Source of the DNA: Trichosphaerium sp. ATCC 40318
Taxonomy: Eukaryota > Protista > Tubulinea
Length of the DNA: 64,000 nucleotides
Assembly: GCA_038496445.1 (NCBI GenBank)
Contig: JALMLS010000064.1
Coordinates: 774,758-838,757 of the forward strand
Reading direction: 5' to 3'
Part shown: in pieces, positions 1 through 64,000 of the stretch
Position numbering within the stretch: position 1 is the first letter of the stretch
Layout: the number at the start of each line of letters is the position of its first letter
Made by a program: the position numbers and the translations under genes
The notes under the pieces: generated by a model
Databases searched by the model: none
What the model saw: the letters and a program-made list of their open reading frames with translations, nothing else
Told to the model about the DNA's origin: nothing

Positions 1-561
1 AGTATCACCAAAGAAACGTAAAAGGCGTACAACGGAGAAACAGAAAGGAAAAACTTCGAAATCATAAAAAAAAAGCAACAAAATTGTATTAATAACATTT
101 CGCTCTACAAGAGTTCTAAATTACACAAAAACAGTGTAGAGTCATTTTTCATGAGATGTCCTATAACCTCTCATAGGCCAGAACGCCCAATACAGTCGTT
201 TCAACCACAAAATTGTTTAGTTTTGGCGGGTTTTTTGGTTTTATGTGCACATGGTGCTTGTCCGATACCAAAATAGAGCAACAGTCTGTGCCTACGTTGC
301 AAAGAAAGTAGGAGGTGGGATGAAACAACCTCCCGCCTCCAAACATGCTGTTACAAATGGACGTAATACAACTCAATATCCAATAGTTTTATCTCTACTC
401 AATTCAACACTTCTTAGTAAATCTAAGATTGCTTTTGTCATCAATCGGTATAAGACTATGTGAAAACAGACTTAAAAAAATCAGTAGCGAAATCACGTGA
501 TATAATAAAAATGTTTTTGAATCACGTGATCGCCAACTTTCGAACAAATTTGTTCAAAAAT

Positions 562-627
562 ATTTGCACCATGCAATAGGTGTGCACCCTTTTTTTTGCA
601 CTTATGTAAACTTTGCATGGTGCAAAT
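562..627. repeat. Perfect 15-bp inverted repeat upstream of the LPMO gene, next to a 14-bp palindrome and two ATCACGTGAT boxes
   Basis: ATTTGCACCATGCAA (562-576) pairs with TTGCATGGTGCAAAT (613-627); GAACAAATTTGTTC palindrome at 542-555; CACGTG at 494 and 523. Confidence 0.75.
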
Positions 628-1276
628 TTTGTTGCTTGTACCTAAGAGGCACAGTAAATGGCTCTGAGGATGGCGTTGTACTTTCAGTTTTTAACCTGTA
701 ACCAAGTTTCCGAGGTCTTCTTGCTTTCTAAGTATGCCGCTTTAATGTCGGCGATATACAAGGCCTTTCGGGGCTGTATTTCGGGTTATAACAGCCGACG
801 AAAACAAATTCTTATTTTCATGACATGGAAAGCCAGTTCACATATTGTAGACGCAAGTACGCAAGTAGGTTTAAACAAAAAGAAACAAAAAGGACACGAA
901 GTTTGATTTACAAACAAAGTGGGTGGCTATCACGAAAGACCAAAACAAAACGTGACTGTTCCTAAATAAAGCGTAACATCATTGCTACTAGCGGGGCAAA
1001 CAAATACCACGACGTACGCTACTTCTTCAAAGCCATATAAAGGCCTCTAGAAGCTAGTTTAACCAAACGTTCACCTCAAACCCAACTAAGCAAACCATGT
1101 TATCTTTTGCCAAAACTAGTTCACTTCTCCACAACGAAGCAGGCTGTCGCATCCATTCTTGGTACCCAAATACGGTAGGATTAAAATGTGTACACTGATC
1201 CATGTCATACAAATCTCATAAAACATATCCCATCACCACCAAAGCAACACCTCATCAAAAGAGCCGGACTCTAAAA

Positions 1277-2424
1277 ATGAAAGCTGCAGTATCTGTATTT
1301 CTTCTTTGCATAGTCTTTTCTTTATTCACAGTTGTTTCAAGTCATGGCAGACTGACTTCTCCTCGAACACGTGATCAACAAGCTGACAGGCCTATTTACC
1401 AACAAGACGCACCAGTACAACTCCAAAACGGTCAATACACCTCAGCTCACAGATGTCGAAACCTTCCTTTTGTAGCCACAACAGAAACCTACAACGCCGG
1501 ACAAACTTACACAGTCACGTGGGCTTTCGCAGCCGCACATCCAGGAGACTGCTTCTTCTATCTTTCTTTCGATAATGAAGCGACATGGGCAAAGATAGAT
1601 CAAATCCGCGATTGTAATCTTATCGGAAGCTGGGACTTAACTATTCCTTCATGGGTACCTAGTGGTCAAGCTGTACTTCGATGGGAATGGTATTCACTTC
1701 AACAAGTTGTTAACGTTGAGTACTATCTTCAATGTGCCGATATAGTCATTGCAAACGGTAATAGTGGCCCTGTATCTTGGACACCTGTTGTTACAATACC
1801 TGGACATCTTCCTCTTGATGCTGGTCAATACAGAAAAGTATACGAACCAAACGCTCCTTTCTTCTACACAGGACCTGCTATAGCAACATTCACTGGATCT
1901 GTACCTCCTCCACCACCGACACAACCTTCTTCCACTCCTGCGCCTCCTCCACCTCCACCACCTCCACCAACAAATGCTCCACAAGCTCAATCAGCGTTTT
2001 GCCCTACTGTATCTGATGTATCGATAGCCAGTAAGTCCTTTTTTTTTCTTTGAGTTGTGCACTATCTAACAGAACGGCACTTAGATTATGGGTCAAGCAT
2101 GAACGTAAATGTTAAGCTTACTGCACCTTCTTCTGGCGCTCCTGTTACTTCAGTTCGCTTACGCCAATTATCACCTGCAGGCGCTGCTGCTACCAGTTGT
2201 TGGTCATCTACTGGGGCAGTAGTTGATGGAAGTACTACAGAATCTGGCACTAAAATTGTAAACGATTTCTAATTGTTACACTTGTGACTTATGTTCACCT
2301 TTAGATTACATTTTACCAACCTTGGGCTGCTGGCACAGAAAGAGCTGTTATAGGATGCAGTTGGGATAATGGAGATGATAATCTTGCTGTATCTGTAATT
2401 GAAGCAAACGGCAATGCATGTTAA
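1277..2424 (+). CDS. Secreted lytic polysaccharide monooxygenase (His-brace LPMO, family uncertain, AA11-like) with Pro linker and C-terminal CBM2-like module; 2 introns
   Basis: Signal peptide ending VVSS|HGRLTSPR gives a mature N-terminal His; second His in AAAHPGDCFFYLSFD; LRWEW...EYYLQCADI motif; poly-Pro linker; spliced C-terminus ends IEANGNAC*. Confidence 0.85.
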
Positions 2425-2603
2425 TAAAATAAATAAATAGTACTACACCAAACAGTAATGTGATTGGAATAAATTAGTGAAACAAAGTTGCTAACATCAC
2501 TCCCATTGTTATGAATTTCTTTTATTTTTTTTAAGACTTCTTTTACATTAAAGTTCTTGTCTGTTCTTTTACGTTCAAGTACATGTTAAATTGGCACAAA
2601 TGA

Positions 2604-5600
2604 TTAGATGAGAGAATCTTCGCCATCATTCTAACATAAAAAATAAGCAAGGCAAAAAACAAACTTTGGGGTTCGTTTTGTCTTGTATACGTACGTCATC
2701 ATCTAATGAAATATCTGCTGTATCGTCAGCAGGTGGTTTATCGTTTGTGATGATAACATTACCTTCATCATCGTCAAGCAAGCCAGTGGCAGCTAAAATG
2801 AAAGAAAATTAACAACAAAAATAATTACTCCAAAAAAAACTTGATTAAAAAACTTACCTTCTTGTTCAACTGGTTGGTAAGTGTGGTCGCTATCTGAGAG
2901 CTTGAATAATCCATGTATCCATGTCTTAAATCTGAAGACAAAAACAAATCAGCATACACGAAAAGACCGGCAATGTTTTTCGTAGAAAAAAAAAACATAA
3001 CGTACCCATCGTTTCTCATGTAAAAGAATACAAAGACACCAATACCAATTACAACAGCGAGAATGAATAGAACAAATAACCAAACTCCCCAATGGGTATT
3101 TTTAATTACGTCAGGAATAAGGCTACCAGGCTAATAGTAATTGTAAGACAACATTGACAAAAAAGCTCAGAAAAAAACCAGTTCCTTGACAAACGTACAG
3201 AATCTGGGCGTGTAGAGCATGGAATGCGTCCTTTTGGCATTGCTTCAGCGCCAGACATTGTATCAGAGCACCTGTTACCTTCTTCAAGACGATAACCAAC
3301 TAAAGGAAGGTGAGACAAAAGCTTCTAGAAGTAAAACCTTCCGGAATAAAAAGACGCAAAACAAAAAGACAACTTACCATCAGCGTAGTAGAAATCAGTC
3401 TTAGTAGGACAAGCATGTGCATCAGAAGGCTCAGGTAACTTTTCAAGTTGTGTCGATTCCTCAAGACATACAAAAGTACATTCCTTCTTTGCACCTTGTC
3501 TCTCATAACAAGTATCACTAGAAAACATATCAGAAAAAGTTGTTCACAACTAACACAATTTCTTCTTGCGTACCATTCATAATCGTAGTCCTTGCAAGGA
3601 CATACACCTCCTACAGTGGTAATAGCAGGCTTCTTGATACCATCATAACACTCAACACCAGGCTTACGACGAGTGTACGTCAAGTGCTAAAGAAAGTTAG
3701 TTTTCACATTCAAAAAACCTTATAGTTCTTTCTTGCTTTAAGTTCTTCTAAACTAGATAACGTACCATTCCATTGGTACAATCTTGTCCACCAAATTCAG
3801 GTGTCCATTCTTCATAATCAGTTTGTTTACAAGGTGTTGACAAAGCTTCGGTGAAATCTAATTTAACGATGACTGATTTTCCTTGACGGATGCCATAGAG
3901 AATGAACTTTCGTGAATTGAAAAACTTAGCAACACGGATATTAGCAACATCAATAGGTAGTGCTGTAAATTGACATTGTTTAAAAGTATGACCGTGATCA
4001 AGCGTAAACCTAAAGTAAGGAAAAGTCAGTTTTTTGTTGTTCTTACAAAAAATCGGTTTTTAAAACTTTGGCTCTCGTACAAAATCTCGTTTGTATCTTG
4101 CTCCTTTGTAGCAAGTACAATTATACTACCATGATCACCAATTTCAGGCATCCAAAGACCCTTCTTTAGTTCAGTCCAGGAGTTACCACCTAAGGGTGAG
4201 TTGAGTCAAAAATATCAAAAGAAAAACGAGAAAAAAACCTTCAAATAAAAGACATACCATCATTAGTAAAGTAAGTATTGGCATCTGTACGTGCAGTTGA
4301 TAATCTTGCTCCGTGGTTACCAGTAGCAATCATCATACCAGGTGCACTCTCAACAGTGTATGTGTAACCAAACTCGAGCGATGCATAGTCAGTACCAAGC
4401 CATCTGTTTCCGTGTAGGTTCAATGAACAATGTGGTCTATTGCAGTTCAAGGTAATACCATTTGCATCTTTTTCAGGTGCAGGAAGGTTAAACCAACGAG
4501 AACCTATGAGAAAAAGAGAAAATTAGAGTCACATAAGACTACAACTGTTAAAAAAACATACCATCATTGAATGTATGGTATGTGCGGACAATATCAGTTG
4601 CAGCAGGATATTTTGTGTTGTAATCAACCTCAAACCTGTTGGCTAGGTACACATTTTCTAGACCTTCCCAACGGTTAAAGTGGTAATCTCTTTATAATAA
4701 AGTCAGTTGAGCAAAACGACAATATCTTGATGTATACGTACTCCAAGTGGTCAAAAATCTCTGTGAATTGTTGATCCTCATCATTACTTTTAAATAAATC
4801 GCTGTACGATTGGGATCCATCTTGAGGAGGGTTCTTATGGAGCAATTGAACAATAACACCCTAGTTTATAAAATTTAACAAATTGCTTTGTAAAACAATT
4901 TCTATCGTATCGTACATCTTCAAAGGTACGCTGTGGTTGTACAATACCATAACGTAAACCAGGATCACTAAGATCTTCTTCTGAAGGGAACCAAGCTGTA
5001 GTCCAAGAAATACCACCATCTAAGCTAAACTTCAAGTCTGTGGCAGACTCTGTCTCTGAACGAAGCTAAAAAAATTACATCAACAAATAGACCCACAAAA
5101 ATAAGTGTATTAAAATGTTTTACCTGCTCAATGACAAAGTGGTCTCTGTGCTTATCGTTGCCTTGAAGATAGAAAGTAAGCACACAAAGCAGCTAAAGTC
5201 GTTACCTTTCAAAATTCTCCAAGCTACGACATGCTCAGCTATGACGTTTATTGTCTTGAAGTAATCCGTTGTACGGATTAATTGATTATTCCATTTGTTT
5301 ACAGTAGCTCCTGGGGTCACGTACTGTGCGTACATAATAGGCTAATACGAATAGTCTAGTAAGCAAACAAAGAACTATAATTATAACTAGGATCAGCCGT
5401 ACAGTGGTAGCAGTTTCATCATTTGACCAAGAAAGAACTTTGAAAGAAAGTGAGTTTTGAAATGATGTAGCGTTGACCAAAGGCTTCCAAGTGGCCATAG
5501 CATCGTCAGTATAAAAGAACTCTTCGATAAGACCTGATTTACGCTTGAGTGAATAAGCGACCCTAAAAAGAACGAGTTAAACCAAAAAGGCACGTATAAC

Positions 5601-6504
5601 AGCAAACAAACTAAAGAGGACAACTCTGATGGATCCAAACGAAAGTAAAAAAAAATGGTGTACACTTACTCGGCATGGGAAGGGCACAAGGAAGTACCAG
5701 AACCGTAGGCTGGGACCTTTACAGTATCTGGGCGAATAGCTTGGAATGTTTTAAGACCATCATTTGTGTAGTAAACGAGGTTAAGGCTTGAAGTCGTCTT
5801 TGCTTTAAACCAAAGCTAGAAAAAAAAATTTAGATTGAAAGAAAGATTAATTATTTCTTTGTGGCTTAAAAATAAATGTATTCGCCGTTTTGTTCTTACG
5901 TGACCGTCTGAGTTAGGGTTTTGTTTAATCTCCTGAATTCTGTGGTCTTCAAAATTTTCTTTTGTCACGTTTTGCCATGTGTTACCCTAATTACGCGTCG
6001 CGTAGTTTAAGTACGTATTTCTTACGTTTGAAAGGGGAAAAATGTGTGTTTACCTCATCAGGACTACGGTAAACCATACCATCAGTTGTCATGATAAATA
6101 CAATCTAGTACGCATTGTTAGTGTTTTGACGCATATACGGGTAAATTAAAAGAAGTTTAAAGATTGATAGAAGGGAATAGTTTTAAAACAATTCTGGGGT
6201 TATGGGTACACGAAGAGAACTGTTAGTACATACTTGGTTGTCGATTGGGTTACCATTTTCCCTGTCTTGAACAAAGAAAACTTGCCAGTGGTTTATTTTT
6301 GAGTCCTCATGCAAGTCAAACTACAACGTATGTTAGCGACAAACTTTTTTCAAATCAAAAATCAAACTGATCAATAAAACAACGTACCTCTGATATTTTT
6401 ACTTTATGATCCTCGCCACAGTTCGTTATTTGAGCAAACGACGCTACGAAGCAACAAAATAACGCTAGTAACGCTAAATCCCGCGTATATTGGGAAGACA
6501 CCAT
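2604..6504 (-). CDS. VPS10: Vps10/sortilin-type lysosomal sorting receptor, multi-exon
   Basis: Signal peptide; Asp-box repeats (YRSPDEGNTW, FSLDGGISW, YFTNDG); C..PHCSLNLHG and APGMMIATGNHG motifs; 10CC Cys-rich region (CPCKDYDYE); single TM; acidic dileucine-like C-terminus EDSLI*. Confidence 0.88.
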
Positions 6505-6744
6505 TCTACGTGGTACAGCTCACTCTTACTATGGTTTCGCAGTTATTTGGGTTAAGTACAACGCGCTTAAAGTACACAATTTATTACTCCGCTCTAACGG
6601 CACTACATTGACACTTTCTCACAAAATTTATAAATTTTTAAACTCTCAACATCAAATATTTGATTGTATCAAGATTAATACAAAGCTTATAGAAAGGTAC
6701 ATCACGTGCTAGTATGAAAAAAAAAAAACTGTAACATTGTTATT

Positions 6745-8445
6745 TTACAAGTGTTGTTCAATATTTTTTGGAGCTAAAAGCACATGCTTGTCTCCTTTAT
6801 AAAACATTACTACACCCTTATATGCTGTTCTTGGTATACCAGCCTTTTCATCATTCATTAACCCAAGCTTGGTAAGCTGATTCTTTAGTTCGCGGAACTT
6901 GTTGTAATGCCATATAAGGGTTTGTTCTTTTCTTGATTCAACCTCTCCCATACTAGTTATAGGCGTGGCACTGCGTACAAGTTTAGCAAACGTTTTATCA
7001 TAGTTTTCCTAGATACATCCTTAGTAAAGCCACAAAGGATGAGTAGTAAAGTACTTTTTCCAAGTATGTAAGATCCTTTGTTGTCCATGAAACATATTTA
7101 TCATTTAATTTGATTTTAGATAGATACTTATTAAAGAACTGCCCTGCGCTTGCTCCCTTTACACCAAATGTTTTTGTTCTTGATATCTCAGGTCTAATAC
7201 AATCTCTACCCTAAACAAAACGTCAACAACAACGAAGACAACCAAGATACAAATAGAAGAAAGTCAAATTGCAACGTACTTGGCGTTGTTTTGGTTCTCT
7301 TATCCAATCATCCCAATAACCACCAGGCCATTTATCCCTCCATTCATTCCATATGTCATCAGTAATCATCCAACCCAAACCAGGGAAAAAATTGCTTCTC
7401 TCAAGTACTTCTAAACGCAAAGAAAAAAAAAGGTAAATAATTGACACTCTGACTACTCATTGAGAATACCAGCGTCTTTGACCATTCCATTTTGTCCGTT
7501 ATCATTCCAAGCGGATGCACAAAATAAAGTTGGATCCTTTCGCAATAGAGGCGCCATTGCTTCAAAATACTCAAAAAAATCAGGTGCTATTTCTAAATCC
7601 TCTACATCGCTTGAGTTAGCGTTAATCGTATTTTAAATGTACCTTCTACTATAACAATACTCTCATACTTCATAGTATCAAAGACGTTACGAAAAATATA
7701 CCCGTAGTGTTGTGCAATATAATAATAAACTTTCTTCTCTCTCATAGGCTTCTCAAGCTTTGGAGCATCTCTTAAAGCATGCTATTATAACTGCGTTAGT
7801 GGTATTAATAAGCAGCGCAACGCAAACCTGTATATGAGTGAATTTGTATTGCTTTTGTAACTGACGGATTTTATGAGCGACCTCTGGCTCATCAGAGTCT
7901 TGTGATACAAAAACAGCGAAGCGTGGAGTAACATGCCTAACAAACAAACGTGAGAGACACTCGTTAAAATTATCCCTACTTTGAAATACTGTCTAAGCAT
8001 CTCTTGAGGTATTCCACGCGATTGTAGGTCACTATAACGAGTGGAATTACCCTATCTCGAAGCTGAGGTGAAGCGGCTTGATTTGAAACTCCTGATACGC
8101 TATGTTATTACTTTGACGCATCAACGCAGTTTCTTAGGCGTATTTGATAACTCGCCACGTTGTATAAAATAAAAGTGTCATAATCGTGCCTGCTTTGCGT
8201 AGTTGGTTTCCTAGCTCGAGTTTACAAGCGCCACGTTCATGTTGGCATTTGCTCAAATCAGCTTGAATTTGCTTACGAAGCTTAAATTCTGTGTGCAGCT
8301 CATCCATTAGCCCTCTAATGTCTCCAGACGCGTTACGCTCCGCCAATGAAGTAAGATTCGTTTGTGTCCAAATAAACCCAATAAAAACCAACGCAACGAG
8401 TATTATGAATACTACCCTCCACGTTTTTGGTGTAGAGCGAAACAT
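6745..8445 (-). CDS. MGAT1: Alpha-1,3-mannosyl-glycoprotein 2-beta-N-acetylglucosaminyltransferase (GnT-I, GT13), multi-exon
   Basis: Type II TM plus coiled stem; [66 protein letters not shown] motifs. Confidence 0.93.
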
Positions 8446-8698
8446 GGCGTCAAGATTAACTACACTACATCAGGTGCAAAGCTAACGCTCCCAGAACTCT
8501 TTTTAGAGTATTTGCCCCTCAAAACTAAGCACTGGCTGAAACTCTTGGCTTGTTCTGTACAAAATGTCAGAAGCATGGCGAGATATACTGTGAGTGTCGT
8601 AGCAGTGCCCAAAGTAGTTTTTATCTCAGTTCTGGACTTTCCAAAAGGGGATATCTGATGCAATAAAACAGAATTTTGAATACAACACCAACTCCGCA

Positions 8699-9270
8699 AT
8701 GTACGTCGCTGTTAACTATTACCCTTACTTACGTTGTGTAGGTGCGACCTCAACTGCTTCTTTGCTAATCTATCAAAACAAGAGGACCCTTTAAAAGGTC
8801 ACGACTACCGCGAAATAAAAGAAATACTGGAAGATAGAACAGTCTATGCTAACTTTGAAGCATTTTTAAAGACATCAATGTCCGAGGCTAATCTCCACTT
8901 CTATCAAGACACCTGCAACTACACCACCCTCGCAGACGCAGAAGACACGCCAAAGGAGAAGCTAGTAGAAATTGGTCTTCACATTTGTAACAAGTACGCC
9001 TGAAACATACTTTGCACTATGGTATACGCTACTTTAAGTGTCTTGTACCATTTTCGAATTCTGTGAGCGTTATTTAGCTAACCCGCTGTTAATAGGCACT
9101 TGGGACTTGGAGATAATGACGAAACTATGTATATTAGTATTGAGGAACTTGAATGCGTTAACAAGGCGTACAAAGCCAAGAACTTCACACGACTTACTTT
9201 TGAGAATGCAAGACTAGAGATCGAAGCAATTCTAAAGACAAAACTATTAGAGTTTGCAAAATCGCTCTAA
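8699..9270 (+). CDS. Small stand-alone RGS-domain protein; 2 introns
   Basis: EILEDRTVYANFEAFLKTSMSEANLHFY and ICNKHL...FENARLEIEAILK match the RGS fold; start codon modelled as AT|G across intron 8701-8741. Confidence 0.8.
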
Positions 9271-9752
9271 ATGTAATTTATTTGCGCTGCAATAACATCT
9301 GTTGACAGACATAATCACTGGGCTTCCAAAACTACAAGCTGTATTTTCTTGTGGCCTACTTGATTCAAAAAAAGAATAAAAATCCTAAAACATGTACAAT
9401 GTGTACTAGTAGCTCTACATCGCTTTTTTTACGCGTATTTTTCGCCCTCTAAGTCTGTTTGAGATACTTTCCGGGCTTTGACAAATAGCGAATTGTTTTT
9501 TTTGATTACGTGGACATGAAACGCTCTAAGAACCTCTCGCATTTAAAAACACGAAGTCCAAAGTCCTGAAATATTACTTTGTATTCGAACAATACTTGAG
9601 TACTGATGATAAAAGTCTAAATTTATTTTACGTAGATCTATTTACAGAGCATTAAAGGCGCGTTGGTAGTTTACAAATACGACAGCTTGGTTTGTCACCC
9701 TTCATGATAGTGTACAAAAGTGCATCTAAGTATGCACTTGACTCTAGAACGC

Positions 9753-9977
9753 TCAAGAGAGCAGTCCGAAGAGTTTCATTGTTTCCACTGGCAACGTAAC
9801 AGGCGCAAAGAGTGTACCAACAAGGATGGCCAAAAAATACAAGCAAAGCGTAGTTACTAGAGTCTCGGTAGGTGGGCGATCGGTTATAGCTGAAAAGTTT
9901 GCTAGGGCTGTGTATAGGCCACCTATTGTCATCGTTCCTACTACATAGCAACCAGCAGCTAGAAGTATAAATGACAT
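9753..9977 (-). CDS. Small two-TM hypothetical protein
   Basis: 74-aa ATG-started ORF with two hydrophobic segments, divergent from the 10110 gene; no family recognised. Confidence 0.35.
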   Translation of the reverse strand: MSFILLAAGCYVVGTMTIGGLYTALANFSAITDRPPTETLVTTLCLYFLAILVGTLFAPVTLPVETMKLFGLLS

Positions 9978-10109
9978 CGTGTGTTGGCGTTGTATCTTGG
10001 TTTCTTATTAAGTCTAAGTACATTTTGTTCTTAAGTTACATCTCAACCGATCTACAATCGAAGCTGCAAGTTGGTGTTATTTCCTTCATTAAGTTTCCGA
10101 GCGTCTTGA

Positions 10110-13100
10110 ATGTTTGCGAAAATAGGGTTTTGGGCTGTTCTTTCATTTCTAGTTGTATTATTCGTTCCACAAGCTGTACTTTGTCAAAGTGCATGTAGTC
10201 TGTACGACTTTGGCGGTTCAATAGATAAAATAGCTGCCATTGCTTTCGAAAGTGATGGCACTTATTGTGTGTACTCAAAAGTAGATTTTATTTTAGGTCC
10301 ATCGCTGAGTGCCGGGTACGTACAACTACAATATTCCGAAACTTCTTTTGTAGATGTTGATTTTATTACTAGCAACATAGCACAGAATGGCAGTTGTGCT
10401 TTCGCGGAAATTTTACACAATGCATACGAACCATATTCTATTGCATCTTGTGGTAAATTCTCTGCCATTCTCATGGACAACTTAACAATTGCAATCTACA
10501 AACGAGTCAATACTAGTCTTAATTTCCATACGAAATTAACAATTCAAGATGTACGCAAAAACTGTCAGTGTCATCTCTTTGATATCACTATTTCCCTTGC
10601 TTAATATTGCACTAGACGAAAGCTATGGGATTCTTTAATGGTATAATGAATGGTAAAAGTGGCATTCTAGTAGCTACAACAACACTAGGAATAATCCGTT
10701 ACTCAATAACAGAAACAAAGTTTCTTGCTACTTTTTATGATTTCATGCCGGAATGGATATTAAATCCACCAGGGAAACCTACCTCAGTTTTTTTTGATGG
10801 GCAATATTGTATTGTACAACCTTGACTTTTTTTTTTGATTTTAATCCTTTCCTCTAACATTACTGTAAAAGGTTACTTATAGTACCTCAGTTATAATACA
10901 AGGAAACAACGACATAGACCTTATAACAGCCAGTAATTTGGTTGGTGCTACTGTACTACCATCGTTTTCTAATGAGATATGGTTTATTATCGAGAGTGAA
11001 GGCTTACATATTGGGACTGATGATTGGGTTAATAGGAACCAAACTGTGGCTATTCTTCAATCAAATAGCTTATATAAACATAAATACAACCCTCGACAAT
11101 CTTACACGGTTGGTAATTGTGGTATATCCACTCATGATGATTGCTTGTTTTTGATTGCTAATGATACTGAAGAATCGGACTCATCTAGGTCAGTATACAG
11201 AGTGATGCCTTATCATAACTCTGTAGCTATTACACAACTTTCACCTACAGTATTTGCGCCAAAAGATCAATTTGTGATGGTTTTTGCTGTGCCTAATGAT
11301 ACGCTATTATTATATGACGAAAAACTTAATATTATCACGTGGGATTTAAACTTACCTAAGGGATTCATGTATAGAGATGGAGGTAAAATAGTACCTTGTC
11401 CAAAAGGGACGTATAAAAGCAATGATGGTCCTGGTATTTGCTTGCTTTGTAATCCTGGTACTTGGCAACCAAAAGAAGGATCAACATCATGCTTACCTTG
11501 TAAAAAAGAGCAAGCTTGCAGAGGCGGAACATTTGTCTATGAAATTCCACAAGTGTATCCGCTAAGTACCTCATTATTCTATCCCTTTCCAAAAACTTAT
11601 GTTGAGTCTTTACAAGAACAGTTTCTCTCTGCTATAACAACACCAAAGTCACCTGGGCTATTCACTTTCTTCATCATACTTTGTGTATTGGTAGTTTCTG
11701 TTGGCGTAACAGCTTCAATTCTTAAGTGTTGTGGCTGCGGCAGCAACATGTTAGTTGTTGTTGTTCGTGCTCTTGACACAAATCAACAAAGTAAATGGAG
11801 ACCAGATGGACCACCTACATGGCATGGCGATATCTTGGGAGGCTTGATAACAATAGCCATGATAGGGCTATGCATTTTAGTTTTGTATGCTGAGTCGCAA
11901 GTCTATTGTAGTTATCAACCATTACCTTTTAAATACGGTATTCAGCACCCATCCAAGCTAGCAAAGCGTACAAGATCTATAAGAAACGCTCAAGCTATAT
12001 TCGATTCTGATGATGTTAATATCTTTTATCAGTATCTGAAAGAGTACGAGATACAATTATCATGATGCTAAGTTAAGCTAAAATTAATATATTCATTTTT
12101 TTTAAGGTCTGTTCATTTAGATGTAACTGTCACGTGGTATTCTCTTCTGATATTTTACTAATTGCTATTGTTAATATGTATTCAGGCACAACTTATTTAG
12201 CTTTGACCCTGGATGTATTCCTAGAATCGTTAGGACAACTGCTACTCAGGAAATCATATCACAGAATTTAAATGTCACAACTGGAGCGTAAGATTGTTGG
12301 AGCCCTTTCCTTCACTTACCTATGGATAGATTCACTTACCGCACGTCTGTGGAATCATCCCAAAGTAGAATACAACTGCTAAATTGCGATGTGTTCTATA
12401 CCCATATTGACGTGCAATTTTACGCAATCCAAAAGCATGGTACACTACAACTATTTCAACTTCTTGACATTAGCAATGTTACACAACTACTTGTTAACTC
12501 ATTTCCAAAACCCAATGTGTTGTAGAACAGATTCAAGCAAGCAGCTTCGTTGAATCTTTTAGCATGAGCTACATGACAACTTACCCTGACTAACTTGTTT
12601 AATAGCAACTGTAGCTACAATTCATTTTGTAGAAAATAGCGGATCATATATGCCAAAGTTAGATCATAAAATTGTAGCTACAGCTACAGGTGTTGTACGA
12701 ACAACAACAACTACATATGGTAGTAAACAAACAGATGGTATGTTTGTCGCTGTATTTTCAAAAAAAACATACTTTTAACATTTCGTTGCTAAGGTTACAT
12801 TGGTCTAACTGCAGAGGTATCTCCCAACAACAATCAACCTTTGAGTTCAAATGTTGCAACAATACTGAATTATATGGTTCTAGCCAACACTCAAGGTAAG
12901 TACAGTCAGTGCTGCACATAAGTGATATTGCATTTTCCAAGAAAACCTGTTAAGTTCTTTTGAAAAACCAACTCATTTGCGTACCCCAGTATTTGATTAG
13001 ATGTGTGGTTGACTAACATGTGGGTTTTTTTTGTAGTTTATTCATTGATATGCATGTTGATGCAAATCTTTTTCGTGAGATTGAAGAACCATACTTTACG

Positions 13101-13377
13101 CTGTATGCATTGTTTGGTGCTATTTTATTTTTGTTTACTATAATCTACAATGTCGGTACTGTTACAAATCTATTAAGTAAGAGGTTTAAGAGCCTTATTA
13201 AGAAGTGTACTTGTTGTAACAAACATTTCAAAAAAACAGAGGTATGAAACGAAAGGGAGAAAAAAGAAAGAATGCAGAATGCTTCAGAGAAACAGTTTTT
13301 TTACTTATAATCATTCACGTGCTAGCTACCTTAAAACAACTTACTTTTATTTTGTGTAGTATGATGTGATACAATAG
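10110..13377 (+). CDS. Large membrane protein: signal peptide, ectodomain, GCC2/GCC3 (ephrin-receptor-like) Cys repeat, three TMs; multi-exon
   Basis: Signal peptide; PCPKGTYK...CLLCNPGTWQPKEGSTSCLPC repeat; TMs at FTFFIILCVLVV, LGGLITIAMIGLCILVL and YALFGAILFLFTII; last exon uncertain (13247 or 13377). Confidence 0.7.
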
Positions 13378-13797
13378 ACATGTACAGCATAAAACGGGTG
13401 ATATACAAATGAATGCAAATGGTTGTAACTAGTGTAATAAATTGTTTTTGAAACTCTAGCATCAACTCTTCAATTGGAGAAAGTCCAACTGTGTACATAG
13501 TGCATCTTTAAATTTTCGATACGAGAAGGATTTGAAGTACTGAACTTCATGATGACAAGATATGGGCAAGATCACTCAGCGGCAAACCCGTGACTTATGT
13601 GCAAGCTGTTTAACGGCCTCTGGAGAATAGTACATACAAGACTTAACTTGAGATGTACTATATCCCAGTTTGTCAAGAAGGTTCTTTACCAACAGCGTGT
13701 GAGCTTGTTATTGTTTGTAAAGTTATAGGTCGTTTGCTCTTCATGATTGCTGTGCTGTGATGTTTAATATTATTACAGGAGTATTATAACTTGAAAG

Positions 13798-16700
13798 CTA
13801 CAAAGTAAAGCAGTATAGATAATCATCCCGGCATCCAACAAGCAATTTTCTCTTTGGTGATACTATCGGTGATGAAAAAACATCACCATCAAGCTTTATC
13901 TTGCATATGTCATTCCATTCTCTTGTACCAACAACAGACAAGTACCCTTTAATATTCACAACAGCCAATGCAGTATCATTATGAGATAACTTAACTACAA
14001 AGAGACAGTAAGTAAACAACAAGGACAACAAATGTTGCTGTTTCAAAGAACAAAGATTGAAAAAAAAGCTTACAAATACAAGGTGATGAGAAGAAGGCTG
14101 TGTTTCCATGTTTATATGTACTCGATATTATACCAGTAGCTCTATTTAGTATATATACTGTCTTATCATGACAGCCAAAGGCTATAAGAGGTATCTTATC
14201 ACGTGAAATAAAGTGAGAGATGGATGAAAATATAGGTGCGTTCATGTCATTGTTTTTCCATAAGGTTTCGCCCTTTGACGATAAACATACAACTGATGGT
14301 TCTGTTCAATTCTTTAGACCTTCTCGAATAGAAATATACTACTTACCTACTGTTGCTACATATATACAGTGGGTTTTAGGATCACATGTTGGACTTGAGA
14401 AGATTGGTTTCTTAAGCTAAATATTTCCGTTAAAATCAACTGCTGGTACCAAATGACGTACGTGTACACACCAACGTTCTAATAACTCACTGTTGTCAAT
14501 AGAATATGTCAATGCGCTGAATTTACCACCTTCATTTCCAACATACAAAACACTAAGAAGATGTTAAACAAGAAAAGTGAAGGAAGTGAAATAAAACCAC
14601 ATACCCAGTTTCAATGTCTTGAATTGGTGACGAAAAAATTGGTGATGACCCAATTGACAAGGAGCATATTAGACACTGATTATTTGGGTCTAATACATAC
14701 ACAAATCCATCGTGGCTTGCAACAAAAACAAAGTCATTACTCCCTTTCGATAGGAGAGGAAGAGGTGATGACTTGATTTGATGATTTGTTTGAAATCTCC
14801 ACTTAATTCCTCCAGTTCTTGGACAAAAGAAGTAACAATGTCCATCATAGCACCCTAGTTTTTATTTAAAACCACGTGATATTTTTAAAAAAAGTCACGT
14901 GTTCAAAAAATTGGAGAAATGTGCACGTGCCAACAGCAATGAACGAAGAATTGTTTGTTAGTATAGCTGATGACTCAATGCGGTCATCAACGCTTGTCTC
15001 CCATAGTTTTGAACCTGTATCAACGTTTATGCAAACAACAGATTTGTTATGAGATCCGATAACAACATGCTATTTAAAAGAAGTGTTAAGGAAGCACTTA
15101 ACTAAGTAGGTGTTCTAGCGTACTTCTTGAATATTACCTTGTACGTTAATACCATAAATAAGTGGTGTAGCATCAATACATTTACCAAGTTTTACTTTCC
15201 AATCCAATGACAAGGTAATGTTGCTGTTATCCTGTAGTTTGGTGTTTTAACAAGAAATAGAAAGAATAGAAAAAAACACCAAAACCAGTCACTGTAAGAA
15301 GCTACATGTTGATTGTTATCATACCTCGAATTGTACAACATTACGTTGTCTGTGACTTCTTTCAACAACATACAAGACGTTGTGATTATAGCTACTGCTG
15401 GGGATATCGACCTTTGGTTCTGATATTGTTGGGTTGATTGATGAGTTAGAATCCGTATGCAAACCAATATAAATTGACTCAACAACTTCACATAAAGGTT
15501 TTGTGACTAGGTCAACGACTAGACTACACCCATATTAATATAAAGCTACCAAGAAATAATAAAAATATGTGGTGTACCCAGACTGAGATGATGATGAAAA
15601 ACCAACACCTAGACAGCACAATATAAACTTCATGAGGCAGGAGATTGTAAACAAAAAAAATGTGTGAAAAAAAATACTTACCTGTTGACTTTATCACGTG
15701 ATCTATCACACGCACAGCATTAATTGAAGTACCACCAATAGAAACAAAGTATTTTTTTGATAAATCAAAACAGTCACCTTGATGTAATCCCGGCAAGACA
15801 ATTGACAATGCTTTGATAAGAAAATCTTGTACATCTTTTCTTGAATATTCACAAGAATTCAAGTCATTCTTCTTAACCACAAGTCGACTCAAAAGCAAAT
15901 TATCATCGATTTTCCCATTAACAGTGACTGGAAATTTATCAACAAAGTGAAGTTTCCTTGGAATTTCATGATCCTTCAAGTTCTTGGTAGCAAACTCGTA
16001 AATCTCTTTTTCCGACTCTTCAACTCCTTTTTTTTTTCCAAGTTAAATTTAAACTAGTAATAGTTGTGACAATGAGTACCTTTCAGTGTTTGCTTCAATA
16101 CTACAAACGCGATACAAGCATTCGTTCTTCTTGAACGTTCGATTAATACCCTTCAGATACATAAATTAGGTATGTCCGGTTCGTTGTTTGTGCATGTACT
16201 TTCGTACAAGCAATTCATACCTGATGTTTTCCACACATTCGCACTTTTTAAGTTCTTCTGCTACACCTTCTAGTATAACTTGCTTTCCATTTATCTTCAC
16301 CATGGTATCCACACGTGATATAAAGTATAATTTACCACCTTTAAGCGTTACTATATCTCCAGTGTCATGGAATCTTACAAGCCAAAAAGTTAGTGAAAAT
16401 ACACAACATTTCCTAGCCGTACATTGTTGGCCGCTTATCAACACCGACATAAGTCAACCTACTATCGCCACCAATTATTAGGTGACCACTAATAGAGTCA
16501 TGACCCTCTGCTACAAGTTGGTCACCATTATCAGTGGACTCAACATGAAGGCACTGTAAACCATTGTCATTCTTTATCATTAGTGCTGTGGAACCAAGCG
16601 GATTTCCTAGTGCTACAGCAAGTGAATTCAAATCAACTCTTTCAATTGTAGCCCACTAAATTATATGAGATAATTGGTATCCTTGGAGGCGGAAATACTA

Positions 16701-18158
16701 TACTTACAATAGAGCACTCAGTTGTCCCATAAATGTTAAAAATTTGAAGAGAAGAAGGACACTCTAGAGATTTAAATAGCTTCAACGGAAATTTCTCTCC
16801 TCCTATTACAATAATACGTAAATATTTAACGATTTCTCTTATAGAATCTGAAGAGTGCAGCCAAAGAAACGAAGGAGTACCTAAACAATAAATCAAAAAG
16901 GAAAAAAAAGAGTGACAACAAAAAACAGCCCAACATCACTTAGACGTACATTGCAAGAAAGTAGGTTTGTACGGCATAATTTGATGTACAAATTGGTTAG
17001 ACAGTTTTAGGATATCACTTGCAATAACAAGTTTAGCACCAGCATGAAGAGCAAGGAAGATATCAACAATACTGACATCAAAAGTTAATGAAGAAACAAG
17101 CACTATTGTGTCATCATGTGTAAGAGAGAATTTCATTGATAGAGATATCTTTTAGGAGTCATTAAAGAAATAAGTCTTCATCCAAAAAGAAAATCACAAA
17201 AGAATCCTTATCACGTGATGTTCAATCCGAGAAAATAAACTATCCAAAAAAACAAAAAAAAAAAGTATACGAGGTTGGAGACACAAGAAGTGTGTGGAAC
17301 AAAGACAGGTTTAGGTCTACCTGTAGTTCCAGATGTAAACATAACGTATGCTATAGGTGAAGGGAAAATGGTTGGTGATAATTGGCTAACACCGTTATTA
17401 ACCCCAGAAACCTTGTACGAATTATCTATCATCAAAATTGTTTTTTTGGGAAATTATTCTACACAACATTCCAAATAAGCACTTGTCGGTACAGAGTAGT
17501 GTATTTAGTACCTGAAGTTTGGAAACATTATCAGGGGTACACAGAATAATATTAATTGATGAGACATCCAGCACGTGAGCGACATGTCGTACAGGCCAAG
17601 AGATAGACAAAGGAACAAATGTGCATCTACAGGAATTGGCTTTTTATGAGGACTGACTTTAACGCACTCTGAGAATAACACTCTGTCGTTGTAAGTAAGA
17701 CATAATATGATATCTGGCGTAACATATACGTACGCTAGTATTGCTACAATAGCAGTGCCTGACGGAGGTAAGTAAAGTCCAATAAAGTCTGCCTTTTGTA
17801 TCTTTTTTTTTTTGTCTTAGCTTGATAGAACAGTGTTTATACATGCGCAATACCTACCTTTGCGTGTTGTAATAACTGTTTTGACAGCTGAAGCGCAAAC
17901 TGTCGTAATTGTTTGTAAGATAGCGTAGAATTGCCGTTTGGAGTTGTTGTTACGTAAGAAATAGCGTCTCCTACCACGTTGTAGGTTATTAACAATATAG
18001 TTATCCGTACTGTCTCTTGCCAACTCTATTCCTCCAATAAACTCAATTAAAGAAGTGTCACATCTAAACTTTTGCTTTAAACAGTTTGAACTGTTGTACA
18101 TTACTTACATTCCAACGCGGCGGCGTTTAACGTCGTTTGTAGACTTGAGTGATGTCAT
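13798..18158 (-). CDS. AASDH: AASDH/ACSF4-like NRPS-type enzyme (adenylation, thiolation, PQQ-like propeller), multi-exon
   Basis: YVMFTSGTTGRPK, NIYGTTEC, FHDTGD, RVDTMVKING, FPVTVNGKID; carrier-domain Ser in FVSIGGTSINA; propeller motifs GKCIDATPL, IAVGCYDG, VFSSP, VGCRDDYLYC. Confidence 0.9.
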
Positions 18159-18269
18159 TTGACATCTATTTGTGTACGTAGGATCACGTTAGAGAATGAT
18201 CAAGCTGCTTTCGTTGACTGTCGTCAAAAAACTCCACAAAAAACATAAATACCCTAATCAGCGAAACCA

Positions 18270-19328
18270 ATGGCCAGATCTCTAGCTTGTTTCGCACTTG
18301 TACTCGTTCTTGCTGCTTGTGTAGCGTTTGGTAATTCACCCGGTGTTTTACACCTTCGTTTTAGTTAACGCTAACCCACTTTTGTTAAGGCTCTGCTACT
18401 GTAGAAGATGCCTTTACCAGCGAGATGAAAAACTCTCCTCTCTGGGCTTACATCAAGGACATTGAGCTTACTGCGCAACCTAAGACCGGCACAGTACTTG
18501 TAGTAACTTTACAGTACGTTAAACAAATAACCCCGCAAATTGCGGCTCCATACCACCAACGTTTGTGATGTTATTTTACCCAACGGTGTGGTTATTTTTG
18601 GAGTCTAATTTCACTGTAGTGTGGAACCTCCTTCAAATGTCGATAAAGAAATGCCAACGCAGTTCTCAGGATTCGTCATCGTATACCACATTGCTCAAGT
18701 AGATATCTCTGAAATAGAACAAGGACACCCAGAAAAACCATCAAAAGAACACCATCATAAACATCATCATAACCATCATCACCACCATCACCACCATTCT
18801 TTAAAACCACACATATACCATCCTCATAGCCACCACCATCATCACCAACACCGCGTACGTGAAAATATTCGGTTAAAACATAAAAAAAAAAACCGCATGA
18901 AATGGAATTTAAACTAACGATTTGTACAGCCGCTTCAAGTAGAAATCCAAAACCGCTTGGCTCTCCTCTTTGGTACGTGCATTTTTAATTCAGGAGATTT
19001 CTTTTACCACTTTTTGCAGTTTTTGTTTTTCTGTTCTTACAACCGCCCTGACTTACTACTAGTTGCTGCTTTGATTGCTTGCTGTTGTTCTTGCTGTTGT
19101 CGTATGTGTTGTTCCAAGAGAAAAGCTTGCAAACGACCAGTTGAAGGTAATGACGAAGTACCTTTGGATACGGAAGAGGAATATTCCGAAGAAGAAGATG
19201 AACTTTCACCTGCCGCTCAATCATACGCTCCAGGACAATATGTACCAGTATACCCAGGCATGTACGCACCAATGCAACAAATGCCACGTGGAGCAATGTT
19301 GTACCCTATGCAACCTGTAGAAGAGTAA
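18270..19328 (+). CDS. Type I membrane protein with extracellular poly-His tract, juxtamembrane Cys cluster and Pro/Tyr/Gln-rich tail
   Basis: Signal peptide MARSLACFALVLVLAACVAFG; His tract at about 18750-18852; TM followed by CCCSCCCRMCC; tail YVPVYPGMYAPMQQ; GT-AG introns keep the frame. Confidence 0.7.
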
Positions 19329-19764
19329 ACTAAAACATCAGTTTACCTTATTGTTACAATAAAAAACTTTGTTTTTTGCGCAACTCCTTGTGCAAAACAA
19401 TCAAAAAAAAGCGTCTCTCAGTAATTAACTCCTTTTACTTCTAATGTATATTCAATATTGCACGTGAAGTTATCAAGTTAGATGAAAATTCTTGAGGACA
19501 GAAATGTCAACAATAAACTTTTTTTTTTTTGATTGGATGTATTAATACACTATCTCTGTTGCATGTTGAACTCCTACAGTATTGGTTTTATTTATTTTAT
19601 AATTATTGCATGCCTTTAGTAGTAGTGGAGTCGTTGTTATGTACATAAAATGGGAGTTTCTACTGGGAGTGGGGAAAGAGATGATGAAAAAAAAAATACC
19701 CATAAGATCGCCAAATTCAATTCTAAGTTCCTCTTCCTTTCCTTCTTTTTCTTTGCTTGCAAAA

Positions 19765-21793
19765 TTATTTTCTAGCATTATTGGCACCACCAATATATCT
19801 ATGTAGCATAAATGCACCAACAACAGCAACAGCAGCTCCACTAAGAAGTCCTAAAGCAGCCAAAGGTGAAAGTTGATCTTCTTCTGCTTCTTCTTCAATA
19901 GCGATAGCCTAAACGAAGATAAGAATATTGATTAAGGTTTTGAATAACAAAACTCCTTTTTACCAGCGGATTCTCATAAAAACATGAAAAAAAAAAAAAG
20001 AGAAAAAAGAAGATTTTTCTTTTTGAGTTTCTGGTTTTTTGCCGCCGTTAAATTTGACGTCGCATAGATGCCTTGCGTGAGAGAGAGGTACTCTCCTTTT
20101 TTCTATTTTGTTCATCTATAAATTCAAGCTCATTTATCCTTTCCTCAAGTATGATAGCCTGAAACAAATTAAACATATATAACATCGGTAATAACAATAA
20201 AAGTCAGCAAGCAACCTACCTCTGGTTCTGTAGCTGGAGTTCTCTTTAGTGATCTTAGATACTCACGTGCTTGTTTTAAATCTTTTGGGACAACTTTGCC
20301 TTCAATAAACATGCGACATAACTGGTTACATATTAATCAAACCAAAGAACACTCTTCAAAAAAAAGAAAGAAAATAACTTGTACGTACACGTAAGCAAGC
20401 TTCAGAACAATTTAGGTCTTTCGCCTTTATCCATAATTTCTGTGCAGTAGGATACTCACCACGCTTAAAAGCAACAAGTCCAAGATGATAGAATGCAATT
20501 GGTACACCTGAAGTCGATTAGCAAACAACAAAAACTCAAGTACAGAAGCACAACTTTTTTACCAAAAAGAAAAAAGCGAACACGTGCTAAACATCATCTC
20601 CTACGCACCTTGCTTTGCAGCTTTACTGTACCACTCTTCTGAAATAAACAAGTCCTGTTCAATTCCTGCAGTACCATTAAAGTACACATGACCAATCATC
20701 AACTGAGCCTCTGGATCATTCCATTGTTTATTAGCCATTCTAGGTGTTTTATTAAAAACAAGAACAGAAAAAAACGAAACGTCAAAAAACCCACAATCTT
20801 TTCTTTTAACGTTGACATAAGGAATGACTCTGGCGAGAGGTGGAATGACGTACTTCAAAAAATCAAGTGCTTTCGTTGCGTCTGTTTTTAATATATCTAA
20901 AAACTTTTTATCCAAGCCCAGGTATACCCTGGCTGCACCTTTTTGAGCCTAAACATGTTAACAAATGATAAAATAAAAGTGATTATTTTTTTCTTTATCT
21001 TCTCAAAGAATTGATAAAATCCTGTTTCTGACGGCAACAAAAACAAGCCATATATAACTACAGTCATAATATAACTTGTCAAAAGAGCGTAGAACACCAG
21101 GTAGAAGAAATAAAACGACAACAAGATAGAAAAAAAGTGGTGAGAAAGCAAAAACAACACGTACCAGCAATAACCCTTTCTTTGCTGCAGCAAGCATATT
21201 ACGAAATCCTTCGCGTAGATCAACCTCAAAATGGCGCCCATGTATTTTAGCTTGAGCAAACTCATATTGAGATTGACCATCAATGTCTTCTCCTTTCAAT
21301 ACTGGACCCTTTAAATAAGATGATTTTGTCAGTATTGAGAGACTGGATGATGAATACGTTTTTTTGTAAACCGATAGACTGATTTTGGCTGAAAAGGCAA
21401 CTTTTATCCGTTTTGTTGTCATTTACCTTTACTAGCATTGGCCATGGCGTTTTACGCTTCTTTTCAAGATCAATAGATACTTTACCATCAGAAAGAAACC
21501 ATAAGCTATGCATTACTGGCTCAAATAGCGTTCCCTATACCCAATCAGTACATTATTTTATAAAACGCCATGTTTCCGCGGCTTTTTTTTTCTGTACGAG
21601 TTCCTAATGCGTTACGCGTAGAAATAATACATACTTGTACAATTGGGGTTTGTCCTTTAATCCCAGCACAAATTTGATCATTCTTTATTATAATAGCAAT
21701 GTCTTTCTTGCTTTTATTCGGTGGTATATAGAACGAAACGCATGCTTCATCATGGTGATCACTCCATTCATAAAAAGTACCAAAACGCGACAT
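19765..21793 (-). CDS. CS (p23/NudC-like) domain plus Sel1-like repeat protein, probably tail-anchored
   Basis: YEWSD...IKNDQICAGIKGQTPIVQGTLFEPV...LW...LEK...WPMLV is CS-like; Sel1 repeats DPEAQLMIGHVYFNG..WYSKAAKQG and AFYHLG; terminal TM exon 19765-19908; 3' splicing ambiguous. Confidence 0.75.
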
Positions 21794-22215
21794 TCGCTCG
21801 TGTGACGTTTAATGCGCGTAAATCAAAACGAAATAGTGAATTTAGGCTCTTTGTAAGCCAAGTCAACCCATTTCATTTTCCAAAAACTTTCGTGCAGCCA
21901 AAACGAGCATGTTCCGTTGTGAGATGGCTATTGCTAGTAACAACTGATGAATTATACTTTTGAGGCTTAACGACTGTTTTGGTACTGAACTCAACTTTAT
22001 AAATCAACAAAGAAAAACGTTTCACTGAGTTAACAAAAAAGAAAAGTTTTTATTTTACCAACAAATACAAAAGCGAAATATAACATCGCTGTTAACCCAA
22101 TGTAATGACTTTACTTTTGTTTGTCAGCTTCTACAAGAAGAAAATAAGGTAAGAGAAGGAAGAAAACATTGCAAACTCAAAACTTCAAAAAAAAATTGAA
22201 CTCATTTGAACAAAG

Positions 22216-23925
22216 TCAAGTGACAGCTGTTAACGTACTTGGATCATAGTCTTCATCCAAGAATCTAGTCAAAGACTCGGCGGTGGCTACTTTAGCATCA
22301 CCTTTGAGCACTTTACCGATTGGCAAGAAACGCCATTGACCATCATTTTCAGGATCTCTGAATACCTTGCAGAAGCACAATCCACGGACTTTACCGAGCT
22401 TCTCATTGATGACGTAACGACATTTTTCATCTTGAGTCAAGTCATCGCACAAACGGACGTAAGCTTGTGGAACATCTTTGAAAGATTTGCTGCCTTTTAA
22501 AAAAATATGAGTATAAACAAAAGGAAAAAAACTGTTGATCAGAGTGGTGCAAGAAACATCGAACTTGTCTTTCTAATAAGAGTATCGTACCTGTGTAGAC
22601 ATGGATAACGAACACGAGGTTCTTGACGGATGCTTTAAGGCTGTTCAAGTTGACAGTGATACGTTCTTGGTCACCTTCCTTGTTTGAGCTTCTTGCATTG
22701 GTAATATCGCCACTGTGTTCGATATCAAATTTCTTGCTCTTTAGTTGCTTGAAGGAAATTGTTTCGATCAATTTATCCTTCTTATCAAAGAGAACAAGTG
22801 ATGCATCCAAGTCAAAGTCGGTACTCCAACCAAGGCCCTAATAATGATAAACAACAACTCGAACAAGTACGGAAAAAAAAAGCGAAATGTTGAACGAAAG
22901 CTACTGGGCACTGAATGACACGTACAACGAATACTTTGGCCATGTGACGTTCAACCCAGTTGAATACTTCACCACGAGCAAGCATTTGGGAGGATTCTCT
23001 TTTCAAAGTCTACAAGGAGCGTCAGCAAAAAAAATTATACGAAAGACTTTTGTTGACATTTGAAGTTAGTCGTTGAAGAAAAACTTACTGGCTTCTTCTT
23101 TGTTGTGCGAGCCTTCTTCTTTGGTGTAGTCTTGGTAGGACTGGCCTTGCGCTTCTTAGGGCTAGCTCTCTTGGTGGCCTTTTTAGGAGTGGTTTTTTTA
23201 GTGGCAGCCTTGCGTCCTCTTTTCTTAGGAGCAGGCTTACTACCAGTAGTTTTCTTGGCTCTAGTGGTCTTCTTTGTTGTCTTCTTGGTAGTCTTCTTAG
23301 TGGTCTTTTTCGTAGTGCGCCTGTGAACGTATAAGACAAAGCACAAAGGCGACAAAAAGGCGAAACGTATTTTTGAAGATTTGCCACTTACTTTTTGGTT
23401 GTCTTTTTAACGCTAGATACACGAATACGGTACGAAGCACGTTTCTGGATGAGCAAGTTCTTCTCTACACCGCTAGAAATAGGTTAGTTCGCAGAAAAAA
23501 TGCAATGTACGAACCCGGCAAGAGCATTTCTTACATAGCGTCTGTAGGTGCTAGGATTGACATCAAAGTTCTGTTCTACGTACTTTGCAATCGCAATGTA
23601 ACTGATAAACTACGAAAATAGTATTAGATTTGTTACTTCTGAGCAAACACAAAACAGCTCATAGCCAGTAAAAAACCGTTACATGTACTTGTAGAAAATA
23701 GGAAAAGAAAGTCGATGAAAGAGAAAAAAAGTGTTCTACGAACGATCTCTTCTGATTTTTCGCAAAATAAGTCCATTGATCATGCACTGTTGTTGTACTA
23801 ACCTTACGAACGTTACCAGCAGCAATATCTTCGATGGCGAGGGCAACCATCACGGAATAAGGCTTCTTAGTGGCTGTAGCCACTTTTTTTTTCTTTGTAC
23901 TCTTTGTTGATTTTCTGGCAGGCAT
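22216..23925 (-). CDS. Linker histone H1 (H15 globular domain plus basic tail) fused to a C-terminal TerD domain
   Basis: KKPYSVMVALAI...SYIAIAKYVEQNF...RYVRNAL..GVEKNLLIQKRASYRI fits H15; K/T/A/P tail with SPKK/TPKK; phase-0 intron 23010-23088 joins to VFVGLGW..DLDAS..HSGD..GDQERITVNL..LVFVIHVY..SFKDVPQAYVRL..WRFLPIG (TerD). Confidence 0.82.
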
Positions 23926-24457
23926 CTTTGAGTTCTTTTGAGTACGCGATGCGGTTGAGGTGGTAGGTTTATTTAAAAATTAAGGTCACATGTTACCGTT
24001 AAGCCAAAAGTAACCGTTGGTTTGGCGGCATTTACTTAATACAAGAGTGTTTATAACTTGTTCATTCAATAATTATTTAATTTTGTTTGGTTGTGTTTTT
24101 GATATTTTTTTTTTTGATAATTTTCTTGTGTTGTGGTGTATCTCCTTGTCTATTTACCTTCTCGTTTAAATATACGAACGTGTCAGGTTATATTCTCGGG
24201 TTTGTTAGGCGGATTAGATACTTATACTACCGTTAATGGCGTAAATCACATAACAGCAAAAAGCGACTTTTTTTTGTTCATAAGAACAAACCCCTGACCG
24301 CTGCTTATACATCCATTTGATAACCCTCGGTATCTCGCGTTATATCGCATACTAGTACAGTGTACTATCCTACGATAACACGCTTAAAATGGTCGCATTT
24401 GTGATGAATTTCCGAAGCCATAATATCTTTAGAGCGTTCTGACTTTGTTACGGGAGC

Positions 24458-26144
24458 TCATGTTGGAAATAATGCAAATGTGCATCGCGAGAGCCACCTA
24501 CGCATTATTGTTAGCATCTCAGGTATTATAACGATGCATGCCATTGCTCTGAACGCTTCATTCTCTCCTCTATATGACTTGGTCGTTCGTAAAACACTTT
24601 TTTATGTTTTTCTGCGTTACGAAGAGAATCCAGGACATCATTCCACGAAGACTGCAACATAACGCAACCAAGACGTCGTAGCTGATCAGACGATACTCGT
24701 TTACACTCATCAATAGTATTGAGATCCATCTTGTCTTTGACATACTCAACGAACTCTCGAATATTCTGTTGTGATTTCCAAAAGTTACGAGAAATACAGG
24801 CTATTATTAAACAAAAGATTGAGCAAAATGATATCAAGAGTAGGTCACGTACTGAATTTCCAAGGTATCCAATTGTATTGAGGGTATAACGAAACAAGTA
24901 AATCCTTATAGGAGTTCATACCACAGCTTCTAAATTCAAAGTAAATTAAAACGAGACGACACTTTTTTTTTTGATAAAACTCTACCGGACTACAGCTCCT
25001 GCACGATCAATTGATCCAAAATCAGATGCTGTTACATTATACCAATCATTAATTTGCCGTATATTCAGTTTTTGTTCAGCCTAGGGATCACCAAGTGAGC
25101 AAGATAGGTCGAGATGTAAAAAAGATATTCGTACATATCGAATAAATGAGCGTAAATTCTCCTGTTCACTCCAAAAATATCGTCTAGTAGCAGCTTTGAT
25201 AAAGTAAATAAAAACTCCCTTAAACGTAAATCATACTGAATTTCCAAGGTATCCATACATAGTCACAGTATATGACCTCAAGTAATCGGCCCAAAGAACC
25301 ACCGTAGTAGTGACTATCATGAAAAAAACCCGTTAGCTTCAAAGAAATAAAGATCGGCAGGTCAACTCTACCAAGAAACGTACTTTATAAGACGAGAAGC
25401 ACCCATATCATATAATTCACGCACGTGAACTTTATACCAATCACTAACTTTTTTTATATTAAGTTCAGCTTCGACCTATTTTTGGCGTGAGTTTTACAAA
25501 AGAAAAAGGTTAAAAAGAGAAAAGATAGAATTGTCCTCCATTTTTATGCGATTGAGTTGTTTAGTAAGTACCTCTCTTATGTATATTGTCTGGTTGCTTA
25601 AACTTTGCCAAAAATGTGTCGGTACACCCACTACAAAAGAGAATTTTTTGTTAATTCCAAAAAAGCCAATTTTGACACTTTTTTTCCCAAAGTGTCAAAA
25701 AAAAAGTCGTACGGAATTTCCATGGTAGCCATTTGTACATTGGGTAGTGATGTTTAATAACATTTTGAAGGGAAGTGTCATAATTTCTAATATTTTCAAA
25801 AAGTTAGGCTTTTGTCGTTTATTTCGTACTCATAGCTCATTATTCGTACCGAATTATCTTGTAACCGAGGTGACCACCTTTTCTGAAGGTTTTTTGACTG
25901 ATTTGATACCAACCGTCAAGTGTTTTTAATCCTAGACGTTTTTCTGTCTTTTAAGAGTAAGTTGACGCATTTTTATGGTTAATGTACGTCGTAAATGAAG
26001 TCTCGTTCGTCTTGTTGTGCTATTTTGTATTTAAAGTCCTCAGCCGCTCTTCGCATCTTATTATGTAAGTATTGTGCGGTTTAGCGATTGTTTACTAACC
26101 TTTTGAGTATGAGCTCGTTCTACGCGTTTTATTACGTTTGCCAT
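24458..26144 (-). CDS. Tandem repeat protein (FW..N.R.F / DWY / YP.Y.WxPWKF repeats), multi-exon
   Basis: Three to four spliced repeats, e.g. HYPMYKWLPWKF, VSDWYKV, YVWIPWKF, INDWYNV, LYPQYNWIPWKF, NFWKSQQNIREF; ends SEQWWLSRCTFALFPT*. Confidence 0.7.
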
Positions 26145-26378
26145 TAGTTAGATGCGTTTTACGACTAGCGGAGCACGAAACAGCGTATTGGATAACAAAT
26201 AACTCAGCAATGCTAGTTATCACTTTGATTCGTTACAATCGTAAAGGTAAGGCGAACAGTAGATAAATTATTGCACAATAACGTTCAATACACGACTTAA
26301 CCAAAAAGTCAAAGTGTCACATTTTGTAAAACAGAAATTAAATTTCTACCTGTCTCATCATCATCATCTGTTGATGCT

Positions 26379-29300
26379 ATGGCGGTACGCACGTTAAAAT
26401 CTATTTACAAGATAAAATGACATCTAACGTTGCTAAAAAACACCTAGGATGTCTTGAATTTGTATGATACAACAACTATATTAGTTACACTAAGGGGGAG
26501 GGTTCAATTCGGTACAAGAAAGAGATTAGCTCGGACCTACAAGAATGTCTTTCTAGGTAACCCCAAATAAGCCCTATTCGCGTTTTTATGACAGATTTGC
26601 GCGCTTACAACGTCATAAGATGATGTTTTATGATGGTACCATTCTATTAACACGTGTTAGCATCCGACGCGATTAAAACTATAACACAAGCTTTCTCTAT
26701 TGATAATAGTCAGGCTTGTATTCTTCTTGATAGACTTCGGAAAGAAAGTAAGTGATATATTTTAGATACATTGTGTATTAATTTATTGGGTCTTTTATAG
26801 ATCGTATCGTATGTGCACATGAGAGCAAACGTCATTTTAGAAAGGGAAGCGGAAGTACACTTTGGAGAATTGCAGGTGAGGTAAGCACATACGCATGTGG
26901 ATGCCTTAAAAGGCGTTATTTGGTGTGGGTAGTTCGAAAATAATTTATTTTATTTTCTACATTTCACGTGATTTTACACGTGGTCTACAAAAGATAAATC
27001 AACCTTAAAAGAAGAATTCAAAAACGCCCCATAAAAGGCTTTTGTTGATGCTTTTCTGAACTGCTCTGTAGGGTACCAGAGTTAGAGCTGTAACAGTTTC
27101 TGATCAGATGGATTGGACTCATCATAAGCCACCAGCGCCCGCAACTGAAAAACTACGGTCGTCTACACCAAACAAAAAACTAAGCAGGAATAATGGAAAT
27201 TCGGATGTGACATCAGGATCACAATCTCCAAAGCAAAGAACAGAACGTCCAAAAACTAGCCGAAGAAGAAGAAGTGGCTCAGTTTCGAAAACAAGAAAAG
27301 TAACAACTCCTAAAGGAAGGCGGAGAGCACAGACTATCCTACCAAAACGAGTTGACGCTGGTTTGTCCAAAGGTAGCACATCGCAGTTTATGATAACAAA
27401 GTACTTAACTTCTTTTTTGCTCACAACTATTCACAGGTGATGCGCGCTACGCAATACGGTTCATACTACCGTTTCAGACAACCGCTGTTCTTTGCCAACC
27501 AACTGATACACTTCGACAAGTAATTGAGCGTACTATAGCAGGCAGGGACCAGACAAATCTTAGTGTAGATGACTACCATGTAACAACCCCAAATGGAAGA
27601 AAATTATCAATAGAGAAGCAAGTATCAAGCCTCAGCCTCTCAAAATCATGTACAATACGATGTTGCGAGCCAAAAGGTGTAGAAAAATTACAAGGCACTG
27701 TAAAATTCTCGAGGGCTAACAGTGCGCCTTTTGCGCGGCGAAATACGATGGACTCACCAAGACTATCTCCTAAGCTCCCTGTTAATGTACGTTATTGAAT
27801 TGAAAGTTTTTCTTTCTGCACGTTTTTTTTACAATGTTATAACTTGTGTACTAGCTTCCAGCTGGAAGTGGCGTTCAATCAATGATGACACCTAAGAAGC
27901 AAGGGAGCCTGCCATCTCTACAATCAATACACCAGCAAGTCAATATTTTTTTTCTATTATTGATGCATTAATAACGTTATAACAGCCGAATGCAAACACA
28001 AGCTTCACCGATAGATAAACCACGTGATACAAGACAATCAGTATTTTATGAAATAATAGAAACAGAAGAATCGTTCTTAAATGATCTTGACATTTGTATA
28101 ACAGTAAGCCTTTCTTTCAAAGAACATCTTGTTTTGTTAACATTATTTGATGACTTGTTTACTAGGCTTTCTATAAAGGATGCCTCTATCGTCCTGGTAT
28201 TCCAGAATCTTCAATACGAGGTATATTCCTAAACATTGAAGACTCTTTACTACTGAACTCTCGAAACCTTGTCCGAGAATTGAGAAAGTTGAACGCTACA
28301 GATCCATTTAAACAGAACATGTCAAAAGTCTTCTTGGAATCAAAGAAGATGCTTGATGACCTTCAGAAGTACTGTGCTAACTATCCATCTGCTAAAAAAG
28401 CAGCTGAAGAACTTGTAAAATCAAATAACACTTTCGGAAGATTTGTTGAAGAACAAACTGCAAATAATGGTGGTTTGACTCTAGATGACTTTCTCATTAA
28501 GCCAATGCAACGGTATGTTTATAAAACAATACTATTGGGTTTTGTACATTTGATGAATTTCGTTAACACGTGAATAGTATTTGTCGGTATCCGCTTTTAT
28601 TACGTGAACTCCAGAAAAACACAATAGAAGGCTCTCCAGATTTTGAAGTACGCAACCTACTTCTGGTGTTGGTGATACCGTTCCAACTAATTATAGGGTA
28701 TACCTAAAGCTCTTGAGATGGTAAAATCAGTGATCACAGGTGCAAATGAAGTGAAGAGGATTACGGACAGTTTGGCTAGGATTAATGAACTTAACTTTTC
28801 GTGGGAGAAACCTCAAGTACGCATATTGTAGAAATTGTCACGTGTTTGTGTTTTGTTGTTGTTGTTGGATCCGCTCGTACTGTTTTTTAAAACAGTACTG
28901 GTGGCTGCAGCTTTGAGTCTCAACGCAAAGACAAAACAAGTTCAACAATGTTTGTGTTTATGCTGATTATTTGATAGTACAAGGAAACGTTTGAGTCTAT
29001 TAGAAAAGTACACTCATTGGTTATAATTAAGGAAGGCTGGGTTAAAGATGATAAAAAGAGAAAGTTCTATTTATTTTTACTTAATCATGTCATCTTGGTA
29101 ACAAAGCCAAAGAGTACGTTGTAAACAAATTATTACAATTTTTTTTCGGGGTTAATTAAATCACGTGAGTGTTAACATACAATGTATTTTTAGGTAAGAA
29201 TCATGAAGTTTATAAAATACTACCAATGTCAACAATTGTTGTATGTAATATGCCTACAATGCCTTCAAGTAAAAGCGAAGACAATGGCATTAGATTGGTA

Positions 29301-29477
29301 TGACTTTTTCTTTGTTTTCGCCTTTTTTTCAGCGTTCAAATTCTACAGTGTAACTCTTGTTTCTTGGTTTTTATTCCTGTTTAGATGCTTACAGACACAA
29401 ATCTTAAACTTAATCTGAAATTTGATTCTACATTTGAATACAAAGACTGGCTTTCTATCCTACAAGCTTGTACATAA
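26379..29477 (+). CDS. RhoGEF with DEP, Ras-binding (ubiquitin-like), DH and PH domains, multi-exon
   Basis: DEP-like RKRLARTYKNVFLASDAI; RBD-like IRFILPFQTTAVLCQPTDTLRQVI; DH motifs EIIETEESFLNDL and LDDFLIKPMQRICRYPLLLRELQK; PH motifs IKEGWV, FYLFLLNHVILV. Confidence 0.85.
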
Positions 29478-29593
29478 ATAACTTATTTATCTCACTTTTT
29501 TCTTTGTTTTTTAATTCAGGGAAAGTTTGAGCAATTTGCCCAAAACAATGTTTGGATGCATGTACAAACGTCTATTGTATTGACAATACTATA

Positions 29594-30642
29594 TCACTCC
29601 CTGTTGATATTATTTTCACGCCATTTATAAATCATAGCTGAAAGCAGAACGAAGGCTCCTTGGACTAAATACAAGTCATACAAACTAACCATTACTTATG
29701 CATGCCATTAGTTGCTTCTTTGGCTGATGTCTCAAAGTATTCTATGTCATTTGCTTTGGCATACGCCTATACTGTGTTATCAGAGTAGACTGTCATTGTG
29801 TACCGCAGCAATATCAGAATCAACGACACACTCATCAAGGAGGTCACATTTGTTTCCAACAAGTAATATTGGGACATCTTCCTTTGCGTATATTGCCATT
29901 ATTTGTAGCCACTTACCCACATTTTCAAAAGTCTCCTGCTTTGTACTATCGTATACAATCATAACACCATCTGCGGCTTTGTAAACTTTGTTAGTATCTA
30001 TTCCACGAAATCTGTCTTAACTAACACAGTCAGTACAATCACGACAAAAACTAACCACATTCGAATGTCAGAACATTCTCTACTTCAAAAAACATGAAAA
30101 AAGCGTTCCCTTTAGTGCGCAGAGTTGTTCCCTTTCTTTTACTTTTGCATACCTATTTTCATGTCCCAGACTTGTAACTTAATTGCTCTATCATAAATTG
30201 ATATATTTTTAATACGCTACTTTTCAAATAATATGTGAGTAAAAACCACGTGACAATGATAACGAATTGTTTTGTACGGATAAGAGTTATGTTATATACG
30301 TAACCAACATACAAAGTCGAGCCAATTATATTGTGTAGATGTATCTTCAGCGAAGCTTAGAACCATACTACTCTTTCCAACTCTGTCATCTCCAGTAACA
30401 TAAATTTTAAAGAAACACTCACTACAGAGCAAGTCAACCGCGCAAAGGAATAAAGAATTTGTACTAGTCTCTGTTGGCTTCTTTAGTGATCTCTGGAAGG
30501 TGTAAACGATAAAAAAAGTATAGGCTACAAAACAGATTCTAGTGGATCAAAACAACACTTTTTTGAATAAAAAACTGCTGTTGGGAACGTTTTTAGGTTG
30601 TTTACCTTTGTCTTTTCCCCTTTTGCTGCTCGTATCACCCAT
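29594..30642 (-). CDS. Divergent Rab1/Rab8-like small GTPase with N-terminal MG...S motif and no C-terminal Cys
   Basis: RDYECFFKIYVTGDDRVGKSS (G1), IKLQVWD, VMIVYD, LLVGNKCDL (G4), YFETSAK (G5); starts MGDTSSKRGK; ends WRENNINRE*. Confidence 0.8.
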
Positions 30643-30868
30643 GTTGATAAGGTACAACTGAGTTAAGTGCTACGTACCACCATTCAAGGAAATTAAAACG
30701 ACTTTTCTTAAACTCAAAAAGAGTACGTGCAATGACATTTGTTATTATCAAAATCAAGGAAAATCTAGGTGACAGCACACGGAAATTTAACAAACACAAT
30801 TTTTTGTGAATAAGTCAAGCCATTTATTATTTGAACAGTATTGCTTCTATGGTTCTTTTTCAAGTTAC

Positions 30869-33632
30869 TTAGCAAGACTTGCCGTTTACTTTAACAATAT
30901 CACCAGAAAAGTGCATAGGAGCTCCGTGATCATGTCTCCAGATACACTTGAATACGATTTGGCGACCTGCCTTAACTGTTTGCAATTTGAACTAAAAAAA
31001 AGAAGAGTGAGAAACAATTAGTTAACTAAGACTTCAAAATTACCTGAGTGTCAGTTGATGAAATGCGACGAGCTCTAGAATTTGAACCCCAGCATATGTC
31101 TAAATTACCAGGACCATTCTGTTGGAGTGTAATTGAGCGTACATCTACCATAGTATCTATGGTAACAATAGCGATAGTACCAGTTCCCCAACCTACATAG
31201 TGATAAGTTGACTGAAAAAAAAAAGTGATGTTACCTCGTTCCTCGGAAATACTTGAGATAACGGCACAATTGCCTCCATTTGAAGGCTTTGTTGGTTTAG
31301 GTTGTGTTGGTTTAGGCTTTGTTGGTTTTGGTAGCGTTGGTTTAGGTAATGTTGGCTTTGGTAATGTTGGTTTTGGTAGTGTTGGTCTTGGTGGAGGTGG
31401 AGTGTTACCGTTACCGTTGATAATTTCTATTTGATCAATAAACACCTCAGTAGATCCCATAGGTTGGTTATTTTGGATCATAAGACCGTTGATTTCGCGA
31501 CCAGTAATACCCATCTGAGCAAAAGAAATCTCTACCTAAGCAACAAGTTAATATATGTAGTCCATCGAGATTAGTCATGTGTACCTTTTGGAATCCACCA
31601 GCTGTGGCTTCGCCCCAAACATGACCGCTTCCAATAATATTCTTACTCTGGTCTACGTAGGCGCCAACCTTTAGAGGGAAGGCAGTACTTGCAGAGATGT
31701 AAAAGCTAACTTTTGTTCCTTTCATGCAGTTAAAACCAGTAGGACATGTGATCTTCAATCCTGCCCATTCACCTGTTGGTGTCCACTAATATCATGGAAT
31801 AAGAAACACATTTAAGAGTCATAAGAGAGAGAACGTACTGAAACTGAGTTTTTACCACAGTATGGCGTTCCTAATCTTGTATCGATGACGGAACCCCAAC
31901 TTTGATCAGAAACAATACCAGAACGGAAAGAGTCATCGTAAACAACTTGACCTGTTGTACAAGTCAGAAAACAAGTTTCTATGCTTTGTGCAGCTGATAA
32001 ATACCCCTAGGTGCGCAAGGTGGCAATGGCTGTGGTGGAGGAGGTGGTGGTGGTAGAGCCTTTGTAGGTTTAACAGTAGGTCGTGAAGAACTTCCGTCAC
32101 ATTTCATGTAGGGGTCTAGCCAGTCAATTTGTGGATTTCTTCTGCCAGGCTGAATACTGTACATGTAGTCACCCCATCTTTCTCCAGCAGCCCACCATGT
32201 CCAGCCAATGAATATATCAGAGTTTGATTCAATAAAGCTACAAGCAAACTGTAAATACAAGAAACACAAAGCAATGTTGTAGAATATTGGATATGTTAAC
32301 GTACTTAAGAGCATGCTCAAGGCAAAGTTTACATTTTGCGTTTGGTCCAACTGCAAACTCGCCCAAAAAGGCGCGATGGCCGTTAGTTCTGGCCCAATTC
32401 GTAAAGGCTCGTAGTTGATCACCGCAGTTTGTGACTTCACATTCTGGGCTTGTGCCGGAGTGACCGCCACCAGGAGCGGATTTAGGATCGAAGTAGTTGT
32501 GAACTTCAATTGCATAGTTGTTTCCTGGGTCCCTGAAGTTTTCGAAAGCTGCAGCATTTCTACGAATTGATAGTTGAGTAAAGAGAAATTAATCAGACTG
32601 TTTCTCAATTATTTCTTACCCTGTATAGCTTTCTGTCCAAGAATGAGCACCAGACCACCAATTACCCGGTACAAGTACAAGATTCCTTGCACCTGTACTT
32701 CTGATACCGGCTGTGACACGCTCAGCCATGTTTTTCCAGTAGATAGTGTCACCCACGCTCTTAAGGTCGTGTGGTTCATTCATTAAACCCTAGTAATAGA
32801 TGAGTACGAGTCAAAAGAAGAGAGTAGATGGTTACACCAAAGAAAGGACGTACGAAGATGACTTTATCATTGTTCTTGTAGAGGTTAGCTAGAAGCTTCC
32901 ACAAGTCAATAAAATCTTGTTCTGAAGCCTCTGCGCCAGGTTTGCCGATAATATCTTTGTATGTACCTTTTTTGTTTTGATCGCTTGAATAGCGCAAGCT
33001 AGAGGACAAAAAGGTTAGCTTGAAAGCTTGGTTTTTAGACAGGTTTTTGAAAATACAAAAGGTTCATCTGGTTGTAATTCACGCACTAATTGTGTGGGTC
33101 TAGAATTACTTTGGCACCCTTAGAGGTCATCATAGAGACAGTAGCTTTCAAGTTATTGAAGTACTGTTGCTCAAATTCATTGACCGTTTTACCGAATCCA
33201 CGGGGTTGTTGCAATCTTTCCCATAAGAATGGAAGGCGAAAAACGCACATTCCCTAAGTGACCAATCAGTTCAAAAAAACATTGACGTGCGTATTGCTTT
33301 GGTTTTGTTACCTTAGACATGAAATAGTCAACAGCTGTTTCTGTAGGCCAAAACCTTCCGCTGGCGAACTCTAATTCACCGAGTTAGGAACCACCAAATG
33401 TAGAAAACTCTTGCTATATTTGTAGACGCAAGTGTACCTGGGCCAGCTAGGTTAACGCCTAAAAGGTGTTAGTTGAATTGAGTACAACGAAAAATAGGTA
33501 GAGTACGCACCATACATCTCTAGAGATGCTGAAGCATAGCACGCAAAGAGCACGAGGCTATTTACAAGTTAGTTTTTGTATTTCCTGTTGGGGTTTGTAG
33601 ATAAACGCGTACAGTGCAATTAATACGCGCAT
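30869..33632 (-). CDS. Secreted GH5 endoglucanase (GH5_5-like) with Pro linker, beta-sandwich module, PKPT linker and C-terminal CBM2-like module
   Basis: GVNLAG, FRLPFLWERLQ, ILDPHNY, GLMNEPH (acid/base), VPGNWWSGAHSW, FLGEFAVG (nucleophile), GWTWWAAG; ends VKVNGKSC*. Confidence 0.92.
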
Positions 33633-34249
33633 TATTAAGATGGTAAAAGTGTGAGCTTGTGTTGTTTGTGTCTAGCCAGAAATTAGGTTAAACAGGGATG
33701 GGTACAGTATACTCACTTGTTTTTGTGTTAAAAAGTGAAGGGGATCACAGTGGTTGTAATCCTTTGTGATTTCGTAGGAATTAAAAATTGGTCGTTTTCT
33801 CAGAAAAACACCTGACTGGAAAGTGACTTTGCTTTTAAACTCAAAAAGGTGAATTGGAAAACAAGCCAGCCTTGCGGCTGTACGAGAAGCCTTGGTTGTT
33901 TTTATTGACTTTCAGTTTACCAGTGTGACAAACTCTTCAAAATGTCACTCTATCTGAGCTTTAGATGAAACACATTCAAACTGCGTATGTGGAGAATGCG
34001 TTCAACATTTCGTGCAATGGAGGAACAATTGTCAAACACGGAAAATTGTTGGCAAGCCAAAACCAATGGATTTATGTACTTGTTTGTCAGGGGAACGATG
34101 TTCTTGTTCGAGGCTAATTTGTTTATCCTCTACCCCACATTTCACATAGAATCCTGTCCGTACATTTCAAATACCAGTAACCACATACTAACAAGGCGCA
34201 CGTTGTGGATAAAAATCGGATTCAAATCATAGGAAAACAGGGTTTTTTA

Positions 34250-34768
34250 TCACGTTTTTAGTTGGTTGCTACCAAGCATGTCACGTCTTTTATGGAGTAG
34301 CCACGATTTGTACCAATCACAACTATCCTCCCCCTCTCTCTTACCTTTTTTGTAAACCCTATGCTCACAAAACTGACCGTACGCATTCCAACGTTTATAA
34401 TCTCCTTCTCTTACACCATTTGTGTAAAAAATATTTTCTCTTAGTTGTCCATTTTTGAACCAATGTTTGTACTCTCCCTCCTTCTTATCATTGACGTAAA
34501 AACATTGTACCCATACTTGACCGTTCTTATGCCAACTCTTGTACTCTCCTTGTCGTTTGCCATTTTCAAAAAAACATTGTACAACCTCTTTTTTTCGTTC
34601 ACTTTTTCGAATCCAATTTCCATTTTTCTGTAACGAATGATTAAATCTTGTAGTCACTGCCGTTTGTTTACACAGCAAAGGCCATTTTATGTATATCTCA
34701 CAGCTGGAATCCATAATAAGGTGATGTATATCATAAGGAAGCTGTAGAAGCCCACAATCAGCCATCAT
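34250..34768 (-). CDS. Intronless MORN-variant (YwqK/MORN_2-type) repeat protein with F-box-like N-terminus
   Basis: Repeats of NGKRQGEYKSWHKNGQ, DKKEGEYKHWFKNGQ, GVREGDYKRWNAYGQ; N-terminal LLQLPYDIHHLI. Confidence 0.8.
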   Translation of the reverse strand: MMADCGLLQLPYDIHHLIMDSSCEIYIKWPLLCKQTAVTTRFNHSLQKNGNWIRKSERKKEVVQCFFENGKRQGEYKSWHKNGQVWVQCFYVNDKKEGEYKHWFKNGQLRENIFYTNGVREGDYKRWNAYGQFCEHRVYKKGKREGEDSCDWYKSWLLHKRRDMLGSNQLKT

Positions 34769-35377
34769 TCGTACGGGAAAACTGAAAAAAGGCCTGGTAG
34801 CGTTGTGTTAAGAGTTTCCCCACTTTTTTCGCAAGTGTTACGCGTATGAACAACGATGTGATAACCTCTTGATGTAGATGGGCGATTTGCTAACAATCAC
34901 GTGATTTAAATTGGTTGACTGCTATGCGTTCTTTCAGGCGGTAATGTCACTCTACCTCGTTTTCCGAGTTACAATCCTTGCTAGAGTTTAACTCAATCAA
35001 GCCTAGGGAACCTTACACAATTCCAGTGATTGTGCAAAGGGTTCGAATAGATTTAATCAATGGTACTGAACGCAATCAAGGCGACAATGCCATACGCGGT
35101 AGGACCGTAGCTTTACTCGGGACAAGAACCACATTCGCTTACAAAGTCAACCGCACGTGGCAAAAAATTCGAACAGAGATTCGAACAAACGCCAGAATAC
35201 ACCCGACCGTCATAATGCATTCCCATGATTTAAAAGAACTGTAATACCTCAGTGCTTGATAGGTAAACGGCTTACTTAAAAATACCGTTCAAGTTGAACA
35301 TCGTTCACATAAAAATACCGTTCACTTCGTTCGAAACGGCATTCAAACCAGCTCTACAACCAACAAAACAGCATCGA

Positions 35378-35887
35378 ATGCAAGTTAAATACACACTTGG
35401 TCCTTCTACGATAACAGAAGCTGGTAGAGGTATTTTTGCTGCTGAATTCATTCCAAAGGGCACTCTCGTGTGGAAATGGCGTCAAATAGACCACGTGATA
35501 TTTAGCGATGCTGAGCAGATGAATGACTTTCTAACTAACAAGCCAGACGAAGAAATACGAAGTATTCTGGAGCATACGTATGGTTTTCATGGGTTTGTGA
35601 TGTACGAGCTAGATGCTCATAAATATACAAACCATCACGCTACAGAATACAATGTTGGCCATAATCACGACCTCCCTCACGATGAGAAACTGTGGAAAAT
35701 ATTCGCATTGAAAGATATACAAGAGGGAGATGAATTTTTCGAAAATTATGCACGTGAGCTAGAAAAAAGCGGTCCTTCTTGGTGGCAGAAGCTTGTTGAC
35801 AAATATCGCGTTCCTTTTTTCGACGGGGATCTTCCCGTCGAGTTCAGGGCAGATGCTTCGCCGGCTACAGTAAAGTCAGTGTCGTAA
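35378..35887 (+). CDS. Intronless small SET-domain protein (bacterial-type architecture)
   Basis: S.I.EAGRGIFAAEFIPKGTLVW, KYTNHH, FALKDIQEGDEFFENY; no pre-SET or post-SET Cys domains. Confidence 0.85.
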   Translation: MQVKYTLGPSTITEAGRGIFAAEFIPKGTLVWKWRQIDHVIFSDAEQMNDFLTNKPDEEIRSILEHTYGFHGFVMYELDAHKYTNHHATEYNVGHNHDLPHDEKLWKIFALKDIQEGDEFFENYARELEKSGPSWWQKLVDKYRVPFFDGDLPVEFRADASPATVKSVS

Positions 35888-36668
35888 CGCCAAGACTGAG
35901 AAGACAAATTATAATCTAATACATAAGTTCCTCACTGAACCAAATCATGAAATTACGTACATTCTCATATAAACATTGTATAAATAATACTGCAGGAAAT
36001 AAAACTTAATCAAAACATAGCTGTTTTCGGTTACATTTTAAGTAACAAAGCCGTTTCTAACTGAGCAGCACGAAGCACTCCATTTGGTAGCGTCGGAGGC
36101 AGTCTAAGTTTGCGCTCGACATAATTAAATACGTTGACTTTTACGCGTTTTTTAGGCTTCTTTTAGGCTATCGTATTAAGGCAATATTCACACCATTGTA
36201 GGTATAGACTGCCATCAGACAAAGGGTGCTACAAACACATTGAAGTGGTACACGACACTAAACAAGCTCTACAACCATTCTAGTTAACTTTATATGTTCA
36301 AATACACGTACAAAGTGATAAAAAGAGGTTCAGGCAAGATATAAAAAAAATAGCACGTGATTGGATCAAACGTCAAAAAAACGTCATTACAGGCACATGT
36401 CCGCGCAAAAAAGTGACAAGCTAGGTAGCCATACACCTTTGTTTTGCCGCTAAAATTATCTAGGTTAAAAAGGCTTAATACTGGGCTTTCAACCACTCCA
36501 TGCATAGAAATTTTGATTTATAAGCGTGCAGGACTATATTTAATCAAAACAAAGTGGCTGGTGGATCTTTTTTGAAAAACTTCGAGTTCACTGAACCTGA
36601 AGAACCTTAAACCTAATTAGTGCGTACAGCGTCATCATATTTTCAACTCCGCTTCTGGTGTAACACAA

Positions 36669-38660
36669 ATGGCCGAACAAAATACTCCTACAGACAATAT
36701 AGAGAATGCTGAAGCATCAGAGGCAGCAATTGTTGAAAAAACAGATGAAAACGAACAAACCGATGCCGATAAGGAAGAAAAACAAGGTCTAATGTCTTTG
36801 GCTGGGTCTAAACTTCGAGCTGGCATTAAATCTACAACTAATGCGTTGCAAGCAATGAAAGCACTATCAGCAATGATAACAGACGATGGTACGCATGAAT
36901 ACAACGTCTTAGAGTATTAAAACACTTTTTCCTCCCTTAGATGACGCAGAAGGAAAATCGATAAAATACGTACTGGAGAAGAGTTTGGCTAAATTCGCGA
37001 AACTGAAGAAAAAAAAATTCAAAGCAAGTGACTTTGGAAGCCAACTGGACTCTTTAACAAAGCTATTGGTAGTTCTTTATGCAAAAAACAGAGCTCCTAA
37101 ATCAGATCGTATCGTTTTTACTCAAGAACAGCGTGATACTTACTTGGATTACATTCAAATTGCTTCATCTTCTTATATATCTACTGAGGATAAGTTTAAA
37201 GAGTCTTTGAAGGACTTTAGAACATTTAAAGAGCTGACAGTTCATTATTATCAAAAATCCTCTAAATGCGCAGACGGGGAGTTTCAACTTGCGTTTAATG
37301 TACTCAAACATGGTGAAGATGATGGCAAGACTACTTGGATTCTTACTATCAGAGGAACTGCACAGATTACAGATGTTGCAGCTGATTTGATAGCAGATTC
37401 TGTAGCATTGCCTAACGCAAAGGTAAACAAAAAGTTTATCCGTGGACATTTTGACACTATCTTTTTTTGCAATGTGTCAAATGACTGACTCATTTTTAGG
37501 GAAAGAAAACAAAATTGAAGGCACACAAAGGAGCTTTGATTTCAGCAAAGGCATTATTAAAGAAAGTAATGTTAGTACTAGACGATGACGTAAAGGTACC
37601 GGTCATTTTCTTTTTTACGGAAAAAAAATGAGTTAAAACAAAGCCCTCTGACTTTTTTTAAGGAAGGAGATAAACTAATTATTATGGGACATAGTCTTGG
37701 TGGTGGTGTATCTGCTGTTTTGAAATACTTGTTTTCCCTTGAAACGAAACGTATGTGTTAACTCTGCTGCCTATTTTTCTTTCTCTTTTTTTATCGTGCA
37801 ATCCTAAAGAAAAACGTCTTTATGTTGCTCCTAGTATAGAATGTTAATAAGATGTTTAACGCTTTGTTTTTAGCGATTTACAAAGATGCCAAGTGCTTTG
37901 TTTTTGCTCCAGCAGCTACTCTTTCAGGTCATCCAGAATTACATAAGGATATTACTTGTTTTGTGCGTCAAGATGACTTGGTTCCTCGCCTTTCTCTTGG
38001 TAATATGGAACATATATTTGAGCTCTATGATAATAACTGTTCAAACAGTGGTTGGATGTCGTACGTAGTACATAAAAACAAGAAACCCCAAAACAGCAAG
38101 ACAAGTTTCTCTATTTTTTGTAAACCACTTTATTAGCTTCTATGTTCTAAGAATTTTTTACGAATAGCAAGGCAATGTCATTTGGTAAAACGCTTGTGAA
38201 TGAAATGACAGAAGATAAACCTATGCCTCTTGATAATCTACGCCTTCCTGGAGAGACTGTATATCATCTATGGACAAGAAAAACATACGGTGATGATGGA
38301 GTGTATAACAGAGAAAACGGAGAGTTCAAGACTCTAGTATTTTCGACATCTTGTATTAAGGTACCTCCAACAAACCTTCAACATGCCAAGAAAAAAAGAA
38401 AGAAAACTGAAACAACAAAATGAGAAAAGCTATTGTACTGACGTTGACTTTTTAGGATCATTTTCTGAATGGGTTTACAAAGTCCATACTTCAATTTGAT
38501 GAACGTGGCGATGAAGACAGAAAGACAGGTAAATGGGGTGCTATAGGAAATACAGTTTCATCTATGATTGATGATCAAGGTAAGAAGAACAACGCAAAAC
38601 AAATAAAAGAAAAGGGAGATAAGGCAGAATCAAAAAAAAAATAAAGTGATTGTTCCCTGA
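36669..38660 (+). CDS. Class 3 lipase (DAG-lipase-like), multi-exon
   Basis: LTIRGTAQITDVAADL, AHKGAL, IMGHSLGGG (nucleophile), FAPAA, QDDLVPRLS, DHFLNGF (catalytic His). Confidence 0.88.
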
Positions 38661-38724
38661 AGCAAACTGCTTACCTTGGACAGCTTGGTGGGTTTTTGAA
38701 GATGGGTTTTTATTTATACAGTAT

Positions 38725-39607
38725 TTATAATTCAGACGCCAAGTCAGGCATCAAGTTTGGTGAATCTAAGCGACAAAGGACGTCAGTTCAGTTGAAGAAC
38801 AAAAATTAAAAAATCATGTTGAATTTTTTTTGTTACCTTCAAGCTCCACGTGCGCACAACATAATGTGAAACAGTCAACGTATGTTGGTGGTTCTATTGG
38901 TACGAAAGCCATCTAAATAGTAAGTTTCAAATTTAAACCTCATAGTGGTGACGTACTTCAATGCGACCTTCTTCATTGTTTTCGAAATTTATAGTAATTT
39001 CTCCCCAACTAGGTTCTGTAGCTTTGTTTCTTATCTGACAGCTATGTCCTGATGCAGTTTGTACAGGAAATGTCATTTCGAAATTGTTTGAGTTTGCTTC
39101 CTAACACTTCACTTTACATCGCGTTATACGCGTTCATACGTACGCAAGTTGTTATTTTCGCGGTAGTTGAGCGAATATCAACGCTCAGAGCTCCTCTGGT
39201 TAATATCTTTAATGTACAACGCTGTTCTTCACCAAGGTAAGCTGCTTGAACAAGCTGAGAGCCTGTAAAACGTTAATAACGCAATTGATGCATAAACCAT
39301 CACCTGGTTCGAATAATACTGCATACTGACTACCACAAGTATTATCATCTACTTCTGGTACCTGCACACCCTTTGGTACAACAGCAACGACGCCACCACT
39401 GACTTCCCAGCCTTTAATGCCCATGTCACCAGCGCCATTATCCCTTACAGCACAAGGCCTTGTCTCCATTTCGCACGGCGGGTTATCTAGGTCCCCATTG
39501 TACGAATGCTGTTCCATATCATCTGGGCACTGGTACAAGTCTCCTTTACACGCTAATAAAAGCGTAGCTATTATAAAGAGTATCTTACAAGCTCGTGCAG
39601 CGCACAT
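38725..39607 (-). CDS. Secreted or ER Cys-containing hypothetical protein, multi-exon
   Basis: Signal peptide KILFIIATLLLACKG; four GT-AG introns give an open frame ending DLASEL*. Confidence 0.55.
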
Positions 39608-39848
39608 GTAGTGTAAACAAAGCATTAACTTATAAGTTAAAATGTGCCAGTTTTCTACCAAATCCCAAAGCACGGTTTACAACCTCATTTGTATATTTTA
39701 CAGTGTTTTACTATCTGTGGCGTTAGTTGGGCTACAACTTCAGAGTCAAAAGGGAGCACGTGATACAAGAGAAACAAGAAGTTTATTTACACCTTTGGGA
39801 CAAATAAAAATGGTGTTTTGGTTTTTTTTGGGTTGTTCTTTGTTTTTA

Positions 39849-42800
39849 TCACCGTGAGTCCCTATCATTATCAAAATTTGGTCTATCTCTATTTTTTCTT
39901 TTCTGTTTGTATGCTTTTCTTTCCATAAACTTTTGAAGTTTTCCTGTCTTGCTCAGTCTCTTGAATTTGGATTTCAACATTTCCTCATTAATCTGCCTAT
40001 CTGATAATACAAATGGCTTTTGTCCTCTCTCAACCCTCTCAAGTTGCTCTTTCTTATGTCTAGATATTATCTCTGATTTTTCTACCTTATCCAATCGCTT
40101 TTGTTTCTTTTGTCGCTAAAGAAGAAACATGGTAAATACAAAGAAACACGTAACAATTGTTGGGTTTTAATTTGGAAAAAAACTGAAAAAAAACAAAAAA
40201 ACGCTCTTCTTACCAGTGTGTTAATAGCACTCTGTAATTTTGCTCTATCTTCATCACTATGTCTTTTACGTTTCAATTCCTTAACTAATCCATTCAATTC
40301 CTTTTCTTCCATTTCAGCAATGAACTTATACTGCTCTCTAAAGGAAACAATGAGAAACGCAAAAAAAACCAACCAAACTATCACAAAAAACATACCCTAC
40401 GAACGGACTGACGTGTTTTCTTGATACAACATCAAACCTAGGATCACGGCCACGTTCTTTTCTTATACGCTGGAGTGGTGCTGGCTTTACCTTACTAGAT
40501 ATCTCAGCTGGTTGGTCACCTGTTTTTTTATGACCACGTTTCTGTCTAATCTCGTATGCTCTTTCTCTTGCATCGTGTCTCTTTATACCAAACAGAGACT
40601 TACGTTGTGTTGCATCTTTTTGTTGCTTTAAAATATCACCAAATGAAGTACTTGCAAGTCCAGCATCCTATTAAAGAAAAAAAATTAATCACGTGGCTAA
40701 CAAAAGAGTAAACAAAAAAAGAAAATAAACGTACTTCCAAAACAGAATTAAAGCCTTCTTTTTTATCTTCATCCATAGGCTCTACACCATCGTCCTGAAC
40801 TCTTCTCTAAATAGCATAGTCAATATTTAAACCAACAGATGGCACAGTCATACACGTTTTACAGGACGCTCAATTCTCTGGCGTTGTACTGGCATTTGCG
40901 TAGGTAATCGTCGTTTAGTACCCTTTGCTGTTTTAACACTTCTAAAAAAGATGTCAGTTTCGGACTTTCTGCACTCTTTTTGTTTGCTACTCACCGTTTC
41001 TTTAAGCTCCACATGCCCCAATCAGACTCACTTGAGTCATCGGAGTCTTTACTATTATCATCATCTGAGGAACCATCTTCATCAGAAGAGGACGAAGATG
41101 AATCACTAGATTCTGATTTTTTAGGGTTTAAGCCGAATAAGTCAGCAGATGTTACACCTGATGCTTTTGTAGACATTTGCATAGGTGCACCAGAATCAGA
41201 CGAAGACTCTTCACTCTCTTCAATAGGCATACGATCTAGATTTGAGTTAAAACAAACAAAAGAAGAGCAAGAAAAAAGCCAGAAATGCTTACCTGCAGAT
41301 GGTTTACCCGTTTTTATCAAAGCTGGACCAGAATCGTCCTCGCTATCACTTGCTTCAATTGTCTTTTGTGTCATTGCACGTTCTGCTAACATACGTCTTC
41401 TATTTTGTGAACCATTTCTTTGTTCGTTTTTAGATGACTGCATTGCTGGAGCACCATCAGAGTCACTTGAACTCTCGCTGATTTCACGCCTTGAAGAAGT
41501 TACTTTCTTAGGTTGTGTTTGTTGTCTCCCTGAACGTCTTGTACTCTGACTTTCCCTGTTCTTGCTTGATTGTATAGTAGGAGCTCCTGAAGATGAACTG
41601 TCACTTTCAGAAGAGTCTATAGGTTTAGATTTAACACTACGCATAGCAGTAATGTTTCTAGACATTGATCTGTCATTAGTTGATCTGGCAGGCTTTTTAT
41701 CAGAAGATCTGCTTGTTTTAGAGCTCATTGCTACTGGTGGTCCAGAGGAAGACGAAGAGTCGCTATCAAAAGTCTTAGGTGCTGGTTTAACTCTTTTAAC
41801 TGGAGTAGAAGAGCGTCTTGTTTCGTGTTTTGTAGGACGCTTTGTCGAAGCCGTTTCAGGTGGACCAGAATCACTGTCACTATCGCTTTGCATTGCTTGT
41901 TCACGCACTGGTTTCCGTTGAGTTTGTGTACGTTTTTGTGGTATTGGTGGGTTTGTTGGTTCTTTTTCAACAGGTGGAGGAGCAAATTGCCTACTTGGCT
42001 TAAATTTTGAAGCATCAAACTCTTCATCTGATGAAGAAGAAAATTCATCATTTACGCTTGTTGATTTCTTTGGTTTTTTTTGATTCTGTTGCTTCCTTGA
42101 TGAACTCGAAACAGGTCGTTTCATTGTTTGTTTAGTTTGTGGTTTCTGATCTTCGTCAGAATCGTCAGAAGATGAATCATCTGGGAAAGAAGCTTCTTTG
42201 AATACTTTTCCTTTTGGTGATCCTTTAACAATTCTAGATGTTCCTGAAGTGTTCGTAGATGCACGCTGAGGTGTCTTTCTTGTTGCTTGAACTACTGGCT
42301 CTTCATCAGAGTCATCTGAATCATCAGGAAATGATGCCTCTTTAAAGTGTTTCCCTTTTGATACTTGGCCATTGTTTTGTCTCTGAACAGGACGTGATCG
42401 TTGTTGAGTACGTTGTGGGGGTTGTTTAAATTTTTGTTGTGTTGGCTGGTCTTCAGAAGAATCATCTGAATCATCCGGAAATGAAGCCTCTTTGAATCTC
42501 TTGCCTTGTGGTGGATCTCTGTCTCTACGCATTGGCTGTGTTTGGCGACGCACTGGAGGCTCTTGTCTTGAGGTTCTTCTAGTACTTGTTTGTTGCATTG
42601 GAGCAGAGTCAGAGTCATCTGAGTCATCCGGAAATGATGCCTCTTTGAAACGTTTTCCACGCTCTTCTCTATTATTACCACGGCTGTTGTTGCGTCTATC
42701 ATCGCTATATCTATCGTGTTCCATTCGCTTAGGAGATGGTTCACGCATAGGACCTGGTTCAGGAGGAGGTTGCTCTTTGTAGCCGCGAGGAGCGCCCCAT

Positions 42801-43330
42801 GATTCCCCTGATAGTAAAAGTTAATTTGCTGTGACAGATGTCAGGCTAAGAGAATTTTGTAACGTACAAGGACTATCGTCATAATTACGTGTACTACGAC
42901 CTCTATCACCGTGCACGCGCATTCGTCCTCTATCATCGCGAAATTCATTATTATTGCTCCTTCTGTCATTACGACCCCAGTCGTCGCGTGGTCTGTCCCA
43001 TTCATTGCGTATTCTACTAGCTTTCCCTGTTGTGAAAACGCCAAAGTGCTCACCTTTGTAGATTTCAACATTATCCTCTCCAGTTGGTCTAAACGTGCTA
43101 CCCTTGGATGGGGCAACAAAGAAATCGTCTATTTCCGCTTTTGATGCTGGTTGGGGTCTGTCACGTTGAACTGTTGGTTTGACGTCATTTTCCGCATCAA
43201 TACTACGCCTTGATGCCCTTTCTCGGTCTGGTTCGTCATCATGAAAAAAATCTGATAATTCTCTGTCTTTGCGCTTTTTAACTATTCTACGTTCCTTCTT
43301 GTTTCGCCGTTTGCGATCATAGTCAGTCAT
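39849..43330 (-). CDS. RRP36: rRNA biogenesis protein RRP36 (DUF947) with very long low-complexity N-terminal extension
   Basis: QPAEISSK, RGRDPRFD, QYKFIAE..EKE, HKKEQLERVERGQKPF.L, KFKRL.KTGKLQKFMERK motifs in the 3' exons. Confidence 0.8.
42150..42660 (-). repeat. Four coding repeats of GKxFKEASFPDDS in the RRP36 N-terminal extension
   Basis: GKRFKEASFPDDSDDS twice, GKHFKEASFPDDSDDS and GKVFKEASFPDDSSSDDS in ORF 40991..42748. Confidence 0.9.
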
Positions 43331-43457
43331 GACTGACGTTCGGCTACCAGAAAGTGTACAAAACAGTAAAGCAAGTTATTTTACCACAATGGCAAACGAA
43401 AAGAGCTGACCGACACCACAGCTTTTTTTATTGTTACTTCAACTCAAAGCAACAATT

Positions 43458-44146
43458 ATGGGCGTCTTATCTGTTATTAGCTTCCTTGTCACTGCACTTT
43501 TCACTTTCGTTTTCATTATGGCTGGAACCGTAAAGGTTTCACCACTTGTAGACCCTGCTATTCATGAGGAAATGAAGCAAAACTTTCAAGAGAAATGGGC
43601 CCGTACGTTAAAAATGCAATAAACCGACTGAACCTTACGCCTTTGTAGCAATATTTGGATTAGAGGAGCTACAAGAAGAGTTTCGTGTTGGTCTTGGTGC
43701 CACCGAAATTATCTGCGCACTACTACTTTGGACTCCACTATCTACACTCTCAAACCTCGTATTGATGGTATGTAACACGTCAACGTTAATTTGTTTTTAC
43801 CAAAAACCGTCTAAATCTCCGCCTGCGCTCAAAAACAACGCTAGAGCAACTTTGACACTAAGAAAATCCTTTATTATTGCTCGTGACTCACATCAACACG
43901 GGTCCATTAACTTCGTTTTCTCCGCTTCTCATCAACTACTTAGGTCATTATGGGCGGCGCTGTGTACAGCCACGTTACCGTAGACGATCCACAAGAGAAA
44001 ATTATGGCAAGTCTTTGTTGGCCTTGTTTTGAAGCTAATTTTTTTCTTATCTTTAGGCTCCTGCAATTCTAGGCGCTGGACTATTCGTTCTTTTCGTACT
44101 TAACATGGCAAGCGGATCATCCAAGCAAAAATCAAAGACTGCTTAA
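43458..44146 (+). CDS. TMEM35: TMEM35/NACHO-like (DoxX family) four-TM ER protein; 3 introns
   Basis: FIMAGTVKVSP.VDPAIHEEMKQNF, RVGLGATEIICALLL, MGGAVYSHVTVDDP; KxKxx C-terminus (KSKTA*). Confidence 0.75.
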
Positions 44147-44309
44147 AAAACAAAGCAAACCCTTTGCTAGTACTATACTATTACCTCTCTTCGAGCGTTT
44201 AGAAACAAGAACCAATAAAAAAATGCTCTCCCTTAGTCAGTTAAGCACTCACCGCCCAGTACACTTCTGCTACGTTACAACTGGCTTCCCTGCACGACCA
44301 ACAGTAAGC

Positions 44310-46076
44310 ATGCTCGTTGTAGGGTTGATGAGGTTAGAATATTAATAAACTATGTTAAACTGCTTAAAAACGCTAGTGGCACCTCAGTGGATGGTATCGA
44401 CGCGGTTGTGGCATCAATTAGTGAGAGGTTAGTTGGTAAAGGGACAATTCGTTACGAAATTAAGACTAAAGCGTTTCAAACGTATCCATGGCCAAATAAA
44501 ACGCGAGAGGTGAAGTTTATAGCTTTACTTAGTACATAACTGACAGATGGGGGCATGTAGAAAATATTTTCTCTCTTCACGGAAGCAGGAAGCAACTCAC
44601 AAGCAATATGTCAAGCAAACTTTGAATTGGCGAAAGTTTTTGCTGACACTTCTTTGTCTATTATTAAAGAAGCTGGATTACAGCCTAAGGATATAGCTCT
44701 CATAGGTATGTACTGTGTAGTACCTCGTTGTAGGTGTGATAGTCATAAACACCTCTAGGATCACATGGACAGACAATTTGGCATGATTTTGATCAAAGCA
44801 CTAAGGAAGTATCTAGCACTCTTCAAATCGGTAGGAAAGTTTTGTTTGTTGTATGCTAAAATAGTTGATTAGGTGACCCTTCAGTTATTGCACAGTTAAC
44901 TGGTATAAATCTTTATAAAGCACGTAGTGAAGTCTCATTTTTTTTTAATTATTAGGCATCACGTGCATTGGTGATTTTAGGGTTGCAGATGTTGCAAAAG
45001 GTGGACAAGGAGCTCCACTTACGTCTGTGTTTGACTATCTCGTATTGAGACCAAAATCAGGCAAATTTCGTGCAATACAAAACATAGGTAATGTGGAAAG
45101 CCAAAGGCTCTAATAGTGATGTCGGATTCTAGGTGGTATGGCAAACGTCACATTTGTACCTCCAGAAACGAACAAAGAGTGCAACCCTAGTAAGGTTTTC
45201 CCCAGAAAGATCGACAGATAGAACTCACGCTCTTAAAGTTGCTTTCGATACTGGTCCAGGAAATGTTCTATTAGATTGGCTTGCAACCAAAATATCAAAT
45301 GGAGAAAAAAGATATGATAAAGATGGTGAAATAGGAAAACAAGGAACAATATCCAGTACGTTGCTTATACCTTAAATATTCTAAACAATCATAGATGATT
45401 TACTTGAACATATGCTATCCAATCCATACTTTGATATGGACCCTCCAAAGACAACAGGACGAGAACTCTTTGATAGCAAGGTAAAGAGTATTTTTATCCA
45501 AATCACAAGTACTTAGTCTTTTATTTTAAGCTTGCTGAAGAATGGTTGTTAAAGTCTCAAGAGCTTAATATGAGTAATGAAGATTACATGGCAACACTAA
45601 CTGAGGTAAAGAGTAAAGAAGTTGCACGTGATATTTTTTATATTAAGCTATTTATAGCTCACAGCGAAATCGATCGCTTTGGCATATAAGAAATGGTGTT
45701 CTCCTTTAGGTGTTATTGGTGATGTAGTAATAGGTGGTGGAGGTGCATCTAACCCATTTCTAATGGAAAGACTTCAATTCAATCTCAAAGAATACTGTAA
45801 CAAAGATGTTGCTTTAAAGTCACATGAGGTATAACACACGTTTTCTTGGTTTTTTTTGCTGGGTGAATTATAACTAAAACCGTTCAGGACATTGGTATTG
45901 ATAGTGACGCTAAAGAGGCTCTTGTGTTTGCTCTTTTGGCTTATTTGACAGCTAAGGGTAGAAATGGAAACGTGCCTTCGTGCACTGGTGCTAAGGGAGC
46001 TTGTATTCTCGGTAAAATTGCTCCAAGTGCAAATTTTGTCAGTGTTGTGCTTTCTTCAAACAAGCAAAGTTATTGA
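44310..46076 (+). CDS. anmK: Anhydro-N-acetylmuramic acid kinase / levoglucosan kinase family, multi-exon
   Basis: [103 protein letters not shown]. Confidence 0.93.
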
Positions 46077-46108
46077 ATAAACACATTTGCTTTACTTTAC
46101 TATTTAGT

Positions 46109-49100
46109 TTAACAAGCAAGAAGTGCACATAGTTCGGCACATCTAGCTGCTAGCCAATCTTTATGTATTAGAGAATCTAACCATTCTTTTGGTAAACTAC
46201 TGTAACCCATCCTACAGCCCATTAAAGCGCCAGCGACAACTGCATTTCTATGCAAAGTTAAGGAAAACAATAGAACAAGTTACACAACAAAAAAAAGAAG
46301 CAGTTGAAAAGATACGAATCAGCATCTCCAGCTTCTAATGAAATTCGATAAATGGAGCTCTTGAAACAATGTCCTTTTCTCAAGGCTAAAAGTGCTGATC
46401 CCATAGACTTGTATGTGTAACCTACAAAGAAGCTCAGCAAAGTATAGAATACGAACTTAGGTTTTTTGGATAGTTCTCTTGTTTCTAGGATTTTTTCGTA
46501 CCTATGGAGCTTCCTTGATCCAAATCTAGTACATCGAAATCACCATACAAGTATTTTTTAAACTCAGCATAATCTAGTTGGTCCTCATCAAAGCGTTCTA
46601 AAACATGAGCCTCAACTTTTTCACAAATATCTTTCGGATTGTCGTTGCCCATTAACAAAAGTCTAATAGCTTCTGTTATTGCTAAACAACTTGCTTGACA
46701 TCTAGGGTCAACATGTGTAACCTAATAGATAGTGGATACAACAATAGTGATTCCGCTTGCAAAAGTTAAGGCCATAAACGAACTTACCTTACAAACGTCA
46801 ACTGTTTGTTTTGCTACTTTTTCTTTGTCCCAAAAACTAGGTGCACCAAGAATTGCTGTACCTAAATAGAGGATCCGTAAACGCCATAATTTAAGTAGGT
46901 GCTACATACGCATCACTGCACCATTAGCAGCACCAGATCTGTTTTGGCGTTCCCATATTGCACTAACATTAAAAACGTCAAAACGAATAAAACTCAACAA
47001 AAAACTTCACTAACGTTGCTGCTTTATGTGGGTCTTGTAGGAAATCATCGTGTCCAAGTACTCCAGAGACGGTTTTACCTATTTCAAAAAATAAACTCTC
47101 TAGAGCTCTTGCTAAGTTTATTAAAGGTACCGATGCCCATGCCTCCAGAATCTCCCATTTCGGCCATACCCTACATGAATGTTTTAGTGATAATCTATTA
47201 CCTCTATTTGTACTTCGTAAGCCCATCGTAGAAGAGACTCGGCGTATTCTTTTAAGTCAACACTTCCGCCATTTTTTAACAAGTTCATTGCAATAAGAAG
47301 CATTTGATCTGTATCATCTGTCCAGTCACCTTCCTCCCATCGTTTTCTATGTGTTTGAGATCAATTGAGCATGCTTATTCGATTCTATCTTACCTATGAG
47401 GATCTCTGATGATCGAAGAAACTTCGAGATCTTTACCTCCATAATAAAAAAAAGCTTGCTTCTTGGATAAGAACTCTGTTGATAGTCCAACAGCATCTCC
47501 AAGCGCTGCGCCAAACACCAGGCCGAATAATTTATCTCTTAAGGCGTCGCCAGATATAGGTAGGTCTGAAGGGATATCCAAAGGTTTAATGTGGTCAATT
47601 GGAACATTAGAAACGTCAGGAAGTGGTAAGAGTTCTGATGGTTTCAAATCCTTATCGAAAAGGTAAGAACAATATCAGAACCAATTGCTTTTATCGTACT
47701 TCTGGTTCTTGACCTCTTAAGAACTCAAGAATCGATCTACCAGTGCTCATATCTTCTGAAATGATTTTTATAAGTTGCTTGGATTCAAATTTGTTCCCTG
47801 TTAGGTTCAGACGTGTGATAGATGATAAGGTTTTGAATATTTCTTCGTTAATTTTTGTTAATTTGTTGAAGCTGAGGAATAAGCTCTTGAGGTTTGTTAA
47901 GTTCACAATATCGTCAGGAATATCTTTTAAATCATTACAAGACATGTCAAGAGAAGTAAGAGATGTCATTTGAAGTATAGGCGAAGGTATTTCAGAAAAT
48001 CCAGATACTCTAAATAGCTTTTAAGTCCTTTTCAAGGTGAGATAGATGTACCTCAAAGAAATACTTTGGAGATTTGATAGGTTTACAATATCTTTATGAA
48101 TGATTGGTACGGTATTACCATAAAATTCGAGTGTAGTGAGGTTTGTCAGGAGTAAAATCTCTGGTGGAAAAGTAGTCATTTTGTTCAAAGAAAGATCCAA
48201 GTTTGTGAGGTTTGCAAGGTTTTTGAATGTATCAGGTACTGATGCTATACGAGTGCCATGTAAATTTAAATATGTCAACGATTTGCAGTGGCCTTGAAAG
48301 AATTAATACTAGAGTTAGAAGCAGCTTGAGCTTACCTATACTGTCTGGAAGCGATCTAAAAAGATTCTGGTTCAAGTTAAGTTCCTTCAAGTTCTGAAGC
48401 TGCTCGAAGTCCCCAATATCTCTTAACTGGTTGTAATGCGCTAATAGAGTAACCAAACTCTCTGGGAGTTTAGGAAGATGTGTCAATCTCATCTCGCTGA
48501 TGTTCAAGAACGTTAATTTCGACATTGTATCCAAATCTGTTGAAAACGCGAACTGTTAGTTGCCATAATGAGTACACAATCATATTTCGAACCTGGGATA
48601 CGGATAATTGCATCAGATTGGGGTAGGACATGATCTTTCTCGTCTATTGCTTGTATTGGATTGTGATGTAAATCCAAGAATGTCAAGTTTGTCAACTCTT
48701 TAATGAAATCAACATTGCGAAGCCAATTCCACGATAAGTCCAAATGTGTCAAGGAGGTAAATGATGCTAGAACAGTAGGCTCTTTCAATAGGTAGTTCTT
48801 TCGTGCTTTAAGACTTGTTAATTGTTCTTTGAGCGCTATAATTTAAGTTAACTTTCAACTAGGGTAATTGACTTTTTTTTCTGATAAAACCTGACTTAGC
48901 TCACGTGGTAAAGGCTGAACGGGTTCTGTTTACGTGCCTGATAAGTTCTCTAGTTCTGTAAGTTTGTTGTAGCTGATATCAAGAACATGTAACGCAGATA
49001 AACCACCGATGGCTTCATTTAGATTTAACAGTGCCAAACGGCTTAGATCGAGCGATTCAGAGTCCTATTAAGTGTTAGGAGTGTATGAGAGGATGTTTGT

Positions 49101-49264
49101 ACAGATTTGTTAATAATATCTATTGCGAGGGCGTATAGTGCGTTTGAACGCGCTGAGGGATCTTTAAAAAGGTCTTTTACACGTTCTTGCAATGTAGGAC
49201 GTTTTACTGGTTGAAATTGCTTCTTTTCAACGTTTACTGATTCTTTGGAGTCTTTCGCTCCCAT
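46109..49264 (-). CDS. LRR plus ADP-ribosylglycohydrolase (ARH/DraG family) fusion with N-myristoylation motif
   Basis: MGAKDSK start; many LxxLxLxxN repeats (47700-49040); hydrolase motifs GAALGDAVG, GDWTDDTDQ, AANGAVMRT, THVDPRC, GYTYK, GDADSNAVVAGALMG. Confidence 0.9.
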
Positions 49265-49557
49265 TGCAGCCTATTGTTTATGTAATCTTCAAATTGAGAT
49301 ACCCGTTAGGCTAACTGACTTGAGAACTTCACAGAAACATCACTAAACAATCAAAATTAGTCATGACTTTTTGCGACTTCCAGCTCGTTTGAACACCTGA
49401 AAGACTCCGCTTAAAGCTGTAATGACATGAAATGTTACACATAACCACAAGTAACACGAACAAATATACAGTGAAGCTCTGTAGAGCAGATCTTTTTTCA
49501 ATCATACTAAGTTTAGACTAGGCTAAATACTTTATTTCAATATGAGTACTGGGTACT

Positions 49558-50109
49558 TTATCCTATTATAAGGTTCTTACAGACGATGTCATCGTGGATT
49601 GTTGTACTACCCCCACCTCCTATTCTGATGTCGGCATTTGGGTTGTTCATCTTTCCGCGAATGTGCACGTGATTTCCTGGACTACTTGCTATTTTTACCT
49701 CAAGTATTGTTATACGGGAAGCATCTTTAACAACCCATTCCGGAAACTGTTTAGCATTCAGTCCATTCCACGCTGGGTGCATGCCGTGACAAGAATTATA
49801 GCCTTGAGATACCCAAGACCCTTGGTAATCATTTTGTTCTCCACTGAAGCGAAATTAGAAATAGAAAGGAAGAATAGTTCCGTACGGTTGAGTCTTGAGT
49901 TTACCGAGGTTAACTTGTACTTTAACGAGAAAAAGCGTTCCCTTTTGACCAGTTTGTTCAGCACGAAGCTTAGCGACTTCAATAGCGTATTGTTCAGTTG
50001 TAAGATACACACCAGGACCAAGTCTGCCTCTACTGCTTGGTCTCAACCCATTAGAGGTAATACTCGCTACGCAGTCAGCTTTTGTGCCGTGGTAAAGTGT
50101 TGTTGACAT
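49558..50109 (-). CDS. Gig2-like / PARP-fold ADP-ribosyltransferase; 1 intron (49844-49885)
   Basis: LYHGT..CVASITSNGLRPS..GRLGPGVYLT, VQVNLGK, SWVSQGYNSC, QFPEWVVKDASRI; the intron joins the two ORF-track fragments in frame. Confidence 0.82.
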
Positions 50110-50158
50110 GTTTGAATAGCTAATTTTAACAGTAAGTTCCTAGCTCTTCTCGGCTTAA

Positions 50159-50188
50159 CAACGAGTTCCTTAAAAAAGGAACTCGTTG
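50159..50188. promoter_or_regulatory. Perfect 13-bp-stem hairpin/palindrome 50-80 bp upstream of the ART start codon
   Basis: CAACGAGTTCCTT-aaaa-AAGGAACTCGTTG; regulatory role is inferred from position only. Confidence 0.5.
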
Positions 50189-50397
50189 ACTTCGTACTCT
50201 AATTACTTTTCGTTGTGTATTCCCCAAAAATGCGATCAATCTAGTCGAAATGTAAGTGTAGAAGGTCTTGATAGGTCATTCTCTTGACGCGGTTAGGAAT
50301 AAAGACACACTAAGTCATAAGGCCGCTTCATGAGGGCCACGTGATATCACATATAGCCACCTGAGTGGAAGTGTTGATTAACGAAGTCATTTTACTT

Positions 50398-51487
50398 TTA
50401 CAAAACAATTAGTCCTGTTACAATAAAGAGAATTGGTAGTAATCCTACAGTGACTCCACTTGAAGGTGCTGTAGTTGGCTCTGGTGTAGTTGGTTGCGTT
50501 GTTGGTGATTCCGTAAACGGCGCTATTGTTGGTGGCGGTAAAGTTGATGGAGGTTCTGTAGGAGGTGGAGTAGTTGTTGGCAAAGTAGTTGGTGGCTCTG
50601 TAACAGGTGGTTCAGTATAAGGAGGCGCTGTAGTTGGTGGTTGAGTTGTAGGCGATTGAGGATTGAGAGGCGGGTAGCAATCTCCGTAGGCAGTCTCATT
50701 AACAGCGGTCTGGTTTGTAATAGCATAGTGCGTATTAAAGTAGCTTTCTACCATCTCAATCTCTTCTGTTGTGAGAGTCCTGTTGTATACGATAATCTCA
50801 GCTACCTCCCACTGTGAACGTTGTAAAGCTGTGTCCATGTAGTTGTTGATGGTAAAGTGATCTGGATCCTCGGTTTCGCCATCAATATTATGCACTGTTA
50901 GGTTGTAGCCATTTCCTCTGTAATTTCTACGCTGGGACACAGACAATACCCAGCTGTTCCCAAATTTATCTCCTTGTGTTGTAAGCCATGCCGGGCCTCC
51001 AATCGATGGGTTTCTACCGTTGCCAGCTACACCGGACCATTGATTGACATGACCTGAGTACCAATTTGTTGGAGAGCGAGTAGTGAATATACGAGCGCGA
51101 TTTGCTGTTGTTTCGCTAGCGTATCTACAAGCAGGTTAAAGAGTGTCTCGGTATTGATTTAGGTTACCTGCTAAGTCCAAAGAATGTCATGGAGTCACCA
51201 ATGGCGCCACTAAAGACCATTGTATCTGCTGTACCGCCATACAGAGTTTGGTATATTTTCCCATTAACATACTCCTTAGGCGCTACTTTGGGCGCTCCTC
51301 GCGTCTCAGTAGAGTTGTGGCCGTTTCCAGAAACATCCACCCAAACTTTTGTAATATTATCGTATGAATCCCCTCTTAGCCACGTAAATACGCTGTCGCC
51401 TAGAGGTAAGCAGCAGCTACATGATGCTGTGGTTTGACTGATAAACAGAAACAGTGAGAGAAATAATACAACGTGACTTGTTGCCAT
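50398..51487 (-). CDS. Cell-surface LamG/concanavalin-like domain protein with Thr/Pro stalk and C-terminal hydrophobic (GPI or TM) anchor; 1 intron
   Basis: Signal peptide; WLRGDSY...WVDVSGNGHN and WEVAEIIVYNRTLTTEEIEMVESY motifs; PPTT repeats; hydrophobic C-terminus. Confidence 0.78.
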
Positions 51488-51794
51488 AGAGTATAGAGAT
51501 AGGTGGAATTATACAGAGAAATACTGATCCCACATTTCAGAAGCGTGTCACTTTTTGTTCACTAAACCAAAAACTACCAAACGCCATTATCTCGCTATCG
51601 CCTCCTTTGTCGCTACCGCAGTACGCTTTTTTTAGCTATTGTGACAAAGCATTTTGTTTTATTTACTACCACGGTTCAATAGCACATTTTTTCCAATATT
51701 TTGGAAATACAAAAAGTTATCACGTGGGCAACTTAACTTATTTTGTTAAGGTCATTTTGTGGTGTACATCTCGTTTTTTACAAAGTTAGCCATC

Positions 51795-53527
51795 ATGTCT
51801 GATATGAAAGCATTCAAAGGATTCACTTGTATGCTCCCTCACATCTACTTGACACTTACATGATTCTCTAGCAATGAACTATGCCAATCAAGGCAAAGCG
51901 TTCTTAAACGTGCGTCAAACCGCTGTATTTCACTGTAATCTCTTACGTTAACTACTAGGCTTACTGGGGCGATTGTCAGGGCACGTTAAGAGATAAATAC
52001 AGCGTATAATTTGTAATAACTTTATGCCACATTAGACAAAGCTGAAAAAGTATGGGAAATTGTCAACAAGTTCAAGGAGCTCGATCTTGATAAAGCTGAA
52101 AATGGTTGCGATCTAGATGAATTTAAGTACGCTTTATAATCATCTTAATAGCCTATTAACGCTCTGTTTTAGCGCTCACAGAGTTCTGGAGTTCTTTGGC
52201 ACGTTTTTCTAACGGTTTTGTTCACGTTTTTTTCAAAACAAGTCTCAAAGTAACTCTTGCTTACCATGCCAATAGGTGAAACCAAAACTGTAAAAGAAAT
52301 GCGAGAGGTAAGCGAATAACTTTCCTTGATTTTTAACCTTGCTTAAGTTCTTCATTTTTAGGAGCTCCTAAAGGCTGACTTGGATTTTAACAAACGATTG
52401 GCTGTCATTGAATACTGGTAATTCTTTTGGTTTTTTACGTTATCTGACGGTTTATGTAGCTTGTGGAGTAATGGAAAGACCGTCTCTGAGTTCGTAAAGA
52501 GACCACAGGTACAAACTAGTTCGATATCGTTGACTTGGAAACTGAATACTGGTTTTTTAAAAGGGAGAGAGCGATGCTATTAAAAAGGCTCAAGAAATGC
52601 TTAACCAAGTTCTTGCTGCTCTTGCTGATTCACAAGAAAAGGCAAAAATAGCTAAAACAAAACTTGCTGAAGCCATTGCCAGTGAGAAATCAGCAGCAGA
52701 GTTTGCCGCACAAGCAAAAATTGATTTGGAAGAACAAAAAGCTGCACTTGCTGAAGTTCAAGTATGTATTCGCCCACATAGATTCCACACTCACCTTTAC
52801 TAGAAACTAGAAGACGCCTACAATCAAAAAACCGAATCACTAAAAGCCAAGACCGAAAGTGGTGGTGTAGTTTCACGCAACAGAGCCAAGAACGAACTCG
52901 CCCAACACTTGGAAGGCACGTGATTATTTTTTTTTGAAACGGTTTTAGTTTTTTTCAGACTCTCGTCTCCTCTGACCTTCATATAGAGGATCCTCTACCT
53001 TTGCGTACAGCAAAAATATCTAACGAAGCTGCAACACGCAAAGCAGGTATGTTCAAAGGAGCCTTGGCAACTTACTTAAACTTGTAAAGAAAAATCCCGC
53101 GTCGCTGCTGAGGAAAGTCACGCTGCAGCTGTTCAAGCCAGAAAAGATGCAGAGGAAGCCAAAGCATCGGTAAACTTATAATTTTTTTCTTAGAGGTTGT
53201 ATACTAAACATATGAACTAGGCTGACGAAGCTGTACAAGTTATGGAGCAGAAGATGGTTGAAGCTCAAGTTCGTGTTCTTTTGGTTTTTCGTTGCTTTCT
53301 AACGTACTTTTCAGGAAGCCCTTGAAGATGCTAAAAAGACCGGAAGCGGCCAAGGAAATGTCTGGGTATGATCCGAATTACTATGTATTAAACCTCACGT
53401 TTTTTGTTTAGTGGATAGAACGTCAACTCACTGAAGCCAAGAAATACATGCCAATGGTATTACTACCCTTAACCAATCATACACTTTCTAACAATCATTT
53501 TAGAGCAAGGGAGGTATCCGTAAGTAA
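51795..53527 (+). CDS. Protist TolA-like EF-hand/coiled-coil protein; about 15 introns
   Basis: QGKAFLNAYW, LDEFNAHRVLEFFGETKTVKEMRE, DLDFNKRLAVIEY, GGVVSRNRAKNELAQHLEEDPLPLRTAKI, GQGNVWWIERQLTEAKKYMP. Confidence 0.8.
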
Positions 53528-53706
53528 TTTTATTTGGCAAATACAGAGTAATTACTGTCCGAAATAAACAAAGGTTTTGTTTTCAAGAACCCGTTCTAGT
53601 TTTTATGAGTTTTTTGATTAAGCAAGTAACTTTTTTGAGACTCCTCAAGATTGATCACGTGATTAAAAAATGCACCGAAAATAAATTAAAGTGACACAAG
53701 TATAAT

Positions 53707-55774
53707 CTATTCATTGTCATCATCATCATCATCATCATCGTCGTCACTGCCGTCCGCGCGTTCAAAGTCAGAAGAGTCGTCTTCATCATCTTCATCATCT
53801 TCATCTTCTTCGTCACCTTCGCGCAGTGGCCCACTATCGGTTGAATCAGATTCGCCATCAGAACTAGTATCGGTTGAATCAGATTCGTCATCAGAACTAG
53901 ATGAAGAAATAGAATCAAGATCTACATCACCACCTGAAAATAACTTTGGTTAGCAGGTCACGCATGAAAACTACGAAGAAACAAAACCCAAAAAAAAACG
54001 TTTGGTTACCAGACAAAATAATTTTTTTGACTTCTTCCTCTTCTTCCCATAGATGTTCAGCCTCTTCCAAAAGAGCAACCATACAGTCGTCATCACAACT
54101 AGATTTTGTAGCTTTCTTGAATAATTCATGATCACGTGCAAGTAGCTCACCCATTTTCTCTACAGCCCTATGTTCATGTCTCAATTCCTTTGAATAAAGA
54201 TGCTTCTTCTTAGCAAGAAGATCAATCTCAACTGATTTATCCAGCAAAAACTGTTCTTTCTCAGCCAACTGTTGCTGTGCCTTTTCTACCTCATCATGCT
54301 CTTCAGCTAGCTTCTTTTTAACCTTCTTAACAGCAGCACGCTTCTTTTTAAGCTTAAGTTGGAGCTTATCCAATAACTCTTTTTCTTCGAGGTACTGCAT
54401 TCGTACTTCTGAAGCTTTATTCTCCAAGTCATGTTGAGCATCCAAAACTTCTTTTAACTGAAGTGCAGCCTCATTAATAACTTTTTCAAAGCTTGCCTAA
54501 AATAATTCTACTTAGTACAAACACGTGACGAAAAAAAAATCACGTGACACATATGAAGTACCACGTGACTGGACTGAACTCATAGTACCTTCTGCTTCTC
54601 GCGCTTTTCCTCGACGGAAACGTAAATACCATGAACAATACGAACAAGCCTCCAAAGACGGAAAAGAAGAAGAACAACTCCGACTGAGTCTGCAATGAAT
54701 ATATCAAATAGTAATGATAAAGTCACAACAAACAGATCAATAACATAAAGAGGTTTTTTAAAGAAATCAATGCCAAAAGCGAAAATCAGTGATAGTAGCT
54801 CAATCTATGGTACAAGTCAAAAAAAAAAAACGGTTGATAACAAAACCATAGTAGACAAAAGAATAAGGTGTTTGTCGTACCTCGAAAACTACGAGTATAG
54901 CTTTTGATAGAGCAGAGAGAACCTCTTCGAATATCTCTACTCCTTCCGATATAAATTCAAGCTCTGATGCCTAAGCAGTACAATCAACAAAAAAAACGAA
55001 TATACTATCCCTCCTTGTTTCTCCCAAGAATTAACAATTTGCAAAAGAAAGTATATACAGACAATCCAAACTACGCTAATAAAAACACCACTACGTACAT
55101 CTATGATCTCCAAAATCTCCTCTTCGCTCTCAAAAACATATATAGTATTATTCCCACCTCCTTCATCGTCTTCTAAAAACGCTCTCTTGTTTTGACTTGT
55201 AGCATTGAAACCTTCACAAACTTCTGTTTTATTAAGTTTATGTAATTCTGCGTCTTCCTTGATCTCTGGAACACCTTCTTTAAATGTTTCTATTGACACT
55301 TCAGTAATAACTATAACCACATCCAATAAAAGCAAAAAGACGAGGAAAGACTGAGCAATCTTTGATTCCCAAAACTTGCCAGTTTGATACCGGGTGTGTC
55401 TACACAAATGATGAATCTATGCATCTCTACATAATAACATGTGTATGACGTACGCCCAGCATGTATTATTAGACTTTTTGGGTTTACGTGCAAATAAAAA
55501 CCATTTCGAGTTAATACAAGTACCCCAAGACACTTGTTTTGAGTTATGGTAAACTATTCAAGGTATAAGAAGAGTATTTTATTGCAATAAAGACGTACGT
55601 GACCATTCGTGTTTTAAAATACGTTTTGCGGTATCTATATTCTTCTTATCTACCGGGTAATTAAGTACGTAGTCAAAGAGGGAGTATATTAACATTACGT
55701 TCACGCAAAGGTACATGTTTATCCTTTCTCTTCTTCCCTTTCTTCTTACTGGCCTTCTTACTATTTTTGTCCAT
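53707..55774 (-). CDS. HVCN1: Voltage-gated proton channel Hv1 with long coiled-coil and acidic C-terminus, multi-exon; start uncertain
   Basis: S1 FLVFLLLLDVVIV (selectivity Asp); S2 FEIELL; S3 IDLFVV; S4 FRLWRLVRIVHG; no pore domain. Confidence 0.88.
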
Positions 55775-56185
55775 AGGTATAAATACCTTGCAAGGTCTTT
55801 GGGGCAACCCGGCTCGTGTGAATAGGAAATAAAAATAATGTAGAAAACTCACTTTTTTTGACGTTGAAGTGTCGATTACTCCATGTGTTTTCGTAACTTG
55901 CAAAAACCATCTCTTTTGGTAGATAACAAAAGAATAAAAAATAAAACGCCAAAGAATAGCACCATCATGTATAGCATGAACACCAAAAGAATGTGCACTC
56001 AAGCCAAGAAAGGTCACTCTTACGATATCAGCGAATATTCACGCGAAAACCGAGCCAGTTTTCATGTGAGTTTAAACCGTTGTTCGCACGTTGGCTTCCA
56101 ACATAATTTCTCCTTCTGTAGCAGGTAGTTGTTTTAATAAATAAAAGTGTACAAGCCGAACTAGCGGCAAAAAGAGGTAGTGTGA

Positions 56186-58372
56186 CTACTGGAAGGATTC
56201 ATAAGATCCATCACTGTATTCGTCACTGTACTCATCAGTGTACTCGTCACTTTCGCTTTCGGTATCATCAGAATAATACTCTTCTTCATATTGAACTAAC
56301 CCTTCACCAGTAACCTCTTCATAGCTAACAGGAGATAAGGATCGCGTGAACTTCAAGCAAATAACAAAAAATCACGTACGAATCTGAAAAGTCTTCGTAT
56401 TCACGTGCAACTTCATCGCCTGGGTATACATCTACTCTACCTTCTTCTGATTCAACTTTTGTTGTATCAGCTTGGTATCTAACTTCAGCAGAAGACTATA
56501 AATTGTAAGACATAAAATTAAAATAAAAAACAATAGTTAGTTGTTTCGCCACGTACGGAATCCATTGGTACGCCTGCAGATGGTGTTTGCACATGAGTTG
56601 TTGTAAAATTAACAAGTTCATTTTCGTCCTCTTTCTTAGGTCCACTAGACCCACTAGACGAACACGAACAAGAACAAACACTGCAGCAACAAATAAACAA
56701 AATAATTAGTGCAATCAATATTGCAGCGCCTAAAAATTCATTAGCTCCCTTTCTAACTACAACCTCTATTAAAACATACCTGCACCGCCACCAATACCAA
56801 TCCATAGTGCATTTACTTCCAAAAAAGATTGTTCATCTGCAATACAATCAACACATTCTCGTTCAGATGATGAAGTAAGAGTTGAAGGCGTAACAGCGGC
56901 AGGAGATGACTAATAGAATAAGTAAACTTTTTCCAACATAAAGGTACTGTACAGTAACCGTTGCATCTGTTGTATTGGCTTGTAGCGCAGCTTCAAATCC
57001 AGCAGTTGAACCCTAATTTGTGTTAAGGCAGCCAAGAGAAAAATACCACATACCAAAAATGTAGCAACAGGGGTAGCTGCGTCAGTACCATTAAAACGTG
57101 CATTATAGCTTGTAGTTTGCTCAATACTCTTCTTTGAAGTCGGTTGTTGTGTAACAACAGGTCTAATACCTGTTTCTTGCTGAAGAAAGTCTTCAGCAAA
57201 TACAATTTCAGCACTATCAAGTGGTCTTGAAACAGCAAAGACTACGTCTACTGATCCAACGACACAACGTGGACTATTGGGTCCAAATGTAACTACACCA
57301 CGCTTGTATAGCAGTTAGATTAGGTGCCTATAACATTAACGTACACCAAGAGTCCATGTTCCTTCAGTAGTGAACGAAAGTTCAAAATTTCTTACAGGAA
57401 AAAAAGGAGCTGTTGAAGTGAAATCCGTAGGTTGACCACGTGCCTAAAGTAAGGGTTTAGATATTCATTTGCAACAAGATTAAAATTTAAGCTTACGCCT
57501 GGTTCGGAGAAGGTATTATTTGATTCGCCAGCAACCAAGTTTAACACAGGTTCCTGAAAAATGATAAGATGTTTGTACTAGAGCATTAAAACACAAACCT
57601 GAGATAAAAGATTCCATCCCAAGAGAGCTATGAAGCTACCAGCAGATTGTCCAGGTAAAATACAATCGAGGCGAGGTTCTTGTGCGGGTTAGTTCATGCG
57701 CATGTGTGGAAGTTATAAATGCGTACCTATCGCCGGGAAAGAGGCAACTGACACTTCTGTAGGAGGTTCAGTAGTTGTAGGCGCAACAGTTGTATTTGTG
57801 GTATTAGATGGAGCTACGGGTGCAGTTGGCATAGTTGGCGGTTCTGTTGGTGCCTCAGTTGTTGGTGACGCTGTTGTTGGCGCATTTGTAGGCGCAATGG
57901 TTGTGGTTGGTGGTTCTGTAGGTGATTCTGTTGTAGGCGCTTCTGTAGTTGGAGTTTCTGTAGTTGGAGTTTCTGTTGTTGGTACGTCAGTGGTAGGAGG
58001 TACGGTAGTAGGAGCGTTTGTTGTTGGAGCGTCAGTTGTTGGTGTTTCTGTTGTTGGGGCTTCTGTGGTTGGAGTTTCTGTTGTTGGTGCGTCAGTGGTG
58101 GGTGGTATGGTAGTAGGAGCGTCTGTGGTTGGTGGCGCTGTTGTTGGTGGGTTGGTAGTAGGAGCCGTAGTTGTTGGTGCGTCAGTGGTGGGAGGTACGG
58201 TAGTAGGAGCGTCTGTAGTTGGTGGCGCTGTTGTTGGAGCCTCGGTAGTAGGAGCATCTGTTGTTGGTGGCACCGTTGTCGGTGGTACAGTTGTTGGAGG
58301 CGCTGTTTGCGCTTGCACAGCAATAAACGCAAATAGCGCTACAATGATAAATATATCAACAATAGCCCTCAT
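56186..58372 (-). CDS. Mucin-like type I membrane protein: T/P repeat stalk, globular domain, TM, Cys cluster, acidic Tyr-rich tail
   Basis: Signal peptide; many PTT[DE]A / PPTT pentapeptides; RGQPTDF module; TM AAILIALIILFICCCSVCSCSC. Confidence 0.78.
57760..58305 (-). repeat. Coding 15-bp-period tandem repeat (PTT[DE]A/PTTVP/PTTET)
   Basis: Degenerate pentapeptide repeats in ORF 57713..58384. Confidence 0.9.
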
Positions 58373-58476
58373 GAAAGATAGCAAGCTCTATTTGCAATTG
58401 CTGATTTGTTTGACTAAAAACTACCAAAAGTTTAGCGTTTTTTTCTATTGTTTTGTTGCAATAACACTGAGAAACC

Positions 58477-59308
58477 ATGCTTCGCTTCAGCACACGCTTT
58501 TCTAGCGCACTTCGCACAACCCAACAAACTCAACAAGTGAATAGCGTCCGTAATACGCGCTATACTCGCGCTTCCGTTAGAAAGTATTGTTCAGCGGGTG
58601 CCGGTACGCCAAAAGAGCATTGCGAATTGTAAGTTTTTCTTACGACTATCCAATAGAACCAGAAGACTACAAGTACTCCAAAACCCACGAATGGGCTAAA
58701 TTGAACGACGCTGGAGACTCAGCCACCGTTGGCCTCACAAACCACGCACAAGATGCTTTGGGCGATATTGTATTCGTAGAGCTTCCTGGTCCGTTATTTT
58801 AGCGCCCATAAAACGAAGCTGAACAAATAATTTTTTGAAAACAAATCTTTCCGGTTTTGAGGCGCAAAACTCATACAAGTGTTAGAAGTCGGTACTACAT
58901 ACGAAATTGGCGAGAAATTCGGAACAGTAGAATCTGTTAAAGCAGCCAATGATATTTTTATGCCATTTTCTGGTACATGTACTGAAGTACGTAAATATGC
59001 AACCAAACAAACGAACTAAGCGTTACTTAGGTAAACACAGCACTCGAAGAGGACGCAGCAACAATAAACAGAGCAGCTTATGGAGAAGGATGGCTAGCAC
59101 GATTCCAAGTACGTTGTTAATTTAATTGTTGTACAAGGACAATCCACGCGCCAATATTTCCGTTTTAAGAGGTTTTAATGCGTTTCGGTTTAAAAAAAGA
59201 CTTTCTGACGTTTTATTCTAGATCTCTGATATGAAACATATTGATGACCTTATGGATAAGCCTGCATACCAAGAACAGTTGAAAAAAGAGTCTGATGAGG
59301 ATGCATAA
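58477..59308 (+). CDS. GCSH: Mitochondrial glycine cleavage system H protein; 4 introns
   Basis: Arg/Ser-rich transit peptide; [35 protein letters not shown] (lipoyl-Lys), AYGEGWL. Confidence 0.95.
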
Positions 59309-59514
59309 TTCTTTTTGAACTACAAACCTCTCTTGTACACCAAAAAGATTAAAACAACAAATATTTGTTGCATTGGGCTTTGTTAATATACGTGGAGTTC
59401 TTTTACGCACTAAAACAAAAAGGAGTTCACTAAGAACTCAGAAACTAAACGGTTTTTTCTTCAGTTTTTGATTTTTTTTTTGGAAGGCTTGAAGATCGGA
59501 TTCTTGTTCTGTTC

Positions 59515-62500
59515 TTAGTTCTTTTTTTTGTAAAGTTCTGGTCTTGTTGAGGAATGGCACAAGTTTTATTTTTTAGTTTTGCGTTTACCCCAGTTATTTG
59601 TTACAGGTTTACTAACATCAACTCTTGGTGTTATTTTGACATCATCTTCATCATCTCCCAATAATGACAAAAAGTCCGTCTACGATTAACAGTCAAACCA
59701 GATTTCTACAACAGTGTATTGCGTACCTTTTTCTTTGGTTTCTTTGGTGTCGTTTTTGCTTTCTTTGACTTTGGAGCAGAAGTAGACGAAGATGATCTAT
59801 TAAGTGTAAACAAGTGGAAATATTCAGTCAAAAAAACTTCCGTAGTCACGTACTGTTTTCTTTTACGTGATTTAGGCTCTGACTTTACTTTTGCATCTGT
59901 CATACTAACATCTCCACCACCATTGTCATCAGCAGAATTAGTCTACAAAAGAGTGAGAACAAGATTTGTTGCAAAACAAAAAATCTCAACAAACTTTTCC
60001 CATTTTTTTTACCTTATCGCCATTGTTTAACCCAAATGCATCAAGAGTACGTTGACGTAATGTATGGGCCTCTATAAACCCCTCTACATCCTCTTCACTA
60101 TAATTTTTTCTTGTTTCTAGTATTTTTGTTCTAACTGCATCTTGTGTAAGATCAGCGCCTTTTTTCTGTGCAGCTCTTATTAATTTTGTTCTTTCAAGTT
60201 TTGTATCTTCTTTTATCTTATCAAGAACATACTTTTTTGTCTTTGCAATAGTATTATTCACCAACCTACACACAAAAAGTTGTCAGACATGGGTCATTTA
60301 TAATCGTTCCATCTTAGTGAGATTGAGATTCACTCATAAAAACGTGAATAGTTTTGGTTATTTTCATAATTTGTGACAATAGCTCTTCGTGCTACTACGT
60401 TATTTTTTGGAGTAGTAAAGAAAATAATTTAATAGCTGAGTGGTGTCATTTCAGAAAGTAAATTAATCCTTCACGTGGTAGGAAAAGTGTTTGAATACCA
60501 AAACAAAGTGTTTTTTTTTTTGGGAGTTGACCATATTTAGTAAATTACGTACTCTGTGAGTGCTGTTTTTTCGTCTTTTGAAACAAAGTTATCCAAAGCC
60601 TTATAAAAATCTGATTCTAATACAACAGAAGGCTTCCCATTAGCTACCAATGAGTTGTTTATTAGGTCCTAAAATAAAATAAGTCACAGATTCCACTCTT
60701 TTTTTTTTCCTTTTTTTCTTTTCACTTACCTCCATATTCCTTGAGTCTGGTTTTATGCTCATACGGCTCTGTAAAGCAGCTTCTTCGTCCATGCTTGACG
60801 CGTTTTCTGGAAAGGTCATGTAAGTCTAAAGACCTACAATCGAGGGATGTTTGCGTACGTAAATGTGCTTTTGTTGCTTTTTTCTTGGTGAACAGTAATA
60901 TTTCATTAGGGTTTGCTACTTTGCCTACAAAAGCTTGTCCAAACTGTGCGCTACTCATAGTATCGAAACCTCCCGAGTGATCAACCTAAAGCATTCGAGT
61001 GTTATTGAAAAGTAAAAGAAAGAGAAGAAAAGAACTAACCCGAAGGCGAATCAAAGGTTGTCGTGGTGGCAACTTTTTATCCTTTCTTTCTTTGTTTACT
61101 CGGGCGATCATTTCAGAAACTCTTTGTTCTAGGAACTCTCTAACTGCTTCCTTATCTGTGGGATCAAGGCTTTCGGCTAAAGAAAAAGGAGTTAGTGTCA
61201 AGTTGATCTTAGATTTAAACTCACGGTCAAGCGTAACATCCTCCATTACAAATGGTCGTACAGTTTTTAACTCTATAGGTACGAGTTTAAACTGTGTACC
61301 CTTTATTTCTAATAGTGCTATATGTCTTAAAAAGACAGTGAGAATGAATGATTAGACTTTACCATGAAGTGCGCACTTTTTTGTTGTTTCGTGTTCAGTC
61401 AAACTTGTAGCTATGCTTGAGCCTGGTTGAGATATATAAAAATTGGCTAAAAGGACCCATTAGCAATGTTAAATACCAGGTAAAGAGTACCTTCTGAGGA
61501 TTGTTTCGGTACAACCTGACAATCGTGTTCATGTCCCCAAACGACAAGATCAAAAAAATTTTCGAGAAATTTTTCGTGGATATAATTCTTTGGAGAATGA
61601 GCTACTCTGAGAGAGAAAACGTGTCAGTTCAGGTAAAATTAATTGCGTTAAAGTTCTAATGTTATGTTTTTTGCTTCTTTTTGTCTAACCTGTTTTGATG
61701 AATTGTCATTAGACTGAACCACTTGTCTTTTTCCTCAAGAGGTCTCATAAATTTAACTTTTTGTTCTCTGAAAGTTCTGTACAATCTCTCGTCCCTTATA
61801 TATCCCAATCCGTACAAAGCAAGCTTCGTATTTCCTAAACAATTATTAGCCTCATTCATATGTCTATTATGTTTGTATATGATATGTGTGAATTGATAAA
61901 CTATGTTTACCTTTCTCTATTAGAACAGGATATACTGAAATGTCATCGACATTTTGACACTTTCCAAAATAATTTACAAGATTACTGACACTTAATATAT
62001 CAAGCGCAGAATGTGCTCCATCCTATTTCCAATAAATATCCAATAAATAACGCAAAAATATCCAAGTAACAACACAACACTAATCGAAAAAAAAATTCAT
62101 GTAATTTCATTTAAAAAAAAACGTACACCTGATGGATCGTCGTGATTTCCATGTACAGCAAACATTGGATATTTTACATTATAATTAGGGTCTTCATAAT
62201 TAACGTGTCCTTGAGTTTGTATGTAAGCATGTTGCCGAAAGATTTTATATCGTAATTCAAACCGTTATGTCGTAGGAAATAAAACAAAAGGTCCGCAGAT
62301 GGCGCGTACCGAAAGAGTTGTTTGAAAAGTCTGAAACTACTTCAATTTCTACTTCTTTGTCGCCCATACAATGCTTTCTAATGATCTCCATTGTACGATA
62401 AAGCGTCTATTACAATTATTGGATGAAGTTTTACGGAGACTAGCTGCGTGCCTTTCTAGAAGGCTTATTATCATGAAACAAATCGCCACCATGGAGTATC

Positions 62501-62849
62501 ATATCTACCTACCCATTTGTGAGCTCGTAACGGTCTTTTAGAGGAATCTTACGTTACATGTATCTGCATAACCTAATATTTCGTCCCACGTTATAAACGA
62601 ATCATCTTTGCGTATTGGATCGCGTTCCAAGTAGCCTTTGATTGAATTAAACAAAAACGTTATTTTTTCTTTAAAACCCACGAACCTATGTGTGTGTCCG
62701 TTGTAATGAGTACGCGGATAGTGTCGGCATCTAAATCTTCCTCGGCGTCATCTTGGCTGTTACTAAAGGACAATCGCGTTAGTGTTAGTAAAAATGCGTT
62801 GGTACGTGTACGATTCGTTTTGCGATACTTCTTCTTCACTATCAGACAT
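59515..62849 (-). CDS. MRE11: Double-strand break repair nuclease MRE11, multi-exon; last exon approximate
   Basis: [100 protein letters not shown]. Confidence 0.96.
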
Positions 62850-64000
62850 TTTGATTTGATGTAAAGTGTAAGTTCGTGGAAATTGCCGCCAAGAATATAG
62901 AAGTGTTCGACGACCTCCTGGTTGTTATTGGCGCAACCAACTTTAACGACAGCTTAAAGCAGTTCGATCTTTTGTCCGAAAACCGTTGTGGTCAATCAAA
63001 GTAGCTTTCAACAACAAAACTTACAGTTCAAAAAAACAATCTTCAACAACGCAATAGATTGATCATGACTTCATTGGGCGTATAGATTGACCAAGTGATC
63101 AAATACTATCGCGAGAATCATACCAAAGCATTTCACAAACCTAGAGATGAGAACACAACAGCAAATAAGGTCCAAAGGTATAGAAGCACTTGCAGGTGTT
63201 CATGTCATTAACCTTGATGGTACTTCGGTTAACAAATAAAAGCATCGAAACACTTAAACTCGTTATTCGTAACAAAAAAAAAAATTACGCGTAACAAATT
63301 TTATAAAAACCCCTGTTGACCATGACAACATTAATACCGCTACATTTGTTACCTATTCCAATAGTTTAAAAGTCGCTTCACGCAAAATAAAACGCAAACC
63401 GTTACACAATCATGAAATCGCGTAAACGCATTGCTGCTACGCGTCAATTACTGCTTGAAGGTGTCAGCCGGACGCAGGAGCAGGTGATAGCCTAAAATCG
63501 CTAAAATATCGCGCACTCAGACATAAAACAATGTAAAAGCCAACAGGAAGAGACAAATGCAAACGACAGAGCAGATTGAAAGCTAAACAAAGTTATTGAT
63601 GAAGGTTGGCGAGTTTTGACACATGAGCAAATTTTCCTTCCCGAAATTGAGCATGTCTCTAAACACAGTAGCAAAACTGGGAGTTCCAATACAATGCAAA
63701 GACAGTGTTTGAGTGGTTGGTATAACAGAGTTAATTGATAGACTTTTAAAGGCACGTGATCCTACTTTTGAAAACAGCTTTAATATCCATATTAAGCTAG
63801 TTTTTGGGGCTGTTCAGCTGTGATACATTCATTTTATACAACTCACTTTGATGTTGTTGATCATGCTAATCAAACTAAATGGAGTACTTCAATGCCTGGG
63901 CAGTGTATAGAGCAAAACTATCGAATGATTACGGGAATTATGAAAATGACATCCCTGTAGCCATCACAGATTACAATATAGTATCCAAGTGTCCTGATCA

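Follow-up and report, generated by a model that had tools for sequence, protein, structure and literature searches.

The window, i.e. the whole stretch of 64,000 nt that was analysed, carries on its minus strand a gene that encodes a linker histone H1 followed in frame by a TerD domain. Splicing in silico at the junctions found in transcripts gives a gene of eight exons, with a coding sequence that runs from 23925 to 22111 and comprises 378 codons. The predicted product has a mass of ~42.8 kDa and a pI of 10.3, and its C-terminal end reads ...EDYDPKADKQK. The untranslated regions, exons, introns, and domains are as follows:

23926..23974, minus strand: 5′-UTR without any upstream ATG; the probable cap site is at 23974
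23925-23803, minus strand: exon 1, with the ATG, the basic N-tail (aa 1-21), and the first helix of H15
23610-23802, minus strand: intron 1, 193 nt, inside the H15 coding sequence
23609-23515, minus strand: exon 2, part of H15
23473-23514, minus strand: intron 2, 42 nt, inside the H15 coding sequence
23472-23392, minus strand: exon 3, the end of H15 and the start of the Lys/Thr-rich tail
23321-23391, minus strand: intron 3, 71 nt, inside the tail coding sequence
23320-23089, minus strand: exon 4, the rest of the Lys/Thr-rich tail
23010-23088, minus strand: intron 4, 79 nt, GTAAGT..TAG, phase 0, contains ACTAAC; exactly at the boundary between the tail and TerD
23009-22926, minus strand: exon 5, start of TerD
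22838-22925, minus strand: intron 5, 88 nt
22837-22591, minus strand: exon 6, TerD
22494-22590, minus strand: intron 6, 97 nt
22493-22239, minus strand: exon 7, TerD
22131-22238, minus strand: intron 7, 108 nt
22130-22111, minus strand: exon 8, C-terminal end, with the stop codon TAA at 22113-22111
22049..22110, minus strand: 3′-UTR, with AATAAA at 22054-22049
23439..23865, minus strand: H15/GH1 winged-helix domain, aa 21-84, exons 1-3 (Pfam PF00538)
23089..23405, minus strand: Lys/Thr-rich tail, aa 96-177, end of exon 3 and exon 4
22111..23009, minus strand: TerD domain and C-terminal extension, aa 178-378, exons 5-8

All seven introns have GT..AG borders, and ACTAAC is present in two of the seven. 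The AATAAA lies 57 nt past the stop codon. The window yielded no match to an Rfam family, the histone 3′ stem-loop included, and no tRNA, and a second copy of H1 or of TerD is absent from its 64 kb. The H1-TerD gene is a polyadenylation-type, intron-rich nuclear gene, which is transcribed from about 23974 into an mRNA of roughly 1.25 kb. Its downstream neighbour on the same strand is an ORF with a CS domain that starts at 21793.

These coordinates revise the original prediction in part. It had let the reading frame end with a stop codon at 22216-22218, which lies inside intron 7 and is removed in the transcripts; the lower boundary of the feature thus shifts by about 105 nt, from the assumed 22216 to the true stop codon at 22113-22111. 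The end of exon 5 is in reality at 22926, which adds Val-Phe-Val in front of the GLGW motif. The intron at 23010-23088 had been placed correctly, including its phase (0) and its GT-AG borders, and it is removed in the contigs of three runs.

A search of transcript data identified 20 runs from 12 studies that contain the stretch or a part of it. The fraction of the sampled words of the stretch that is shared by 11 of the 20 runs is 36-46%, about the value expected for the exons alone. Contigs of four runs were aligned to the locus, and X1, X4, and X5 represent three studies. Each of these three runs contributed one contig of 1129-1254 nt that includes all exons and from which every intron has been removed at its GT-AG borders. 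The junction 23089|23009, which joins the tail in frame to TerD, is present in X1, X4, and X5, the shorter flank being 85 letters long; the junction 23803|23609 between exons 1 and 2 was likewise found in three runs. At the 3′ side, the transcript contigs extend beyond 22100. Because splicing of exon 4 to exon 5 needs a single pre-mRNA that covers both halves, the junction is direct evidence of a fused message. RNA across 23009/23089 had been named as a check of the prediction, and its result favours the fusion: the contigs are spliced at this position, and none of them ends in intron 4. Among the contigs on the locus, none covers intron 4, contigs being insensitive to rare isoforms.

The spliced junction also rules out that two neighbouring genes were joined wrongly, and the three spliced introns within the TerD part exclude that TerD stems from contaminating bacterial DNA. 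An apparent insert of two letters at 23473/23518 in the contigs proved to be a synonymous C>T difference beside the 42-nt intron, not another junction.

The contig of X1 has its 5′ end at 23974, 49 nt ahead of the ATG, and continues there with loose letters that we take to come from a template-switch oligo (its 3′ end, including GGG). As the contig end adjoins this putative oligo, transcription of the fused message probably begins ahead of the H1 start codon, with the capped 5′ end at 23974.

The N-terminal half has the tripartite layout of H1, i.e. a short basic N-tail, a globular domain, and a long Lys-rich tail. The N-tail has 21 aa (aa 1-21) and a pI of 11.5. The 77 aa encoded by the joined exons 1-3 match PF00538 (Linker_histone) with 42.4 bits and an E value of 8.2e-11, at a cut-off of 22.4. 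The match comprises profile positions 2-63 of 74, and the last 11 positions, which correspond to the wing, are unmatched. Exon 2 alone reached 18.9 bits against Linker_histone in Pfam, and a phmmer search of PDB with exon 2 alone gave no match. The best PDB relatives of H15 are the globular domains of yeast Hho1p, 1UHM and 1UST, with a weak E value of 0.1 in a single-sequence search. The tail has 82 aa (aa 96-177) and a pI of 12; 31 of 80 residues are Lys (39%) and 23 of 80 are Thr (29%). It has TTKK repeats and contains four S/TPxK sites of the CDK type, namely TPKK 144, SPKK 153, SPTK 160, and TPKK 165. The predicted CDK-type sites were thus recovered.

The gene resembles canonical H1/H5 (PF00538) in the basic N-tail, the H15 domain, and the Lys-rich tail with S/TPxK sites. 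It differs in several respects. Canonical H1 ends at the basic tail, whereas here the frame runs via the spliced intron 4 into TerD, so that a TerD domain of 200 aa follows the basic tail. The tail is rich in Thr, with its TTKK repeats, and not in Ala or Pro. Moreover, the gene is interrupted by seven introns and carries an AATAAA, and the search for a histone stem-loop was negative. Other proteins are known in which H15 is fused to further domains, i.e. the plant HMGA-type proteins with H15 and AT-hooks and the telomere-binding proteins with Myb and H15. H1-TerD is similar to both insofar as H15 serves as a DNA- or nucleosome-binding module beside other domains. However, the partners of H15 in those proteins are DNA-binding modules, while in H1-TerD it is joined to a beta-sandwich that does not bind DNA and belongs to a metal- or ligand-binding family.

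The C-terminal half is a full TerD domain. Exon 6 matches PF02342 (TerD) with 47.1 bits (E value 2.4e-12, profile positions 26-112), and exon 7 matches it with 35.5 bits (E value 8.8e-9, positions 119-179), both above the Pfam cut-off of 25.3. The proposed test with PF00538 and PF02342 was therefore positive for both families. Exons 6 and 7 align collinearly to the solved TerD structures 3IBZ (E value 3e-9) and 2KXT (E values 6e-5 and 5e-4), and the local HMM envelope of TerD covers aa 181-378. The alignment showed that the TerD motifs GLGW, DFDLDAS, HSGD, GDQERI, AYVRL, CKVFR, and WRF are all kept. Together, the transcripts and the Pfam matches bear out the single spliced frame with N-tail, H15, Lys-rich tail, and TerD in this order, and they support the proposed architecture of an H1 that is followed in frame by a full TerD on one mRNA.

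For comparison, the domain was aligned with bacterial TerD proteins. The profile match is full-length, and GLGW, DLDAS, HSGD, GD.E..I, AYVRL, and W.F..IG are shared with bacterial TerD/TerE/TerZ. In contrast to these, H1-TerD is encoded by a spliced eukaryotic gene without a ter operon. Bacterial TerD is encoded beside vWA (TerY) proteins, and a bacterial ter or stress operon context (TerB, TerC, TerY) is absent from this gene. The insertion after GLGW of the aligned bacterial domains is missing here. Conversely, a short conserved C-terminal extension follows TerD (RFLDEDYDP...), which is common to a clade of eukaryote-type TerD domains (see below) and absent from the bacterial TerD aligned.

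The Ca2+-binding loops of TerD are reportedly bipartite and acidic, consisting of a DxD cluster and a GDN.TG.G.GDDE loop (Pan et al., 2011). In H1-TerD, the first acidic cluster, DFDLDAS, is intact, and the second is preserved in part (GD, E, D.E). The second loop reads HSGD-ITNARSSNKE-GDQE; compared with the bacterial HSGDN-TG-G-GDDE, it contains inserted residues, among them Arg and Lys, and lacks the Asn and one Asp, so that Ca2+ binding may be reduced or abolished. Unlike most TerD domains, that of H1-TerD is net basic, with a pI of 8.6 compared to a clade median of 5.7.

The summary in PMC8123226 describes the TerD of Klebsiella as a Ca2+ binder, ascribes to a Streptomyces TerD protein a role in Ca2+ homeostasis, and states that Dictyostelium TerD proteins were identified as cAMP binders. 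The Dictyostelium TerD genes are candidates for transfer from bacteria (PMC3188802). H1-TerD resembles Dictyostelium CABP1 (capA/capB) in that a TerD domain is present in a eukaryotic amoeba; it differs in that the Dictyostelium proteins have no histone part. CABP1 is said to relocate to the nucleus during development.

Within the coding sequence, five positions distinguish the window from the transcript contigs: 22363, 22742, 23125, 23565, and 23517. All five differences are synonymous and at third codon positions; H15 and TerD contain two each, and the tail contains one. About one in four random coding changes would be expected to be synonymous by our own estimate. That all five are synonymous suggests purifying selection on the whole frame, from H1 to TerD, although five differences are a small sample. 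The difference at 23517 adjoins the 42-nt intron.

To place the TerD domain, an exhaustive HMMER search with exon 6 was performed against 1.84 billion representative proteins, which yielded 436 matches at E <= 0.001. Neither H1-TerD itself nor an orthologue was among the matches. The best single-domain match, P0003, is 54% identical and has a different N-terminus. A local phmmer search with the H15 part found no H15 in 158 fetched proteins, and metagenome contigs contained relatives only at 33-34% identity. NCBIfam and the ESM Atlas added no informative match. The fetched relatives include the following architectures:

P0026, P0155, P0156: H2A with the H2A C-terminus, a Lys-rich linker, and TerD; contigs of ~1.25 kb from at least six samples
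P0022, P0027, P0045, P0083: EF-hand pairs and a C-terminal TerD
P0061, P0039, P0158: a Lys-rich or SPKK-type N-terminus and TerD
P0003, P0057: another N-terminal domain, common to both, and TerD

The three H2A-TerD proteins are environmental eukaryotic transcripts. P0039 and P0158 were considered as truncated H1 fusions, which was ruled out by in-frame stop codons upstream in both contigs.

A tree of 51 TerD domains was calculated with IQ-TREE; its bootstrap had not fully settled, and the support values are rough. The TerD of H1-TerD falls within a clade of 21 rows with a rough support of 96/95. The clade includes the H2A proteins P0026, P0155, and P0156, the EF-hand proteins P0022, P0027, P0045, and P0083, and the Lys-rich proteins P0061 and P0158. 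The sister of the H1-TerD domain is P0060, with an equally rough support of 98/92, a protein of 1015 aa from a marine culture-type transcriptome record. Members of the clade are so far known from eukaryote-type transcripts. Within the clade TerD is always C-terminal; the part in front of it differs among the members and may be H2A, a pair of EF-hands, a Lys-rich tail, or another module. The EF-hands suggest a Ca2+ theme, and the H2A fusions suggest that chromatin is a recurring location for this TerD clade. The clade is marked by the lack of an insertion after GLGW, by a HSGD[I/H/V] loop where bacterial TerD has HSGDN-TG-G-GDDE, and by a ...[KR][YF][IL].EDY.P extension. All of these marks are found in the alignment of H1-TerD, in agreement with its position in the tree.

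Another protein with H15 and TerD was not found among the representative proteins, the metagenome contigs, and the 158 fetched relatives. Hence, as far as these searches reach, H1-TerD appears so far to be unique to this genome, while the presence of TerD on a histone is not. Full-text searching of the literature, which did not extend to the main comparative study of Ter systems, retrieved no description of a histone-TerD or H1-TerD protein. Within the full-text literature searched, the H1-TerD architecture is previously undescribed. It belongs to a known kind, i.e. histone variants with an appended globular domain, and what is new is the combination of a linker histone with TerD.

Histones with a globular sensor domain are rare; the textbook case is macroH2A, which has shaped ideas of how metabolites reach chromatin. 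H1-TerD had been likened to macroH2A, and the likeness pertains to the layout: both have a histone, a basic linker, and a C-terminal globular domain of a family that binds small ligands. The histone is, however, a linker histone instead of a core histone, and the appended domain is TerD instead of a macro domain, so that the resemblance is one of layout only. At this level the analogy is strengthened by real H2A-TerD proteins of the same clade (P0026, P0155, P0156), and P0026, from environmental transcripts, represents the macroH2A layout with an actual H2A, followed by a Lys-rich linker and TerD.

For the product of the fused mRNA, we favour, with a probability of about 55%, a role on chromatin that responds to Ca2+ or a ligand, which would make H1-TerD the counterpart of macroH2A among the linker histones. 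The responsive role is suggested by domain content and may be envisaged as follows. Like an ordinary H1, the protein would bind linker DNA at the nucleosome through its H1 half, and its attachment could be loosened by cell-cycle kinases acting on the S/TPxK sites. In this way the TerD half would be tethered to chromatin as a module that binds Ca2+ or a small ligand. Once loaded, TerD could alter the engagement of the adjacent basic tail with DNA, or it could recruit a partner. The outcome would be a link between Ca2+ or stress signalling and the local compaction of chromatin.

The features of the TerD half that bear on a putative Ca2+ role point in two directions, and they are also compatible with a different function. 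H15 and the tail might provide only the address, and TerD might act without metal binding as a module for protein-protein or membrane contacts, for example by docking chromatin to a partner via the conserved ...EDY.P extension. Such a function would be in line with the partly degenerate Ca2+ loop and the net basic charge of the domain (pI 8.6), both of which speak against Ca2+ binding, and with a C-terminal extension that is found throughout the clade and is missing from the bacterial TerD aligned. The occurrence of the same TerD clade on unrelated N-terminal modules is also what would be expected for a portable interaction domain. On the other hand, DFDLDAS is intact and part of the second cluster (GD, E, D.E) is kept, and the EF-hands of four clade members agree with a Ca2+ context. 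We regard a purely addressing H1 half, with docking through the extension as its example, as possible but rather unlikely.

The other alternatives concern the fusion as such. Retention of intron 4 would stop the frame at 23035, and an in-frame Met186 is located nine codons into exon 5. The locus might thus yield mainly two products, a plain H1 from messages that retain intron 4 and/or a free TerD that starts at Met186, with the fusion as a minor form. The location of intron 4 exactly at the domain boundary, where retention gives a normal-looking H1 end, is compatible with this, as is the Met codon itself, and contigs lose rare variants and cannot rank isoforms. Nevertheless, the sole contigs at the locus in three runs are fully spliced and none extends over intron 4, the gap of 79 nt is too short for a terminator and a promoter, and the 5′ end of the contig is upstream of the H1 ATG; two main products are therefore improbable. 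Even less credible is that the gene is a young and neutral accident of exon shuffling, which is transcribed and has no selected function as a fusion. The failure to find an orthologous H15-TerD protein among the representative proteins, the 158 relatives, and the metagenome contigs would agree with an accident. In contrast, the five synonymous strain differences, out of five, are spread over both halves, the frame is intact through eight exons, the gene is expressed in three studies, and an independent H2A-TerD fusion exists elsewhere.

A more general and decidedly speculative proposal would be that protists possess a hitherto unrecognised class of signal-sensing histone variants, the histone-TerD fusions, in which a TerD module that binds Ca2+ or a nucleotide would be located on the nucleosome itself and would turn Ca2+ or stress signals into changes of compaction. 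Tentative members of such a class would be H1-TerD described here and the H2A-TerD proteins of uncultured eukaryotes from soil and water.

The H1-TerD gene and the environmental H2A-TerD proteins suggest that a bacterial-type stress/Ca2+ module has been put on nucleosomes more than once. If the TerD domain still binds Ca2+ or a nucleotide, H1-TerD would represent a direct link between a second messenger and a linker histone. If it senses nothing, the gene would still be a clean case of domain accretion onto a histone at a phase-0 intron. H1-TerD is also a way into the biology of eukaryotic TerD proteins, which is almost unstudied.

A single ORF of 365-375 aa encodes histone H2A, a Lys-rich linker and TerD in database proteins P0026, P0155 and P0156 (loci L003-L008), on contigs of ~1.25 kb. 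The contigs represent at least six samples from the environment, five of them from JGI and one from Logan. The H2A portion of the three proteins comprises the histone fold plus the C-terminal docking part, making them literal analogues of macroH2A, with TerD replacing the macro domain. Full-text literature searches for TerD together with histone found no published description of an H2A-TerD fusion.

The TTKK-coding part of the H1-TerD tail (window 23269-23304) was matched, with 3 mismatches, by short contigs from sequencing runs X3 and X5. These contigs continue past the match into different Lys-rich coding sequence. Further genes with comparable K/T-rich tails are probably present in the organism.

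The window contains the following additional features:
1202-2053, plus strand: AA9 (lytic polysaccharide monooxygenase, formerly GH61) ORF, 283 aa, Pfam E 5.8e-12
10938-12065, plus strand: ORF with an ephrin-receptor-like/TNFR cysteine-rich repeat
21545-21793, minus strand: CS-domain exon (p23/NudC-type co-chaperone), Pfam 20.8 bits, slightly below the Pfam cut-off
35294-35887, plus strand: SET-domain ORF, E 6e-9
40991-42748, minus strand: uninterrupted ORF, 585 aa, matching zero Pfam families at E <= 0.001

The AA9 family is chiefly fungal. The CS-domain exon lies on the same strand as H1-TerD and starts ~250 nt downstream of its AATAAA signal.

Other architectures occur within the TerD clade of H1-TerD. 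P0003 and P0057 have in common a conserved N-terminal domain (...GRIVIDCGFTK.YD...TAGTERYV.NAAVW.LNLE) that has no Pfam name. In P0022, P0027, P0045 and P0083, paired EF-hands are followed by a long linker and the C-terminal TerD; these EF-hand pairs suggest that the clade has a Ca2+ context.

Follow-up and report, generated by a model that had tools for sequence, protein, structure and literature searches.

A Gig2-like ADP-ribosyltransferase gene beside a member of an ancient LRR-ADP-ribosylhydrolase family in Trichosphaerium: neighbours that are probably not a conserved module

The window analysed here, a 64,000-nucleotide stretch of contig JALMLS010000064.1 from Trichosphaerium sp. ATCC 40318, contains two neighbouring genes with domains linked to ADP-ribosylation. 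The first encodes a small ADP-ribosyltransferase (ART) and the second, downstream of it, a protein with leucine-rich repeats (LRRs) and an ADP-ribosylhydrolase (ARH) domain. Both lie on the minus strand, and 293 bp separate the ART stop from the LRR-ARH ATG. Features of the locus are as follows.

50159..50188, no strand assigned: perfect inverted repeat, 13 bp per arm around a 4-nt spacer, lying 50 bp 5' of the ART start codon and unique in the genome
49886..50109, minus strand: ART exon 1, with the ATG at 50109, the His motif LYHGT and the Tyr motif GRLGPGVYLT
49844..49885, minus strand: ART intron of 42 nt, GT-AG (GTACGG...TTCAG), predicted from the sequence
49558..49843, minus strand: ART exon 2, with MHPAW, the putative catalytic Glu in FPEWVV (placed by family alignment), a 46-codon tail and then TAA
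49265..49557, minus strand: spacer of 293 bp between ART and LRR-ARH, with an intron-like codon-usage score in all three frames
49103..49264, minus strand: LRR-ARH exon 1, with the N-myristoylation motif MGAKDSK and a basic, probably helical leader
47700..49064, minus strand: LRR-ARH exons 2-6, with about 14 leucine-rich repeats and matches of single exons to Pfam LRR_8, LRR_4 and LRR_14
46109..47650, minus strand: LRR-ARH exons 7-15, with a linker and a complete ARH domain; stop TAA at 46109-46111

The ART gene has two exons and encodes 169 aa (50109-49558, from the open reading frame list and the sequence); it is single-copy in the 70.3-Mb genome. Once the 42-nt intron is removed, the domain is continuous and colinear with its relatives and with EluGig2A, a tabulated Gig2 sequence. 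Window proteins were searched exon by exon, and all Pfam scores are single-exon scores. Exon 1 alone scored 24.3 bits against Pfam PARP (PF00644), below the gathering cut-off of 26.7, and exon 2 alone gave no match to that model. Exon 1 aligns to PARP3 across the His and Tyr motifs (LYHGT, GPGVY), and the Glu of FPEWVV aligns with the relatives' FSEVVV, FPEVLV and FIEIVV. The resulting H-Y-E triad has the order and spacing that are canonical for a PARP-like NAD+ site. These data suggest that the product is probably an NAD+-dependent ADP-ribosyltransferase with a complete triad, and they bear out the sequence-only reading of this locus, which had described a small PARP-fold ART with HGT, GVY and PEW motifs (LYHGT, GPGVYLT, FPEWVV) about 290 bp upstream of, and on the same strand as, a hydrolase gene.

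Relatives of the ART were found in ciliate-code contigs and in high-GC marine contigs; the identity to the metagenome relatives L006 and L007 is 59% over residues 4-42. No ARH was found on the contigs of ART relatives. A word search with two pieces of the ART returned no match, and the predicted fold of L006, made from a four-row alignment, reached a pLDDT of 55, too poor for a fold search. The 46-aa C-terminal tail has no relatives. A viral origin of the ART was considered and is not established: among Atlas clusters the nearest are small giant-virus PARP proteins, with a score of 0.90 that serves as a lead only; the sole match in two viral-contig scans with the ART was a phage polyvalent-type protein that shares the HGT/GxY region, and the viral-contig scan with L006 gave no match.

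The sequence-only reading also labelled the ART Gig2-like. Gig2 is known as a fish antiviral gene. Like the window ART, Gig2 proteins are small and stand-alone, and the two share a common motif order: [YF]HGT first, then G.LG.GVY, next a middle block that contains Trp, and finally a Glu in the last strand. EluGig2A and the window ART have GLRPS, GRLGPGVYLT and a MHPPW block (MHPAW in the window ART) in common. The comparison was made by eye from the sequences of supplement Table S1 and is a motif-level similarity, not a computed alignment. At that level the window ART resembles the Gig2 family, as had been proposed. The two differ in that the window ART comes from an amoeba, not a vertebrate, and has the 46-aa tail. 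Gig2, grass carp reovirus-induced gene 2, has been described as restricted to non-amniote vertebrates apart from a few outliers of marine or algal origin, and Gig2 proteins, like the window ART, match PARP only weakly and below threshold (PMC3617106).

The LRR-ARH gene is modelled with 15 exons and a product of 789 aa (49264-46109, minus strand); provided that a GC donor is taken for intron 2, the reading frame stays open throughout. It is likewise single-copy in the 70.3-Mb genome. An in-frame stop lies two codons 5' of the ATG at 49264, and MGAKDSK satisfies by eye the N-myristoylation rule G-{EDRKHPFYW}-x-x-[STAGCN]-{P}. Exons 7-15 carry GDAVGLSTEF, WTDDTDQ, NGAVMR, THVDPRC and GDADSN; single exons match Pfam and NCBIfam models, and the exon boundaries are colinear with the homologues. 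The full-length domain thus has both acidic metal-binding motifs of the ARH family PF03747 (WTDDTDQ, GDADSN) and its TH motif (THVDPRC). The earlier description of MGAKDSK, an LRR array and an ARH domain with TDD and GDADS is therefore reproduced in the 15-exon model.

The proximity of the two genes raises the question of whether they are one. In a single ART-LRR-ARH fusion gene, a donor-like GAG/GTAAAA at 49698 would be joined to an acceptor AATAG/GCTGCAATG at 49273 by removal of an intron of about 420 nt; both sites are in phase 0, compatible and in frame. However, the 46 codons past the putative donor are open and coding by score: the tail scores -0.06 in frame, the two alternative frames give -0.68 and -0.72, and 0.9% of shuffles reach -0.06. 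Since the tail appears to be coding, the ART would have its own stop. Moreover, the 14 introns of the LRR-ARH gene are 38-102 nt long, the homologues start at MG, in the transcript of the closest homologue a stop likewise precedes MG by two codons, and the conserved myristoylation glycine would be buried in a fusion. A single gene is consequently a very improbable explanation.

The LRR-ARH protein belongs to a family for which no published description was found. ARH exon 7 had 142 matches in a representative search; among the 34 of these that are at least 500 aa long, ARH is present in 34 and LRR in 25, and the LRR plus ARH layout is common to at least 25 clusters. Members occur in Amoebozoa (Pelomyxa, Mastigella, Balamuthia, Copromyxa, Protostelium), in Anaeramoeba, Diphylleia (CRuMs) and Rhodelphis, and in invertebrates (molluscs, a spider, an ostracod and amphioxus). 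The window gene has the features that define the family, namely a Met-Gly start, an LRR solenoid and a C-terminal ARH on one polypeptide of 600-900 aa, and it is about 35% identical to members P0002, P0021 and P0143 over LRR plus ARH. In a ten-member alignment (A1) it retains all 53 of 53 invariant residues; three of these columns fall on split codons in the window gene, where the splice model yields the family residue. The MG start is found in nine of the ten members, the ninth (P0021) having it behind one extra leading residue, and also in most of the family's shorter branch; G2 is nearly invariant. The homologues' ARH domains score 129-194 bits against PF03747, and an animal branch has lost the metal ligands. 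Judged from these sequences, the family is ancient and widespread in eukaryotes, not lineage-specific.

Comparison with known proteins points to what such an enzyme might do. Against the PDB, the family ARH domain matches MJ1187 (7e-21), Tri1 (6dre; 1e-18) and DraG (1e-11), and the predicted fold of a homologue superposes on MJ1187 with a TM score of 0.85. These best matches, by sequence and by fold, share the ARH fold and every metal-binding and TH motif with the window protein; they differ in being single-domain prokaryotic proteins of about 300-360 aa, whereas the window protein adds a myristoylation motif and an LRR solenoid of about 340 aa and is encoded by a eukaryotic gene with 14 introns. 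Human ARH1 and ARH3 gave no match at E<=1e-3 with the family ARH domain; they have the Pfam family and the general reaction in common with LRR-ARH but lack the LRR and the lipid anchor. The LRR solenoid of the homologue model is nearest to Leptospira LRR proteins, SHOC2, internalins and Roco LRRs, and language-model neighbours are SHOC2, RSU1 and LRRC57-type proteins (scores of 0.80, a lead only). By fold, with SHOC2 among the top matches, and by these neighbours, the cytosolic proteins of the SHOC2, RSU1 and LRRC57 type have the LRR class of the window protein; unlike it, they have no enzymatic domain. A mechanism consistent with these features is that an N-terminal myristoyl-glycine, suggested by the conserved MG start, would anchor the protein on the cytosolic side of a membrane, that the SHOC2/internalin-type solenoid would hold a protein client, and that the binuclear-metal ARH of the DraG/Tri1/MJ1187 type would remove ADP-ribose from this client, with arginine as the most likely attachment site, to judge from the nearest characterised relatives.

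The sequence-only reading had proposed that the two genes form a reversible ADP-ribosylation defence module, comparable to bacterial DraT/DraG. In the bacterial modules DraT/DraG and Tre1/Tri1, an ART gene adjoins an ARH gene, as it does here; their linkage is conserved, and their ARTs are arginine-modifying enzymes of the R-S-E class. The window pair differs on both counts. Six loci with LRR-ARH homologues (from Balamuthia, Pelomyxa, Anaeramoeba, one ENA assembly and two Logan assemblies) were inspected over ±10 kb in five cases and over a 6.1-kb contig in the sixth, and none of the six contained a gene annotated as PARP or anything that matched an ART-family HMM; this model, built from only six rows, may overlook diverged ARTs. 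These genomes are distant (about 35% identity), and the comparison would not reveal a pairing that is young and lineage-specific. The second difference is that the window ART is H-Y-E rather than R-S-E. Given an H-Y-E ART and a hydrolase whose nearest characterised relatives are the arginine-specific DraG/Tri1 group, a chemical mismatch between the ART product and the hydrolase is plausible.

Adjacency itself can be weighed against the content of the genome, in whose 70.3 Mb about 22 ARH and at least 41 PARP-type loci were counted. The number of ARH/PARP pairs expected by chance within 5 kb is 0.13 (22 x 41 x 10 kb / 70.3 Mb), or 0.27 if all 86 first-look PARP candidates are counted. With so many loci, one close pair is not surprising. 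Within its own genome the window locus is the only one with ARH and PARP matches within 10 kb, and the next closest pair is separated by 48 kb. For exactly these two single-copy genes the prior of adjoining is about 2 in 27,369 genes, which speaks against coincidence; it is only because the search was post hoc, in that any writer beside any eraser would have been noticed, that the adjacency is unsurprising. The 293-bp distance is also nearly equal to the 288 bp that lie 5' of the ART, between the upstream gene's stop at 50398 and the ART start. Thus, the domain and motif identifications and the intact metal ligands of the earlier interpretation stand, and so does its caveat that the adjacency could be chance, with which the six-locus comparison and the expected-pair count agree; the defence module is not supported, and the absence of conserved synteny is an outcome that it had itself named as telling against it.

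A narrower proposal is that the two genes form a writer/eraser pair that arose recently in Trichosphaerium, with the LRR-ARH restraining the ART or reversing the ART's modification of a target or of itself. Both genes are single-copy, lie close together on the same strand and encode proteins that look catalytically intact, and the ADP-ribosylation toolkit of the genome is unusually large, all of which would fit such a pair. The same linkage, chemistry and chance counts as above argue against it, as does the age of the LRR-ARH family, which far exceeds that of the lineage and whose examined members have no adjoining ART. We consider a recent pair unlikely. The data are better explained by two distinct genes, each intact and single-copy, that adjoin through lineage-specific gene order rather than as a conserved module, the eraser being of an ancient family; we hold this explanation to be the probable one, with reasonable though not high confidence. 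The pairing is then probably coincidental, and we infer that the two genes are independent. Against this, co-orientation and the 293-bp distance make co-regulation of ART and LRR-ARH possible.

Within the preferred explanation of two independent genes, the LRR-ARH could be mainly a detoxifier rather than a regulator of endogenous signalling: it would take ADP-ribose off arginines of host proteins near the membrane that toxins of ingested or invading bacteria have modified. This comes close to the alternative offered by the sequence-only reading, in which the hydrolase undoes ADP-ribosylation by effectors of ingested bacteria. Its nearest characterised relatives include Tri1 and DraG; Tri1 and mammalian ARH1 have protective roles. 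In addition, the branch of the family that is catalytically intact by its residues is concentrated in phagotrophic protists. On the other hand, the family also occurs in animals, where it is partly catalytically dead, which fits a scaffold or signalling role better, and a search of PADLOC defence families gave no match. We rate this variant as rather unlikely. In a further reading, the MG-LRR-ARH proteins would be ancient, undescribed, LRR-guided and membrane-tethered erasers with a branch in animals that is catalytically dead, and the Trichosphaerium lineage would have acquired the single Gig2-like ART as a dedicated, co-regulated writer for its eraser. We regard this as a long shot. If true, the pair would be a eukaryotic counterpart of bacterial ART/ARH pairs and would provide the first mechanistic context for Gig2.

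That the module was not upheld as a conserved unit advises caution in assigning function from adjacency in a genome rich in ADP-ribosylation genes. For Gig2, apparent relatives with intact H-Y-E triads come from an amoeba, from ciliate-code contigs and from marine protists, which argues against a vertebrate-specific origin. For the hydrolase, a conserved family that spans Amoebozoa, Anaeramoeba, CRuMs, Rhodelphis and invertebrates joins an N-myristoylation signal, a SHOC2-like LRR region and a DraG/Tri1-type hydrolase in one protein. To our knowledge, the eukaryotic ARHs described so far are soluble, single-domain enzymes; LRR-ARH would thus place the removal of ADP-ribose at membranes, on a client selected by the LRRs.

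The two genes of the pair, encoding an ART and an LRR-ARH protein (LRR array plus ADP-ribosylglycohydrolase), are both on the minus strand of a region that is eukaryotic in character, with short GT-AG introns (38-102 nt) and a GC content of ~38%. The source contig belongs to a 70.3-Mb genome assembly of 642 contigs; the published Trichosphaerium genome (PMC10521059) is 70.87 Mb with 37.7% GC, and its introns average 75 bp. The splice models were searched exon by exon, with single exons as queries, and comprise the following features.

50109, minus strand: ART start codon; an in-frame stop lies ten codons before it
50109-49886, minus strand: ART exon 1
Between exons 1 and 2, minus strand: ART intron of 42 nt
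49843-49558, minus strand: ART exon 2, for a total product of 169 aa
49264, minus strand: LRR-ARH start codon; an in-frame stop lies two codons before it
49264-46109, minus strand: LRR-ARH layout, an MGAKDSK leader, then ~14 LRRs (exons 2-6), a linker and the ARH domain (exons 7-15)

The LRR-ARH model has 15 exons encoding 789 aa with zero internal stops. It requires one GC-AG intron, whose donor (G|GCACGT at 48937) was picked for restoring the frame as well as a regular 22-25-residue LRR register. Exon boundaries in the ARH part are exactly colinear with the homologues, and the metal-binding motifs TDD and GDAD are both kept, so the sequence-only description of a MGAKDSK leader, an LRR array and an ARH domain with intact metal motifs stands.

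Evidence that this architecture defines a family came from a full HMMER search of exon 7 against 1.84 billion representatives, which gave 142 matches. All ten long top matches that were scanned combine LRR and ADP_ribosyl_GH domains, and among the 34 matches of at least 500 aa, ARH was found in 34 and LRR in 25. The sources include Amoebozoa (Pelomyxa schiedti, Balamuthia mandrillaris, Copromyxa protea, Protostelium nocturnum and Mastigella eilhardi), other protists (Anaeramoeba flamelloides, A. ignava, Diphylleia rotans and Rhodelphis limneticus) and animals (Argopecten, Octopus, Elysia, Sinanodonta, Parasteatoda, Darwinula and Branchiostoma). The Pelomyxa schiedti protein KAH3759553.1 (P0001) is LRR plus ADP_ribosyl_GH by Pfam, and its NCBI name, "Histone deacetylase 6", looks wrong. 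Identity to the window protein is ~35% over LRR and ARH. An alignment of ten full-length members has 53 invariant columns, and the window exons match the family residue at every one, including three that are split codons for which the splice model yields the correct residue. No paper on any LRR-ARH protein was found among open-access texts.

Nine of the ten aligned members, and most of the shorter animal branch, start with MG; in the ninth (P0021), one extra residue precedes it. In the closest homologue, an intronless transcript contig, a stop codon lies two codons ahead of MG. Given these starts and that upstream stop, the N-terminal glycine is a conserved family feature, which supports the predicted N-myristoylation. 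TDD and GDAD are kept in the protist branch and replaced in the animal branch (~620-660 aa), whose members are probably pseudo-hydrolases; their relation to the active family members can be likened to that of ARH2 to ARH1. Loss of these metal ligands was seen in P0012, P0015, P0026, P0056, P0081 and P0098, from scallop, spider, amphioxus and octopus.

With single exons as queries, the solved structures closest to the window ARH domain are MJ1187, Tri1 (6dre) and DraG, and NCBIfam gave weak Tri1 and DraG matches. The whole ARH domain of the homologue P0002 matched MJ1187 (E = 7e-21), Tri1 (1e-18), a Thermus ARH (9e-15) and DraG (1e-11); human ARH1 and ARH3 were not among its matches at E<=1e-3. 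In an AlphaFold model of P0002 (pLDDT 80.5, pTM 0.79), the N-terminus is disordered and is followed by a helix and a solenoid of 15 strands; a disordered linker of ~30 residues then leads into the ARH domain, which is helical throughout. Foldseek matched the solenoid to Leptospira LRR proteins, SHOC2, internalins and Roco LRRs, and the ARH domain to MJ1187 (TM 0.85).

The ART is present in one copy in the genome. Exon 1 scored 24.3 bits against Pfam PARP, below the cut-off of 26.7, and its alignment with PARP3 spans the His and Tyr motifs. The ART-family alignment describes a compact family whose motifs, each present in the two window exons, are [YF]HGT, GRLGPGVY, the block HP[GA][YW] and F[PS]E[VW]V with its Glu. 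Relatives from a metagenome scan are 46-59% identical across the first 40 residues; the predicted fold of one was too low in quality for use. Two of them, on high-GC marine contigs (L006:52-1644 and L007:1178-2395), are fusion proteins that combine the Gig2-like ART with a Gly-rich leader, Cys-rich motifs, a SAM domain and a RanBP2-type zinc finger. In two others, on metagenome contigs of 31-34% GC (L008:1274-1700 and L009:2229-2650), the same mini-ART is preceded by a CCHC knuckle; TAA and TAG occur in frame there, which presumably reflects a ciliate nuclear code. The sequences listed in the Gig2 family paper have the same motif order as the window ART, and EluGig2A, which its authors grouped with algal sequences, is strikingly near, sharing GLRPS, GRLGPGVYLT and MHPPW (PMC3617106). 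On these motifs, compared by eye, the earlier label of a small Gig2-like PARP-fold ART is reasonable. No literature on Gig2 enzymology was found among open-access texts.

The last 46 codons of the ART, past the fold, score as coding in frame by codon usage; no relatives were found for this tail. At 49698 there is a donor-like GAG|GTAAAA whose phase agrees with that of an acceptor at 49273, so that the two genes could be read as a single ART-LRR-ARH fusion. This is unlikely, because the tail past the donor scores as coding, the intron would be ~420 nt as against 38-102 nt in the others, and LRR-ARH homologues begin at MG.

The sequence-only reading proposed that the two genes form a writer/eraser defence module. 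Six LRR-ARH homologue loci were compared (Balamuthia, Pelomyxa, Anaeramoeba, one ENA assembly and two Logan assemblies), with ±10-kb flanks in five and the whole 6.1-kb contig for the sixth. None of the six has a PARP-annotated gene beside the homologue, tblastn of the ART exons against them gave nothing with E <0.1, and an unfiltered ART-family HMM gave nothing with E <2 in any six-frame piece; the HMM recovers the window's own exons, which were in its training set and hence are no real control. The proposed linkage was thus not seen at these loci. No ARH or LRR was found on the contigs of ART relatives. Classical ART/ARH pairs have an ART of the R-S-E class, whereas the window ART is H-Y-E, and the window hydrolase groups with arginine-specific ARHs. 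The genome has ~22 ARH loci; its PARP-type loci number at least 41, or 86 if every first-look candidate is counted. While this is its only locus with the two types within 10 kb (the next closest pair is 48 kb apart), random placement predicts 0.13-0.27 such pairs within 5 kb, and counting erasers of other folds would raise the chance expectation. The 293-bp spacing of the two genes matches the 288 bp that separate the ART from an unrelated upstream gene. Synteny, enzyme class and chance all argue against the module. A young, lineage-specific pairing in the present genome would fit the single-copy state of both genes and the distance of the comparison genomes, but is rather improbable given the six loci, the class mismatch and a plausible chance adjacency. 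On an ENA eukaryotic contig, a gene for the NAD+-consuming SIR2_2 (L005:13895-15064) lies two genes downstream of an LRR-ARH homologue, a single instance.

Upstream of the ART, a gene with no Pfam match (50398-51487, minus strand) codes for a protein with a signal peptide, a mucin-like stretch rich in Pro and Thr, and a membrane span at its C-terminus; a further PT-rich ORF lies at 57713-58384. A perfect 13-bp inverted repeat (50159-50188; arms CAACGAGTTCCTT / AAGGAACTCGTTG, 4-nt spacer) lies 50 bp upstream of the ART ATG and has no second copy in the 70-Mb genome; it may serve as a regulatory palindrome or form a hairpin at the 3' end of the upstream gene. An intron-bearing, bacterial-type AnmK-family gene (PF03702; anhydro-N-acetylmuramic acid / levoglucosan kinase; about 44000-46076, plus strand) is tail-to-tail with the LRR-ARH gene, 33 bp separating the stop codons.

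Only architecture, residues and family are direct observations on the LRR-ARH protein, and from them we infer how it may act. Myristoylated Gly2 would tether it at a membrane, the concave face of the LRRs would hold a client, and the binuclear-metal ARH domain would take off mono-ADP-ribose, probably from arginine. The adduct may come from one of the many ARTs of the amoeba itself or from toxins of its bacterial prey.
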